Below, one piece after another: positions 1 to 64,000 of a DNA stretch of 64,000 bases. Origin of the DNA: an uncultured cyanobacterium (lineage in GTDB: Bacteria; Cyanobacteriota; Cyanobacteriia; Cyanobacteriales; CAWCAG01). Numbering within the stretch: position 1 is the first letter of the stretch; each line of letters begins with the position of its first letter. The DNA lies in the NCBI GenBank assembly GCA_963793425.1, contig CAWCAG010000005.1, forward strand, positions 448,001-512,000, in the 5' to 3' direction. The position numbers and the translations under genes were made by a program. Under the pieces are notes generated by a model. The model worked only from the letters and a program-made list of their open reading frames with translations, had not been told where the DNA came from and made no database searches.

Positions 1-7
1 ATAATTA

Positions 8-1741
8 ATGGCAACAGTAAATCATATCTTTGTTTTAGACATCACCACTGTGCTAGGCTCATCAGCAGTAGGAGGTTTTATTGCCTATCATCTACGCCAG
101 CCTGTTTTATTAGGTTATCTGGTTTGTGGTTTGATAATTGGTCCATTTGGCTTGGGTTTAATTACTCAAATAGAAGAGATAAAATCCTTAGCTGAAATTG
201 GTGTTGCTTTTTTGCTTTTTGCTTTGGGAGTAGAGTTTTCCCTGGCTGAGTTAAAACGGGTTAAAGATATTGCCATCAAAGGTAGCCTCTTACAAATTGG
301 GCTGACTATTGCCCTAGTAGCATTGTTCACCACTATGTTGGGTTGGGTTCAAACTCCGGTAGAAGGAATTTTTATGGGGGCTGTATTATCTCTATCTTCT
401 ACCGCCGTTGTGCTGAAAACTTTGACCGAAAGAGGAGAAGTTAATACTATTCATGGTCAGGTAATGTTGGCAGTCCTAATTGCCCAAGATTTAGCTTTAG
501 GATTAATGTTGGCAGTATTACCAGCCCTCAATCAACCAGAGAATCTAATTCCTGCTTTAGTGGCTGCAATAATTAAAGTAGTATTGTTTTTTCTTAGTGC
601 GATCGCTGCTGGGTATTGGCTTATTCCTCGCATCATGACTACTGTTGCCAAAACTGAAAATAGTGAGTTATTTTTATTGACGGTAATTGCTTTATGTTTA
701 GGTGTAGCATTGATAACTGCTAGCTTAGGCTTATCCATTGAAATGGGTGCGTTTGTAGCTGGGCTAACTATCTCCGAAATTGATTATTCAGACCAAGCCT
801 TAGCAAAAATGATTCCCTTAAGAGATACTTTTGCTAGTTTATTTTTTGCCTCTATTGGTATGTTAATTAATCCGAATAGTCTCTGGGGAAATTTGGGCAT
901 AATCATTGGGTTTGTCACCCTGGTAATGTTAGGTAAAGCTAGCATTGTGTTTCCCATTATTTGGAAGTTTGGCTATTCTTTTAAAACTGCTGTAATTGCT
1001 AGTTTGGGTTTAAATCAAATTGGAGAATTTTCTTTTGTTTTAGCATTGTTGGGGGAAAGGCTTGGCTTTATTAATCAAGAACAATATGATCTTCTCATCG
1101 GTACAACAGCAATAACTCTGGTTTTAACTCCCATTGGCATGAAATTCTCTCCAGAAATCGCCCAAAAACTAGCAACCATCCCCATAATTGCTAATTATTT
1201 GGAAAGGCAACAACAAAATAGACCCATGTCCATACCTAAAACTATTTGCAATCATATAGTGGTAGCAGGTTACGGGAGAGTTGGTAGAGTTATTGTCAAG
1301 GTATTAAGCGATCGCGGTTATCCTCTATTAGTTATTGAAAATAGTGAGGCTGGAATTAGGCGTTTACGTCAAGAAGAAATCCCTTATATTTTTGGGGATG
1401 CTGATTCTGAGATGGTTTTGAGTAAATGTCATTTAGACCAGGCTAAAGCTTTAGCAATCGCCTTACCCGATCCTTCTAGTACCCGTATTTTGCTCATGCA
1501 AGCCCTAAAAATCAATTCTAAAATAGATATAGTTGCCCGTTCACATAGTGACAAAGAAATCGATTTCTTAACCAAAATAGGGGCAAATGAAGTAGTACAA
1601 CCTGAGTTTGAAGCAGCCTTAGAAATGGGTAGACAAATTCTTAGTACTCTAGGAGAAAATGAAGAAGAAGTAGGTTCAGTTTTGCAAACAATTCGCACAG
1701 ATCGTTATCTCAGCGTTAGAGATACTTCCCAAAAAGATTAA
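8..1741 (+). CDS. CPA2-family cation:proton antiporter with C-terminal TrkA-N/KTN domain (KefB/C-like)
   Basis: Many TM helices, LSLSSTAVV and GAFVAG motifs, C-terminal Rossmann VVAGYGRVG. Confidence 0.9.
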   Translation: MATVNHIFVLDITTVLGSSAVGGFIAYHLRQPVLLGYLVCGLIIGPFGLGLITQIEEIKSLAEIGVAFLLFALGVEFSLAELKRVKDIAIKGSLLQIGLTIALVALFTTMLGWVQTPVEGIFMGAVLSLSSTAVVLKTLTERGEVNTIHGQVMLAVLIAQDLALGLMLAVLPALNQPENLIPALVAAIIKVVLFFLSAIAAGYWLIPRIMTTVAKTENSELFLLTVIALCLGVALITASLGLSIEMGAFVAGLTISEIDYSDQALAKMIPLRDTFASLFFASIGMLINPNSLWGNLGIIIGFVTLVMLGKASIVFPIIWKFGYSFKTAVIASLGLNQIGEFSFVLALLGERLGFINQEQYDLLIGTTAITLVLTPIGMKFSPEIAQKLATIPIIANYLERQQQNRPMSIPKTICNHIVVAGYGRVGRVIVKVLSDRGYPLLVIENSEAGIRRLRQEEIPYIFGDADSEMVLSKCHLDQAKALAIALPDPSSTRILLMQALKINSKIDIVARSHSDKEIDFLTKIGANEVVQPEFEAALEMGRQILSTLGENEEEVGSVLQTIRTDRYLSVRDTSQKD

Positions 1742-1748
1742 ATAGTGA

Positions 1749-2843
1749 TTATTGGAAGCAACCTTCAATAACTTTCTGCAATAATTCTGGTGTAACTTGA
1801 TCAGTGATAGTTACCTCACCAATTGCCGTAGGTAAGACAAAGCGAACTTTCCCTGCTTTCACTTTCTTGTCACTTTGCAAAGCCGCAATAATTCCTTGAC
1901 TATCTAACCGCTTAGGAATTGTGGTTGGCAAACCAACTTTCGCAATTAACTCATTTTGTCGCTGACTGTCTTCTGGGTTCCACATCTGCATCTTCGTCGC
2001 GATCGCCCCTGCTGCTACCATACCTATAGCTACTGCCTCACCGTGGTTAACAGTTTTATAGGCCGTTAAACTTTCAACTGCGTGACCGATGGTATGACCA
2101 TAGTTTAAAATAGCTCTGATGCCTGCTTCTTTTTCATCTTGACTGACTACATCAGCTTTCGCTTGACAAGAACGCATCAGGATAGTTTGCAGCATTTCTG
2201 TATTGATATTTTCTAATCTATCTAGACTCTTGCTTGCTTCTAATTGGTTAAATAAATCTGCATCCCAAATTACGCCGTATTTAATAACTTCCGCCATACC
2301 TGCACGAAATTCTCTGATGGTCAAAGTTGCTAAAACTTGAGGATCGATAACTACTAATTTCGGTTGATAAAATGCCCCAATTAAGTTTTTACCTTGGGGA
2401 TGGTTAACTCCTGTTTTCCCACCCACCGAAGCATCTACCATTGCTAATAAGGAGGTGGGGACTTGCACGAAGTTAATTCCTCTTAACCATGTGGCTGCTG
2501 CAAACCCAGTCATATCACCAACTACACCTCCACCCAACGCTAGCAAAGTGGAGGAACGTTCGAGATTTTTTTCTAAGGCGATGTTGTAGAGTTTTTCTAT
2601 AGAACTGAGATTTTTAAATTGTTCTCCGGCAGGCAAGAGGTAGTGAAAAACTTGGAAACCATTTGATTCAAGGGAGTTGAGAATTGTGTTGCCGTAATGG
2701 GCAAAAATTTCTGGGTTGGAAACAATTAAGACTTTTTTCCCTAACCCCAGGGATTGCATCAATTCTCCTACCTGGGGCAAAATACCAGGAGCGATCGCAA
2801 TTTTATAAGAGTTCTGAGGTAAATTAACAGTAATATCGGTCAT
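1749..2843 (-). CDS. aroB: 3-dehydroquinate synthase
   Basis: [35 protein letters not shown] motifs. Confidence 0.97.
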
Positions 2844-2875
2844 TTGTTTGCTAAATTGCTAACGGTATGTTCTTC

Positions 2876-2900
2876 ACTTATTACTTATTACTTATTACTT
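2876..2900. repeat. Heptamer short tandem repeat (CTTATTA x3), STRR-like
   Basis: acttattacttattacttattactt between aroB and the response regulator. Confidence 0.7.
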
Positions 2901-2908
2901 AAAAAAAC

Positions 2909-3583
2909 CTATTCCCTAAGCACATACCCAACTCCTCTTACTGTTTGAATCAAACGCTTCTCTCCTTCTGCTTCTAACTTCAAACGTAAATAGCGAATAT
3001 AAACTTCAATAATATTAGAATCTCCCATAAAATCATAACCCCAAACCCTTTCTAAAATTTGGTCGCGGGTGAGGACTTGGCGGGGATGAGAAATTAAATA
3101 GTCGAGTAAGTCAAATTCTTTAGCGGTTAATTCTATGAGGCGATCGCTGCGATAAATTTCGCGGGTACTGCGATTCAGTTTTAAGTCAGAAAATTGTAAT
3201 AAATCAGTATTTTCTTCTTGGGTACGCCGTAAGCTAGCCCTTAGCCTAGCTAGCAATTCTTCCACGCTAAAGGGTTTAACTACATAATCATCTGCTCCCG
3301 CATCCAAACCAGCTACGCGATCACTAACTTCATCTTTCGCTGTTACTAAAATTATTGGAGTTTTGTCCCCGGTGAGGCGTAGGCGACGGCAAATTTCCAA
3401 TCCAGATATTCCTGGCAACATCCAGTCGAGAATAATCAAATCAAAGTTAGTTTCCCTGGCTGTGGTTAAACCCGTTAAACCATCATTGGCAACCTCAACC
3501 TCGTAGCCTTCATATTTTAGTTCTAACTCAATAAATTGAGCTAACTTGGCTTCATCTTCAACTACTAAAATGCGGGCGTTCAT
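2909..3583 (-). CDS. OmpR/PhoB-family response regulator
   Basis: REC (LDWMLP, KPF) plus winged helix ([16 protein letters not shown]). Confidence 0.95.
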
Positions 3584-3614
3584 GTTTTATAAACGTATAA
3601 GCTGGGATTTGCCA

Positions 3615-3654
3615 CAAAAACAAGTAGTGACACAGTAAATTACTGTGCCACTAC
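3615..3654 (-). terminator. Intrinsic terminator downstream of the Asp/Ser-repeat protein gene
   Basis: Hairpin gtagtgacacagtaa-a-ttactgtgccactac (3624-3654) followed on the minus strand by TTGTTTTT. Confidence 0.7.
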
Positions 3655-3703
3655 CATATCATTTCTGTGGTTGAGCTTATTGCTTTAGTTAGAAAAGATT
3701 AAT

Positions 3704-6112
3704 CTATTCTAAGGCTTGCATCTCGAAAGTAGCTGTATCAGTGTTGAAGTCTAGCTTAACAGGGAAAGCAACAGGATCATCACCATCAACTGCGGGATCA
3801 ATGGAACTAATGGTAAACTTGGTTACACCTTCGCCATCTTGAAGGGAGTTACCTAAAACTTCTTGGTAGTCGCTGAAGTCAACTTTTTGCCCAGGAGTAA
3901 ATTCTCCTAACATTTTACCATCAACAGAGACAGTGAATTTGTTGTCAGCATCAATTCCTTGGGGAAAATCGCCGATAGAAGTGAATAGAGAATCTTCAGT
4001 CATTTCATAACTATAAGCGTTTACCATCGGAGGATCACACCAAAGTCCAGTAGCTACAGCGACGAAACGGAAACGTCCCCGACTAATTCTTTGGGGTATG
4101 ACAGGGTTATCTTGAGAAGATCCAGCTTCATCATCAGAGTCACTGTCTGAATCATCATCAGAGTCACTGTCTGAATCATCATCAGAGTCACTGTCTGAGT
4201 CATCATCAGAGTCACTGTCTGAGTCATCGTCAGAATCGCTATCTGAGTCATCGTCAGAATCGCTATCTGAATCATCATCACTGCTATCTGAGTCATTGTC
4301 AGAATCGCTATCTGAATCATCACTGCTTTCTGAGTCATCGTCAGAATCGCTATCTGAATTGTCAGAATTAGAGGCTACGTCATCATCGGAACTACTGTCA
4401 TCAGAAGCGGTATCGTCAGAAGAGGTATCACCGGAACTACTGTCATCAGAAGCGGTATCGTCAGCAGCTGTATCATCGGAACTACTATCATCAGAAGAGG
4501 TATCAGTACCATCATCCGTAGAGACATCAAGATCCTCTAATTCTTCTTCAGAAAGTTGTCGCAAACCAATTAAACCGGGGAAGATACGGCTAGAAGGGCC
4601 GACTTGTTTGTAAGCAACTAAGTTAACCCGGCTGCTAGCTACACCGCGACGAGAAGCACGAGAAGCAACATAATAGCGATCGCCACCTTTTTTAACTGTT
4701 CGGATTAGTACTCGTCCTGGGCGAGAAGCTACAATATTGTATTGGTTGACAGCAACTTCAGAAGAAGTAGATAAGTTAAATATGCTGCTGCTAGCTAAAC
4801 TAACGGAATTGGAGAAGTTGAAGGTGACATTGGAGGTGTTGCTATCATCTTCACCATCATCATCAAGGTTGTTGGTACTTGCATCAACGAAGAGGAAATT
4901 AGTGCTGTTTAAATCGAATAAGAAAGCAGTGCTGATTTTGACTCCATTAACAACAGTTGCATCACAAACGTTACAACTAAACCCAGCATTGCTATCGCCA
5001 CTAACAGAGAAGAATTGATAACCGGTGGTGATGTTTTCACGCTTGAAATTACTGACTCCACCCAAGGCATAAAAATCTACTAAACCGTTTTTACCCTCGG
5101 TGCGTAGTTCTAATTTGTTGCTACCTTGCTGAAAGTCTAGTTTAGTATCTTTGCGGTCGGAAACACCACTAAAAGCAATGCCGTCAGCAGCAAATAATGA
5201 TGTGATACCAGTGCTTTCCCCGTCGATTTTAAATTTATCTATGGGTTGGGTAATATCAATTGTACCGTCTTGCTTTTTAATCTCAAAGCCATCAGGATCA
5301 CTAACAATAATATCAACTGCGCCAAACTTACCTTTGAATTTGAACTCACTTGATCCGCGAGTACCAACACTTTGAATTTGGAATTTCTTGTTGGTTTCAC
5401 CGACAAAACGTACTTCGTTGTCGCTAGGATCTAAGTCTGTACCAGCTTGAGGAGTAACATCTTCTCCTTCAAACTTATACTTAATTCTTCTGCCTACTAA
5501 AATAGGAGTAACTTGGGTAACATCGCTAGTTTCTCGAAATTCTAAATCAGGAGAAAGAGCGATCGCGCCACCAGTTAAACTAGCCGTAAAGTCTCCTATT
5601 TCTAAGTCCCCATCAGAAGGGGTAAATCCTGTCCCAGAAACGCCGCTAACTCCAGGGAGAAATACTAAGGGGGCATCAGTATCATCAGGATCAAGCAAGC
5701 TTCCGGTGATAGTTGCGAGGTTAGCAGTGAAGCTATCTACATTGAACTTTAAGCTACTTTCCACTCCGGTAAAAGGTACAACACTACCGTTGGAAGTGAA
5801 GGCTACTCCAGAAAGGGTTCCCAATAAAGTACCGCTACCTCCGACTGGAGTTGATCCTGTGGCAGTAAAGTCAGCAGCATTAGGGATGAAAACCGCACTA
5901 CTGGTCGAACCATTCGCTGTGTCTAACTGTAATTGGTTGATGCCAATATCGAAGAGTTGGACATTACCAGAAGTAGGAATAAAAAATCCTGCTTGACCAG
6001 AAGCTGCGCCTCCTGTGACATCAATTTGGGCTTGAACCCCAGGAGTTAAACTTAATGCTAAACCTCCTGCCAAACCTAAACTAAGGGCTGATCTGGTGTA
6101 TTTTTTCTTCAT
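3704..6112 (-). CDS. Secreted surface protein with long Asp/Ser repeat linker and C-terminal beta-rich domain
   Basis: Sec signal MKKK-hydrophobic-VQA; about 130 aa of D/S repeats; C-terminal QDNPVIP..WCDPP..FP..VD..DPVAFP domain of a kind I recognise from cyanobacterial extracellular proteins. Confidence 0.75.
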   Translation of the reverse strand: MKKKYTRSALSLGLAGGLALSLTPGVQAQIDVTGGAASGQAGFFIPTSGNVQLFDIGINQLQLDTANGSTSSAVFIPNAADFTATGSTPVGGSGTLLGTLSGVAFTSNGSVVPFTGVESSLKFNVDSFTANLATITGSLLDPDDTDAPLVFLPGVSGVSGTGFTPSDGDLEIGDFTASLTGGAIALSPDLEFRETSDVTQVTPILVGRRIKYKFEGEDVTPQAGTDLDPSDNEVRFVGETNKKFQIQSVGTRGSSEFKFKGKFGAVDIIVSDPDGFEIKKQDGTIDITQPIDKFKIDGESTGITSLFAADGIAFSGVSDRKDTKLDFQQGSNKLELRTEGKNGLVDFYALGGVSNFKRENITTGYQFFSVSGDSNAGFSCNVCDATVVNGVKISTAFLFDLNSTNFLFVDASTNNLDDDGEDDSNTSNVTFNFSNSVSLASSSIFNLSTSSEVAVNQYNIVASRPGRVLIRTVKKGGDRYYVASRASRRGVASSRVNLVAYKQVGPSSRIFPGLIGLRQLSEEELEDLDVSTDDGTDTSSDDSSSDDTAADDTASDDSSSGDTSSDDTASDDSSSDDDVASNSDNSDSDSDDDSESSDDSDSDSDNDSDSSDDDSDSDSDDDSDSDSDDDSDSDSDDDSDSDSDDDSDSDSDDDSDSDSDDEAGSSQDNPVIPQRISRGRFRFVAVATGLWCDPPMVNAYSYEMTEDSLFTSIGDFPQGIDADNKFTVSVDGKMLGEFTPGQKVDFSDYQEVLGNSLQDGEGVTKFTISSIDPAVDGDDPVAFPVKLDFNTDTATFEMQALE
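4128..4520 (-). repeat. Coding tandem repeat: six 24-bp units (4128-4271; DSDSDDDS) plus degenerate D/S units including 15-bp DDSSS/DDTAS
   Basis: tcatcatcagagtcactgtctga(a/g) x4 then tcatcgtcagaatcgctatctga(g/a) x2. Confidence 0.9.
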
Positions 6113-6313
6113 AACTTTGCTACTCCTTCAGGGTGAATATAGTTTTTTTGGCTAATTGTTAGTTGGAAACAGATTGTCTTGTCAAAGGATGGAAAGAATT
6201 CGCTGATTGAAGAATTTGGGAGAATTTATCCCGATGGGCTATTGAAAGCTGGGTATTTATATTGGGGAAGAAATATCAATTTGGCCCCTTAGCAACAAAA
6301 TCTACCTCTTTCA

Positions 6314-6377
6314 AAATCAGTCTTGATGGGAACCATGACAGTTCTACTTAAGGGTAGGTTCCCAAAAAGACTGATTT
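6314..6377. promoter_or_regulatory. Long intergenic inverted repeat (terminator or mRNA-stabilising hairpin) between the porin and the secreted protein
   Basis: aaatcagtctt-ga-tgggaacc ... ggttccca-aa-aagactgattt. Confidence 0.6.
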
Positions 6378-6411
6378 CTAGTACAAATACTTAACTTCGT
6401 TTCTGCTTCAT

Positions 6412-8239
6412 TTAGAAACTGAAAGTTGTCCGTATTGCACCGATGAAGATATTGTCATTTTCCGAGTTGTGGCCTGGATCAATTAAATAAATTGCCCCAG
6501 GGGTAATGCTGATGTTGTCGGAAACTTGCCAGCGATAGAATAATTCAATGTGAGTGGTAGTTCCTGGTTGATCTCCTGGCCCCGCAAAAACGTTACCTTC
6601 GTTAATAAAGCTGGGGATGTTGCGTCCGATGGGTAAATCGCTACTGGTAATTTTAGGTGGCTGACCAATATATAAACCCGCTAAGTCCCCTTCGTTTAAA
6701 AGATCATAAACGTTGAGGTAGCCCATCCAGTTGAATGTTTCGATGCTTCCTGAACTACTCACAAAGTCGGAATTGGTGAAGCCAGCCCAACCACCAACGG
6801 TAAATTTCTCATTAATACGCCAGTCTACATTAGCACCAAAAGCATCGGTGTTAATTGGCGCTCTCAAAAGTCCTGTCCCAACATTAGGAGAAAGAATGGC
6901 TAATTGGTCGTCTCCTATGCCTGTACCTAAACGCCCAAAAGGAGAGTAGGCGTTTATGTATTGTAAGGAAAGATCAATATTTTCAGTGGGAGAAACTCCC
7001 AATTGCACGCCAGCAGAGGTTTCACCATTTTCCCCACCAAATAAACCTGTATTGGGATTGTTGCCAGTGCTAGCGGAGTAAACTGCTTGTAGATTAAACT
7101 TGTCGCTTATTTGCCAGTCTACACCAAGCCCGGCACTACCACTACCTATGTTGATGATGGGGTTGCGTTGGGCGAAGCGAGAAATTGAACCTTGCCCAGC
7201 ACTTTCGATACGGTTTACTCCCCGGAAAACGTTGACGGGGTTAACGGCGGTAGGGCCAAAAATTACAGCTAAGCGATCCGTAAGCAGATGACGGAAGTTG
7301 AGATCGCTAACAACAACGTTGTTGTTGCCAGTGTTGCCTTCATAAGCAAGACTAGTAAAGTTGGTTAAAGCTGGGGGAGTGGAAGTCGTACTACCGTTTC
7401 CGGCAACCAAACCTAATAAAAGAAGGCTACGAGGGTCAAATTGAGTGATTAAGCTGAGGTTGGTGGTGCTAATAAAATTAATGTTAGTATTTTGATCCTC
7501 TAAGGGGAAAATTAAACTGGCGGAAAGAGTTCTCTGTCCTACCTTGGACACCAAAAACGCTTTGACCAAAGAGTTTGGTGGTGGTGGAAAATTGAGTTGC
7601 TTCTATATCAATGAGGCGGGCTTCTACTGCGTCTACGTTGCCCCGCAAAACCGCAAGTTCGGTGGCAAATTCTTCGACTAATCTTTGATAGGTGTTGCCA
7701 TCGGAACCCTCGAAGCTTGGTAAGTTGGTTTCAAAGTATTCCATGCAACGACTCAAAGCCGCAGCAAATTCGTAGCGAGTGATGTTTCGTTGCCCCTTAA
7801 ATGTGCCATCAGGATAGCCAACAATACAGCCATATTTATCGACCATCTTTTGCACGGCTTCAAACCAGAAAGGATCGATGTCGCTTAGTTGGTTAACGCT
7901 GGTTACTTGTTCGAGGGGGATTTCTTCATTGTTATAAATGCGGATTTGGTCAAGAATTTCTTGTTCTTTAGCACCTTCAACTCCTGAGTCTTGGGGCAGA
8001 AATTCTGTTTCTACTGGTGCAATAGGCTCTGAGTTTAATTCAGGATCAACTAAATCTTGAACTAAAAACTGCGACTCTTGTTCTGATTCTAATGAGTCTT
8101 CCGGTAAGATTGCTGCTTCAGAAATATCTGCTGCCTGAACGGATTTGGCCCCCATTAGACCTAACACTGTTAATAACAGAACCGAGAAAGTATGCAGGGA
8201 AAAATAGGATTTCAACTTCATGGCATCTAAACTCCTCAA
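6412..8239 (-). CDS. SLH-domain outer-membrane porin (OprB/iron-uptake porin family), split by a +1 frameshift near 7505
   Basis: ORF 7484-8239 has QVTSVNQLSD, SLH YGCIVGYPDGTF..TRYEFAA and QFSTTTKL; ORF 6412-7569 ends in IRTTFSF; removing one base from the GGGG/AAAA run at 7504-7511 fuses them. Confidence 0.9.
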
Positions 8240-8443
8240 AACACCTAAGTTTTTATCTTATCCTGCATTTTGATCAAGTCTAGGGATTTTTAGATAAATG
8301 CAAAGTAATTTCCTGATAACTACGCAATTAATGTTTTTCTATAGGGGAAGTCTTTCTTTTACAAGGGTATATACGCAAAAAAATATTGCTGTTGATTTTG
8401 TTTTTTGTTTTGGGAACTTTAAGTTTAAAAACTCGTCTTTACT

Positions 8444-8824
8444 TTATTCTAAACCAATAATTTGCAATGATTTATCTAATACTTCATCAGGATCAAAAGG
8501 TTTGGTCATATATAAATCTGCTCCTACTTCTATGCCCTTTTGCTTGTCGAATTCCTGCCCTTTAGCGGTTAGCATGATGATGTAAATACCTTTTAATTGC
8601 AGTTCTTTTTTAACTGTTTTACAAACATCAAAACCATTCATTTTTGGCATCATCACATCTAAAAAAACTAACTGAGGAAGTTCTGTTTTAATCTTTTCTA
8701 AAGCTTCCTCTCCATTGCTAGCCATCAACAACTCAACACCTTCATCTTCTAATTCTTCTAAAGTTTGTTCGAGGAGTAATCTGATATGGGGTTCGTCATC
8801 GGCAATTAATATTTTCTGCTCCAT
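8444..8824 (-). CDS. Single-domain response regulator
   Basis: ADDE, LDVMMP, LTAKG, KPF. Confidence 0.93.
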   Translation of the reverse strand: MEQKILIADDEPHIRLLLEQTLEELEDEGVELLMASNGEEALEKIKTELPQLVFLDVMMPKMNGFDVCKTVKKELQLKGIYIIMLTAKGQEFDKQKGIEVGADLYMTKPFDPDEVLDKSLQIIGLE

Positions 8825-8848
8825 ATCCCTAGCTCCTTGGCAGTTGAG

Positions 8849-10282
8849 TCAGTATTTAACTTCAAATACTTCTATAGCATTTTTTTTACCTTTCACTTTA
8901 ACTATGCCAAAATTTTCAAAGTCAAAAGTATCTTTAGTTACATCATAAATGCTACGGCTAACTAAAATTTGTCCTCCTTTAGCTAAAGATTGCAACCGAG
9001 AAGCGATGTTAACTTCATCACCGATGGCTGTATAGTCCATATGTTTAGGAGAACCAATGTTACCTACTACTACCTTACCAGAGCTAATACCAATTCCTGT
9101 AGGAAAGTTCTTTCTGATCCAAACTTCGGGGATGGTTTGGATGCGTTTTTGCATATCAATGGCTGTGGCGATCGCTTTTTGTTCTGTGTTGAGAGTGCTA
9201 GAAGGAGCGCCAAAAAAGGCGACAATCATGTCCCCGACTAATTTGTTAACTGTACCTTGATGGTCAAAAATCACATCTACCATGTGGGTGAAATATTCAT
9301 TCAAATAAGCAACTATTCTTTCTGGGGCTAGTTCTTCACATTTGCCAGTAAAGTTTCTAATATCAGAAAATAAAATGGAGACATCTTTTTTATTAGGTTC
9401 GAGGCTAATTCCTTCTTTATCTGATAAAATAGTTTGCACAACTTGAGAAGTAACGTAACGCTCTAAATTATTTTTGATCCGCTCTTCTTTGAGCTTATTT
9501 TTATGCAAAAGAGCGTTTTCAATGGCAGTAGCAGCTTGAGAAGAAATAGCGGCAAGCAATTTTAAGTCTGCTGCTGTGTATTGAACATTTTGAGTGCTAC
9601 AAAGATTAATCGCCCCAATTGGTAAATCTTTAGCTTTTAAAGGAGCGCAAATTAAAGATGCTGTTTCGTGATGATAAGGCAGATAGCGAGAGTCTGCGAC
9701 AACATCGTTAACAATTTCTGCTTTCCCTGTTTTGGCTACATAACCGGCAATACCTTCTCCTAATTGGATATTAGTTTTCAGGAAAGATTCATCCCCCGCC
9801 GTGGCGACAATTTCTAGCTCTTGTTTTTTAGGGTTGAGCAACATAACTGAGCCACTTGTAGCTTTGATAATTGTCATTGCCTCGTTAAGTATCAATTTGG
9901 CAATTTCTTCAAGTTCTAAACTCGCAGAGAGTTTTTCTGAGAGTTTATAAATTAGATTTAGTTCTTTATATCTGTCTAAAGTTTCCCCCGCTAAAGCTTT
10001 TTTTTCTAGTTCTTGACGGGCGAAACAAGTAAGCAAGTTGGCTAAAAAGCTAATGTCTTGTTTACCGATTACCCAACCTAAAAGTTGTTCTTCAATGATA
10101 ACAGGATATTTATATAGAGAATATTTTAAATCTTCTCCCAAGATTAAATTACTTTCTGCATCTCTAATACTAACTGGAGTTGCTACTGTTTCTATAGTCT
10201 TGATTATAGTCTGCCGAACTTCTTTTTTTCCTAGCAGACGCTTAAGTTTTAAACTATTTACTTTACCTTGCCTGCTAATCAA
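8849..10282 (-). CDS. GAF-domain class III adenylate cyclase
   Basis: GAF domain; FSDIRNFT, NKLVGD, DYTAIGDEVNIASR (Lys/Thr ATP-specifying residues). Confidence 0.88.
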   Translation of the reverse strand: MISRQGKVNSLKLKRLLGKKEVRQTIIKTIETVATPVSIRDAESNLILGEDLKYSLYKYPVIIEEQLLGWVIGKQDISFLANLLTCFARQELEKKALAGETLDRYKELNLIYKLSEKLSASLELEEIAKLILNEAMTIIKATSGSVMLLNPKKQELEIVATAGDESFLKTNIQLGEGIAGYVAKTGKAEIVNDVVADSRYLPYHHETASLICAPLKAKDLPIGAINLCSTQNVQYTAADLKLLAAISSQAATAIENALLHKNKLKEERIKNNLERYVTSQVVQTILSDKEGISLEPNKKDVSILFSDIRNFTGKCEELAPERIVAYLNEYFTHMVDVIFDHQGTVNKLVGDMIVAFFGAPSSTLNTEQKAIATAIDMQKRIQTIPEVWIRKNFPTGIGISSGKVVVGNIGSPKHMDYTAIGDEVNIASRLQSLAKGGQILVSRSIYDVTKDTFDFENFGIVKVKGKKNAIEVFEVKY

Positions 10283-10372
10283 TTAGCCCCCTAATTTAAT
10301 AGTCACTATAAGAACCTCGTAAATTTAACCTGATTCATTGCTAAAGTATCATCCTCCTTGAGATAAGTTTTA

Positions 10373-13129
10373 CTAAAATTCAGGAGAAGATGAAGCAGAG
10401 TTGTTTTTATCTGCCAAGAAAATAAAAACAGTATTATTCAGTCCTTTTTCAAAACGCAAACTCTGTGCTAATTCAGAATTTTTTTCCTTAGTCATATAAG
10501 TATAGGGAGAGGTCATTTTTTCTTCTAGTTTTTCTTTGTTTAAAGTCTCCACCATTTTGTAACCTCGACCTTGCAATATTTCAGTGAGTATTTTAACTGT
10601 GTTTTGCTCTTTTTCAATAAATAAAACTTCTTTGTGGGTATTTTCCTGAGTTATAAGAAAACTGATTTCATCTAAGAGTTCTTCAGCATTAATTGGTTTA
10701 TTTAAGTAGCGTTCCACGCCAATTTTATACCCTCGTTCTTTCTTTTCTACAATAGAAAGAATAATAATGGGAATATCAAAAGATCGTGGGTCGTTTTTCA
10801 ATACTGCTGCTGCATCTAAACCATTCATTTGCGGCATCATCACATCCATAATAATCAAATCAGGTTTATTCTCTTTAACTTGATTAATTGCTTGCCAACC
10901 ATCTTCAGCTTGGCGAATTGTATAACCTTGTGGCTGTAGTTGTTGAGTAAGAAGTTCGCGAATACTAGAATCATCATCTACTACAAGAATTGATTTTGGA
11001 GTATGATTTTTATTGAGCAATTTTGGTTTAATGGGATAACTCAATTCAGTAACAAGGTTATTTGAATTTGATTTTTGAGCAGAAGCAGGTTTATGTAAAG
11101 GAATTGGTAGAGAGAAGCTGAAAGTACTACCTTGATTTAGTTCACTTTCCAACCAAATTTTACCGCTGTGATGTTCAACTATTTGTTTACAAATAGGCAA
11201 TCCTAAGCCTGTGCCTTGGGGTTTGTCTGTCAAAGTATCTCCTAGCTGTTGGAAGCGTTGAAATACTTTATCTTGATGCTCTAAAGCAATTCCTGTTCCT
11301 GTATCTATAATCTGAAAAATTATCTGTCCTTCTTCTTGATAAGCTTGGCAAGTTACAGAACCTTCCTCTGTGAATTTAATAGCGTTGGAAAGCAGATTAA
11401 TAAGAACTTGAATTAAGCGATCACGATCACCAATTATTTCTGGAAGTTCTGGATTGATTTTTTCAATGATTTGCAAACCCTTTTGTTCAAAAAGCGCTGA
11501 AGTCGAGGCGATCGCCCTTTGAGCAATATTCTGAATAGAGACAGTTTCTTCTTTCCACTCAACTTTACCTGCCTCCATTTTAGCTAAATCTAACACATCA
11601 TTAATTAAGGCAGTAAGTCTTTCTCCTTCGGTGACAATAATATTAAGATTATTCTTGACTTGTTTGATGGCTCTGGTGGTTTTATTCTCCTCAGTATTAG
11701 TAGCGGGGAAAATAACTTCTTCTAGCTTCTTTTTGATTAACTTAGTAAAACCTAATACAGAAGTAAGGGGAGTTCTTAATTCATGAGAAACGGTAGAAAT
11801 AAAGTCGGTTTTAAGTCTGTCTACTTCTGTTAAACGCTTGTTTTCTTTCTGGAGAAACTTGTATAAATCAACTATTTCCTCATTAGCTTCAGCAAGTTCT
11901 TCTGTACGCTTCTCTACCCTAATTTCTAACTCCTCATTTAGCCTTTTCAAAGCCGCTTCAGTTTCTTTTCGTTTAGTGATATTGCTCAAAAAAATTGATA
12001 ATCCTTCTTTGTGAGGATAGGCACGTACTTCTAACCATTGTTGAAGAGAAGCAAAGTACTGCTCAAAGGTAACAAGTTTACCCTTTTTAACTGCATTGTA
12101 ATACTTCTTTTGAAATGGTGGCTCTGATGCTTCTGGAAAGACTTGCCAGAAACTAAGGCTTGTTAAGGCGGCTGTTTCTTGAGATAAAAGCTGACTAGCT
12201 TGGGGATTAAGATAGGTGATATTCCAATGAGAGTCTAAAGCCAGAAAAGCATCAGTAATACTTTCTAAAATTTTGATGGTTTTACGATTTGCTCGAACAA
12301 GTTTATCTATTATAATGTAAGCCAAACAAGCAAAAATAGTTAAAGATAAAACATAAGCGATTAAACTATAAATATTAGTTGTTTCTATTGCTTTTTGATA
12401 ATAATTACTGTAAGTTTTTTCTAATTCTTCACTTAACTCTGCACTAGGAAGAGCCAGGATTTTTGCAGTAAGCCTATTAACTTTAGGCTTGTTGACAAGA
12501 ATAGCTTGACTTTGAGAAATTGCAGTAGCAATCAATTCATTTTCTTTCTCTGGGTAGCTATCTTTCAAACGGTCAAGTACTTCTAGCTGGTTGGCAATGT
12601 TGAGGTATTGTTTTTCATCTCCTTGGAAATTATTAACAACAATTTTGTAGAACAAATCATCAAGAAGTAACTGTAAAGGTTTACTTTGAATTGTGATCGG
12701 AGACTCTTCTAACTCAGTAATAATAGTTGGCAATTCTTCTAAAGAATCTCGAAGCAGAGCATTTTTGCTTTGAAAGTCTTTTACTAAAAGAGCCTTCTGT
12801 TGCATCACTTCTTCTCTTTCTCTTAAAATAGCTCTAAGTTCATCTTGTCCTTCAGCTTCGATAAAGCTAGGAACTTTGAGTAGCTTATTTTGTAGTTCTT
12901 GCTGTACTTGTAAACGCTTTTGAAAAGTCTGGTGGGAAGCTAACAGTTCGTACCTAGCTTTGAGAATATCTTGATTAAAGGTAGCATCTTTTTCTTTCTG
13001 GGCAATCAAAGCATCACGATAGCGATAATGTTCTCCAACATTGATAGCTCCACTCTTAGCAATAACTACGATAATTAATGCTACAGAACTTGTAGCAGTC
13101 AAAATGCTGAGTATTTTTGCAATTCTCAT
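10373..13129 (-). CDS. Hybrid sensor histidine kinase (TM, DAHL-like helical sensor, TM, PAS, HisKA, HATPase, REC)
   Basis: SHELRTPL, NLLSNAIKFT, DTGTGI, GTGLGL, REC MDVMMP; likely ATG start at 13129 just before the TM helix. Confidence 0.9.
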   Translation of the reverse strand: MRIAKILSILTATSSVALIIVVIAKSGAINVGEHYRYRDALIAQKEKDATFNQDILKARYELLASHQTFQKRLQVQQELQNKLLKVPSFIEAEGQDELRAILREREEVMQQKALLVKDFQSKNALLRDSLEELPTIITELEESPITIQSKPLQLLLDDLFYKIVVNNFQGDEKQYLNIANQLEVLDRLKDSYPEKENELIATAISQSQAILVNKPKVNRLTAKILALPSAELSEELEKTYSNYYQKAIETTNIYSLIAYVLSLTIFACLAYIIIDKLVRANRKTIKILESITDAFLALDSHWNITYLNPQASQLLSQETAALTSLSFWQVFPEASEPPFQKKYYNAVKKGKLVTFEQYFASLQQWLEVRAYPHKEGLSIFLSNITKRKETEAALKRLNEELEIRVEKRTEELAEANEEIVDLYKFLQKENKRLTEVDRLKTDFISTVSHELRTPLTSVLGFTKLIKKKLEEVIFPATNTEENKTTRAIKQVKNNLNIIVTEGERLTALINDVLDLAKMEAGKVEWKEETVSIQNIAQRAIASTSALFEQKGLQIIEKINPELPEIIGDRDRLIQVLINLLSNAIKFTEEGSVTCQAYQEEGQIIFQIIDTGTGIALEHQDKVFQRFQQLGDTLTDKPQGTGLGLPICKQIVEHHSGKIWLESELNQGSTFSFSLPIPLHKPASAQKSNSNNLVTELSYPIKPKLLNKNHTPKSILVVDDDSSIRELLTQQLQPQGYTIRQAEDGWQAINQVKENKPDLIIMDVMMPQMNGLDAAAVLKNDPRSFDIPIIILSIVEKKERGYKIGVERYLNKPINAEELLDEISFLITQENTHKEVLFIEKEQNTVKILTEILQGRGYKMVETLNKEKLEEKMTSPYTYMTKEKNSELAQSLRFEKGLNNTVFIFLADKNNSASSSPEF

Positions 13130-13277
13130 CCAAAAACTTCCTAGTTGCTGTTCCACAAACCAATTAAGGGACTTGCAGTGCAAGTTCCTTAATGAAGTTA
13201 GTAGATGACAACCTAGTTAAACCAATCATAAAAATTAGATTAGAGGAAAGGATCTAGCTTGAGGATGATATAATATA

Positions 13278-13949
13278 TTACCAAGGCAAAACTTCCCCTT
13301 TTGCGTGCCAGAAAGTACCTGTGTTCTCTAAATTTAATTCCTTGATTCTCTGTAACAAACCGGCGGCTGCTTCTGAGGCTGGTATGCCTTGGTTTCCGGT
13401 CATATCAGTACTAACCAAACCAGGATGTAAAATTGCGACAGCAATACCTTGGGGCTTAAGATCCAAAGACAAAGATTTCCCTGCCATAGAAACAGCAACT
13501 TTGGACATACGATAACCATAGGAACCCCCAGAAGTGTTATCTTCTATAGAACCCATGCGACTAGTAACAATGCCAATTTTGGAACCAGAGTGAAGATTGG
13601 GCAACAAAGCTTGAGTTACTCGCAAAGCCCCAAGAGAATTGGTTTTAAATTGTTGCATCATCCCGTCAAAGTTGAGGTCATTAAGAGTGCTTCTTGACCA
13701 AATTCCGGCGTTATTAATGAGAATATCTAGGGATTTTCCTTGCAAGCGTTGGGCTAAATCAGCAACAGAGGAAGCCTCGCCGATATCAACTCCTGTTTCT
13801 ACTTGTACTCCTAAGCTATCAAGTCGAGATGAACTTTGACGACAAGCAGCAATAACTTCCCCCCCTGATTCTTTCGCTTGTTTAGCTAATTCGTAACCGA
13901 TACCGCGATTTGCCCCTGTGATTAAATAGGTAGTCATTTTATTTATCAT
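13278..13949 (-). CDS. Short-chain dehydrogenase/reductase (CsgA/C-factor-like)
   Basis: TGANRGIG, NNAG, YRMSK, HPGLVSTDM. Confidence 0.9.
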   Translation of the reverse strand: MINKMTTYLITGANRGIGYELAKQAKESGGEVIAACRQSSSRLDSLGVQVETGVDIGEASSVADLAQRLQGKSLDILINNAGIWSRSTLNDLNFDGMMQQFKTNSLGALRVTQALLPNLHSGSKIGIVTSRMGSIEDNTSGGSYGYRMSKVAVSMAGKSLSLDLKPQGIAVAILHPGLVSTDMTGNQGIPASEAAAGLLQRIKELNLENTGTFWHAKGEVLPW

Positions 13950-14719
13950 TTAACATTTAACATTTCGTTCAAGTTTATAACTTGTTTTGGCTGAGGTTGG
14001 ATTATCTTAGTGTTGAGGTTGTTTTTTGTAAGCATTTCTTGAAACTTTTCTAGGCTACCTTGAGAACTTAATAAAGAAACCAGTAGCCCTTGATAACTTA
14101 CCTCTTTGGCATCAGCAGTCGGTAAAATAAATTTTGGTTGTAACCATTTTGATACTTGCAAAGCGCTTTCTTGCCCTTTAATAATCGGTCCAACTAAGGG
14201 CAAAGCTAAACTAACCAAAGGAGTAATCACCACATCTACTGGGGCTAGGTTTTTGATTTCTGGGTCATGGTTGCCGTGGGGTTCGTAGTATAAACTTTGC
14301 TTAGTGGTCAAATCCTTGAGTATGTAACCATTTTCTTTTAAAGTTGGCCCAATAGGGGAACCAGGTACAGCTTTGACTTCAACTTGATCAGCGAAGGTGA
14401 AACTTTCCCCATGTTCCAAGGTGGTAATTTGGCTATAACCTAATTCCTGAACAACCTTAGCCGCATTAGGGGAAGCAACTACAGGAATATCATGGTCTAA
14501 TTGCTTTAAAGTTGGGGGATGGGCATGATCTTCCAAACCTTGAGAAAGGAGAATCAGATCAATAGATTCAGGAATCTCTAAAGCTTGGGGGCGTTTGCCT
14601 TCAAATAACCAAGGTGAGTTAGCAAACACTAAAGAATCTACTAACCAAGGGTCAAGTAGAATATTTTGTTTACCTATGTTTAAAATCCAGGAGTTATTAT
14701 CTAACCAAGTAACTTGCAT
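13946..14719 (-). CDS. MBL-fold metallo-hydrolase
   Basis: LLDPWL, LSQGLEDHAH. Confidence 0.8.
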   Translation of the reverse strand: MQVTWLDNNSWILNIGKQNILLDPWLVDSLVFANSPWLFEGKRPQALEIPESIDLILLSQGLEDHAHPPTLKQLDHDIPVVASPNAAKVVQELGYSQITTLEHGESFTFADQVEVKAVPGSPIGPTLKENGYILKDLTTKQSLYYEPHGNHDPEIKNLAPVDVVITPLVSLALPLVGPIIKGQESALQVSKWLQPKFILPTADAKEVSYQGLLVSLLSSQGSLEKFQEMLTKNNLNTKIIQPQPKQVINLNEMLNVK

Positions 14720-14784
14720 AAAAATTTATCTTTAACTTCTGCCCTTATTTTAATAATCTTTAACAATAAACAACTCCTTTCCCC

Positions 14785-15399
14785 ATGAATCTAGACTCAG
14801 AAATTCGTCGCTTACTGGATTTAATGCCTGCATCAGGACGGATGAACACCAAAATCGTTAATAAGCCTCAACAGAGTAAGGTACTTGTGACAGACTTTCC
14901 CTATCCTTGGAAGCGAGGAAATCGCCCTATTTATATCAACTTCGATTTGTGGAAACTTTTACCCGCCGGGGCAAGGGATTTATTACTTTTGAGAACAATT
15001 AGTTGGTTAACTGGGGTCAAATGGTTTAAGCCAGATTTATACCAAGGAATTGTGCTTTTAGGGGCTGTGGATGGTGTTATTGAACTAACTCAAGGAGATG
15101 CTTTAGGGTTTTTGGTAGCAGGAGGTTTAGGTGCATTAGCAGCTAGTCAAATTTGGCAACGCAATCGTAGTTCCCAAAAGGATATTGATGCCGATGAAGC
15201 AGCAATTAAAGTTGCCCAAAGAAGAGGCTATAGTCGTACAGAAGCTGCAGCCAATTTATTAAAAGCAATTGAAGAGGTGGCTAAAATAGAAGGCCGTTCC
15301 AGCTTAAGTTTTTCTGAATTAATTCGCACCCAAAACCTCCGCACTATCGCCAATATATCTACAGTAGGCGTACCGAAATCAGTTATCAATGATGCCTAA
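14785..15399 (+). CDS. Conserved cyanobacterial membrane protein (DUF3318-like)
   Basis: EIRRLLDLMPASGRM, INFDLW, ADEAAI..AQRRGY. Confidence 0.75.
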   Translation: MNLDSEIRRLLDLMPASGRMNTKIVNKPQQSKVLVTDFPYPWKRGNRPIYINFDLWKLLPAGARDLLLLRTISWLTGVKWFKPDLYQGIVLLGAVDGVIELTQGDALGFLVAGGLGALAASQIWQRNRSSQKDIDADEAAIKVAQRRGYSRTEAAANLLKAIEEVAKIEGRSSLSFSELIRTQNLRTIANISTVGVPKSVINDA

Positions 15400-15437
15400 C
15401 GGCAACGGCAAGCCGTACATTGATAACTGACCATCGA
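15391..15437 (+). repeat. Dispersed short repeat, GATGCCTA(A)CGGCAAC family
   Basis: Near-identical copy at 18017-18062; degenerate copies near 26113 and 56522. Confidence 0.7.
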
Positions 15438-16469
15438 TCATTGATCATTGAAAAGATACCATTTTACAGTTTTCCTCAGCCCTTCTTCAATAGTTACAGA
15501 AGGAGTCCAGCCTAGTTCTGTTTTGATTTTACTTGAGTCTATTGCATAGCGGCGATCGTGTCCTGGTCTATCTTTGACGAAACTAATTAAATTGTGGGCG
15601 GGGCTAACCGGTAAATCAGTGGCTAACTCATCCATTAACTGACAAATAACTTTAACTAAATCAATATTTTTAACTTCATTGTTACCGCCAATGTTATAAA
15701 CTTCTCCTGGTTTGCCTCGATGAATAACTCGATCTAAAGCTTGACAATGATCCAAAACATAAAGCCAGTCTCTAACATTTTGCCCGTCTCCATACACTGG
15801 CAAAGGTTTACCTTGGAGGATATTTGTACAGATAAGAGGAATTAACTTTTCAGGGAATTGGTAGGGGCCATAATTATTGGAACAGTTGGTAATTATAGTT
15901 GGTAGGTTGTAGGTATGGTAGTAGGAACGGACAAGGTGATCACTGCCCGCTTTTGAGGCTGAGTAAGGGCTATTGGGGGCATAGGGAGTAGTTTCTTGAA
16001 AAGGAGGATCTTCAGGACTTAAGCTGCCGTAAACTTCATCGGTGGAGACATGAAGGAAAAGTGCTGGAGATTCTGGTTGGTAGTAGTGGCGAAAGGCTTC
16101 GAGGAGGGTAAAAGTGCCAAGGAGATTAGTTTGGATGAAGGCATCGGGACTTACAATAGAACGGTCAACGTGGGATTCTGCTGCGAAGTGGGCGAGGATA
16201 TCAATATTTTCTGCTTTGAGAAGATTATCTACTAAAGGGCGATCGCAGATATTCCCTTTAACGAAGCGAAAATTTTCTTTCTCTTGCCAAGCTTTGAGGT
16301 TATCTAAGTTTCCTGCATAGCTAAGGGCATCAAGTACAACAACCCGATCTTGAGGATAGTTATCACACCAATGATGGACAAAATTAGTACCAATAAATCC
16401 CGCCCCTCCCGTAATTAATAAACGGCGTGGTTTTCTTGAGGAAAGATTTTTGTTTGAAGCAGTATTCAT
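15438..16469 (-). CDS. rfbB: dTDP-glucose 4,6-dehydratase
   Basis: [39 protein letters not shown]. Confidence 0.96.
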
Positions 16470-17092
16470 GAAGCAACTATTTAAAAGTCAAAAATATTAT
16501 TTCATGTAGCGAACGGAATAAGCAGATTGTTAGAAGTGTGAGTAATTCTGGCAAGAAAACTAGAAAGCTATTTCCTTGGTAGTTGTTGCGATCGCAATAA
16601 ATATGCAGCAATCTTATTTGAAATCTAAACCCAGAATGAAGCTTGTCAATACTGCAATTTTGGATTTTTGTCAAAAAAACTTTGAAAGTCACCTCAAAAT
16701 TAGTCACTTCAGTCTTCTTCTTGGTAAGGGGTTTTGAGGCAAAAAAGCTACTTAATTAACGATTTGTCGAGGTTGTAGAGATTGTGTTTTATTTTTGAAC
16801 ATAAGTATAGTAGTATGACTTTTTTGATTATCCCATAAAACTACGCAAATGCGTCATTTGCAGCAATTTTTTACTCTTGACATTTTTTAAGTTGAAGTTA
16901 TGTAAATTCAGAATATTTGATGTAGAAGTCAGCTTGTCTAAATAATTACTTATATTTGCTGGTTGCATCTTTCTTTCTTGAAGTGATATTATGTATATGG
17001 TGGAAAAGGTGTGCGCTTAAAAACCGTTTTCCAAAGCAAGTATTTAAGAGATTAGCAACTAGCAACACTGAATACCTTGATGGATATTTTTG

Positions 17093-17992
17093 TTAGGAAT
17101 TATTGTTGCTTCCTTGAAGCTCTTCATGCTGAAGCAAAAGCAAACAAAACAGACCAAACGCCAATATAGATAGCCCTCCGAAAATCAAAGAACCACCTTC
17201 TATATGCCAGTAAGTAAAGGCTTTTTGATGGCGGGAAGCAACTAAAGCTGCCAAGAAAGCAACCCTAACTCCGTTAATAGCGAATCCTAATAGAATAGCA
17301 GCCATTAAAACTAAGATTCTTTTAGTCCAATTAGCTAAGGGAAACATGAACAAGAAAATCACGGCTAAGCCAAAAAGGTAAAGCATACTTTCCAAGCCTG
17401 AACAGTCTTGCAGTACGGTTATGCCTCCGGCAGGGAGAATGATTTTCTCTTCTTGAATTGAGACATCAAAACCTAAATACATAAGAAGCAAAGAAGAAAA
17501 CTTGGCAACGATGGCAGAAGGATCTATTAAAGGATAAATTAAGACTTTAATACCAAGAATGAAAAGGATAATCAGTGCTTGCCAGTACTGTTTTAAGCCC
17601 CTGAAACCAGAAGCAAGTAAGCCAATGGCTAAACAACCTATCAGAGGTAAAAGTCTTAGCGGCAACAGGTATTGAGGAAAAGAAGGTAAGAAGTTAATAT
17701 CTGTCGCTGTTGCACTTCTCCAAAGGAATAAAGTAATTAATATTCCTCCTACAACGCTAGGAATAATTGTAGTTTCTCTTTGCCAGTTATGGCGTTTTTC
17801 CCAAAGAAGAGAAAAGACTGCTGTACCAAAAATAAGACTCATACCCAAGTGAGAAAAATCCTTGATTCTCCAAATTAAGCTTAAATAAATAGCGGTTAAG
17901 GCTACGACTAAGGCAAGCAGCCAAAAAGAAGGAATTTTAAATGGTTTAGCAAAAGAAAGCAAAAGGCTTTTCATATCCATAAAAATTTTCAC
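17093..17992 (-). CDS. crtA: Cyanoexosortase A (exosortase family)
   Basis: Multi-TM protein with Cys (DCSG), Arg (NGVR) and His (YWH) triad. Confidence 0.82.
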   Translation of the reverse strand: MKIFMDMKSLLLSFAKPFKIPSFWLLALVVALTAIYLSLIWRIKDFSHLGMSLIFGTAVFSLLWEKRHNWQRETTIIPSVVGGILITLFLWRSATATDINFLPSFPQYLLPLRLLPLIGCLAIGLLASGFRGLKQYWQALIILFILGIKVLIYPLIDPSAIVAKFSSLLLMYLGFDVSIQEEKIILPAGGITVLQDCSGLESMLYLFGLAVIFLFMFPLANWTKRILVLMAAILLGFAINGVRVAFLAALVASRHQKAFTYWHIEGGSLIFGGLSILAFGLFCLLLLQHEELQGSNNNS

Positions 17993-18016
17993 AAGCTAAA
18001 CTAATAATTGATTGAT

Positions 18017-18062
18017 GATGCCTAACGGCAACAGCAAGCCGTACACTGATCATTGATAACCG
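18017..18062 (+). repeat. Dispersed short repeat, second copy
   Basis: gatgcctaacggcaacagcaagccgtaca versus gatgcctaacggcaacggcaagccgtaca at 15391. Confidence 0.7.
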
Positions 18063-19655
18063 ATGACTCCTAAACCCCACCAAGCCTTAGTCGAAGAAAT
18101 TGATTTGATGATTCGGGCGCGGTATCCTTTAATTTATATAGTAGCGGTAGAAGAAGAACCTGTAGAAGAAGTCCTTGATGCTGTTGCGGCACAATCTCAG
18201 CCATCGCGCAAGCTTTTATTGTGGGATTTGGTTAGGGGTTGGAGTGATAATGGTTCTGATAAGGGTTCTGTTATGGCTGCCCTGGGACGCATTCGTAAAG
18301 TTTCTAGCCAGGAAGCAACTATTTTTGTACTAAGGGATCTACACTATATTTTGCAGAATCCTGGTTTAGATCGTAATGCCCCAGTTGTCAGGGAAATTAA
18401 GAATCTCACCAAAGAATTGAAACGTGATCGCAAAACTTTAATTCTTACTAGTCATACTTTAGAAGTTCCCCCTGAATTTAGCGAAGAAGCGACGGTAATT
18501 GATTTTCCTTTACCTAATGTTGAAGAAATCGATTATTTAATTACTCAGTTAGTTGTTCCTGATAAGTTGAAAATAGCTGGGTTGGCTAAAGAACAGTTGG
18601 TAAAAGCTTGTCAAGGGTTAAGTCGCACCCGCATTTGCCGTGTCTTAGCTAAAGGCTTAGCCGCCAAACAGCAGGTAGATGAGTCGGATATTGATGGGGT
18701 TTTGGCACAGAAAAAACAAGCTGTGCGGCAAACGGGTATCTTAGAATTTTATAACACCCAAGAATCCCTCAAATCTGTAGGAGGATTGGAAAACCTCAAA
18801 CAATGGGTGAGAATGCGCCAAGATGCTTTTACCGAACAAGCAAGGCGTTATGGCATTCCTAACCCTAAAGGTATCTTACTTGTGGGTATCCAAGGTACAG
18901 GAAAATCTCTCTCCGCCAAAACTATTGCCCATGAATGGCGCTTGCCTCTATTGCGCTTAGATACAGGACGCTTATTTGGTGGTATCGTGGGGCAAAGTGA
19001 AGCCAGTGTGCGACGCATGATAGCAATTTCTGAAGCTATGGCTCCTTGTGTGCTGTGGATTGATGAAATTGATAAAGCTTTTGGTAATATAACCAGCGGT
19101 ATAGATGGCGACTCTGGGACAACCCGCCGTGTATTTGGTAGCTTAATTACTTGGATGCAAGAGAAAACAGCCCCAGTATTTATTGTTGCCACAGCCAATA
19201 ATGTCCGCATCTTACCAGCAGAATTATTGCGTAAGGGGCGCTTCGACGAAATCTTTTTCTTAAACCTACCTACAGAAAAAGAAAGAGAAGATATTTTCCG
19301 AGTTCACCTACAACCGCTGCGCCCTAGCCGTTTGCGAGAATTCGATCTCAACAAGTTGGCGAAATTAGCCCAAGATTTTAGTGGTGCAGAAATTGAACAA
19401 GTAATTGTTGATGGTATGCACAATGCCTTTGGGAGTATTATTGATGGGCAAAGAAGAGATTTTAATACCGAAGATATCCTCAAAGCCATTGACGAAACTG
19501 TCCCCTTGGCGGCGATCGCCCGTCAACAAATTGAAGATTTAAAACATTGGGCAGCAGAAGCTGGGGCAAGGACGGCTTCTCAGGATACTCAATTAATAGA
19601 AGAGTTAAAAAGATTCAGCATTCAACGCGGAATTGGCCCTTTAGAAGTTGATTGA
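18063..19655 (+). CDS. Ycf46-like AAA ATPase
   Basis: IRARYPLIY N-terminus, Walker A GIQGTGKS, Walker B LWIDE, LRKGRFDEIF. Confidence 0.88.
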   Translation: MTPKPHQALVEEIDLMIRARYPLIYIVAVEEEPVEEVLDAVAAQSQPSRKLLLWDLVRGWSDNGSDKGSVMAALGRIRKVSSQEATIFVLRDLHYILQNPGLDRNAPVVREIKNLTKELKRDRKTLILTSHTLEVPPEFSEEATVIDFPLPNVEEIDYLITQLVVPDKLKIAGLAKEQLVKACQGLSRTRICRVLAKGLAAKQQVDESDIDGVLAQKKQAVRQTGILEFYNTQESLKSVGGLENLKQWVRMRQDAFTEQARRYGIPNPKGILLVGIQGTGKSLSAKTIAHEWRLPLLRLDTGRLFGGIVGQSEASVRRMIAISEAMAPCVLWIDEIDKAFGNITSGIDGDSGTTRRVFGSLITWMQEKTAPVFIVATANNVRILPAELLRKGRFDEIFFLNLPTEKEREDIFRVHLQPLRPSRLREFDLNKLAKLAQDFSGAEIEQVIVDGMHNAFGSIIDGQRRDFNTEDILKAIDETVPLAAIARQQIEDLKHWAAEAGARTASQDTQLIEELKRFSIQRGIGPLEVD

Positions 19656-19695
19656 TTAGCAAAAAGTCTAGAATAGGAAAGGAGGTTTCTAACTT

Positions 19696-20103
19696 ATGTC
19701 ACATTTTACAGCAATTAAAACAGAAATTCGCGACGTTGATGCCTTGGTGAAATCCTTAGATGATGTTGGTTTCAACCAAGTAGAAGTACATCAAGAAGCA
19801 CAAAACCTTTATGGTTATCAAGGAGATGTGCGAGAACAAACCGCAGAAATTGTTATTCGCCGCCAGTATATTGGACAAGCGAGTAATGATATCGGTTTCA
19901 AACAGCAAAGCGATCATACTTTTGAAGCGATTATTTCTGAGTATGATCGCAGCAAGTATTCTCAAAATTGGTTAAACGAATTAACCCAGCGTTACGGCTA
20001 TCATACTCTGATGGCAACTGCCCCAACACAAGGTTTTGCTATTGAAGAAGAAGAAACCTTAGAAGATGGCACGATTAGAGTTGTTGTTGCTAAGTGGATG
20101 TAA
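19696..20103 (+). CDS. DUF1257 / Ycf35-family protein
   Basis: MSHFTAIKTEI, GYQG, DIGF, LEDGTIRVVV; RBS GGAGG upstream. Confidence 0.85.
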   Translation: MSHFTAIKTEIRDVDALVKSLDDVGFNQVEVHQEAQNLYGYQGDVREQTAEIVIRRQYIGQASNDIGFKQQSDHTFEAIISEYDRSKYSQNWLNELTQRYGYHTLMATAPTQGFAIEEEETLEDGTIRVVVAKWM

Positions 20104-20198
20104 AGGGAGATAGGGAGGTGGGAAGAGGACTATTAGCCATTAGCCACTAGCCATTAGCTAAAATGTTCAATGTTTAACAACAAATGATAAATGAAATT

Positions 20199-20573
20199 AT
20201 GTCTCACTTTACTACTATTAAAGTTGAAATTAAAAACGGCGAAATTCTGCACCAAGTCTTGCAAGAATGTGGCTATCAAGTGGAATCTCAAACTAACGTA
20301 CGGGGTTATCAAGGTAATACCACAGAAGCAGAATATGTCATTCGTCAAAGTAATGGTTATGATTTAGGTTTTCGCCGTAACGGTGAAAACTATGAAATCG
20401 TTGCTGATTTTTGGGGTGCAAAGATTAATCAGCGTGATTTTATTAATAAAATTAGCCAAAAATATGCCCATAAAACCCTAATGCAATCTGTGCAAGAACA
20501 AGGTTTTGACATAGAAACAGAGGAAATTTTAGATGATGGTACTGTTAGAGTAGTTGTTGGTACTTGGACTTGA
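20199..20573 (+). CDS. DUF1257 / Ycf35-family protein (second paralog)
   Basis: MSHFTTIKVEI, GYQG, DLGF, ADFWG, DDGTVRVVV. Confidence 0.85.
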   Translation: MSHFTTIKVEIKNGEILHQVLQECGYQVESQTNVRGYQGNTTEAEYVIRQSNGYDLGFRRNGENYEIVADFWGAKINQRDFINKISQKYAHKTLMQSVQEQGFDIETEEILDDGTVRVVVGTWT

Positions 20574-20585
20574 AATCATTAATTA

Positions 20586-22310
20586 TCAATTATCAATTAA
20601 TAAACGCTTATCTTGACGAATCAAAGAACTTAACTCTTGGGCTGGTACAGGGCGGCTAAAGAAATAACCTTGTATTTCATCACATTTATGCTCGCGAAGA
20701 AAATCTAACTCTTCTTGAGTTTCTACCCCTTCAGCAATCACCTTTAAGTTAAGAGTATGGGCCATATTGATAATTGCTTGAGTGATAGCAATATCTTTAT
20801 CATCAAGGTTAATATTGCGTACAAAACAGCGATCAATTTTTAAGTTATTGAAGGGAAACTGTTTTAAATAACCTAAAGAAGAATATCCTGTCCCAAAATC
20901 ATCAATGGAAATAGTAATACCTAACTTTCGTAATTCTCGTAAAGTAATAATAGCGTTATCAATATCCTGCATCAACAAACTTTCAGTAATCTCTAATTCC
21001 AAAGATTCTGGTTCAACACCTGTTTCTTGAAATATTTTTGCCATCTTCTGTTGCAAATCATCTTGAGAAAACTGGCGTGCAGAAAAGTTAATTGCAACAC
21101 GAAAACCTTCTACTTCTTTAGTCCAGTTTTGTAGTTGCTGACAAGCTGTTTTTAAAACCCATTCTCCAATAGGAATAATCCAACCAGTTTCTTCTGCAAT
21201 GGGGATAAATTCTACTGGAGAAATTGAACCTAATTCAGAATGATGCCAACGTAATAAAGCTTCTGCCCCAACAATCTTTCCTGTTTTTAGCTCTACTTGA
21301 GGTTGGTAGTGAATCTCAAATTCAGAATTTTCTAAGGCGGTATAAAGGCTCCCCTCTAGCTGTAATTGCCTTTGGGAACGGGTGTTTATTTCTGAGGTAT
21401 AAACTTGACAAAGATTACCTCCTTCCCTCTGAGCTTGCCACATAGCTGCCCTAGCATTTTTGATTAAACTATCAATATCCTCCTCGTCTTCTGGATAGAA
21501 GCTCATACCAATACTAGCAGTAACAAAAACTTGTTTGCTATCTAAAATAAAAGGATTAGCTAGAGCATTTAAAATAGCCTTAGCTCTCACTTCAGCTTCA
21601 GACTTATCATCAATAAGAGTGAAAATAACGGCAAAATCGCTGGTACTTAACTTTGCCACTATATCGCCTTCGCCAACATAAGAAAGCAGCCGCTTTGCGA
21701 TCGCCTTAATTAAAGAGTCACCATAAACTTTCCCCCAACCTGTATTAAGATGAGCAGTACGATCTAAATCAATAGTTAGTACAGAAATAATCTGTTCACT
21801 TTTGCTTGCTAATTGCTTAACTTGGTTGAATTGCTCTCGTAATAAAAGTTGATTCGGTAATTCTGTCAAACTATCGTAGTAAGCTAACTTCTTAAGTTGC
21901 GCTTCTACTTCTTTGAGACGAAGATTAATAGCTTGGCGCTTGCTCAACTTTTCTAATTGAACATTAACCGCAGCTAGTAATTCAGCCCTGGTAAAAGGTT
22001 TAGTTAAATAATCTTCTGCCCCCAACTCCATACCTTGTCGCATATCCATTTTGCTAACTTTGGCAGTTAGAAAAATAAAAGGAATATCAGCACTAACAGG
22101 ATTGTCTCTTAAGGTCATCAGTACCCCATAACCATCCATCTCAGGCATCATAATATCGCAAATAATTAAGTCTGGCTGATGATCTAGAGCTGCTTGAACC
22201 CCCAGACAACCATCTTCAGCATCAACAACCTCAAAACCTTCTGCCATGAGAATTTCACCCATGATCTCGCGGATATCTTCTTGGTCTTCTATTACAAGAA
22301 TTTTGGTCAT
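20586..22310 (-). CDS. REC, degenerate GGDEF, EAL protein (probable c-di-GMP phosphodiesterase)
   Basis: YDSLTELPN; GGDEF site reads STSDF; EALLRW, DDFGTGYSS, EGVE intact. Confidence 0.9.
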   Translation of the reverse strand: MTKILVIEDQEDIREIMGEILMAEGFEVVDAEDGCLGVQAALDHQPDLIICDIMMPEMDGYGVLMTLRDNPVSADIPFIFLTAKVSKMDMRQGMELGAEDYLTKPFTRAELLAAVNVQLEKLSKRQAINLRLKEVEAQLKKLAYYDSLTELPNQLLLREQFNQVKQLASKSEQIISVLTIDLDRTAHLNTGWGKVYGDSLIKAIAKRLLSYVGEGDIVAKLSTSDFAVIFTLIDDKSEAEVRAKAILNALANPFILDSKQVFVTASIGMSFYPEDEEDIDSLIKNARAAMWQAQREGGNLCQVYTSEINTRSQRQLQLEGSLYTALENSEFEIHYQPQVELKTGKIVGAEALLRWHHSELGSISPVEFIPIAEETGWIIPIGEWVLKTACQQLQNWTKEVEGFRVAINFSARQFSQDDLQQKMAKIFQETGVEPESLELEITESLLMQDIDNAIITLRELRKLGITISIDDFGTGYSSLGYLKQFPFNNLKIDRCFVRNINLDDKDIAITQAIINMAHTLNLKVIAEGVETQEELDFLREHKCDEIQGYFFSRPVPAQELSSLIRQDKRLLIDN

Positions 22311-22395
22311 ATCTCTAAATTATTTCGGTCAATATTCAATGAACGACAGCTTAAGATAACTAGTATCAGTAATTATTTAGGCAAGATAATAGTAG

Positions 22396-23526
22396 CTAGA
22401 GATCAACTCTTTTCTTAACATTTGGCTCTGGTTTTGTTGGTAAGGTGATTTGTACATTAGTTTCTCGGTTTGGTACGCTTTCGATAATTAATTTTCCCTG
22501 ATTTAATTCCGTAAGACGCTTTGCTAGAATCAACCCTAAACCCGACCCTTGTTGCTCATGAATTTTACGTTCAAATTGCATATAAGCTCCTAGCTTAGCA
22601 ATTTGCTCAGAGGTCATACCAATCCCTGAGTTACGAATAGAAATTTTCACGGTTTCTTGTTGAGAACTAGTTTGGACAGATACAGAAGTTCCAGGACTAG
22701 AAAACTTAAAAGCATTATCCAAAACTTCTTCAATTATTTTTGTTAGTTGTCCCTCAGAAATATTAACAGTAAAAGGCTCTAACTCTAAAATTAAATCAGT
22801 TTTTCTTTCCTCCTTGCCAGCTTGCTCAAGGCAAAGTTGAGCGATCATTTTTTCTGTGTAAGCAACTATTTCTTCTTTTCTGATCAGTTGCCCTTGAGAT
22901 TGAGGATCTTTTTCTAACAACTCTAACTCAGCATAAAGAAGAAAATTTTGCGTTGTTCGGTATAATCTCTCACCAGAACTATGGATGTACTTAAGCATTT
23001 GTAAAGAATCATCCCTAGAGGTAATGTCATAGTCTTCAATGAGAATTTGCGAAAAGCCAAGAATACCATTAAGAGGGGTATGGAGTTCGTGGGGGAGAGA
23101 ACGGATCAGGTTTCCCCTTAACTCATCAAGTTCTTGTTGGGATTGTTTTTTAATCTCTTTTTGCTTTTTTTGCCTCGCGGTAATTGCCCCCAGCAACTCT
23201 TCTCTACTGAAGGGTTTGCTAAGATAATCATCTGCTCCTAATTGCATTCCTTGACGGAGATCAGATTTAGAAGCTTTAGCTGTGAGAAAAATAAAAGGTA
23301 CTGTATTGGTGCTAGGATTTTTGCGAAGTTCTTGCAAAACGCCATAACCATCTAACTTGGGCATCATAATGTCGCAAATGATCAAATCGGGGACTTCTGT
23401 TCGTGCTAAGTTAACACCAACCTCCCCATTTTCAGCATCAATAACCTCAAAATCTTCTGCCATTAAGATTTCACAGACAATTTCGCGGATGTCTTCTTGG
23501 TCTTCAATTACGAGAATTTTAGTCAT
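22396..23526 (-). CDS. REC-histidine kinase
   Basis: REC then PHELHTPL, DNAFKFS, GSGLGL. Confidence 0.9.
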   Translation of the reverse strand: MTKILVIEDQEDIREIVCEILMAEDFEVIDAENGEVGVNLARTEVPDLIICDIMMPKLDGYGVLQELRKNPSTNTVPFIFLTAKASKSDLRQGMQLGADDYLSKPFSREELLGAITARQKKQKEIKKQSQQELDELRGNLIRSLPHELHTPLNGILGFSQILIEDYDITSRDDSLQMLKYIHSSGERLYRTTQNFLLYAELELLEKDPQSQGQLIRKEEIVAYTEKMIAQLCLEQAGKEERKTDLILELEPFTVNISEGQLTKIIEEVLDNAFKFSSPGTSVSVQTSSQQETVKISIRNSGIGMTSEQIAKLGAYMQFERKIHEQQGSGLGLILAKRLTELNQGKLIIESVPNRETNVQITLPTKPEPNVKKRVDL

Positions 23527-23663
23527 GAAGTCTATTTAGGAAATTAGGTAATAGGGAATAGGCAATAGAGTCAAGAAATACAGGGTTTTAGGAATGATTG
23601 GAATTGCTATAGTTACTATTTTAATCTTGCTTCTGGATAAGTCCAATTGTAGGTAAAAATCAG

Positions 23664-25439
23664 TTATTGATTTAAGCTTTTAATAACACAGCCAAGGGTT
23701 GTTAATAGAGTAATTACTCTCCCTACTAAATACATTAAGGTTCCTCTATAAAAAATTTTTACTTGGTGTTTTCCTGGAGGAATAGAAACTTCTAATTGTC
23801 CGGAAGAACTTGCTTTTGTCGGTACTTTTTCCCCATCTATTTTTATCTGCCAACCAGGATAGTAGAAAGTTCGCAACCTTACTTGGCGAGGGGCAGAAGT
23901 TAAATTATTAGCTTCAAACTGACGCATACCATAGTCCCAGTTTTTGATAGTTAGGTTAGTTTCTGTGCCGTCTTTCCAGGCTAGTAAGGGATAAAATTGC
24001 TGGGGAGGCATAGCTAAAGTGGCTTCTTTTGCCCGGTATTCTGGTACATCCACTAAAGCTAAACCATCGCTGAAAACATAGTGCCAATCCATCAGTCTTG
24101 TACCTAAACCTTGATGAGGTTCACCAGGAAATTTCTTCGCTGCGGCTAAGCTAGCAAAATGAGCGATCGCCTCTGGTTGATAATCTGCTCTTTGGGTTAC
24201 TTTTACTCCTTGTAAGATCGTGATTATAACCAAACTCCAGGTAGCAACACTTAATCCCCAGGTAGATAGGAGAGAGAAGGAGACTGGGAGACTGAGAGGC
24301 TGGGTAAGGGTAATAGCATCTGAAAGTTTTGCCCCTGCTTGATGGAGTAGATAGCCTAAAAGTAAAGGGATTGTGACGGTGGCTAGACTCAACCAACGCC
24401 AAGAAAACTGAATCTGTTGTAAGGGGACTAACAATTGATATACCCAAGCCAAGATACTAGTAGTCATCAAAAGAGCAAACAGACTGATGAATAGCCAAAA
24501 TGCGACTATATTTTCAGTATTCCTATTTCTTGGGCAAAATTGAACAACTAGCCCCAAACTTACTACTGCCAACATACTTAACCAAGGGACGATGAGTTGT
24601 TGATCAAACCAATGATCACTAAACTTAATTGCCCAATTCCTAGATATTTCTAAGAGTAGGCGATGTTGAGGAAGATATTCGGTGAAAGTGTTGAAGGTAT
24701 CAATTTGAATAAATCTGCGATCGCCAATTACCGGTAATAAATAAAAAGCAGTCCAGCTACAGGCTAAAATAAATCCTCCGTAGCAGCCTTTTACCCCCTG
24801 CCAACTACCAAAAAACCAAGGCAAAAATAGCCACACACAAGTAAATATTAATAAAGTAGGTAAGTGGGAAAGAATTAGTAAACCGTAGATAAAGGCTAGA
24901 AGTAAAATATTTTGAGAATTTTTGGGTTGTTTCACTAGTCTTTGAGAAGCCCATAAAATCCAAGGTAAAGTAGTAATGCCCCAGACTTCAGCAATTGCCC
25001 CCCGCTCGTAAATATCCACCATAAAATAGGGGCTTAACATTCCTACCCCAGCCACAGTTGCAGCAATGCTAAGGGGATAAAAATAACGGGCATAGGTATA
25101 AAGCCCCCAACCCAGAAAACCAATAGCTAAAGCCATGCTACCAATTAAAGAGCCTGCTAAGCCTAACCCTAAAAAACGGAAAGGAAGGGTTGCCACCATG
25201 CAAATGGGGGGATAAAAAGCAAAGGTGGCATTACCAAAACCAAAGTTAGAATATTCTAACCAACGGGGGTAAAACTGACCACCGAAGAATTGCTTTTGGT
25301 ATTGAAATGCCCAACTAAGATTAAAATGGGTGGAATGATTGAGAGGATAATTGCCCTCCAACATAGGCGCGATCGCAACTAAGCTAAGCAGAATTAATAG
25401 AAAAGCAAGCAGTTTTCGCTCAGTCTTCACCATTAGCAA
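23664..25439 (-). CDS. Integral membrane protein, PTPS-related/YfhO-like (GT-C-type)
   Basis: YPRWL..SNFGFG, FYPP, YERGAIAE, QFSWRW, C-terminal FYYPGW..G.H.V. Confidence 0.7.
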   Translation of the reverse strand: MLMVKTERKLLAFLLILLSLVAIAPMLEGNYPLNHSTHFNLSWAFQYQKQFFGGQFYPRWLEYSNFGFGNATFAFYPPICMVATLPFRFLGLGLAGSLIGSMALAIGFLGWGLYTYARYFYPLSIAATVAGVGMLSPYFMVDIYERGAIAEVWGITTLPWILWASQRLVKQPKNSQNILLLAFIYGLLILSHLPTLLIFTCVWLFLPWFFGSWQGVKGCYGGFILACSWTAFYLLPVIGDRRFIQIDTFNTFTEYLPQHRLLLEISRNWAIKFSDHWFDQQLIVPWLSMLAVVSLGLVVQFCPRNRNTENIVAFWLFISLFALLMTTSILAWVYQLLVPLQQIQFSWRWLSLATVTIPLLLGYLLHQAGAKLSDAITLTQPLSLPVSFSLLSTWGLSVATWSLVIITILQGVKVTQRADYQPEAIAHFASLAAAKKFPGEPHQGLGTRLMDWHYVFSDGLALVDVPEYRAKEATLAMPPQQFYPLLAWKDGTETNLTIKNWDYGMRQFEANNLTSAPRQVRLRTFYYPGWQIKIDGEKVPTKASSSGQLEVSIPPGKHQVKIFYRGTLMYLVGRVITLLTTLGCVIKSLNQ

Positions 25440-25453
25440 TTAGCAGTTAACAA

Positions 25454-26059
25454 TTAGCTATTAACACCATCATCTTCTTTCTTGACAGAAAAATTCACTC
25501 TTTCATAAATTTCAGCAAAACTAATTTGAAAATCTACCGCAGCCAATTTCAAAACTTGATCCTCATCTTCATGTTCTGTTAAAGTCCACTGACCTTGAGT
25601 ATTTTTGTTAAACTGCTCAACATAGAACTTATACTGGTCAATTAAAATATACTCTTGCAAACTGGGTAGAGAACGATAAACAAGAAACTTGTCTCCCCTG
25701 TCATAACTTCCTGTTGACTTAGATAATACTTCGACGATAATCAACGGGTTAGTAACAATATCTGTCCTTTGACCTTCGTAAATTGGTTCACCCTGAACAA
25801 TCATTACATCAGGATAGGTGTAGCGACGGTAACGTGATACCCCCAGCCGTACATCTCCCATATAGATTTCATAGTCTTGTTGCCTGAAAGCGAACCGAAA
25901 ATTAGCGTAAAAATTACCAGCAATTTTGTTGTGGTTAGTTGTCCCGCCTGCCAAGGGAATTATTTCTCCATCACGATATTCGCTTTTTTGTTCAGCTACT
26001 GCTTCTAAATCCAGATATTCTTGGGGAGTATAGTAACCTTGTTGTTGTTTAACTGGCAT
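25454..26059 (-). CDS. Uma2-family (DUF820) endonuclease-fold protein
   Basis: EYRDGEI, YPDV, IVEVLSKST, DRGDKF. Confidence 0.9.
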   Translation of the reverse strand: MPVKQQQGYYTPQEYLDLEAVAEQKSEYRDGEIIPLAGGTTNHNKIAGNFYANFRFAFRQQDYEIYMGDVRLGVSRYRRYTYPDVMIVQGEPIYEGQRTDIVTNPLIIVEVLSKSTGSYDRGDKFLVYRSLPSLQEYILIDQYKFYVEQFNKNTQGQWTLTEHEDEDQVLKLAAVDFQISFAEIYERVNFSVKKEDDGVNS

Positions 26060-26156
26060 TTTTTTACTTAATGCTTTAAAAACAAACTATCAAAAATAAA
26101 TGATAAATGTTTGATGTAGCCTACGGCAACGCTCACGCGAATAATGATAAATGATA

Positions 26157-28034
26157 TTAGCTAAGGCCCCTGCGGTCATAATCATGTAACATCTCATCAA
26201 GATAGGAATCTAACTCACCGTTACAATTTCTTGCTTGGGGCATAATCTTTTTCTTCTTCACAGCAAACAAATTGGAGAATTTCGCAAAGAAACGACTAGC
26301 AAACTTTTGAGGACGGGGTTTTTGAGGTGCTTTGGTGACAATTCCTTCCCCGCCCAAATTAACTGCTGTTAACCAAGCATCCAAAGTATTGGGTAACTTG
26401 GTTGTCATACGCATCTTAATAGTAGGAGAAGAGTAAGATTGGACGTAGGCTGGTTCTAAGAAGGCTTGATAAGTTGAGGCTTCTGATGTCTCCTGATTAA
26501 GGAAAGCTAAACTCATACCTCGCAAAAGCTGGCGTACTGGTTCAGCTTCTTCTCCCATAACTTCCTTAACTAAGGTGCTTTGTCCCATCTCACTATTGAG
26601 GTTACGCAGATCATTAACACTCATATGGGTTGCACCTACGGCAACGAGAAGATATTTTTCACCGGGGAGTTTTTTAAAAGGACGCAATTGATGATCAACC
26701 GAAGGGGTAATCCCATCTTCTGTACCTGTGAGTATCATGAATGGTTGATTGATTTTCTCTAAGCCTTTTTCCCCAAAAAGCTGTCCGACTAAAGGATTTA
26801 AAGCAATACCTCGTACAATCCTCTCATCTTTCAAAGAAAGGGTATCTTTTCCGACAATTTCTGCTAAATTAGCAGCAGCACATTGTAACCAATCAGCCGG
26901 AGATCTCCCCAAGGGAGTACGGTTAGCACAAAAAGATTCTAAGCCCTTAAGATCAAGTTCTCCACCAGCAAGGGCTAAGGCTGTATACCCTCCCAATGAA
27001 TGACCGATGATAGCAACTTCTTCGGTATTAATTTTCTCCGCAGCGTAGGCATTATCCTTAACCATTTCTTCTAGTTCATCAAGGAGAAAGGTAATATCTT
27101 GGGGACGTTCAATAAATTCTGAGGCGGGTAATAATTTATCTCCCCCTAGCCCTAAAGAAATTTCAGCAATAGATTCAATATCACTACCGGGATGATCTAA
27201 AGAAACTACTGTAAATCCGTGGGAAGCTAAGTGTTTGGCTAAGTAATCTAAGAAAAAACGATTAGAAGCGAAGCCATGGGACATAACCACCAAGGGGCCA
27301 CGACTTTCTTCTTCACTGTAATAAATCTCTGCTGTGATAGCCCGTTTTCTTTCCTCATCTTCAAGAATCAGGTTAGTTTGGCTGACTTGATCAGAACCCA
27401 CTACTTGGGGCTTAATGTTTTTAGGTAGGGAAGCTAAAACTTGTTGTTGGTTGTCTACTTTTAATTCCTTTTCTAACAAAGGAGCAAGCATTTGGCTTTG
27501 TAAATTAGCGGTGTTAAATTGTAAAGCAATGCTCGCAGCCGCCGTAGCATCAACGACTAATTCCTCTTCTGGGTAAGCTTGTAAAAAGCTAATGGCACTG
27601 ATACCATTAGCTTGGCGCAGAGCCAGGTAAATACCTGCTTTTAACTGTTCAATGCTACTTTCTGGTAAAGCAGTTTTGAGTTGAGAAAGTAAGCGATCGC
27701 CATCAGCAGAACTAAGCAATTCCTCAATAAATTTATCTGCGACGCTAGGATCTACTTGCAACTGCCGCGAGAGCAATTCTCCTATTTGTGGGGTTAATAC
27801 AGGAGAGTAAACTCTCAAGCTAGGAGGAATTTTTCCAGTGTTAGCAAATTCTTCTAAGTCCTTAACCGCTACAGAACGTTCAAAAGGTCCCAGACGCAAA
27901 ATTAGACGTTCAGCGGCTGCGGCAGGGGAAATAGCGCAAGTAAGGGCAATTAAAAAGGTGCTAGCACTTCCTATGAGTTTGACTATTGGCAGGGAAAAAA
28001 GGCGATTAGGAGTTTGATTCTGCTGAGACTTCAT
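26157..28034 (-). CDS. DUF1400 alpha/beta hydrolase (secreted)
   Basis: AAERL after signal peptide, SHG, DHPGS, GHSLGG nucleophile elbow. Confidence 0.85.
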   Translation of the reverse strand: MKSQQNQTPNRLFSLPIVKLIGSASTFLIALTCAISPAAAAERLILRLGPFERSVAVKDLEEFANTGKIPPSLRVYSPVLTPQIGELLSRQLQVDPSVADKFIEELLSSADGDRLLSQLKTALPESSIEQLKAGIYLALRQANGISAISFLQAYPEEELVVDATAAASIALQFNTANLQSQMLAPLLEKELKVDNQQQVLASLPKNIKPQVVGSDQVSQTNLILEDEERKRAITAEIYYSEEESRGPLVVMSHGFASNRFFLDYLAKHLASHGFTVVSLDHPGSDIESIAEISLGLGGDKLLPASEFIERPQDITFLLDELEEMVKDNAYAAEKINTEEVAIIGHSLGGYTALALAGGELDLKGLESFCANRTPLGRSPADWLQCAAANLAEIVGKDTLSLKDERIVRGIALNPLVGQLFGEKGLEKINQPFMILTGTEDGITPSVDHQLRPFKKLPGEKYLLVAVGATHMSVNDLRNLNSEMGQSTLVKEVMGEEAEPVRQLLRGMSLAFLNQETSEASTYQAFLEPAYVQSYSSPTIKMRMTTKLPNTLDAWLTAVNLGGEGIVTKAPQKPRPQKFASRFFAKFSNLFAVKKKKIMPQARNCNGELDSYLDEMLHDYDRRGLS

Positions 28035-28208
28035 AGAAGCTAGTTCAACCGCAATTTCTAGTTAAGTTAACAGTTTAGGCGATTCCCAAAAGAATTGCCT
28101 ATGTCAGCGATGATCTTCAACTATAATGAAGAATCATAGCCACTTTCTGTTCCCGAATATCAATGATCAGTAATCAGTTTAGGGCCTGTTGTTGTAAATA
28201 TTGTTTAA

Positions 28209-28529
28209 TTAGAGTTTTTCTTCTAGTTTTTTGATTGCCTGCATTAGAGGAGTTTGATTGAGGTGATAATCGCTACAATCAATCGCCTGTTCGGTGTTAG
28301 CAATGTTGGGCTTTATTGTACATTTGAGACGATAATCGTTAGTGAAAAACTGACAGTTGCTACAAGGGACTTGGTGCATTTCTTTGGCTCTGGTTATGGT
28401 ATCCCGCACAGCACTGAAAAGACTCCAGGCTAAGATGAGGAGAAAAAGCCAAACGAAGAGGAAGCCAATCGGTTTGAAAAATGGCCCCAAGGTATGAACG
28501 AGATAGTAGAGTATTTGAAACATCAGCAA
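28209..28529 (-). CDS. Conserved cyanobacterial small membrane protein with Cys cluster
   Basis: TM helix then HQVPCSNCQFFTNDYRLKC..AIDCSDY. Confidence 0.7.
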   Translation of the reverse strand: MLMFQILYYLVHTLGPFFKPIGFLFVWLFLLILAWSLFSAVRDTITRAKEMHQVPCSNCQFFTNDYRLKCTIKPNIANTEQAIDCSDYHLNQTPLMQAIKKLEEKL

Positions 28530-28571
28530 CAGATGAGTAAAAGGGTGTGAGGAAGCAGTTCAGCAATTAAA

Positions 28572-29456
28572 CTACTTGACTTGAAGCAATTGTACAATCT
28601 GAGATACCTGTTGTTGGTTAAAAGCTTTGAGCAATGTTTGAGCGGCAGCTTTGGGTTCTACTGGTATAAGAATTTGGGGCTTTTTAGCTTTGGCAAGCTG
28701 CTGTAAGCTTTGGCTAGTGGTAATTTGGTCTGATTTTTCCAATTGCAATAAATCGCTGCCTTGCTTGAGTTCTTTGATGATAGCTGGGGCGAGGGTACGG
28801 TAGGAATGTTTAGGGTTTGCGATCGCCGCTTTAGCTATTTTGAGCAAAGTTTGCCAGTTTGGGGCTTGAGGTGCTAGTTTCCCTAGTTGAGTGCATATTT
28901 GTTGCAGTTTTTGGCGGCTTTGGGGTGTAGCTTTTTGTTTAAACAGTTCCAGCATTTCCAGCAACAAGGGTTTTGCTTGAGAAGCTATATTTGGTGAAGA
29001 GGGGGAAGAAGCCGCTGCTTGTTCCGGTACACCGCCTTTAACTAAAACATCTAAATGAGCTTGTAATTCGTTGAAGGTAGGTTGGGCTTCTTGCAAGATT
29101 TGTTCTGCTTCATCATCTGGTAAACCAAAAGGTCTTTGCAAGCGATCAATTAAATCTTGTAAAGTATCGTAACCTTTAAAGAATAGCCCTTCTAATTTGC
29201 GGTCTACATTAATGTCGTGTTCTTTAAGAATTTTGAAAGCATCTTCTAATTTATGGGCTGTTTTTTGTACGCTAGTGAAGCCCAGCATGGCAGCCCCCCC
29301 TTTCACGGAATGGGCAGCACGAAATAATTCATTAATTCTTTCCGGCTCTCCTATAACCGAAGAAAGATCCGACATTGCTTGTTCAATGGTTTCTAGATGC
29401 TCTTTGGCTTCTTCAATGAAGTAGCCGACAATTTTCTGATGACTTCCCGCGTCCAC
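28572..29456 (-). CDS. Hpt (CheA-P1-like) domain protein
   Basis: YFIEEAKEHL, FRAAHSVKGGAAMLG; GTG start. Confidence 0.88.
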   Translation of the reverse strand: MDAGSHQKIVGYFIEEAKEHLETIEQAMSDLSSVIGEPERINELFRAAHSVKGGAAMLGFTSVQKTAHKLEDAFKILKEHDINVDRKLEGLFFKGYDTLQDLIDRLQRPFGLPDDEAEQILQEAQPTFNELQAHLDVLVKGGVPEQAAASSPSSPNIASQAKPLLLEMLELFKQKATPQSRQKLQQICTQLGKLAPQAPNWQTLLKIAKAAIANPKHSYRTLAPAIIKELKQGSDLLQLEKSDQITTSQSLQQLAKAKKPQILIPVEPKAAAQTLLKAFNQQQVSQIVQLLQVK

Positions 29457-29720
29457 AGCAACTCTCCCTAAATTAATTTAATGCTTAGTTAATTTGCTTA
29501 AGGTCTTATTCTAGTCTGCGTAGCAAATCATTACTTTCTTGCTGAAGGCGGATTTTCTCTTTGAGTAGCTCGTTGTTTTCTTTAACTATCAGTTTAGATT
29601 TCATAACTAACAATAGTTGTTTTGGAAATAGCCTTGACAAGAATTGTACAACTTTTCGTGGCTTGGGTTAGATGATAAATAACAAATGATATAATGGCTA
29701 ATTACTAATAACTTCAAGCC

Positions 29721-32700
29721 ATGTTGATTGAGACACTTTTGGGTACTGCTGGTGGGGCTTTGGTTGAGTCTTGTACAGGAGAGATTTTTAAGAAGTTAGT
29801 TACGGACAAGGTTGATAGTCGTTTAAACAAAACTGATTTAACTAAGGCTTTGGAAGCTGGCATCAAGGCGGTTGATAGTTGGCAAAAAGAACAACCAGTA
29901 CAAGAGCATTTATTTTATCGTGTTGAAGAAAATCCTAGTAAGAAGTTATTACAGAATTTCTTTCACCATATATTAGTAGTGCAGGAGTTGAGTAAACCCC
30001 TAGCTAATCAAGAAGTGTCTCAGTTAGATTGCTTAGTGGCAGCTTTTCAGGAAGTAGTTACAAGTAAACCTAATTTAAAAGTTAATACAGCAGCAATTGA
30101 ACCTTGGTTAAAGGTATTTCTTGATGGTTATACAAAGCATACCGGGACTTTAATTCGTTTCAAGGTGGCTAGGGAAAGTTATTTAGAAGCGTTGAACCGT
30201 CGCTGTGAAGAAATTAAGTTTATTGGTATTTTGGGTGAAAACTTAGAAAAAGAAAAGTCGGCGAATTTACAGCAGATTTTTGTGATGCCGGAGGTACAAG
30301 AGTCTCGGCAAAGTATTAATCCGGTTAGAGAGCTTACACTTTTGGAGAAGGGAAAGCCCCAAGAATTGCTATCAACTTGGGAAGGAGGTAGGAAATTTCC
30401 GGCGGAACGATTGTTAGATCAAACCGATGGGAAGAAGGTGGTTTTGTTGGGCGCTCCTGGGGTAGGAAAGAGTACTCTTTTGAGGTATTTTACTTTGATA
30501 CTATCCCAGGAAGAAACAGCTAATTTAAGTTTAGATATTCAAGGAGAATGGTTACCCATCTTAATTACCATTCGCGATTATGAACGTTATCAACCCGAAG
30601 GCATTCTCAGCTTCATTCAAGATTATGCTGCTAAAAACTTTTCCTTAACTCAATTGCCCCCAGGCTTCTTTGAATATTACCTGGAACAAGGAAAAGCGCT
30701 CATTTTCATTGATGGTTTAGACGAGGCAGTTAATGAAGCGAAACGCTTTGAAATTGTCGAACAAATTGATAGCTTCTTAAGCAGATTCCACCACAACAGA
30801 GCAATCATCACTTCCCGCCCCGCAGGATATAAACAAGCATTTTTCCGAACAGAAGAGTATCCTCACTACAGCTTAGAAAAGTTTGATGCCAAGCGGGTTA
30901 ACCTTTTTATTGAAAATTGGTATAACAGTCGTACCAATGATCCAGAAGAAGCGCAAAGATGCCAAGCCAGTTTACAAAAAGCTTTGTCCGGAAGGCCAAG
31001 AATCAAAAACTTAGCCAGAAACCCTCTCCTCTTAACCATCATCACCTTAATTCATCGCTACGAAGCCTATTTACCCCGCAAACGCCATAAACTTTATGAA
31101 CGGGCGGTAGAAACTTTATTAATTAATTGGGAAAGAGGCAAAGGTTTTGAGGATGAGGATTGGCAATTAGAATATTTGCATCGCGATGATCTTAACAGGT
31201 TGATGGAACGCCTCGCTTATTGGATACATACCCAAGGAAGCAACGCCGCAACAGAAGGAGGAACTTTAATTGCTAAAACAGAATTGCAGCAACAGCTAAG
31301 TTTGTATATCGCCGAAGAGACCGACATCAAACCTCACAAAGCAGTCGCCGAAGCAAAAAGGTTTATTAATTTAATCCGCGATCGCGTCGGCTTATTCAAC
31401 GAACAAGGACAAGATTACTACGCCTTCGTCCACAAAACCTTCCAAGAATATCTTACCGCCCAAGATATCAAATATCGCCAGCTTGTAGAAGGTTCTGAAG
31501 TCGTATTTACCCATATTCACAACCACTTACACAATCCCCATTGGGAAGAGGTCTTGTTAGTATTAATCTCCCAACAACCCCGCCAGTTAGTAACTCCAAT
31601 CTTGCAAAAGATTTTACAACAAGACACTCCCTACGAACAATGGTTACATCGTAATTTATTCTTTGCAGGAGAGTGTTTAGCAGAAGATTTACCCGTTGCG
31701 GCTGGGTTGGTAGAAGAGATTTTGCAGAGGTTGGTTGAATTGGAGGTTGCGGAGGAAGACAAAGTTGGTAGGAAAATTAAACAGCAAGTGTTAAAAACTT
31801 TTTGTAGTCTTTATGATACAAAGTTTGAGTCGCAAGCTTTGGCATTGCTAAAAGGGGAAAATATTGAAGAGTGGCGTTTGCAGAAATACAAGGTAGCTTT
31901 AGGGGAGAAGGAAGTTGTTATTGTTGAGTTGCTTAACGTTTTACGGCATAAAGACTCAAAGGTAAGAAGCTATGCAGCATTTGCTTTGGGTGAATTAGGT
32001 AAAGGAAATCAGCAAGTTTTAGATGCCTTGCTTAACGCTCTACAGGATGAAGACTCAAGACTGAGAAGGTATGCAGCACTTACTTTGGGTAGATTAGAAG
32101 AGGGAAATCAGCAAGTTTTAGATGCCCTTCTTAATGCTTTACATGATGAAAACTCAGAGGTGAGAAAGAATGCAACTTCTGCTTTGGGTGAATCAGGTAA
32201 GGGCAATCAGGAAGTTATAGATGCCTTACTCAACGCTTTACGGGATGAAGACTTCGGTGTTAGAGGGTACGCAGCATCTGCTTTGAGTGAATTAGGAGAG
32301 AGGAAATCAGCAAGTTTTAGATACTTTGCTTAACGCTTTACAGGATCAAGACTCAAGACTGAGAATGATTGCAGTATCTGCTTTGGGTAAATTAGAAGAG
32401 GGAAATCAGCAAGTTTTAGATGTCTTGCTTAACACTTTACAAGATGAAGACTCCGGTATGAGAGGGAATGCAGCATATGCTTTGTGCAATTTAGGAGAAG
32501 GAAATCAGCAAGTTTTAGATGCCTTGCTTAACACTTTACAAGATGAAGAGTTAGATGTGAGAATGTTGGCAGCATATACTTTGAGTGAATTAGGAGAGGG
32601 GAATCAACAAGTTTTAGATGCCTTGCTTAACACTTTACAAGATGAAGAGCTAGATGTGAGAATATTCGCAGCATTTGCTTTGGGTGAATTAGAAAAGGGA

Positions 32701-32910
32701 AATCAGCAAGTTTTAGAGGTCTTGCTTGACGCTTTACAGGATGAAAACTCAGAGGTGAGAAAGTATGCAGCATATGCTTTGGACGAATTAGACAAACAAT
32801 CCAATCAAGTCATGCCCCTAATCATCAATTGGCTAAAACAACACCAGGATTCAGAATATGTAGGAAGAGGAATTGATGTCTTGTGGGACTTGACGAGTAG
32901 TACTCAATAA
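29721..32910 (+). CDS. NACHT NTPase with C-terminal HEAT repeats (NLR-like), split by a +1 frameshift near 32300
   Basis: Walker A GAPGVGKST, Walker B IFIDGLDE, ITSR, NPLLL, FVHKTFQEY; HEAT units continue across both ORFs. Confidence 0.88.
31915..32810 (+). repeat. Nine 99-bp (33-aa) HEAT repeat units
   Basis: Recurring aatcagcaagttttaga..ccttgcttaac at 99-bp spacing. Confidence 0.88.
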
Positions 32911-33355
32911 TACTTTCCTTTGGTTGTGTTGAAGATATGTTGATTAGGGTTAATACCAACTTCTGTTTAAAAGAGAGGCTACATTCACAAAAAACAAAGG
33001 GAAAACAGAAAAGATGATAAAAGGCGATCGCTGATTAAAAAGAAAGATGTTGCTGAATTAAAAACCGAAAAAAGTATGCTGCACATAAATCGGATCGAGC
33101 CATTTACTCTTACCAATTAGTAAATAACCTTCTCAACAACGAGCCTAAATCTCCATATGACCTACCACCGGATCTATCTCCGAGGACAAAGCAACCCGAA
33201 ACCAGCCAGCCAGACATAACCAACGAAGAGCGAAGCGGTTACGAAGGGGTGTGCGGTCACTGATTCCCCTCTTCACTGGGGGGTTTGGGGGGCTGGTCCC
33301 CCAATTAAACCTACAACGACCCACAGACAAACTCAAAGAACATTCACCAAACCTA

Positions 33356-33464
33356 CTAGTGGTCTGTCATTTTTGCTTTTGTGCATTAACAATCTCTAAA
33401 ACTCTTTTAGGACAAGGTATAAAAAAGCGAGTAACCCATATTATCGAGATTGACAGACCACTAG
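33356..33464. mobile_element. 109-bp MITE-like element with perfect 14-bp terminal inverted repeats
   Basis: CTAGTGGTCTGTCA (33356-33369) and TGACAGACCACTAG (33451-33464). Confidence 0.65.
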
Positions 33465-33481
33465 CCACTAGCCACTAGCTA

Positions 33482-34741
33482 TTAGCCATTAAAAGGAATT
33501 TCAATTACAAATTCAGCACCTTCTCCCGGAGAAGCAATGCAATGGAGCTTACCTTTGTGTTTATCTACCACAATCTGACGAGAAATAGATAACCCTAAAC
33601 CTGTCCCCTTACCTACTTTCTTGGTAGTAAAAAGATGGTCAAAAGCTTTATTTTTCACTTCAGTAGACATCCCTAAACCATCATCTTTAATACTAATTAA
33701 AATACTGTGTTGATCTTCTTTGATTTCAGTAGTAATAATAATTTGATGAGGACAAGCTTTGATTTCTAAATAAGAACGTCCGTAACAAGCTTCATTAATA
33801 GAATCGATCGCATTAGAAAGCAAATTCATAAATACTTGATTCAATTGCCCAGGAAAACATTCTACTTGAGGTAAAGCACCATATTCTTTAATTACTCTAA
33901 TCTCCGGGCGTTGAGTGTCAGCTTTGAGGCGATGAGTAAGAATAGTTAGAGTACTATCAATGCCGTCGTGAACGTTGAAACTAACTGGTTGATTACTATC
34001 AGCACGAGAAAAGATTCGTAGTGACTTGCTTAAATTAACAATGCGCTCAGTTCCCATTTTCATAGAAGTTATTACCTTGGGTAAATCCTCTATCAGAAAA
34101 TCTAGGTCAATTTCTTCTGCGTGTTCTTTAATCTCTGATGATAAACATTCAGGTTTGTTTTGATAAAGTTGTAAATGATTAATTAAATCTTCGCTATACT
34201 CTTCTGACTGGCTAAGGTTACCATTAATAAAACCGATGGGATTATTGATTTCGTGGGCAATACTAGCAACTAATTGACCCAAAGCAGACATTTTTTCGCT
34301 TTGGACAAGTTGAATTTGAGCTTGCTGTAGGCGATCACGATTAGTTCTTAATTCTTGGACACATTTGAGAGTACGATTGGTTGTAGTAATGAGATCATCA
34401 AAATCTATGGGCTTAATTAAAAAATCGAAAGCCCCCAAATTCATAGCTGTTCTAATATTCCTCATATCATCATAAGCAGATACCACCACCGCTTGCAAAG
34501 TTGGGTCTATTTCTGGAAGTAGCCCCAGCAGAGTTAGCCCATCCATCTCCGGCATATTAATATCTGTCAATACCATATCCACCGCACGCTTTTCTTGATA
34601 CAACTTCTCTAAAGCTTCCCTGCCATTGGAAGCGAATATTAACTCAAATTCTTTGGTGCGGATGAATTTTCGTAGTCGTTGCTTAATGAGGCGCTCGAAT
34701 TCTAGCTCGTCATCAACCACTAGGATTTTTGCTGGTATCAT
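33482..34741 (-). CDS. REC-histidine kinase (NtrB-like)
   Basis: TDINMP, QSEKMSALG..AHEINNP, NLLSNAID, GTGLGL. Confidence 0.9.
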   Translation of the reverse strand: MIPAKILVVDDELEFERLIKQRLRKFIRTKEFELIFASNGREALEKLYQEKRAVDMVLTDINMPEMDGLTLLGLLPEIDPTLQAVVVSAYDDMRNIRTAMNLGAFDFLIKPIDFDDLITTTNRTLKCVQELRTNRDRLQQAQIQLVQSEKMSALGQLVASIAHEINNPIGFINGNLSQSEEYSEDLINHLQLYQNKPECLSSEIKEHAEEIDLDFLIEDLPKVITSMKMGTERIVNLSKSLRIFSRADSNQPVSFNVHDGIDSTLTILTHRLKADTQRPEIRVIKEYGALPQVECFPGQLNQVFMNLLSNAIDSINEACYGRSYLEIKACPHQIIITTEIKEDQHSILISIKDDGLGMSTEVKNKAFDHLFTTKKVGKGTGLGLSISRQIVVDKHKGKLHCIASPGEGAEFVIEIPFNG

Positions 34742-34756
34742 ATTTCTTGAGAGACA

Positions 34757-36496
34757 TTAAGTATTGACTTTTTTGATCAAATCCACAACAGCTTGCCCCT
34801 GGATAGGTCGAGAAATTAAATAGCCCTGAGCGCAGTCACATCCTAACAATTGTAGTGTTTCTAGCTGCTCTTGAGTTTCCACACCTTCAGCGATCGCATC
34901 CAATCCGAGAGAATGGGCTAAGGTGATAATGGTTTTGGCAATATCGAGGTTTTTCCCTGTCCCCCGAATATCTTTGATGAAAGAACGGTCAATTTTGAGA
35001 GTATCAATGGGAAAGGATTGGAGGTATGCCAAAGAGGAATAACCTGTACCAAAGTCGTCAATAGATAGCTTAATATCCCTTTCTTTGAGTTCGGTAAGCA
35101 ATTCGATAGCTGCTGAGCCATTCTTCATCAAAATGCTCTCAGTAATTTCTAGCTTTAACTGAGAGCCACTCAAACCCGTCTCTTCTAGGGTTTCATCAAT
35201 TGATTGGAGCAAGTCTGAATTACTAATTTGAATTCCCGATAAATTGACACTGATATTTTCCGGACAATCATCCTGAAATTTTTCTTGCCACTGCTTCAAC
35301 TGCCGACAAGCCTCTAAGAGAACCCACTTACCTAAAGGAACAATCAAGCCTGTTTCTTCTGCTAGGGGAATAAACTCCATCGGCAGAATAGTTCCTTTCT
35401 GGGGATGCTCCCACCTAACTAAAGCTTCTAAACTAACAATTTTGTTAGTTTGCAAAGAAATAATTGGTTGATAGAGTACCTTCAGTTGCTGCTCATCTAA
35501 AGCCTCTTGAAGATCCGCTTCTAACTTCAAACGCTTAGTAGCCCCCGTTTGCATACTAGGAACAAAAACCGCTGTATTTGTTTCTTCTTGAACTTTAGCA
35601 TGGTTCATGGCTGTATCGGCAGCACGAAGAAAGTCTTCTGGTTCTTCGTAATCAACCGTACTATCAACAATACCAATGTAGGTAGAAGAAGATACTAAAG
35701 AGCCGTTGAGTTGAAAGGGAACTTTAATTTCTCGATGAATTTGTTCTGCTTTTTGCTTCGCCTCATCTAGATCTTGAATATCTTTGAGGATAATAGCAAA
35801 TTCGTTAGTCCCAACACGGGCTACGGTGTCTGTGGGTTGAACACATTTTTCCAAACGTTGAGCCATTTCCACCAAGAGGCGATCGCTTAATTCATGACCT
35901 AAACCATATTTGACAATAGGATAACTATCTAAATAAACAAAGAGGATGGCAAAAATATTACTTTGCTGCTGTACCTGCTCAATACACATAGCCGCAGCAA
36001 TACGATGGAGAATTAAGCATCGGTTGGGTAATTTGGTAAGCTGGTCATAAAAAGCCATTTCCTGAAGCTTTCCCAAAGCTTCTTGGAGTTGATCTTGTTG
36101 CTTTCTAAGCTGCTTGACAAACTTTAAAGTTTTTTGGATCGTAACCTTTAAATCATCAAAATCAATAGGTTTTACTAAAAAGTCAAAAGCACCTCGATTC
36201 ATGGCAGTTCTGATATTACTCATATCGCCATAAGCAGATACCACCACAGCTTTGAGAGTTTGGTCTATTTCTGGCAATAAACCAAGTAAAGTAAGACCGT
36301 CCATTTCTGGCATATTAATGTCAGTAAGAACCATCTCTATTGCTTGTTCACTTTGCAATTTCTCCAATGCTTCTTTGCCATTATGGGCAAATAACAACTC
36401 AAATTCCTTAGCACGAACGTGTTTCTTTAAGCGTTGTTTAATGAGACGTTCTAACTCTAATTCATCATCAACTATTAAAATTTTTGCTTTTGTCAT
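34757..36496 (-). CDS. REC, degenerate GGDEF, EAL protein
   Basis: YDQLTKLPN; GGDEF site reads GTNEF; EALVRW and DDFGTGYSS intact. Confidence 0.9.
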   Translation of the reverse strand: MTKAKILIVDDELELERLIKQRLKKHVRAKEFELLFAHNGKEALEKLQSEQAIEMVLTDINMPEMDGLTLLGLLPEIDQTLKAVVVSAYGDMSNIRTAMNRGAFDFLVKPIDFDDLKVTIQKTLKFVKQLRKQQDQLQEALGKLQEMAFYDQLTKLPNRCLILHRIAAAMCIEQVQQQSNIFAILFVYLDSYPIVKYGLGHELSDRLLVEMAQRLEKCVQPTDTVARVGTNEFAIILKDIQDLDEAKQKAEQIHREIKVPFQLNGSLVSSSTYIGIVDSTVDYEEPEDFLRAADTAMNHAKVQEETNTAVFVPSMQTGATKRLKLEADLQEALDEQQLKVLYQPIISLQTNKIVSLEALVRWEHPQKGTILPMEFIPLAEETGLIVPLGKWVLLEACRQLKQWQEKFQDDCPENISVNLSGIQISNSDLLQSIDETLEETGLSGSQLKLEITESILMKNGSAAIELLTELKERDIKLSIDDFGTGYSSLAYLQSFPIDTLKIDRSFIKDIRGTGKNLDIAKTIITLAHSLGLDAIAEGVETQEQLETLQLLGCDCAQGYLISRPIQGQAVVDLIKKVNT

Positions 36497-37094
36497 GTCA
36501 GTTTTAGGGGCGGACGTTTAATTTTATCGGGCATTGCACTTAGCTCTATATAATTAAGAGCTACTATTTATTATTGAGAGTATTGTTAATACTTAAACAC
36601 TCAACTTTTCTTGGCACTAGAAGTTTTCAGCTAACACAAGATAACTCACAGAAAGTTTTTCCTGATCTCGATATTTAAGTAGCTAACATTTTTGAAGAGA
36701 CAGCTAGGAGGCGACTTTAGATTAGTATCGTCTCAATGAATATCTTAGGTTTGGGAAGGGGTGATTTGGTAATTTTGAGATTTTAATATCATTAGTGCAT
36801 TATCCTCCTCAGACAAGTAAAGTAAGCAGTTTGGTTGGCAAGTTGAAGATTAGTTTAGTAATACAGTTAATGTATTCTAGTTGTAATTTGGATTGGAAAA
36901 TAGGGTAGATATTACTATGAAAATGCGTTTTTGAGATAGATGCTAGCTGAGTATACCTTTATAACTAAATAGCTCAGTTCAATTTATGGCAAACAACAAT
37001 ATAGCCCAAGAATATTGTCTTTACCTGCGACTCTCGTCACAACTAGACTGTGATATAGACATTTGAATTGAGCTAAAACCTGAGCATCAGATGA

Positions 37095-38405
37095 TTAGAT
37101 AGCTTTTTTGGGTAAAGTAATAATAAATGTTGTGTATGCTCCTGGTTGAGTATCTACCTTAAGTGTTCCCCGATGTTGCTTAACAATAATGTCATAGGTT
37201 AAAGATAGTCCTAAACCAGTTCCCTCTCCGCTTGCTTTAGTAGTAAAAAAAGGATTAAAAATTTTCTCTTCAAGTTCTGGTTCAATACCTATACCATTAT
37301 CAAAAATACGGATCTCAATAGCTTCACCAAGATTTTTGGTTTTGATACTAAGCTTAGGTTCAAAAACCTCTTGACTAGCTTCTTGCAAATGTTTCTGTTG
37401 TTTAGCTTCAACAGCATAGAAAGCATTATCAAGTAAATTGATTAAAGCACGACTTAAATCGGAAGGAACTAATTCAATTTGATTGATATCTTGGTCATAT
37501 TCAGTTTCTATAGCAACTTGAGAAGCATTATTTCTAGCAACTTTACTGTGACAAGCCCATTCAACTGTTTCAGCGAAGAATGTATTAAATACGATTGATT
37601 GACGCTGACCTCTCTCACTACGAGAATGTTGCATCATATTATCAATAATATTTTCTGCCCTTTGTCCGTGTTTATGAATAGCTACAGCATTTTCCTTAAC
37701 ATCAACCAAAACTTCTTTGATATAGCCAAAGTCTTCTGGATCAATCTTTGCTGCGTGTTTACTTAGTTCCTCAAGAATTTCATCTGTAAGTTCTACTGAA
37801 CCTTCAGCATAATTGTTAATAATATTGAGAGGATTACGTATTTCGTGGGCAATGCCTGCGGTTAACGCACCAAGAGAAGCCAGTTTTTCTTGAACAACAA
37901 TCTGTTGTTGAGCTGCTTTAAGTTGCTCAATAGTTTCTTGCAAGCTGGTTTCTGCGGCCTTTCTTTGCTCAACTTCTTCTTGCAACAGGTCATTTTGTGT
38001 TTCCAGCATTTTGGTTAAGGTTTGCAAACGCAGATGTACCTTAATGCGAGCTAATACCTCTTCTGACTGGATTGGTTTGGTGACATAATCTATAGCGCCT
38101 AAAGATAAACCTTTGACCTTATTTACCGTTTCATTGAGGGCAGTCATGAAAATAACAGGAACATCTTCAGTAAGAGGATTTTCTTTGAGCTTTTGACAGG
38201 TTTCAAATCCATCAATACCAGGCATCATTACATCTAACAAAATCAAGTCTGGTGGTCTATATTCAACCTGTTCAATGGCACTTTCGCCATCGGTGGCAAC
38301 AGCTACTTTAAAGCCAGCATTCATCAGAGTGGTGGACAATACCTCTAAATTAGTAGGGATATCATCAACAATGAGTATTAGTTGAAATTCTTTATCTGGA
38401 GACAT
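37095..38405 (-). CDS. REC-histidine kinase
   Basis: LDVMMP, QEKLASLG..AHEIRNP, NLLDNA, GTGLGL. Confidence 0.9.
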   Translation of the reverse strand: MSPDKEFQLILIVDDIPTNLEVLSTTLMNAGFKVAVATDGESAIEQVEYRPPDLILLDVMMPGIDGFETCQKLKENPLTEDVPVIFMTALNETVNKVKGLSLGAIDYVTKPIQSEEVLARIKVHLRLQTLTKMLETQNDLLQEEVEQRKAAETSLQETIEQLKAAQQQIVVQEKLASLGALTAGIAHEIRNPLNIINNYAEGSVELTDEILEELSKHAAKIDPEDFGYIKEVLVDVKENAVAIHKHGQRAENIIDNMMQHSRSERGQRQSIVFNTFFAETVEWACHSKVARNNASQVAIETEYDQDINQIELVPSDLSRALINLLDNAFYAVEAKQQKHLQEASQEVFEPKLSIKTKNLGEAIEIRIFDNGIGIEPELEEKIFNPFFTTKASGEGTGLGLSLTYDIIVKQHRGTLKVDTQPGAYTTFIITLPKKAI

Positions 38406-38963
38406 CTATTTTTCAATAATCTGCTTTTTTTAGTCAGTCAGAGCAAAGGAGGTTCGGACAAGTAAAGACTCTTTAATATCTTTCCCAACTGTATAGCGAG
38501 AATTGTTTGCTGCCAAGTTGGTGACAACCTGGCAGCAAAAATATGGAAAGAGTTTTACTGCTCAATTTTCAACAGATATACTTAGAATCCCGGATTAAAT
38601 TAAGAATTTGTCTCCCCCAGCTTGTCATACCAAATTCTGTTTAAATAGCATAAGTTATCAGTGAGGGTAGGGAGTAGGGAGTAGGGTTTCAGTATAAGTC
38701 GCCAAAAATATACACAAATCAAACGTTAGATAGACGTAATCACGAACATAGATGTTTCATAATTAACTATGGGAGCAAAAAAAATTAACTCTAAATTGAG
38801 AGTGTTATATTTTTGTTCTTCTAGTTCCTCTTGTTTTCAGTTCAAGTAAGCCTAGTTGTAACAATCCCAGTCATCAGGGTCAATTACTCTCAGTCATCAA
38901 GTACATAGCTCCAAATCATCAGGTTCATAATCCCGTCAGGTTACTACACTAAGCCTAGCGGGG

Positions 38964-40082
38964 TTATTTTTGTGGAGAATCTAGCCCTACAGCCTCAGTA
39001 ATTGAATTAAATTTATGTTCTTCTAGTTTTTGCAACAATCCCTTTAATACTCTTCTTACCATACCAGGGCCTTCATAAACCCAGCCGGTATAAACTTGAA
39101 TCAAACTTGCACCAGCTGTAATTTTTTCCCAAGCATCTTCAGCATTGAAAATCCCTCCGACACCAATAATAGTTAGTTGTCCTTGAGTTTGTTGATAGAT
39201 AAAACGGATCACTTCAGTGGCGCGATCGCTTATCGGTTTGCCACTAATGCCCCCAGCTTCTTCAATTACTTTCCTTTGGGTAGCCGGAATAGTTGTAGTT
39301 TGAAGATTATCTCGGCGAATGGTGGTATTAGTAGCGATAATTCCTGCTAATTGATAGTTTTGTACCAAATTAATCACATCGGCGATCGCCTCTTGGCTCA
39401 AGTCGGGGGCGATCTTAACTAAAATTGGTTTACGGTTTTGATTTTCCTGTTGTAAAGCATCAACAATCAAACTCAGTTGCTTGGCATCCTGGAGAGAGCG
39501 TAAACCAGGAGTATTGGGTGAACTAACATTAACCACAAAATAACTTCCCCAATCTTGCAAGCGTCGGAAACTGCCTAAATAATCTGCTGCGGCTTCTTCT
39601 AAAGGAGTTACCTTCGATTTACCTAAATTAATCCCCCAAGGCACTCCGGCATAACCTTTGCGCTTTGCTAAACTTTCTTTTAAGATAGAACTGCCTTGGT
39701 TATTAAAACCCATACGATTCAAAGCAGCTTCATCTTCCGGTAGGCGAAATAGCCGAGGAAGGGGGTTTCCTGGTTGCGGGTAGTAAGTTACAGTACCAAG
39801 TTCAGCAAAACCAAAGCCCATACTTCCCCATACCCCTGCTGCCATGCCATCCTTATCAAATCCTGCTGCCAAACCCAGAGGATTAGGAAAATTAATACCC
39901 CACAAATTTTGTTCTAACCTAGTATCCTGGAAACCAAAAGAATACTCTAATTGAGGCAATAACCAGGAGACTCTAAATTCCAGCCAATTTAGTAGTTTGA
40001 GACTACGCTTATGCAAAATTTCTGGGTCAGCTTTTAAACCAGAAAAAAGCAAGGGACGGAGCATTTTTTTGTAGATATTCAC
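38964..40082 (-). CDS. pyrD: Quinone-dependent dihydroorotate dehydrogenase
   Basis: [36 protein letters not shown]. Confidence 0.96.
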
Positions 40083-40225
40083 AATTCTAATGGAGTAAAG
40101 GTAGCAACAGACATCTAATTTCTATGCACATTAGCTTAGAATGGATGGATATTTTACATCCTCTTAGTTTCGTCTTTCCAAAAAGAAGATTACTATGCTT
40201 AATATAGTAATCTTCACCAACACCA

Positions 40226-41623
40226 ATGGTAGCAAATCCTCAAATAACCCTCGAAGAAAAAGCCCAAAAACTATTAGAAGCTTCTCTTATTTATTATCAA
40301 GATCGTCCTGTCGGAGCCGTAGCAGCCCGTGATTTTGAAACCGAAGCTCTTAACTACGACCAATGTTTTATCCGAGACTTTGTTCCTGTGGCTTTGGTCT
40401 ATTTACTCCAAGGAAAAACTGAACTTGTCCGCAACTTTCTCATAGAAACTGTCGCTTTACAAAAACAAGAAAGGCGTATTGACTGTTACGAACCTCCACC
40501 AGGTTTAATGCCTGCTAGCTTCAAAGTAAAAGTGCAAGAAGAAAAGCAATCTCTTGTGGCTGATTTTGGCGACTTGGCCATCGGCCGGGTAACCCCTGTA
40601 GATTCTTGCTTATGGTGGGTTATTCTTTTAAGGGCTTATGTAAAAGCAACTGGAGACTCCGCTTTTGCAGAGCAAAAAGAGTTTCAAGATGGTTTAAAAT
40701 ACATCCTTGATATTTGTTTAGGCTCTCGCTTTGAAACTGCACCTACTTTGTTAGTTCCTGATGGTGCTTGTATGATTGACCGTCGCATGGGAGTTGATGG
40801 TCATCCTATTGAGATTCAAGCACTTTTTTATGCTGCTTTGCGAGGAGCGCGGGAATTACTCGTTAAGGATGAAGATGGGCAAGTTTGGTATGACAAAATT
40901 AATAACCGTCTCAGTAGTTTAATCTTTCACATCCGTTTTTACTACTGGCTTGACCTCAAAAAAATCAACCAAATTCATCGTTATAAAGGAGAAGAGTTTG
41001 GCGAATCGGTAGTAAATACTTTTAACATTTATCCTGATTCAATTCCTTACTGGTTAACGGAATGGATACCAGATCAAGGAGGATACTTAGTCGGTAATTT
41101 AGGGCCGGGTCGCATGGATTTTCGCTTCTTTGCTTTGGGTAACTTAGTAGCAATTGTCTCTTCTTTAACAAATGTTGAGCAGTCCCAAGAAATTATGGAT
41201 TTAATTGAGCAGAGATGGGACGATTTAGTAGGCAGGATGCCAATGAAAGTTTGCTTTCCCGCAGTAGAAGGTTTGGAGTGGAAAATTATTACAGGCTCTG
41301 ATCCCAAAAATACCCCTTGGTCTTATCATAACGGCGGAAGCTGGCCCATCTTACTGTGGCTCTTAATTGCTGCGGCCCAAATTACTGGGAGAAAAGAATT
41401 AGGTGAAAAAGCTCTAGCTTTGGCCAGAGTCCGTCTAGAAAAAGATGAATGGCCTGAATACTATGATGGCAAAAATGGTCGTCTGGTAGGTAAAGCAGCA
41501 AGGAAGTACCAAACTTGGACAATTGCAGGTTTCTTATTAGCACAACTGTTACAAGACAATCCAGAGCATCTTTCTATTCTTAGTTTTGAAGAAGATACTG
41601 AAGCGGCAGGATGTATCATCTAA
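40226..41623 (+). CDS. Alkaline/neutral invertase (GH100)
   Basis: [51 protein letters not shown]. Confidence 0.93.
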
Positions 41624-41717
41624 CAAGACTTTAATTTAAAAAAAATAATGCATTTTGGTAACTAAAAATACCAAATTATCTTAATTGAAAAATACTTAAG
41701 ATGAATCAAATCTTGTT

Positions 41718-41740
41718 AGGGCGAAAGGTTCTTCGCCCTT
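41718..41740. terminator. REP-like hairpin between convergent genes
   Basis: agggcgaa-aggttc-ttcgccct. Confidence 0.55.
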
Positions 41741-41747
41741 GCTAGGT

Positions 41748-41987
41748 TTAATCAGCTTTAATTTGATAAATAGGTTGTTCGTCAACAATAACTCTTTCCC
41801 AAGACCAACCGTTAGGATCGTATTTAGAACTCCAGCGGGCGAAGTGTTCTCCGCCTTTACGGATATTCCTAATTACACTACTCCTATTTACTCTCAACCT
41901 GTTTGCTAAAGCTTTTTGGGTAATACCGCTAATGAATTCGTTAGCTTCGTAATTAGTGAAGCTATTAGTCTGCCTAAAGAAGTTCAT
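41748..41987 (-). CDS. Small HTH-like hypothetical protein
   Basis: GITQKALANRLRV..S..F.RWS..DP.G..W; paralog at 62204-62422. Confidence 0.6.
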   Translation of the reverse strand: MNFFRQTNSFTNYEANEFISGITQKALANRLRVNRSSVIRNIRKGGEHFARWSSKYDPNGWSWERVIVDEQPIYQIKAD

Positions 41988-42300
41988 TTGATTTTTAAAG
42001 CTCTTGGATGTTCCTGATAATAAGTCGAGATAAGTTCTTTAAAGTTCCTGTTTATTGAGGCTATTTGAGGATATTTATAGATTGATTATTAGTTCTAATT
42101 GCTCCTTGAAAAGAATAAAATAATAACAATTAGATTGGCTTTAAATAGATGCTATATTTGATAGAATAACTAATTTTTTCATCAATATAAATACAGTTTT
42201 TCTCTAGTACAGTAATATTGCTGCTCAGTAATATCTCTTTCTTATTCAGGTAATTATCACTAATGTAAAGTAACTATAAACAAATCTTGATACCCTACTA

Positions 42301-43044
42301 ATGAGATTGCCTCAACTTTTCGCGACAGCATTAGTATTAGTTGAATTTTCTGGCTTAGGATTAACAAGCTGCCTACCTTCAACTAATTATTCCGTAAATA
42401 AAGAAAATAGCCATTCTTCTTCAGGGCTAGAAGTTACTTCTACCCAACTGCAAGAAATAGCACTGGAAGAAGCAGAATACTTTGAACTAATCGCTTTTGG
42501 CAACGAATTTGTAACAAATCCTCAAACCCAATATGTTCGCAAATGGAATGAAGATATTAGAATTAAAGTCATGGGTTCTCCTACTCAGGAGGACTGGCAA
42601 ACTTTACAAATAGTTATTAACGAACTTAATCAATTAGTTGGTGATATTCAAATAGCTCTAGATAACCAGAATCACAACCTAGAAATCTATTTTATTCCCC
42701 AGGAAAAGTTTTCTCAATACGAACCTAACTATGTTCCTGGAAATCTTGGTTTCTTCTTCATTTGGTGGAACAGTAACTTAGAAATTAACCGGGGAAAAAT
42801 ACTAATCTCAACAAACCAAGTTACTCAAATTGAACGTTCCCATATAATTCGCGAAGAATTAACTCAATCTTTAGGTTTAATGAATGATGCTTGGACTTAT
42901 CCAGATAGTATTTTTTATCAAGATTGGACTGAAGTAAATCAGTTTTCTGAACTAGATAAGGTTGTAATTAGGATACTTTATAGCCCCAAAATCAAAACAG
43001 GAATGACGCAACAACAAGTGCGGGATATTTTACTTGGTTATTAA
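42301..43044 (+). CDS. Lipoprotein, DUF2927-like
   Basis: Lipobox LTSC, RKW, IIREELTQSLGLMND, SIFY. Confidence 0.75.
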   Translation: MRLPQLFATALVLVEFSGLGLTSCLPSTNYSVNKENSHSSSGLEVTSTQLQEIALEEAEYFELIAFGNEFVTNPQTQYVRKWNEDIRIKVMGSPTQEDWQTLQIVINELNQLVGDIQIALDNQNHNLEIYFIPQEKFSQYEPNYVPGNLGFFFIWWNSNLEINRGKILISTNQVTQIERSHIIREELTQSLGLMNDAWTYPDSIFYQDWTEVNQFSELDKVVIRILYSPKIKTGMTQQQVRDILLGY

Positions 43045-43255
43045 GCCCATCTTACCGATCACAGATAATCCTAATCTACAAGGAGTAGAATTCGCTCTTG
43101 GTCGTTTAAAATCTTTAGAAACTGGAGGGGTGAGTCTTAAGGATCTAGTAGTTGCTATCTCTCCGACCCTAGATATAGGACTTTTAGGACAAGATGTCTA
43201 TGGCAATTATGATGTCAGTATCAAAGAGAATGTGATTGAGCTGCGCGTTCGTTAA
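43034..43255 (+). pseudogene. 3' fragment of a retropepsin-like aspartyl protease
   Basis: IGLLGQD..NYDVSIKENVIEL C-terminal motif, no DTG catalytic N-terminus. Confidence 0.55.
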
Positions 43256-43303
43256 GAAATAGCTGCTACAATACAAAACCCAAGAGAAGTTTTTCAACAA
43301 ATT

Positions 43304-44398
43304 ATGGGCAACACCTTCGGTCATTTATTTCGTATCACCACTTTTGGTGAATCCCATGGTGGCGGGGTTGGTGTTGTTATTGATGGTTGTCCCCCTCAAC
43401 TAGAGATTACTAGGGAAGAAATTCAATGGGAACTAGATCGCAGAAGACCAGGTCAAAGCAAAATTACTACCCCCAGGAAAGAAACTGATACCTGTGAGAT
43501 AATCTCCGGAGTCTTTGAAGGTAAAACTTTAGGTACGCCCATCGCTATACTTGTAAGGAACAAAGATACCAGACCCCAAGACTACAGCGAAATGGCTAGT
43601 AAATATCGTCCTTCCCACGCTGATGCTACCTATGATGCTAAATATGGTATTCGTAATTGGCAAGGAGGAGGACGATCTTCAGCGAGGGAAACTATTGGTA
43701 GAGTTGCTGGGGGTGCGATCGCCAAAAAGATTCTTCAACAGGTAGCTGGGGTAGAAATTGTTGCTTACGTCAAGCGTATCAAAGACATAGAAGCTGTGAT
43801 TAATCCGGATTTAGTAACCCTAGAGCAGGTAGAAAGTAATATTGTCCGTTGTCCTCAACCGGAATACGCTGATAAAATGATCGAATTAATCGACCAAACT
43901 AGGCGTAATAAAGATTCTTTAGGGGGTGTGGTAGAATGTGTTGCCCGCAATCTACCGAAAGGATGGGGAGAGCCAGTATTTGATAAACTAGAAGCGGATC
44001 TTGCTAAAGGGGTCATGTCTTTACCTGCAACTAAAGGATTTGAAATTGGCTCAGGCTTTTCTGGAACATTGTTAACCGGAAGCGAGCATAATGACGAATT
44101 TTATCAGGACGAAGCAGGTAATATCCGCACTAGCACAAATCTTTCTGGGGGCATTCAGGGGGGCATCACTAATGGAGAAAATATCCTCCTACGAGCAGCA
44201 TTTAAACCAACTGCCACCATAGGACAACAGCAACGTACAGTGACCAATACTGGAGAAGAAACTCTTCTTGCTGCGAAAGGAAGACATGACCCCTGTGTAT
44301 TACCAAGGGCTGTACCTATGGTAGAAGCTATGGTTGCCTTAGTTTTGTGCGATCACTTGCTGCGTCATCAAGGTCAATGTGGTGTTTTAAATTGCTAA
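43304..44398 (+). CDS. aroC: Chorismate synthase
   Basis: [31 protein letters not shown]. Confidence 0.97.
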
Positions 44399-45250
44399 AT
44401 GGAAACTAATCATTCCTCTGAATTTGTCGTTCAGTTTTGGGGGGTAAGAGGTAGCGTACCTTCCCCTGGGGCTGAAACCGTTCGTTATGGTGGTAATACT
44501 TCTTGCGTAGAAATGCGCGTAGGAGGAAAACGCCTTATTTTTGATGGTGGTACGGGCTTGCGAATGTTGGGTAAAAGCTTGCGATCGCAAATGCCTGTGA
44601 AAACCTATATGTTTTTTACTCACTACCATTGGGATCATATCCAAGGAGTTCCCTTCTTCATTCCTGAGTTTAGTGAAGCTAACTGCTTTCATATTCATGG
44701 TCAAGTACCAACAGAAGGAATTTCTATGGAGAAGCACTTTCGCGAACATGTCTTGCACTTAGAATCCCCTGTACCGATGGGGAAAATAGAAGCGGAGTTG
44801 AATTTTCATGACTTGGTATGTGGAGATGATTTTTATTTAGATGATATTGAAATAGAAACTGATAAACTCAACCATCCTAATGGGGCAATGGGTTATCGTG
44901 TAACTTGGCAAGATCACTCTATTGTCTACTGTACTGATACAGAACATCTTCAAGAAGGTTTAGATCAAAATGTGCTGCACTTAGCCCGTGATGCAGATAT
45001 TTTAATCTACGACGCCATGTATACAGACGATGAATACAATGACCCCAAAGCCTCTAAAGTTGGTTGGGGACATTCAACTTGGCAAGAAGGGGTTAAAATT
45101 GCCAAAGCTGCTGGGGTGAAAAGGCTGGTCATTTTCCACCACGAACCCAGTCATACCGATGATTTCTTAGATCAAGTTGCCTTGGAAGTGAAAGACGTAT
45201 TTCCCGGAGGAATTATGGCCCGTGAGGGATTAATCGTCTCAGCTATCTAA
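44399..45250 (+). CDS. MBL-fold metallo-hydrolase (RNase Z-like/phosphodiesterase)
   Basis: WGVRGS, YGGNTSC, THYHWDHIQG, GWGHST, FHHEP. Confidence 0.88.
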   Translation: METNHSSEFVVQFWGVRGSVPSPGAETVRYGGNTSCVEMRVGGKRLIFDGGTGLRMLGKSLRSQMPVKTYMFFTHYHWDHIQGVPFFIPEFSEANCFHIHGQVPTEGISMEKHFREHVLHLESPVPMGKIEAELNFHDLVCGDDFYLDDIEIETDKLNHPNGAMGYRVTWQDHSIVYCTDTEHLQEGLDQNVLHLARDADILIYDAMYTDDEYNDPKASKVGWGHSTWQEGVKIAKAAGVKRLVIFHHEPSHTDDFLDQVALEVKDVFPGGIMAREGLIVSAI

Positions 45251-45410
45251 GCTAAAGTCAAATATAACCACGAATTCGGGGGTTATCACTGGCTAACGCT
45301 AACTATTTTGTTAGAGTATCTCCTTGGTTTCCCAGTTTTCTTAGAGAAAAGTGAGAGTTTTCTGATAAAATCTTATAGAAAGTTTAAAAATCATTACTAA
45401 ATTTTTTATA

Positions 45411-46391
45411 ATGTATTTGTTAGTGGTAGGTGCTACGGGAACCCTAGGAAGACAAGTAGTGCGCCGCGCTCTTGATGAGGGTCATAGTGTACGCTGTTTG
45501 GTAAGAAGTCAGCGCAAAGCAACTTTTCTTAAAGAGTGGGGGGCAGAACTTGTACAAGGCGACCTTTGTATACCAGAAAGCTTACCCCCCGTCTTAAAAA
45601 ATATCGATGCTGTAGTTGATGCAGCGACAGCAAGACCAACGGATTCTTTGAATACAAAGGAGGTTGACTGGGAAGGCAAAGTGGCTTTAATTAAAGCAGC
45701 TAAAGCGGCCGGAATAAAAAGATTCATCTTCTTTTCTATTCTTGATGCGGATAAATATCCTGAAGTTCCTTTAATGGATATTAAAAGAAGCACAGAACTT
45801 TTCTTAAAAGAATCTGGTTTAAACTACACAGTCTTGCAGCTTTGTGGTTTTATGCAAGGACTGATCGGTCAATATGCTATACCTATGTTGGACAACCAAG
45901 CCGTATGGGTAACTGGGGAAAGCTCTCCCATTGCTTATATGAACACCATTGATATTGCTAAATTCGCGATTCGCGCCCTAGAGATACCAGAAACTGAAAA
46001 TCAGACTTTCCCTGTAGTAGGGACTCGTGCTTGGGGGGGTTATGAAATTATTAATCTTTGCGAAAGACTCTCCGGACAAACTGCTAAAATTGCTAGACTT
46101 CCTTTAGGCTTTTTAGGGGCAATGCGCCGGATTCTGGGCTTCTTTCAATGGGGCAAAAATGCTTCAGAGCGTCTTAGTTTCGCTGAAGTGTTGGCAAGGG
46201 GTAAACCATTAGATGCTCCAATGGAGGAAGTTTATCAAACTTTTAAACTAGATCCCCAGGAAACCACAACCCTAGAGGCATATCTTCAAGATTACTTTGG
46301 CCGCATTATGAAAAAACTCAAAGAAATTGATTACGAAAAAAACAAAAATAAAAAGCAGAAAAAAAAGACTCCTTTTAAATCTAAATCATAA
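45411..46391 (+). CDS. ycf39: Ycf39-family atypical SDR (NAD(P)H-binding)
   Basis: GATGTLGRQVVRRALDEG, FLKEWGAEL, QYAIP. Confidence 0.85.
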   Translation: MYLLVVGATGTLGRQVVRRALDEGHSVRCLVRSQRKATFLKEWGAELVQGDLCIPESLPPVLKNIDAVVDAATARPTDSLNTKEVDWEGKVALIKAAKAAGIKRFIFFSILDADKYPEVPLMDIKRSTELFLKESGLNYTVLQLCGFMQGLIGQYAIPMLDNQAVWVTGESSPIAYMNTIDIAKFAIRALEIPETENQTFPVVGTRAWGGYEIINLCERLSGQTAKIARLPLGFLGAMRRILGFFQWGKNASERLSFAEVLARGKPLDAPMEEVYQTFKLDPQETTTLEAYLQDYFGRIMKKLKEIDYEKNKNKKQKKKTPFKSKS

Positions 46392-46430
46392 TTGTAAAGT
46401 AAACATTAAAAGCCAGCGAGATCAACAGTT

Positions 46431-47348
46431 GTGCCGAAAGCAGGCATTATTTATAACGATTCTAAACCAACAGCTTGTCGCCTTGCCAAAGAATTAACAG
46501 ACAGCCTTACTGCTATGGGTTGGGATGTTTGTGTGACTACCAGTTTTGGCGGTATATTAGGTTATTCTCGCCCGAATAGTCCTGTTTGTCGTACTCGCAT
46601 CGATCAGTTAAAGCCAGTCGGTTTTGACGAAGATGTCGCCTTTGGTATTGTCTTAGGGGGAGACGGCACAACTTTAGCGGCTTTCCGGCAAGTAGCTGTT
46701 TTTGGTATTCCCTTATTAAGTGTCAACACAGGACATATGGGATTTCTCACCGAAACCTATGTCAATCAAATACCTCAAGCTGTAGAGAAATTAATAGCAG
46801 GGGAATATAAAATAGAAGAACGCTCTATGTTAGCGGTGAGTGCTTTAAGGGGAGAAAAGCTGATTTGGGAAGCACTATGCCTCAATGAAATGGTACTGCA
46901 TCGAGAACCCTTAACTAGTATGTGCCATTTTGAAATTCAAATTGGTAACCATGCCCCCGTAGATATTGCTGCTGATGGAGTAATTGTTTCTACCCCAACG
47001 GGTTCTACAGCTTATTCTTTAAGTGCAGGAGGCCCGGTTGTAACCCCTTCTGTACCAGTCTTACAACTCATCCCTATTTGTCCTCATTCCTTGGCTTCTA
47101 GGGCTTTGGTTTTTTCTGATACCGAACCAGTAAATATTATTCCCGCTACTCCGAACCAAATGGTTATGGTGGTTGATGGTAACGGCGGCTGCTACATCTC
47201 TCCAGAAGATCGGGTTTATATAGAGCGATCGCCTTATCCTGCCCGTTTTATTCGTCTGCGATCACCAGAATTTTTCCGTATTCTTAGGGAAAAGCTTGGT
47301 TGGGGTTTACCCCATATTGCTAAACCTACTTCTGTGGAGTTACCCTAA
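46431..47348 (+). CDS. NAD(+) kinase
   Basis: [33 protein letters not shown]. Confidence 0.95.
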
Positions 47349-47483
47349 TTTTAGGTAATGGGTACTTGGGGAGCTGGAGAGCTGGGAAGCTAGGGAGCTG
47401 GGGCGCGTAAGCATTGTCGTTAGACTACTAGGGAGCTAGGAAGCTAATATTAATTCCTTTTTCGCTGTTGCCTTGATACTATT

Positions 47484-48659
47484 CTACGCAAAACCAATCT
47501 TGAGATAATCCTCTTCCATCTTTGCCCCAGAAGGTTTCAAGGCCGCTAAAGCTTGAGGTAGAACTAAATTACGGCGATGATTGCCAATGCGGACATTTAA
47601 TTCATCTCCGGTTTTATTTAACTGAATATTCTCTTTAGGAACACCAGGTAAATATAGCTCCAAACTGTATTGATTATTGCCCTGTTGTACTACCTTAAGA
47701 GTATTTTCTTGATAATAAACTTGGGTAGGATCTTCGTTTGCATACAAAGTTTCTTTGAGCCTTTCTAGGGCGGCTAAACCGCATAATTCTTCTGAGTAAA
47801 GGGGGACTTCTTTTACTGGTAAGGGATGGAAATTATCATGAATTTCTTTTTTATAAACTTGTTGATTTTCTTTCCACTTTTGGAAGAAGGGATCAGTTAC
47901 TTCTTCAGGAATAATGCGATTAGCAACCACCATATCTGTAGCCACATTATACAAACTCAAATAAGCATGGGCCCGCAAAGATTCTTTAATCACCATCTTT
48001 TCAGGATTGGTTACCAATCTAACTGAAGTTTGAGTATTATCTGTTAGAACTTTTTCTAAAGCTTCAATCTGCTCATAAAATTCATAAGGTGCATCCATCA
48101 CCTCTTTATCCGGTAAAGAAAAACCAGCAATTGGTCTAAACAGAGGTTCAACCAAGGGGCGTAAAGCTGCTGAAACCCCCTGTAAAGGCTTGTAAAAGCG
48201 TCTCATATACCAGCCACCTACTTCTGGTAAGCTTAACAGGCGCAACGCTGTACCAGTGGGGGCAGAATCGATAATTAAAACCTCAAATTCTCCCTCATCG
48301 TAATGGCGTTTCATCCGCACTAAACCAAAAATTTCGTCCATGCCTGGTAGAATTGCTAATTCTTCGGCTTGAACTCCTTCTAAACCCCTAGCTTGTAAAA
48401 CTTGACTGATGTAGCGCTTGACGGCTCCCCAATTGCCTTCTAATTCCATGAGCGCATCTAACTCAGCCCCCCAAAGGTTAGGGCGTACTAACTGAGGTTC
48501 GTGACCCATTTCTAGGTCAAAGCTATCTGCTAGGGAATGGGCAGGATCTGTACTTAAAACTAGAGTTTTGTAACCTAGTTCAGCACAACGGAGTCCTGTG
48601 GCGGCAGCAACAGAGGTTTTACCTACACCTCCTTTGCCAGTCATGAGAATTACACGCAT
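47484..48659 (-). CDS. ArsA/GET3-family ATPase with C-terminal HSP20-like domain
   Basis: [22 protein letters not shown]. Confidence 0.92.
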
Positions 48660-48700
48660 AAGTTTTGTTTTGGGTGGCCCTACTTTAACTAAAGTTTACA

Positions 48701-49096
48701 TTACTTCTCAGTTTTCGTATGAAAAAGAAAATGTTGCTGAAAAACATTTAAGCGAGAGCAATGCCAGTAATCTAGATGAGAAATGATTAATCCTGTTTCA
48801 TCAAGCTTTAACTCACTTCTGCCGGGAATGGCGATCGCCGGTTGCCAGGGTAGGGGAGTTATCCAGTGAAGAGTCCATTCAGTTTCGATGGTGTCTCCGT
48901 GACGAGAAATGTCGTGAAGTTCCATCTGCACCTCTTTGAACCAGGTTTTGATGAACTGAATCATCTTTTTGTAGCGCTCAACACCATGAAATTCGTTCAT
49001 GGGATCTTTAAAATAAACTTGCTTGTGATAAATGCTATAAGTTTGCTCAAGGGGAAAGCGCTGATAGTCTTCTTGAAGAGTGGTAATGATATCCAT
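48701..49096 (-). CDS. DUF2358 / NTF2-like protein
   Basis: YSIY..VYFKDP..F.G, LPW.P, H.DYW. Confidence 0.8.
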   Translation of the reverse strand: MDIITTLQEDYQRFPLEQTYSIYHKQVYFKDPMNEFHGVERYKKMIQFIKTWFKEVQMELHDISRHGDTIETEWTLHWITPLPWQPAIAIPGRSELKLDETGLIISHLDYWHCSRLNVFQQHFLFHTKTEK

Positions 49097-49409
49097 TGAT
49101 GTTCGGCATTTAACTAGATTGGTTTTTTAAGTTAACTTAAAAAAAACAATTTTTTACTCGTTTGGTGATGAAAGCTTCTGAATGGGTATCATAAGTTGTG
49201 GTATTGTTTGATTAATATTTCTTGAAATTTTTCTGAATTTGCTCTAAATGAAAGGGCAAAACCCAAACAAACTTCTGATTGCGCCCTTGCATCTGCCCTT
49301 TGTTATGTTTAGCTACCTATTCTTACTAATTAGACTGGCAATTTTACCGTCTTGCCAGTAGGATATCGAGAAATTACATAGTACTATTTACGCATCAGAG
49401 GTATTTGTT

Positions 49410-49976
49410 ATGGTCATTGACTTCTACGCCCAGAAAAAAGCTCAGCTTAGCTTGCGCTCTTATCTTAAGCCCGGAGATTTGGGACAAATTCTTTATTTAC
49501 ACGGGTCGATTTATGGTCGAGAATGTGGCTACGATTACACTTTTGAAGGTTATGTGGCTGATACTCTTTCTCACTTTTCTAGATCCTACGATCTTCATCA
49601 AGAGCGCTTGTGGTTAGCCGAAGCAGAGGGAAGAATTGTTGGTAGTATTGGCATTATTAAGAATAATTCCCAAAGATGTCAACTTCGTTGGTTTTTGGTT
49701 GATCCTCAGATGCGCGGTAGAGGTTTAGGACGTAAACTTCTGAGCAAAGCAATTAAGTTTAGCCAAAATTGTGGTTACGAGTCGGTTTTTCTCCAAACGA
49801 TGGGAGAATTGCCCGTAGCAAGACATTTGTATCGTTCAGTAGGATTTGTAAAAACAGAAGAATCCAAACAAATCATCTGGGGGCAGAAAGTAACTCATCA
49901 GTTTTATGAGTTAGCTTTGGACAATCAGCAACCAGAAACTTATACCCAAGGCGATCGCGCTAAGGTGTTGCGGTAA
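49410..49976 (+). CDS. GNAT acetyltransferase
   Basis: PGDLG, LRWFLVDP.MRGRGLG, ARHLYRSVGF. Confidence 0.88.
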   Translation: MVIDFYAQKKAQLSLRSYLKPGDLGQILYLHGSIYGRECGYDYTFEGYVADTLSHFSRSYDLHQERLWLAEAEGRIVGSIGIIKNNSQRCQLRWFLVDPQMRGRGLGRKLLSKAIKFSQNCGYESVFLQTMGELPVARHLYRSVGFVKTEESKQIIWGQKVTHQFYELALDNQQPETYTQGDRAKVLR

Positions 49977-52427
49977 AAGTAAGCTTAGAGGCTGACGGGC
50001 AATTTTTTGAGTTAGTAAGATAGAGAGAATGACACCAACTACCAAGCTAGTACCTTGTAAAAAAGCAATCACAGCCGGATGAGCTACTAGTATAGGTGCG
50101 CTTTCACCATTTAAACCAAAAGTAGCCAAACCTACTGCTAAAACTTTGCCCCCTTCACCCAAACCTAGGTTCAAGTAATAAGCCAAATTCCCAGCTAAAA
50201 CTAGGGGTAAGTAACCATAGGCTAGCTTAATGAAGGAATGGGGTTTGAGCTTACTAGTTCCTTGATAGATTAACTTAATTAGTTCCTGGGCTAATAAAGG
50301 TATCGCAATAGGAAGAGTTAAAGCAGCTACAGCTAAACAAACATGAGGGAAAAACTGGTTCAAGTCTAAATGCAAACCTAGTAGGGCTTGAATTTGGGGT
50401 AGTTGGTGTAGAAAGACTGTATTTAGAAGCAACAGCAACAATGCTACTTCATAACTTCGGGGGGTGTGGGTTGTCCATAATTCAATACCAGGGGGACGCA
50501 AATTCACTTCTACAGAGCGGTGGGGACAAGCTTTTAAGCAAGTCATACATAATACACAGTCTCGATTGTCCTGGAGTTGGGCAGGATGAGAGTAGAGGGG
50601 GCAACCGTTGGTTTCTAAACCTTCCCCTTTAGCAGGGCCTCCTTTATAACATTGATAGGTGGTACATTCTGCTGAACAAGTGCCTTGTTGCGCTCTTAAT
50701 TCTGTCATGGAAAGTTTAGCAAACATTCCGTTCATACCACCAATAGGGCAAAGATAGCGACACCAAAAACGCCTTTCAAATAAAGCAGAAAATATCATCG
50801 CCCCGGCAGTAATTAATAATAGTAAACAAGCAGAAAGATAGGCAGTATTTTCTAAATCCCATAGTTCTTCCCATAACAAAATTAAGGCAAATAAACCCCA
50901 TAAAAACCAACCTCCCCACTTCTCAGCAGATTCTCTTGGCCAGGTTTTGAGTTTCCGATTGGGGAAAAGCCAACCGGAGAGTTTTTGGGTAACTTCTCCA
51001 TAGATCATAAAAGGACAAACGGCACACCAAAGCCTACCTACAAAAGGAAAACCAATTAAGATTAAAGGCCACCACCAGGCCCAGAAAATGTTCAGGGCAA
51101 AGTTGGCATCGCGGGTTTGAGGCCCCAGGAATAAGATGGCGATAATTAAAGCAAATAAGGTTAAGGTAAAACCATAATTAATGCGATCTGGCCACCAAGG
51201 GCTACGGAGGAATTTTCTCAAGCGAGGATAGCTATTAAGGAGATTAACCCGAAACTGCTTTTTCTTACTTTGAGAAGGCCAAACAATTTCTTCTGTTAAC
51301 TCTGTACAACCTTCTAATTGCACAATTGCTCTTTCAACTAAGTTTTCTAATTCTCTTTGATTATTAGGAAAATCGTAGGCTTGTAATCTGCGTAAAGCTT
51401 CTGGAGTAATGCGAGGACGATTTAAACCTTTGGCACGGCAAATTAAGCTAATATAATAATCTACACAATCTGCTATATCAGCTTTGCGAATACGTAAAGG
51501 AGGAACCTTTATTCTTTTTCCCACAACTGTATTGATTTGGGGTAAATTCTGCTCAGAAATAAGGATGATTCGAGCCTTACTTTTGAAGATAGTTTGACTT
51601 TCTTCCTCGGAACGGTTAATAGGCAGATAATTTCCAGTTTTCAGTAATTCAACTATGGGGGGACGCAAATCTTTGGGTAACTCTTCAAAATTATTAAGAA
51701 CTAAAGTTCCTTCTCCTAAAGCCGCAATCAAACCTGGTTTTCCCCCTGCTCGACCAAACAATTCTGCACCGCTAGCTTGTATTCGGCTACAATTTAATTT
51801 GACGATTGGTTCTCGACGATAAGCAGAACTAAAGTGAACTAAACTAGCTACGTTATCTTTTTGTAATCCTGGTTCACCAAAAATTAATACAGACTCTCTC
51901 CCTTCGGCCGCTTGTTTAATTTGCTTACGGAGTTTTACCGCATAACGGCTTTTACCGATTATCCCTCGTTTAGCTCTATTTACTAAATAAGGACGTAAAG
52001 TAGTTTGACGTTCTTGTTCATAGTTTAATTGAGATTCAAGCTGTAAAACCTCTTGGGCAAGCTGTTGGGAGATAGTTTGGGGAATTTCGGGATAATCTTC
52101 ATAAAGGGCGCGGAACTGTTCTGCGGGAATAAACCATAATTGAGATTCACTTAAAGTAGTGACTGTTTCCCTGGCTGGTTGGTCTAAAATAACTTCTTCT
52201 AAGTTAAGGGTAGAACCAGCCAGCAAACTTGCCTTTCCTTTGCTCTCTAAACGACCTTCCCGCAGAATATAAAGTCCTCCTGGGTTAGTATTTTCCTTAA
52301 CTATCTGTTCTTGGGGCGGAACAGTTTTTTCCTGAACTATACCGGCGATCGCCTCTAATACTTCCTGAGAAAGAACACCAAGGGCCGTTCTCTCTTGCAA
52401 CCAAATTACAGTATCGGTAAAAGACAT
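49911..52427 (-). CDS. cNMP-binding / sigma54-activator-like AAA / membrane 4Fe-4S protein
   Basis: cNMP N-terminus, IFGEPG, ELFG, YDFPNNQRELEN, WCAVCP, WCRYLCP, CVLCMTCLKACP. Confidence 0.85.
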   Translation of the reverse strand: MSFTDTVIWLQERTALGVLSQEVLEAIAGIVQEKTVPPQEQIVKENTNPGGLYILREGRLESKGKASLLAGSTLNLEEVILDQPARETVTTLSESQLWFIPAEQFRALYEDYPEIPQTISQQLAQEVLQLESQLNYEQERQTTLRPYLVNRAKRGIIGKSRYAVKLRKQIKQAAEGRESVLIFGEPGLQKDNVASLVHFSSAYRREPIVKLNCSRIQASGAELFGRAGGKPGLIAALGEGTLVLNNFEELPKDLRPPIVELLKTGNYLPINRSEEESQTIFKSKARIILISEQNLPQINTVVGKRIKVPPLRIRKADIADCVDYYISLICRAKGLNRPRITPEALRRLQAYDFPNNQRELENLVERAIVQLEGCTELTEEIVWPSQSKKKQFRVNLLNSYPRLRKFLRSPWWPDRINYGFTLTLFALIIAILFLGPQTRDANFALNIFWAWWWPLILIGFPFVGRLWCAVCPFMIYGEVTQKLSGWLFPNRKLKTWPRESAEKWGGWFLWGLFALILLWEELWDLENTAYLSACLLLLITAGAMIFSALFERRFWCRYLCPIGGMNGMFAKLSMTELRAQQGTCSAECTTYQCYKGGPAKGEGLETNGCPLYSHPAQLQDNRDCVLCMTCLKACPHRSVEVNLRPPGIELWTTHTPRSYEVALLLLLLNTVFLHQLPQIQALLGLHLDLNQFFPHVCLAVAALTLPIAIPLLAQELIKLIYQGTSKLKPHSFIKLAYGYLPLVLAGNLAYYLNLGLGEGGKVLAVGLATFGLNGESAPILVAHPAVIAFLQGTSLVVGVILSILLTQKIARQPLSLLLPQHLSAIALGISFWLLIVQS

Positions 52428-52454
52428 AAATTAAAGAGTTTGATGTTAACTCTC

Positions 52455-53027
52455 TCAAGGATACAAAGATAAATTCAAGCAAAAACCTGGCAAACATTCT
52501 TCACCCTGCAACTCCGTAGGTAAATTCCGGATTTCCACTGCCATACCACCGCGATAAATTTCCACTTGCTGTTGCTGAGGATTAATTAACCATCCTAGTT
52601 GAATTCCTGCCTCAAGATATTCTTGCATCTTAGCCCGCAGAGGTTCTAGGCGGTCAGTAGCAGAACGTAATTCAATCACAAAGTCTGGTGCGATAGGAGG
52701 AAACTTACGGCGTTGTTGCGGAGTGAGGGCTTCCCAACGCTCACGCCTTACCCAAGCAGCATCAGGGCTACGATCTGCACCATTAGGTAATTTGAAGATA
52801 GTTGAGGAGCTAAAAGTATAGCCTAAGCGGGTTTCTCGATTCCAGTTGCCTAGATCAATAATTAGTTCCGCTTCTTGATTGCCACTATCGCCACCAACAG
52901 GGGTCATAATAATTAATTCTTTTTGAGAAGTACGTTCAAACTGCAACTCGCGGTTACTTTGACAGATTTGATAAAACTGGTCGTCACTGAGGTGAACATC
53001 TTCTAGGTTTAGTGTTAGAGGAGTCAT
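52455..53027 (-). CDS. Uma2-family protein
   Basis: FSSST.F.LPNGADRSPD, PDFVIELRS, LGWLI. Confidence 0.92.
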   Translation of the reverse strand: MTPLTLNLEDVHLSDDQFYQICQSNRELQFERTSQKELIIMTPVGGDSGNQEAELIIDLGNWNRETRLGYTFSSSTIFKLPNGADRSPDAAWVRRERWEALTPQQRRKFPPIAPDFVIELRSATDRLEPLRAKMQEYLEAGIQLGWLINPQQQQVEIYRGGMAVEIRNLPTELQGEECLPGFCLNLSLYP

Positions 53028-53139
53028 GATTAATTCTCAGGGAATATCGATTTTGTCGTTTGTTAAAATTTTACCTAAAGCGTAATCTCTAGTTATTTTG
53101 TTTATTTATGGAACTTTTAAGCAAAATAATTTTAATTAT

Positions 53140-53287
53140 GGTGGGCAAAAGAAGATGGTTTTCAGATGCGAATATTTACTCTCAATTTTGTCCACCCTAC
53201 TTTAAAGACATCAATGTAACAATTGTAGGGTGGGAATTGCTAACGGTAATTTTGGGAAAACTCGGAGATTTAAAAGCAATGCCCACC
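53140..53287. repeat. Cluster of GTAG-type REP-like palindromes
   Basis: ggtgggcaaaa...ttttgtccaccctac and gtagggtgggaattgc...gcaatgcccacc. Confidence 0.7.
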
Positions 53288-53630
53288 AATTCCCATAAGC
53301 TCATTTTGGTTGTGGTGATAGATAGTTAGTGGAATCGCAAGATGACTTTGGCGGTGCGGGATATTTTTCTCCCTTAAGATGATATTATGTATGAGGTAGA
53401 AAAGGTGCGCTCTTAAAAAAGGGTTTGCAAAGGTGTTTTTAAGTCTTTTCAGGTTGTTAGAAAAAATCGCTTCAATAAAGATTTTTTTTGCTCTATTGGT
53501 GCTGGTTTTATGATATTATTTTTTTAACAAATATTTTTATAATGGGAATATTGACGTTTATCAGTAAGTGACAATATTCCCATTATGATAAATTTAATTT
53601 TATCACGAAATTGCACCTGAAAAAATTTTA

Positions 53631-53812
53631 TACGCTTCGCGTAAGGCAAAGGGCAAGAAGGCAAGAAGGGTAAAGGGCTAAAGAGTCCTGGGGGAAGAAC
53701 GGGCGAGACGAAAACCGATAATGCTGAGACGGGAGCCGGGAATGTTGAAGTAGCGATACGCAGAACGACAATGCCTCGGAGCGTAGTCCCAAGAACCACC
53801 GCGAAGCAAGCG
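53631..53812 (-). other. Putative DGR variable region plus downstream GAA-loop hairpin
   Basis: A-poor scaffold codons and NNY variable codons in [41 protein letters not shown] 35 nt after the stop. Confidence 0.72.
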
Positions 53813-55624
53813 ATCATGATTATCATTATCATTCTCATCAATTAACCAAGCACTACCATCAGTAGGAGCATCTTCATAACTATCATGCCATTGGTCATAG
53901 CACCATTCCCAGAACATTACCGTGCATATCATACAAACCAAAAGCATTAGGGGGAAAGCTGCCTACTTCCGTTGTTTCTTTCCTATATTGCCCTTCTGAT
54001 TCTGAGCCATAGGTACTGTTGCCAGAATAATTTGCTAACTCTGTCGTAATAGTTGCACCAAAATGAAAAGGTGTGGTTGTACCAGCACGACAAGCATATT
54101 CCCACTCTGCTTCGCTAGGTAAGCGATATTCTTCTCCTAACTTTTCTGAGAGTTTCTGACAAAATTCCACCGCCTCCAACCAAGAAACAGCTTCTACCGG
54201 GCGGTTTTCTCCTTCAAATTTAGCAGGATTATTACCCATAATCGCTTGCCATTGAGCTTGAGTAACCGCATACTTACCCAGATAGAAAGAGGGAACATTT
54301 ACTTCATGTTGTGGCTCTTCATTATCTCTTCTCCCTTTCTCATCACAAGGGGAACCCATAAGAAAACTTCCCCCAGGTATTGCCACCATTTCTAAGCTGA
54401 TTCCGTTTCCTAAATCTCCTCGAATATATTCTGCTTCTACTTACTTTGCGACTCATAATTTTGCCACTTTTCATCTACGGTAACGGTTTCGTTAGGCAAG
54501 AAAGTGTTGCGAATCTTTCTATTACTATTAACAGATAATCCTATAGCAACAGCAGTTAATGCACCCAATTTAGCCAAACCACCATAAAGAAATTGCTTCC
54601 TAGTAAAAGTTTGAGTTTGTGTTGCAGGTTGTTGAATCTTGGGTTGTTTGGGTTGAGAAACTTTAGCTGGTTGCTTTTTTACAGCTTGAGAAGGAGGTTT
54701 TTGATAAGTAGTAACTTGTTGCTGTTGAACATGATCAATCGCATCAACCGCAGCAATTAACTCCTCTGCCTTTTGATAACGCTGTTTCGGGAAATGCTCT
54801 AACATTTTGTCCAAAACTTCCCCTAACTCCTTCCTAACTCTCCCTCCCTTCTCTCGCCATAACCACCTCGCTTCATCAGCATCATACAATTCATCCTGGA
54901 TATCTCCAGGATTATCAAAATTGGGTAAACAACCAGTCAATAAACGGATAGAGGTAGCCCCCAAGCTATAAATATCACTGGCACAACGAGGTTTGCCAAT
55001 GACTTGTTCATAAGGTGCATAACCAGCCGTATAAAGAACTGTGCCAGAAATACTTACCGTTTGGAGATGGTGCTTAACTCCCCCAAAATCTATCAGAAAG
55101 ATTTTACCATCACTGCGACGACGCATAATGTTTTCTGGTCTAATATCTCGGTGTAATAATCCCTGTCGGTGAATGTATTGCAATACAGGTAAGAAATCTC
55201 GGAGAAACTCTAATAATTTCTGCTCATTAAAAGCCCCTTCCTTAAGCAACTCCTTAAGCAAATTCTCCCCTTCCACATAATCCTGCACCAAATAGATAGA
55301 ATTATCTTGAGCAAAATAAGCTTGCAAACGGGGAATTTGAGGATGATCTAAGTCGTAGAGACTTTTTCCTTCCTGTTCAAATAATTCCTTTGCTTTGCTT
55401 CCCTGTGCCTCGGCAATAAACTTTTTGATTACACAGAGACTATCAAAACGATCTTTATTCTTCGCTAAATAAGTCCTACCAAAAGCACCTTGACCCAAAA
55501 CTTTAACAACTTCATAACGTCCCCGAAATAAAGGTTGTTGCCATAAACTCAAACCACAACCTTGACAAAACTGATTACTATCGGGATTTTCGGGACTAGA
55601 ACAAGCCGGGTTGCAACAGTACAT
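53678..55624 (-). CDS. Ser/Thr protein kinase fused to an FGE-sulfatase (CLec-fold) domain, split by frameshifts near 54470, 54441 and 53913
   Basis: 4-Cys prefix, [20 protein letters not shown]; then [53 protein letters not shown]. Confidence 0.88.
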
Positions 55625-55755
55625 ATTGGTTAAACAATATCACTATCTCAGTTTACCTGATTTCACCGTAATTGCTCAAAAGATTGTAGTGGAATCGCTA
55701 AGTTTTTTTAAGGGTAAGTTTTTTGAGATTTGAAGCAGCAACATGATGTTTATTG

Positions 55756-55831
55756 AAAAGTTTGATATTAACTCTATTAAGAATACAGAGACAAATTTAA
55801 ACAAAAACCTGACAAACATTCTTCACCCTGC
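55756..55831 (-). repeat. 76-bp duplicate of the 3' end and downstream flank of the Uma2 gene (52434-52509)
   Basis: Manual alignment: 66/76 identical, ungapped. Confidence 0.85.
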
Positions 55832-55868
55832 TTAAAGAAAATTGCCAGGGCTTATTAACTATTGCTGC

Positions 55869-56486
55869 TCAAACTTCCCAAATTCGAGACAAATCTAAAA
55901 CAAAACCGGGTAATACTTCCTCACCAGATAACTCAACGGGATTCTCCAGCACTTCTACCTCTTTTCCCAGGCGATAAATTTCTACTTGTCGCTGCTGAGG
56001 ATTAAGTAACCAACCTAGCTTTGCACCGTTGTCAAGGTACTCTTTCATCTTCTGTTGTAAGGATTTGAGAGTATCTGAATTAGAACGCAATTCTACAACA
56101 AAATCAGGACAGATATTCGGAAAAGTACTTTTTTGTTCTAGAGTGAGAGCATCCCAACGTTGCCGACTAATCCAACAAGCATCAGGGCTACGAATCGCTC
56201 CATTCGGTAATGTGAAACCTGTAGAAGAATCAAAAGCTTTACCCAATTCTCTGTTTCCTTCATGCCAAAGATAAATTTGCCCGGTAAGGCTGTAATTGCG
56301 TTCTCCTGTTTCCCAACCTGTTGGCGGATTCACGGTTAATTCTCCTTGTGCAGTCCTTTCTATTCTTAGCTCCGGGTTAACTGCGGCAAGGGCAGCAAAT
56401 TGCTCTTGGGTAACGTGGAGTGCAATATCCCTTGGTAGTTCAATTGATAGGGTGCCGGTTTCGGGTTTAGTTGATATTTGTACCAT
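55869..56486 (-). CDS. Uma2-family protein (tandem duplicate)
   Basis: FDSSTGF.LPNGAIRSPD, CPDFVVELRS. Confidence 0.92.
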   Translation of the reverse strand: MVQISTKPETGTLSIELPRDIALHVTQEQFAALAAVNPELRIERTAQGELTVNPPTGWETGERNYSLTGQIYLWHEGNRELGKAFDSSTGFTLPNGAIRSPDACWISRQRWDALTLEQKSTFPNICPDFVVELRSNSDTLKSLQQKMKEYLDNGAKLGWLLNPQQRQVEIYRLGKEVEVLENPVELSGEEVLPGFVLDLSRIWEV

Positions 56487-56610
56487 CTTAACTCTTTACT
56501 ATGACATTCTACAGTTATAGCGATGCCTACGACGCGCTAGTAGTTATCACAGCTAACATTACCGAGATTGAAGACAATTGGTAGAAATTCGGCAGCCAAC
56601 AGTTAACTTT

Positions 56611-57225
56611 TTAACCCCAAATTCGAGACAAATCTAAAACAAAACCGGGTAATACTTCCTCACCAGATAACTCAACGGGATTCTCCAGCACTTCTACCTC
56701 TTTTCCTGAACGATAAATTTCTACTTGTCGCTGCTGAGGATTAAGTAACCAACCTAGCTTTGCACCGTTGTCAAGGTACTCTTTCATCTTCTCTTGTAGG
56801 GATTTGAGAGTGTCTGAATTAGAACGCAATTCTACAACAAAATCAGGACAGATATGAGGAAAAGTACTTTTTTGTTCTAGAGTGAGAGCATCCCAACGTT
56901 GCCGACTAATCCAACAAGCATCAGGGCTACGAATTGCCCCATTCGGTAAGGTGAAACCTGTAGAAGAATCAAAAGCTTTACCCAATTCTTTATTTGCTTC
57001 GTGCCAATAATCGAGTTGCCCGGTAAGGCTGCGATTGCGTTCTCCACTTTGCCAACCTGTTGGCGGATTCACGATTAATTCTCCATGTAAAGTTCTTTCC
57101 ATTCTTAACTCCCGGTTAACTGCGGCTAGGGCAACAAATTGCTCTGGAGTGACGTGGAGTGTAATCGCCCTTGGCAGTTCAATTGATAGGGTTTCCGTTT
57201 CAGGTTTAGTTGATGCTTGTACCAT
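56611..57225 (-). CDS. Uma2-family protein (tandem duplicate)
   Basis: Near-identical to 55869-56486 in the 3' two-thirds. Confidence 0.92.
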   Translation of the reverse strand: MVQASTKPETETLSIELPRAITLHVTPEQFVALAAVNRELRMERTLHGELIVNPPTGWQSGERNRSLTGQLDYWHEANKELGKAFDSSTGFTLPNGAIRSPDACWISRQRWDALTLEQKSTFPHICPDFVVELRSNSDTLKSLQEKMKEYLDNGAKLGWLLNPQQRQVEIYRSGKEVEVLENPVELSGEEVLPGFVLDLSRIWG

Positions 57226-57272
57226 CTTTTATAGCGATATCTACAGCTAAAATACAGAATCTAGATTAAAAC

Positions 57273-57303
57273 AAAAAACCCGCGACTGTGTAATCGCGAG
57301 TTT
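57273..57303 (-). terminator. Intrinsic terminator of psaFJ
   Basis: Minus strand aaactcgcgattacacagtcgcgggtttttt. Confidence 0.75.
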
Positions 57304-57352
57304 ACAATAACTATTAAAGCTAATTAAAGCAGTTTTAATTCTTTAACTTACT

Positions 57353-57481
57353 TTAATTAAGTGGGTGGAAAAGTAAGTCAGGGAAAAAGCGATTAAACTC
57401 GATTAAAATGCCAGCAGTAAATGTCAACAAAGCCATAATTAATACTGGCGCGGTGGAAAGAAACTTTTGCAAATCTTTCAT
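57353..57481 (-). CDS. psaJ: Photosystem I subunit IX (not in the ORF track)
   Basis: Manual translation [42 protein letters not shown] directly after psaF. Confidence 0.96.
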
Positions 57482-57517
57482 GATTTGTTCTCCAAAATTA
57501 ATGAACAGCAAGCTTGA

Positions 57518-58018
57518 TTAACGGGGAGAAACAGGAATTTCTGTTTCTTTAGCAGTTAATTCTCCAGAAGTAAGCTGCTTAAGCGCTGCTAGAGGCCAAG
57601 CGAAGCCACTTAGCATATATTTAAGTGCTAAAGGAACATCGATAACCACTTCTTTCATAGCTGCATTTTTGTCGCCTCTGATATCAATTAGATAAGCACG
57701 ACCAACCCAACCAATCCAACCAGCGATATAAAGAAAGAGGATACTAGGAATGAGGAAATCACCAGCACGGCTTAAGCGACCATCTACAATTAAATGGGGT
57801 AGACCTTCTGGTCCACAAAGGGCTTGAGAATAACGCTCTGCTCTTTGTTGTCCAGAATTGGGGTCGTTGGTGGTGTTACGGAAGTTTTTTGCTCTTGCTT
57901 GGAAAGCAGGAGACTCACTACAAGGCACTAAATGTGACAAATTATCCTGAGCCATAGCTTTCGGAGCAAAGCCAAAGCAAAGGGTCACAATTAGAGCCAA
58001 CGCCAATAATTTACGCAT
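57518..58018 (-). CDS. psaF: Photosystem I subunit III
   Basis: [40 protein letters not shown] end. Confidence 0.97.
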
Positions 58019-58171
58019 AGATAATTTGTTTCCTTACATTACGAAACAATAAGTTTTTTGTACAAAGGATTAAAAGATTATTTGTACAACGAAGTGATCT
58101 TACTCTGACACGTTGACACAGTAAAGATTAAGTTACTAAAAGTAGAGTTTAAAATTACATTTATCAACATA

Positions 58172-59221
58172 ATGGTAAAAGTTTTAGCTATAGAAACAAG
58201 TTGTGATGAAACGGCCGTTGCAATTGTTAATAATCGTAAAGTTTTAAGCAATATAGTTGCTTCACAAATTCCTCTACATCGCCTTTATGGTGGTGTCGTC
58301 CCAGAAGTTGCTTCTAGGCAACATTTAGAAGCCATTAATAGTTGCTTAGAACAAGCTTTAGCAGAGGCAAAAATAGATTGGTCTGGTATTGATGGGGTGG
58401 CGGCTACTTGCTGTCCTGGTTTGGTGGGGGCTTTGTTGGTGGGATTAACCACAGCAAAAACTTTAGCTGCTGTACACCAAAAACCTTTTTTGGGGATTCA
58501 TCACCTCGAAGGGCATATTTACGCCACCTATCTTTGTGAACCCCAACTGCAACCCCCTTTCTTATGCTTATTGGTTTCTGGGGGTCATACTAGTTTGATT
58601 AAGGTTCAAGATTGTGGGCAGTATGAAACTCTGGGTAGTACCCGTGATGATGCAGTGGGGGAAGCTTTTGATAAGGTAGCCCGCTTGCTTAATTTAGGTT
58701 ATCCTGGTGGCCCCATTATCGACAAATTGGCACAAACTGGGAATCCTCAAGCTTTCTCTCTGCCCGAAGGCAGGATATCTTTACCCGAAGGTGGCTATCA
58801 CCCTTATGATTCTAGTTTTAGTGGTTTAAAGACCGCTATGCTGCGACTGGTGCAGAAATTAGAGCAAGAAACGGATTCTTCTTCTTTGCCCGTTAATGAT
58901 CTGGCCGCTAGCTTTCAAGAAACTGTGGCGCGATCGCTGGTGAAAAGAACGATTAAATGTGCTTTGGATTGTGGACTTGATACTATTACTGTTGGGGGCG
59001 GTGTTGCTGCTAATAGTGGTTTAAGGAAGCATTTATTAGCAGCCGCCGAAACTCATCAACTTAAGGTTTATTTCCCTCCCCTAAAGTTTTGTACAGATAA
59101 TGCAGCAATGATTGGTTGTGCAGCCGCTGAACATCTTAATAGGGGTGATAGTTCAAGTTTAGCTTTGGGGGCAAATTCAAGACTATCTTTGAGTGAAGTG
59201 ATGACACTGTACCAAGGTTAG
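58172..59221 (+). CDS. tsaD: t6A tRNA threonylcarbamoyltransferase
   Basis: IETSCDET, GGVVPE.ASR.H, HHLEGH, DDAVGEAFDK, TDNAAMI. Confidence 0.96.
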   Translation: MVKVLAIETSCDETAVAIVNNRKVLSNIVASQIPLHRLYGGVVPEVASRQHLEAINSCLEQALAEAKIDWSGIDGVAATCCPGLVGALLVGLTTAKTLAAVHQKPFLGIHHLEGHIYATYLCEPQLQPPFLCLLVSGGHTSLIKVQDCGQYETLGSTRDDAVGEAFDKVARLLNLGYPGGPIIDKLAQTGNPQAFSLPEGRISLPEGGYHPYDSSFSGLKTAMLRLVQKLEQETDSSSLPVNDLAASFQETVARSLVKRTIKCALDCGLDTITVGGGVAANSGLRKHLLAAAETHQLKVYFPPLKFCTDNAAMIGCAAAEHLNRGDSSSLALGANSRLSLSEVMTLYQG

Positions 59222-59313
59222 TAAACCTTACTTGACTTCTCGTGGTTGTTCACGGTTAAATCTTTTTGAGCTAACAGGTTTTTGGTTTTTTGAGGAATGA
59301 GAATAATTGCTCC

Positions 59314-60807
59314 CTAACTTTTGATAATGGCTTCACCCCGTTGATAAAGTTGACGGGCATAATCTGTCCAAGTACCTTGCCCCCAATACCGGAAACAGCT
59401 AGTTTCTAACAAGAGGTTGTATAACAAAGCTTCTTGATAATCAGGCTGTTGGGTTACTTGAGGATTTTGCTGCACCAAGGGATCATATTTTTGGTGAAAC
59501 AAAGCACTTAATTTGTTCATGGGTTCTAAAACATTTTCGTAACCCTTAACCCAACTTAAATCATTTGTCCAAGAAGCCCCATCGGTATGGAATTGCTGAT
59601 CATTTGCTTGTAAATCTTTAATTGCTTGTTCTACTTTTTCTGGTGTTGCTTGATCTTGATCTACTTGTTGCCAAATTTTGTGTTGCCCTACTCCTTGGCA
59701 AGTAGGATAATCTTCTGGTTTGATACCTGCTTGGGTAAGTAATTCTAAATATTCTGTGCCATTAACCCCTACAACTCCAGCTTGGGCATTTTCCTTGATT
59801 TTGTACCAAACAGGAGAGAAATCTCTGGGAAATTCGTTCATCATCACCCCACCATTTTCCCCGTCAGCAATTTGCGTGACGCAGCCTGGCACAGTTCCAT
59901 TGCCAATTTTTTGCTTGTCTCGACTTTTGGCTTCATGATATGGTTGCATCTGGGCTACTAATTTAGTATCTGAACCTTGGGTTTTAATTAAGGCAGTGAT
60001 ACTAATGGTTTCTCCTTGGGAGTTGCAAGCGACTAAACGATTGGGAATATATTTATCATCTTGGTGAAGCGGCGAACCATCTAACCTTTCTACAGAATGT
60101 TCTTGCACCATTAGCCAACGATAGCCGCATTCTTTTAAGGCTTTGATATATTCATAGAGGGTATCAGGATGATTAGGTAAACCCATTTCCGGAGGAGAAA
60201 AGCCTTTTACCCTAGCTAAAGCTTCATAACCAAAGATAGCAGCGAAGTAATGTTGCCAAGCTTGGATGTGGAGTTTAAGATCAGGAATTGGTGTAGAAGG
60301 TACAACAGCATGACTCCACATTGTTCCTAACCATTCTACGTAGGGTTGATATTGGCGATCGCAGGTTATACGTTTAAGGTTATTGAGGACATCATCTCGT
60401 CCCATTTGTTGCAAACCCCACAAAAGGTTGCCAGAATAATCTAACATGATGCGAGGGTTACAACCGTTGTCAACTAATTCAGGAATAAATTCTCCCATAC
60501 GTCCATAACACCAAGCAAAGGTTTCGGCGTTGTGATTATCCCCTTGGTTAGGATGTTCAAACATATGTTGGAGATTGTTGATTAATTCTCCATTTGCCCC
60601 AGCAGGAATGGTAGGTTGGTGCATATGCAAGGCACAGGCAAACCCAGCTTTTATGTCTTCGCAACGCAAGTTTGTTGTTGGTAAAAACACTGGTTCATTA
60701 TGATTAACTATGGTGTTGATTTCCTTTTCATTACCGCAAATATTGGGTAAACCTGATTTTAATGGCTTTAGATTGGGTAAATTAGGGGATTGTGTTGTGG
60801 CGATCAT
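59314..60807 (-). CDS. Glycoside hydrolase family 57-like protein
   Basis: LHMHQP, GFSPPEM, DGENGG. Confidence 0.8.
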   Translation of the reverse strand: MIATTQSPNLPNLKPLKSGLPNICGNEKEINTIVNHNEPVFLPTTNLRCEDIKAGFACALHMHQPTIPAGANGELINNLQHMFEHPNQGDNHNAETFAWCYGRMGEFIPELVDNGCNPRIMLDYSGNLLWGLQQMGRDDVLNNLKRITCDRQYQPYVEWLGTMWSHAVVPSTPIPDLKLHIQAWQHYFAAIFGYEALARVKGFSPPEMGLPNHPDTLYEYIKALKECGYRWLMVQEHSVERLDGSPLHQDDKYIPNRLVACNSQGETISITALIKTQGSDTKLVAQMQPYHEAKSRDKQKIGNGTVPGCVTQIADGENGGVMMNEFPRDFSPVWYKIKENAQAGVVGVNGTEYLELLTQAGIKPEDYPTCQGVGQHKIWQQVDQDQATPEKVEQAIKDLQANDQQFHTDGASWTNDLSWVKGYENVLEPMNKLSALFHQKYDPLVQQNPQVTQQPDYQEALLYNLLLETSCFRYWGQGTWTDYARQLYQRGEAIIKS

Positions 60808-60845
60808 AGAATTTTTTTCAGAATAAGTTTTTGTTAAGGCTGATG

Positions 60846-60956
60846 TATAGCAATTTTAAGTCACATGAGTTACCTTACTCTATTTCCACGCTTCTATTAG
60901 CTATTAGCAAAAACCAGAATCTAGGCTGTACCTCACGCTTAATCTGAATGGCTACA
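60846..60956. mobile_element. Degenerate MITE-like element
   Basis: tatagcaattt..catgagttac ... gtacctca..gaatggctaca imperfect inverted ends. Confidence 0.45.
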
Positions 60957-61065
60957 GAATAATTTCTTGCTTAAGGTGTTTGACATTTATCATTAAGCAT
61001 TTAATCATTTATTATGTAAATTTTAATTCATAACCAAAGCAAGAATATTCTTTCCCTATTACTTA

Positions 61066-62217
61066 ATGAACCAAAATATTTTACTTACTGGAGGCAGAAT
61101 GACTGCCACTTTAGCTTTGGCAAGGCTATTTTCTGCTGCTGGTTACAGAGTATTTGTTGTTGATAGTTTCAAGAATTTTATTTGTAGCTATTCTCGCGCT
61201 ACAGTTAAAGGTTTTGTTGTACCTTCACCTCGCTATGATACTAGCAACTATATCAAAGCTTTACAAAGCATTATTCAAAAAGAGAAAATTGGCTTACTTA
61301 TCCCTACTTCTGAGGAGATTTTTTATTTATCTAGTTATTTGGAAGAGTTAGAACCTTTATGTACAGTTTTTGCTGCATCTTTACCTAATTTACGACAGTT
61401 ATACAATAAATGGACATTTATTCAAACAGCCAAAACTTTAGGATTGTTAGTACCGAAAACTTGGTTAATTAAGTCTCGCCAAGATTTAGCTTCTTGTTTG
61501 AGGATGGCTACACCTTCTCAGCTAATTCTCAAGCCTGTATATTCCCGTTTAGGAAGAAATATACATTTGTTCAATCAACCAGTAGAGAGGCTACCTAAAT
61601 TAGAGATTGAAGAAAAGCAACCCTGGGTTTTACAAGAATTTATTCCTGGGCAAGAATATACTACTTATAGTGTTGCTCAGCAAGGTGAGTTGAAAGCTCA
61701 TGTCACTCATTTGAGGTCATCTTCTTTGAGTCCTGTAGATTCTTGGTCAGAATTAGTTGCAGTTAAGGAAACAAAGATATTAAATTGGGTTGTTGATTTT
61801 GTCAAAGCGAAGCAGTTTACTGGGCAAATAGCTTTTAATTTTATTGTTGATGAATATGATGATATTTACCCTGTAGGATGCAACTTACAGCTAACCAAAG
61901 CTATACATTTATTTCATCATCAGGATGGATTGACAGAAGCTTTTCTAAATACAGACGAGGATGTAATTCAGCCCCAAAAACAGCTTAAAATTACTAGTTC
62001 CTTAGCTACAATTCACAAAGGCTTATTTCCCAAGATTATTCCTCAAAAACTCAAACAAGGTGGGCAAACTTTAACTCAAACTCAAGATGAAGTTTTTCGC
62101 TTAAGCAATCCTCTTCCTGCTTATGTATTTTTTAAAGGGTATCTTAACAGTAATGACACAGAATTTTTTGCTCAAGATTTAGAATGGGATGGAGAAGAGA
62201 TTACTAAGAAAAATTAA
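61066..62217 (+). CDS. ATP-grasp domain protein (apparently degenerate)
   Basis: LLTGGR, IPTSEE, KPVYSR, LQEFIPG, GQIAF. Confidence 0.75.
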   Translation: MNQNILLTGGRMTATLALARLFSAAGYRVFVVDSFKNFICSYSRATVKGFVVPSPRYDTSNYIKALQSIIQKEKIGLLIPTSEEIFYLSSYLEELEPLCTVFAASLPNLRQLYNKWTFIQTAKTLGLLVPKTWLIKSRQDLASCLRMATPSQLILKPVYSRLGRNIHLFNQPVERLPKLEIEEKQPWVLQEFIPGQEYTTYSVAQQGELKAHVTHLRSSSLSPVDSWSELVAVKETKILNWVVDFVKAKQFTGQIAFNFIVDEYDDIYPVGCNLQLTKAIHLFHHQDGLTEAFLNTDEDVIQPQKQLKITSSLATIHKGLFPKIIPQKLKQGGQTLTQTQDEVFRLSNPLPAYVFFKGYLNSNDTEFFAQDLEWDGEEITKKN

Positions 62218-62422
62218 TTTGAGCCAAGTAACAGCCCCTTTCTTCTTCATATTGCCAAGCTACAGATTCAGGATCTCTTTGCTTACTCCATTGAGAAAAG
62301 TTAGCTTGCTTTTTTAGTTGTGCCAAAGTTGAAGGATCAACTCCCAATCTAATAGCTAATTCTTCTTGTTTCATCCCTTGCATAATTTGTTCAAGAGAGT
62401 TTGGTTCTTGATTAGAGTTCAT
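62204..62422 (-). CDS. Small HTH-like hypothetical protein
   Basis: GMKQEELAIRLGV..S..FSQWS..DP...W; paralog of 41748-41987. Confidence 0.6.
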   Translation of the reverse strand: MNSNQEPNSLEQIMQGMKQEELAIRLGVDPSTLAQLKKQANFSQWSKQRDPESVAWQYEEERGCYLAQINFS

Positions 62423-62548
62423 AGTTTTATTGATTAATTGGTTATAATTGGAGAAAAACAGAGCCGCCCCTAGATACTAAGTTGAGATTTATAGGGATTT
62501 TTCTAAGTTAGAGAAAAAGTTGTCATTATAAGGACGAATACCAAACAA

Positions 62549-63077
62549 ATGATTTTTTCCTGGAAAAAAACTGCGATCGCTTTCACTTTAGCATTATCTG
62601 CATTATCTCTTAACAGTTGTGGTAAGAGTACTTCAGACAAATCAGTAGGGAGTTCTGCTTCTCCTGATCTAGAAGAATCTGTCTCTGAGCAAAAGGTTCC
62701 TGAGAAAAAAGCTCAAGCAAAAGCTGATAATAACCAAGATTTACTCCTAGGTAAATGGCAGATTGTCAAGTTAGTAGAAAATGGACAAGAAGTTTCTCTT
62801 GAGGAGATATTAGCTGAGATTGCTGAAACAGGAGATGCAGAAAGTGCGGAAGAAACAGCCCAAGGCATGACTGGGGAATTTGAAGAGGATGGTAAGTTTA
62901 GGTTGGCTGAGCGAAGAAGGTACTTATCAAGTCGAAGGGGATACACTGATTTTGCAAGATCCTACCAAAGAGGAGCCAATTAACCTGAATTTCCGGGTTT
63001 CTGAGACTGAATTAGTGGCTTACAATGCCCAAGAAGAAGAAAATAAAGTAGAAGTATATTTTAAAAGATTGGAATAG
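62549..63077 (+). CDS. Lipoprotein with lipocalin-like barrel, split by a +1 frameshift near 62908
   Basis: Lipobox LNSC, LLGKWQI, F.EDG.F then EEGTYQVEGDTLIL..YFKR in the next frame. Confidence 0.7.
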
Positions 63078-63284
63078 TTAATAATTAGTTGATTTGTTAA
63101 GAGTTTGGTAACTCTTGTTGCATCTTGTGTACTCTCGATCTGTAATCATTTAGATCGGGTATCTTGGTGAAAGTAGATAATTAAACCTTGAAAAATGATT
63201 AATTATCTACTGGTTTAAGCAGATTTACCCTGTCTCGACCTATAACCATATACGGACTTTTTCCCTTAATTACTCGGAGGCTTT

Positions 63285-63494
63285 ATGAGTCCCACGTTAC
63301 TGCGCCAACTATGGTCTTTAGTTGAAAACACTCAAGCAAACACTCTTTTGGGACTAGATGATACAAGTCTGGTTCGCTGGCTACTAAGGCAGCTAGAAAA
63401 GCGTCGTGATCTTGAAAGAGATGAAACTGATATTTTGAGTGATTATATATATTCTAAGCTTTCTTTGATTAGGGATCTAGCTCAACAAAGGTAA
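63285..63494 (+). CDS. Conserved cyanobacterial small hypothetical protein
   Basis: LRQLWSLVE..Q..LL.LDD..L...KL.LIRDLA; RBS GGAGG upstream. Confidence 0.75.
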   Translation: MSPTLLRQLWSLVENTQANTLLGLDDTSLVRWLLRQLEKRRDLERDETDILSDYIYSKLSLIRDLAQQR

Positions 63495-63583
63495 TAAACA
63501 GGGAGTAGGAAGTAAAGAGTAGGGAATATTAGAGAAAAGGTTGAGAATGAGAAATTTATCAATATTCCCCAATCCCTCTTCGG

Positions 63584-64000
63584 TCAACATCTAACTAATT
63601 TTGTCAATTGAACTACTACATCATCAATAGCCCTCAACATCGTATCTCCAGACTGTCCTGGTTGATTAATTAAAATACTAAACACAATCCGACCATATTC
63701 AGGATGTTCTAAATAACCAGACAAAGCCCTTACCCCCCTTAATGTACCAGTTTTTGCTCGTACATTGCCTTGCGCTGCTGTATTGCGAAATCTTCGGCGT
63801 AAAGTGCCACTTACTCCCCCAACAGGTAAGGATTGATAAAATATATCACTACCTTTTGCCCTAGTCATAGCTTGTAGTAAGTCTACTAAAGCATCAGGGC
63901 TAATGGAATTACTTCTCGATAAACCAGATCCGTCTGCTTGGCTAAAACCATTGGGGTTAACTCCCAATTGAGTTAAAGATTGTTTTGCCGCTGTTGCCCC
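63584..64000 (-). CDS. dacB: D-Ala-D-Ala carboxypeptidase/endopeptidase PBP4 (partial, runs off the window)
   Basis: DGSGLSR, GTL..R, AKTGTL, ALSGY; frame open to 64000. Confidence 0.9.
   Translation of the reverse strand, partial: GATAAKQSLTQLGVNPNGFSQADGSGLSRSNSISPDALVDLLQAMTRAKGSDIFYQSLPVGGVSGTLRRRFRNTAAQGNVRAKTGTLRGVRALSGYLEHPEYGRIVFSILINQPGQSGDTMLRAIDDVVVQLTKLVRC

What the first reader, a model, noticed from the sequence alone, without database searches (positions are those of the whole stretch)
53631..53812. Orphan DGR target: kinase-CLec gene ending in a variable region with a GAA-loop hairpin, no RT nearby
Seen: the last ~45 codons of the kinase-FGE gene are GC-rich, unlike the AT-rich gene body. 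Scaffold codons are almost A-free (cgc ttg ctt cgc ggt ggt tct tgg; tgt cgt tct gcg; ggt ttt cgt ctc gcc cgt). The positions that read N in DGR templates all end in C or T (GAC TAC GCT, CAT, TAT, TAC TTC AAC ATT, TCC, CTC AGC ATT ATC). After the stop come a pyrimidine tract and TACGC-GAA-GCGTA. Known: DGRs mutate template adenines, so AAY codons become NNY; FGE-type CLec domains fused to kinases are typical cyanobacterial DGR targets; GRA-loop hairpins mark target sites. Inference: this is a remote target diversified in trans, a hypervariable receptor wired to a kinase. No RT, avd or template repeat was found in the window.
Basis: partly seen in the sequence, partly recalled or inferred. Interest (0 to 1): 0.82.

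Follow-up and report, generated by a model that had tools for sequence, protein, structure and literature searches.

The report
Orphan DGR variable region, receptor kinase
The tail of this cyanobacterial receptor-kinase gene is a real hypermutation cassette of the kind written by diversity-generating retroelements, but the genome's only such element could not have written it, so it is an orphaned member of a known class.

Summary
On the minus strand, 53678-55624 encodes a Ser/Thr kinase, one membrane helix and an FGE/C-type-lectin domain. The last 121 nt are A-poor (10.6% A against 30.4% in the gene body). All 12 template-N codons end in C or T. After the stop come a pyrimidine tract and the TACGC-GAA-GCGTA hairpin.

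This tail matches, part for part, the variable-region (VR) ends of cyanobacterial DGR targets. The genome does hold one complete DGR (avd, RT, template, two flanking targets) on another contig, C6. Its own VRs differ from its template almost only at adenines. The window VR differs from that template at 22 non-adenine sites, so that template did not write it. I found no matching template in the assembly, in 400 other genomes of the order, or in the public contig collections.

A same-genus remnant differs from the window VR at codon positions 1 and 2 of the N codons and never at position 3. This points to a second, now missing template. Metagenome contigs show the gene intact, so the three frameshifts in the window are probably assembly errors. 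They also hint at a second VR allele.

Orphan kinase-lectin paralogs are published for cyanobacteria, and this scan found similar ones before in Trichodesmium. It is a new member of a known kind.

The parts
53678..55624 (-). Whole gene: zinc-ribbon-like N-terminus, Hanks-type Ser/Thr kinase, one hydrophobic helix, FGE/C-type-lectin domain ending in the VR. It is split in this assembly into ORFs 54437-55624, 53895-54389 and 53678-53947.
   Evidence: ORFs. Pfam: Pkinase E 9e-38 (profile 1-255 of 263); FGE-sulfatase E 2.6e-41 (profile 5-186) and 1.7e-10 (profile 186-255). Without the three bases that the metagenome contigs lack, it reads as one 647-aa frame with no internal stop.
54530..54592 (-). 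Predicted membrane helix (residues 345-365 of the kinase ORF). It would put the kinase inside the cell and the lectin domain outside.
   Evidence: This is the most hydrophobic 19-residue window of the ORF, mean Kyte-Doolittle 1.59. The topology is inferred.
54468..54472 (-). First extra base (in an A run). It shifts the frame just after the helix.
   Evidence: One base is left out at 54468 (X2 9.36 of 9.36, X3 4.99 of 4.99, X1 6.76 of 21.9) or at 54472 (X1 15.1 of 21.9) in metagenome contigs. Alignment to the C7 paralog agrees.
54441..54441 (-). Second extra base.
   Evidence: Left out in X1 21.9 of 35.1, X2 9.36 of 9.36, X3 4.99 of 4.99.
53908..53912 (-). Third extra base, inside the conserved GNVWEW motif of the FGE domain.
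   Evidence: Left out at 53912 in X1 24.8 of 24.8, X2 7.29 of 7.29, X3 5.9 of 5.9. In X4 a base is left out at 53908 instead, 4.43 of 4.43.
53680..53800 (-). Variable region: 121 nt homologous to the template repeat and the two VRs of the DGR on contig C6.
53721..53788 (-). Mutable block, from the first adenine position of the first N codon to the second position of the last N codon.
   Evidence: Codon table. Contigs in X1 (depth 7.4) and X3 (3.49) join 53720 to 53789 and leave exactly this block unaligned (table 5).
53672..53689 (-). IMH-like end of the VR, including the stop codon. This 18-mer is shared exactly with both active VRs.
   Evidence: With up to 3 mismatches allowed, the 18-mer is found exactly at only three places in the 5.28-Mb genome: VR1, VR2 and here. 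The template differs from it (position 114 and beyond 121).
53644..53677 (-). Pyrimidine tract after the stop.
   Evidence: Y = 0.90 over 30 nt. The same kind of tract follows 25 of 27 VR-like ends from other genomes. In this genome the tract occurs only at the three VR ends.
53631..53643 (-). Hairpin TACGC-GAA-GCGTA, followed by TAAAATTTTTT (to about 53620).
   Evidence: Equivalent GC hairpins lie 29-63 nt after the stop in 17 of 27 VR-like ends from other genomes, with loops GAA x6 and GCA x6.

Best explanation
This is a genuine DGR-written variable region at the 3' end of a receptor-type Ser/Thr kinase (kinase, membrane helix, FGE/C-type-lectin sensor). It belongs to the cyanobacterial family of DGR targets. 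It keeps the whole target-side module: A-poor scaffold, NNY codons, an IMH-like end spanning the stop, a pyrimidine tract and a GNA-loop GC hairpin. It was written from an AAY-rich template of a second lineage, not from the template of the one DGR in this genome (contig C6). That second template is not in the assembly. In this genome the cassette is therefore orphaned and most likely frozen: a lectin tip that was once randomised and is now fixed on a kinase. Shown: the homology, the flank module, the mismatch to the resident template, and the absence of another template, avd or DGR RT. Inferred: the lost template, the membrane topology, and ligand sensing by the lectin tip that controls the kinase.
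For: (1) The VR aligns with VR1, VR2 and the template of a complete DGR on C6 (target 7150-8814, avd 8935-9282, RT 9279-10337, template about 10401-10521, target 10652-11524). Avd hits NF033474 at 131.5 bits, cut-off 80. (2) That DGR is a working reference. Its VRs differ from its template at 17 adenine sites and at 0 or 1 other sites in 113 nt. Across 8 cognate pairs the non-A differences are 0,1,0,0,1,0,0,5. (3) The window VR differs from the resident template at 17 adenine sites and 21 other sites in 113 nt (22 in 121), and from five other templates at 17-31 non-A sites. (4) An adenine-tolerant scan of the whole genome finds no template. The best real matches are the C7 paralog (117 of 153) and the C6 template (114 of 153). 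There is one avd, one template 3' RNA element and one DGR-type RT. The other six RT matches are three RT-Cas1 fusions, a retron type, a Drt4/5-like and an AbiA. (5) Against a same-genus remnant (G001:C11), the 12 N codons differ at codon positions 1/2/3 by 7/7/0. Their third positions are identical 12 of 12 and all pyrimidine. The resident template has a different third base at 5 of the 12. (6) The flank module is conserved and specific to VR ends. (7) The literature describes dispersed kinase-CLec paralogs with remnant TR-VR homology and no nearby RT (PMC7517822, section 6 read whole).
Against: A frozen state is not shown. Metagenome contigs from one study carry a second form that joins 53720 to 53789, leaving exactly the mutable block unaligned (X1 depth 7.4, X3 3.49). 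Cover of the window's own VR form drops in X3 (1.73 against 20.6 in the flank). This fits recent rewriting. The gene is intact in those contigs, so it is probably under selection. The assembly is 98.6% complete, not closed, and a DGR on an unbinned plasmid would be missed. The lost template is inferred from one remnant only.
Confidence: 0.6

Rival explanations
1. It is an active remote target. A second DGR, or a lone template served by the C6 RT and Avd, exists in the organism or its population but is missing from the assembly. It still rewrites this VR in trans.
For: A second allele form in metagenome contigs has its unaligned block at exactly 53721-53788. The frame is intact in all runs that cover the three sites. 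The target-side module is complete, including a hairpin that the resident cassette's own VRs lack. PMC10907252 (passages) reports diversified targets whose VRs have no perfect template match in the genome.
Against: There is no template, second avd, second DGR RT or second template 3' element in a 98.6%-complete assembly. The 29-nt scaffold with up to 3 mismatches is found in 1 of 401 genomes of the order, the window's own. It has 0 exact matches in genome contigs and in metagenome contigs. The joints come from contigs laid at 88% likeness with short sides (30 and 44 nt); the tool itself warns that such joints can come from other organisms. The letters between the two sides are not known, so a deletion is not excluded.
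Confidence: 0.3
2. It is a remote target of the resident DGR on contig C6.
For: It is in the same genome. The 18-nt IMH-like end is identical to VR1 and VR2. Identity to the template is about two thirds, above the 50% threshold used for 'remote targets' in PMC7517822.
Against: There are 22 non-adenine differences in 121 nt. Twelve of them fall in the 18 nt just upstream of the shared end (positions 94-111). Homing from that template would have overwritten them. Cognate pairs show 0-1 such differences, one pair 5.
Confidence: 0.03
3. It is not DGR-related: an ordinary FGE-domain tail whose composition and hairpin are coincidence, with the hairpin acting only as a terminator.
For: The hairpin followed by a T run matches a terminator pattern, and its fold is not better than shuffles. 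FGE domains end in RGGSW...GFR whether or not a DGR targets them (Pfam match).
Against: There is nucleotide-level homology to two template-matched VRs, including 18 identical nt across the stop and a tract found nowhere else in the genome. All 12 N codons end in a pyrimidine, and the differences from the remnant are 7/7/0 by codon position. Only 2 of 12,774 windows are as A-poor.
Confidence: 0.02

Closest known systems
Remote variable proteins and VP paralogs of cyanobacterial DGRs (Vallota-Eastman et al. 2020, PMC7517822; e.g. [quoted passage not shown]
   Same: An N-terminal Ser/Thr kinase is grafted to a C-terminal CLec/FGE domain with the VR at the 3' end. The gene is dispersed away from the DGR. 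Identity to the template is partial (about 67% here, above that paper's 50% threshold).
   Different: Here the mismatch to the resident template is measured site by site (22 non-A differences), and a second, missing template lineage is inferred from a same-genus remnant. I did not see the paper's supplementary tables, so I cannot say whether this organism or gene is listed there.
Clade 5E cyanobacterial DGRs that diversify sensors of MoxR-vWA (VMAP-type) conflict systems (Dore et al. 2024, PMC10907252, passages)
   Same: The resident C6 DGR fits this description. It has a caspase plus iSTAND gene, a MoxR-like AAA gene, a vWA gene, a long CLec target, avd, RT, template and a short CLec target. 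That paper also uses a perfect non-adenine match as the test for trans-diversification, and reports diversified targets without a matching template.
   Different: The window gene is a kinase receptor outside any such cassette. It fails the perfect-match test against the resident template. I did not place the RT in a tree, so the clade assignment is by context only.
Bordetella phage BPP-1 target site: IMH plus downstream GC hairpin/cruciform (Guo et al. 2011, PMC3240598, passages)
   Same: A GC-stem hairpin with a purine-rich loop lies a short way downstream of the VR. It is absent next to the template.
   Different: BPP-1-type elements have 7-10-bp stems and 4-nt GRNA loops 4-34 bp from the VR. 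Here the stem is 5 bp with a 3-nt GAA loop, 34 nt after the stop, and is preceded by a conserved pyrimidine tract that the passages I read do not mention. Function is untested. The two template-matched VRs of this genome lack the hairpin.
Orphan kinase-CLec DGR targets noted earlier by this scan in Trichodesmium (e1-3132593, e1-3131680)
   Same: A kinase-FGE/CLec gene carries DGR scars that no known template of its genome could have written.
   Different: They are in a different genome and lineage. Those notes were not re-tested here.

Membership tests
DGR variable region / target gene (strict sense) | VR at the 3' end of a C-type-lectin-fold (FGE-type) domain | tested here: met
   FGE-sulfatase matches cover profile positions 5-255 over the two fragments. 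The VR is the last 121 nt.
DGR variable region / target gene (strict sense) | A template repeat in the same genome that matches the VR at all or nearly all non-adenine positions | tested here: not met
   The resident template has 21 non-A differences in 113 nt (22 in 121), against 0-1 (one pair 5) in 8 cognate pairs. The adenine-tolerant whole-genome scan finds none.
DGR variable region / target gene (strict sense) | DGR-type RT and accessory protein (Avd) in the genome | tested here: met
   There is one 352-aa RT next to an Avd (NF033474, 131.5 bits, cut-off 80) on contig C6. There is no second avd.
DGR variable region / target gene (strict sense) | IMH-like constant 3' end that differs from the template's end, plus a downstream inverted repeat | tested here: met
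   An 18-mer is identical to VR1 and VR2 and differs from the template. The hairpin is at 53643-53631.
DGR variable region / target gene (strict sense) | Variation confined to template-adenine positions among alleles or relatives | tested here: inconclusive
   Against the same-genus remnant the N codons differ 7/7/0 by codon position, but scaffold codons also differ 4/2/5. Metagenome contigs skip exactly 53721-53788, but the letters in between are unknown.
'Remote variable protein' as defined in PMC7517822 | CLec gene outside the cassette whose putative VR is at least 50% identical in nucleotides to the DGR's TR/VP | tested here: met
   It is about 67% identical to the template over 121 nt and 70-71% identical to VR1 and VR2. 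The definition is quoted.
Hanks-type Ser/Thr protein kinase | Full kinase domain with G-loop, VIK lysine, HRD catalytic loop and DFG | tested here: met
   Pkinase E 9e-38, profile 1-255 of 263. GQGAFG 44-49, VIKKF 65-69, HRDIRPEN 158-165, DFG 179-181. The catalytic loop has Arg where the C7 paralog has Lys. Activity was not tested.
Formylglycine-generating enzyme (catalytic FGE) | Catalytic cysteine pair and sulfatase-maturing activity | not tested
   Only the Pfam domain match was made. In DGR targets the fold serves as a variable binding domain (PMC7517822), so I do not file it as an enzyme.

The most novel reading that the evidence does not exclude
The cassette is still being rewritten in the natural population by a template that travels separately from the chromosome (a plasmid-borne or strain-variable DGR not in the assembly). 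In this reading the conserved flank, meaning the IMH-like end, the pyrimidine tract and the C-GNA-G triloop hairpin, is the address label that makes any CLec gene targetable in cyanobacteria. This orphan keeps the full label, while the resident cassette's own two VRs have lost the hairpin.
Probability: 0.25. Interest if true: 0.6.

Novelty: new member of a known kind. Interest (0 to 1): 0.35.

Why it matters
Dispersed kinase-lectin paralogs are thought to be how cyanobacteria turn DGR-randomised binding tips into fixed signalling receptors. This locus is a clean example with measurable history. It has a working DGR in the same genome as an internal control. Its VR cannot have been written by that DGR. 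A sister remnant reveals the lost template's codon pattern. There are hints of allelic variation in nature. It also brings out a conserved target-side flank (pyrimidine tract plus GNA-loop hairpin) that could be tested as the recognition signal for trans-diversification. I found no description of this flank in the passages and listings I saw.

Tried and rejected
(a) Cognate template in public data. The 29-nt scaffold string had 0 exact matches in genome contigs and 0 in metagenome contigs. With up to 3 mismatches it matched 1 of 401 genomes of the order, the window's own.

(b) Close alleles in JGI metagenomes. The best of 78 loci kept (610 relatives found) is 71% identical in protein. None of the 15 VR-like ends found in them shares the window's scaffold.

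(c) Ortholog in the same genus. There is none at the locus. The left flank maps to G001:C9 and the right flank to G001:C3. The 81-nt match at G001:C5 is another gene's 5' end with no synteny.

(d) RNA evidence. No RNA holder was listed for the stretch, so nothing can be said about expression.

(e) Parts of the gene without cover in run X4 (54136-54495) are not interpreted.

(f) Hairpin stability. A 101-nt DNA fold scores z = -0.15, so I make no energy argument.

(g) The idea that the assembly is riddled with frameshifts. Of 18 neighbouring ORFs (40-63 kb) scanned, 15 matched a Pfam family, nearly all of them from end to end of the profile, and 3 matched none. The three extra bases are therefore local to this paralogous gene.

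(h) Print search for the pyrimidine tract. One search's ten listed papers have no DGR term. In one search, 22 papers hold both 'diversity-generating retroelement' and 'pyrimidine'. I saw the listing of 10 and read none of them, and no listed title concerns VR flanks. This is weak evidence that the tract is undescribed. Wu et al. 2018 catalogue inverted repeats in a supplementary table that I did not see.

(i) Viral contigs were not scanned.

Full report
WHAT IS THERE

The finding lies on the minus strand. ORF listing and Pfam show three collinear pieces:
- 54437-55624: 395 aa, Pkinase E 9e-38, profile 1-255 of 263.
- 53895-54389: FGE-sulfatase E 2.6e-41, profile 5-186.
- 53678-53947: FGE-sulfatase E 1.7e-10, profile 186-255.

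Alignment with an in-genome paralog on contig C7 places three single extra bases in the window copy. Neighbouring genes look sound. Of 18 ORFs between 40 and 63 kb that I scanned, 15 matched a Pfam family, nearly all of them from end to end of the profile, among them PsaF, chorismate synthase, NAD kinase and TsaD; 3 matched none. The organism is a cyanobacterium, and the damage is local to this gene.

THE FRAMESHIFTS ARE PROBABLY NOT BIOLOGICAL

Four sediment-metagenome runs of one study hold the stretch as contigs. Laid on 53560-55700, those contigs lack a base at each of the three sites:
- At 53912: X1 24.8 of 24.8, X2 7.29 of 7.29, X3 5.9 of 5.9. In X4 the missing base is at 53908 instead, 4.43 of 4.43.
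- At 54441: X1 21.9 of 35.1, X2 9.36 of 9.36, X3 4.99 of 4.99.
- At 54468: X2 9.36 of 9.36, X3 4.99 of 4.99, X1 6.76 of 21.9. At 54472: X1 15.1 of 21.9.

Dropping those three bases gives one 647-aa frame with no internal stop. The runs may include the sample the genome was assembled from, so this is not independent proof. The simplest reading is an intact gene with assembly errors in a paralogous region.

The protein has the G-loop, VIK, HRD (as HRDIRPEN) and DFG motifs. It has one strongly hydrophobic stretch at residues 345-365. A receptor layout, with the kinase inside the cell and the lectin domain outside, is inferred from this.

The last 44 codons have A 10.6% and G+C 56.8%, against 30.4% and 40.5% for the rest of the gene. 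Only 2 of 12,774 sliding windows of the 64-kb window are as A-poor. The 12 codons that align with AAY codons of a DGR template all end in C or T; the background is about half (211 of 395 and 81 of 164). The stop is followed by a tract that is 90% pyrimidine over 30 nt. The hairpin TACGC-GAA-GCGTA lies 34 nt after the stop, followed by an A/T run.

THE GENOME DOES HAVE A DGR

An RVT_1 search of the whole assembly (5.28 Mb, 9 contigs, 98.6% complete) gives seven matches. NCBIfam sorts them as three RT-Cas1 fusions, one retron type, one Drt4/5-like, one AbiA, and one 352-aa RT on the 83-kb contig C6. That last RT sits directly after an Avd gene (NF033474, 131.5 bits, cut-off 80).

The C6 locus reads, in order:
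- a caspase plus iSTAND gene;
- a MoxR-like AAA gene;
- a vWA gene;
- a 554-aa FGE target, 7150-8814;
- avd, 8935-9282;
- RT, 9279-10337;
- an AAY-rich template at about 10401-10521;
- a 290-aa FGE target, 10652-11524.

This is the layout that Dore et al. 2024 describe for cyanobacterial DGRs (PMC10907252, passages). Both flanking VRs differ from the template at 17 adenine sites and at 0 or 1 other sites in 113 nt. The same-genus genome G001 has the orthologous DGR, with an RT 96% identical. Its VRs have been rewritten differently. The element is therefore a valid internal control.

THE WINDOW VR IS HOMOLOGOUS TO THOSE VRs BUT WAS NOT WRITTEN BY THAT TEMPLATE

The whole-genome DNA search with the VR hits VR1 and VR2 (70-71% identity) and the C7 paralog. 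Against the resident template the window VR differs at 17 adenine sites and also at 21 other sites in 113 nt, or 22 in 121. Twelve of these fall in the 18 nt at positions 94-111. Eight cognate pairs from five genomes show 0,1,0,0,1,0,0,5 such differences. The window VR shows 17-31 against each of six templates in hand.

A scan of both strands of the genome that forgives any mismatch where the genome has A finds no template. The best real matches are the C7 paralog at 117 of 153 and the C6 template at 114 of 153; higher scorers are A-rich junk. There is no second avd and no second copy of the structured 3' element that follows the template.

Outside the genome the result is the same:
- The 29-nt scaffold has no exact match in genome contigs or metagenome contigs.
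- With up to 3 mismatches it occurs in 1 of 401 genomes of the order, the window's own.
- The nearest metagenome relatives reach 71% protein identity and have different scaffolds.

EVIDENCE THAT A DIFFERENT TEMPLATE ONCE WROTE IT

G001 carries, at a non-syntenic place (C11:187178-187382), a frameshifted C-terminal remnant 77-78% identical to the window VR. It shares the window's unusual scaffold.

Between the two sequences, the 12 N codons differ at codon positions 1/2/3 by 7/7/0. Their third positions are identical in 12 of 12. That pattern is what adenine mutagenesis of one shared AAY template produces. It is the reverse of ordinary divergence. The 19 scaffold codons also differ (4/2/5), so the two are not recent copies. 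The resident template has a different third base at 5 of those 12 codons. I therefore infer a second template lineage in the genus that is now missing. This rests on a single comparison.

THE FLANK IS THE CONSERVED TARGET-SIDE MODULE

A search of 401 genomes of the order with the VR finds matches in 170. I extracted the loci returned. Of 27 VR-like ends from other genomes with an in-frame stop:
- 25 have at least 77% pyrimidine in the 30 nt after the stop;
- 17 have a GC hairpin 29-63 nt after the stop, with loops GAA x6, GCA x6, TGC x2, TTC, GTA and GTCA;
- two more show one by eye where the script picked a later hairpin;
- 8 have none.

These loci include close relatives and are not independent. 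Template-like copies instead carry a different conserved 3' flank; one of them (L058, at 1818) has a VR-type flank.

In the window's own genome, the 18-mer across the stop occurs exactly only at VR1, VR2 and the window VR. The tract occurs only at those three ends. VR1 and VR2 lack the hairpin and the window keeps it.

Guo et al. 2011 showed for phage BPP-1 that a GC hairpin with a GRNA loop downstream of the IMH is needed for efficient homing (PMC3240598, passages). Wu et al. 2018 found such repeats in 127 of 372 DGRs and discussed terminators as an alternative (PMC5758913, passages). The hairpin here also fits a terminator pattern. Both roles are possible and neither was tested. That C-GNA-G triloops are unusually stable DNA mini-hairpins is recalled, not taken from any call.

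IS IT STILL BEING REWRITTEN?

Contigs identical to the window VR exist in three runs: 53692-53864 in X1 and X2, and 53677-53813 in X4, each with 0 differences. In X1 (depth 7.4) and X3 (3.49) another contig joins 53720 to 53789 and carries a 6-nt deletion at 53829.

The skipped block, 53721-53788, runs exactly from the first adenine position of the first N codon to the second position of the last N codon. In X3 the window's own form falls to depth 1.73 in 53704-53775, against 20.6 in the flank.

The flank on which that contig lies includes the scaffold that is unique among the 401 genomes. It is therefore probably an allele of this gene and not a stray paralog.

There are caveats:
- These are contigs, not reads.
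- They were laid at 88% likeness, with short sides of 30 and 44 nt.
- The letters between the two sides are not known.
- All runs come from one study.

I treat this as a hint, not a demonstration.

VERDICT

The claim of present trans-diversification is not supported by the one DGR in the genome. The cassette is an orphan, written by a template that is no longer in the assembly.

Dispersed kinase-CLec paralogs with remnant template homology are described for cyanobacteria (PMC7517822, section 6 read whole; passages). By that paper's 50% identity threshold this gene would be listed as a remote target. By the non-adenine-match test of PMC10907252 it would not. This scan noted similar orphans in Trichodesmium (e1-3132593, e1-3131680; not re-tested here).

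The gene sits at a synteny break relative to the same-genus genome: the left block maps to G001:C9 and the right block to G001:C3. This fits a dispersed accessory gene.

It is a new member of a known kind. Two modest points of interest remain: the inferred lost template with possible ongoing variation, and the conserved tract-plus-hairpin flank.

I did not see the supplementary tables of the papers cited. They may list related genomes or flank repeats.

Noticed in passing
G000 contig C6 3552-11524 (locus L018): A complete DGR in a conflict-system setting: caspase plus iSTAND, MoxR-like AAA, vWA, long FGE target, avd, RT, template, short FGE target. Both of its VRs run from the pyrimidine tract straight into the A/T run and lack the GC hairpin that most relatives, and the orphan in the window, have.
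   Followed up: partly
L075 (G001:C1:142177-146232), template at 2623, VRs at 913 and 3624: In the same-genus genome the orthologous template has lost adenines in its 3' half (21 A in 113 nt against 29). Both VRs carry the same de-adenylated bases there. It looks as if VR-type sequence had been copied back into the template, shrinking the mutable span.
   Followed up: no
L045 (G001:C11:185678-188852), around 1500-1650 minus strand: The frameshifted remnant related to the window VR has a tandem duplication of about 30 nt that covers the IMH-like end and the start of the pyrimidine tract. This may be a scar of faulty homing.
   Followed up: no
L019 5657-8000 (G000:C7:15656-17999): A paralog of the window gene (76-81% DNA identity) lacks the first 64 positions of the kinase profile and the membrane helix. 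It starts right after a small two-gene pair that looks like a toxin-antitoxin module with an XRE-type antitoxin. Its VR is also unmatched to the resident template (18 non-A differences), and 2 of its 12 N codons no longer end in a pyrimidine.
   Followed up: partly
window 53542-53583: A 12-bp inverted repeat (arms separated by 18 nt) lies in the AT-rich spacer downstream of the gene. Metagenome contigs of all four runs diverge from the window at 53573 and 53610, as if this were a small repeated or mobile element.
   Followed up: no
window 52455-53027, 55869-56486, 56611-57225: Three Uma2-family (putative restriction endonuclease-like) genes flank the kinase gene, two of them in tandem. The stretch 53122-55859 between them has no counterpart in the same-genus genome, where the two flanks lie on different contigs.
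   Followed up: partly
G000 C6:51946-52566, C2:3927-4547, C8:30399-31019: The genome has three RT-Cas1 fusion genes (656-669 aa) on three small contigs. It also has a retron-type RT (C5:1157880), a Drt4/5-like RT (C9:373253) and an AbiA (C9:950149).
   Followed up: no
window 55130-55153: The kinase catalytic loop reads HRDIRPEN, while the C7 paralog has HRDIKPEN. An Arg at this place is unusual for Ser/Thr kinases (recalled, not tested).
   Followed up: no
window 53645, 53647: Two base differences just upstream of the hairpin are carried by metagenome contigs (X1 27.2 of 27.2, X3 9 of 13.7, X4 7.45 of 16.1). The flank is therefore polymorphic too.
   Followed up: no
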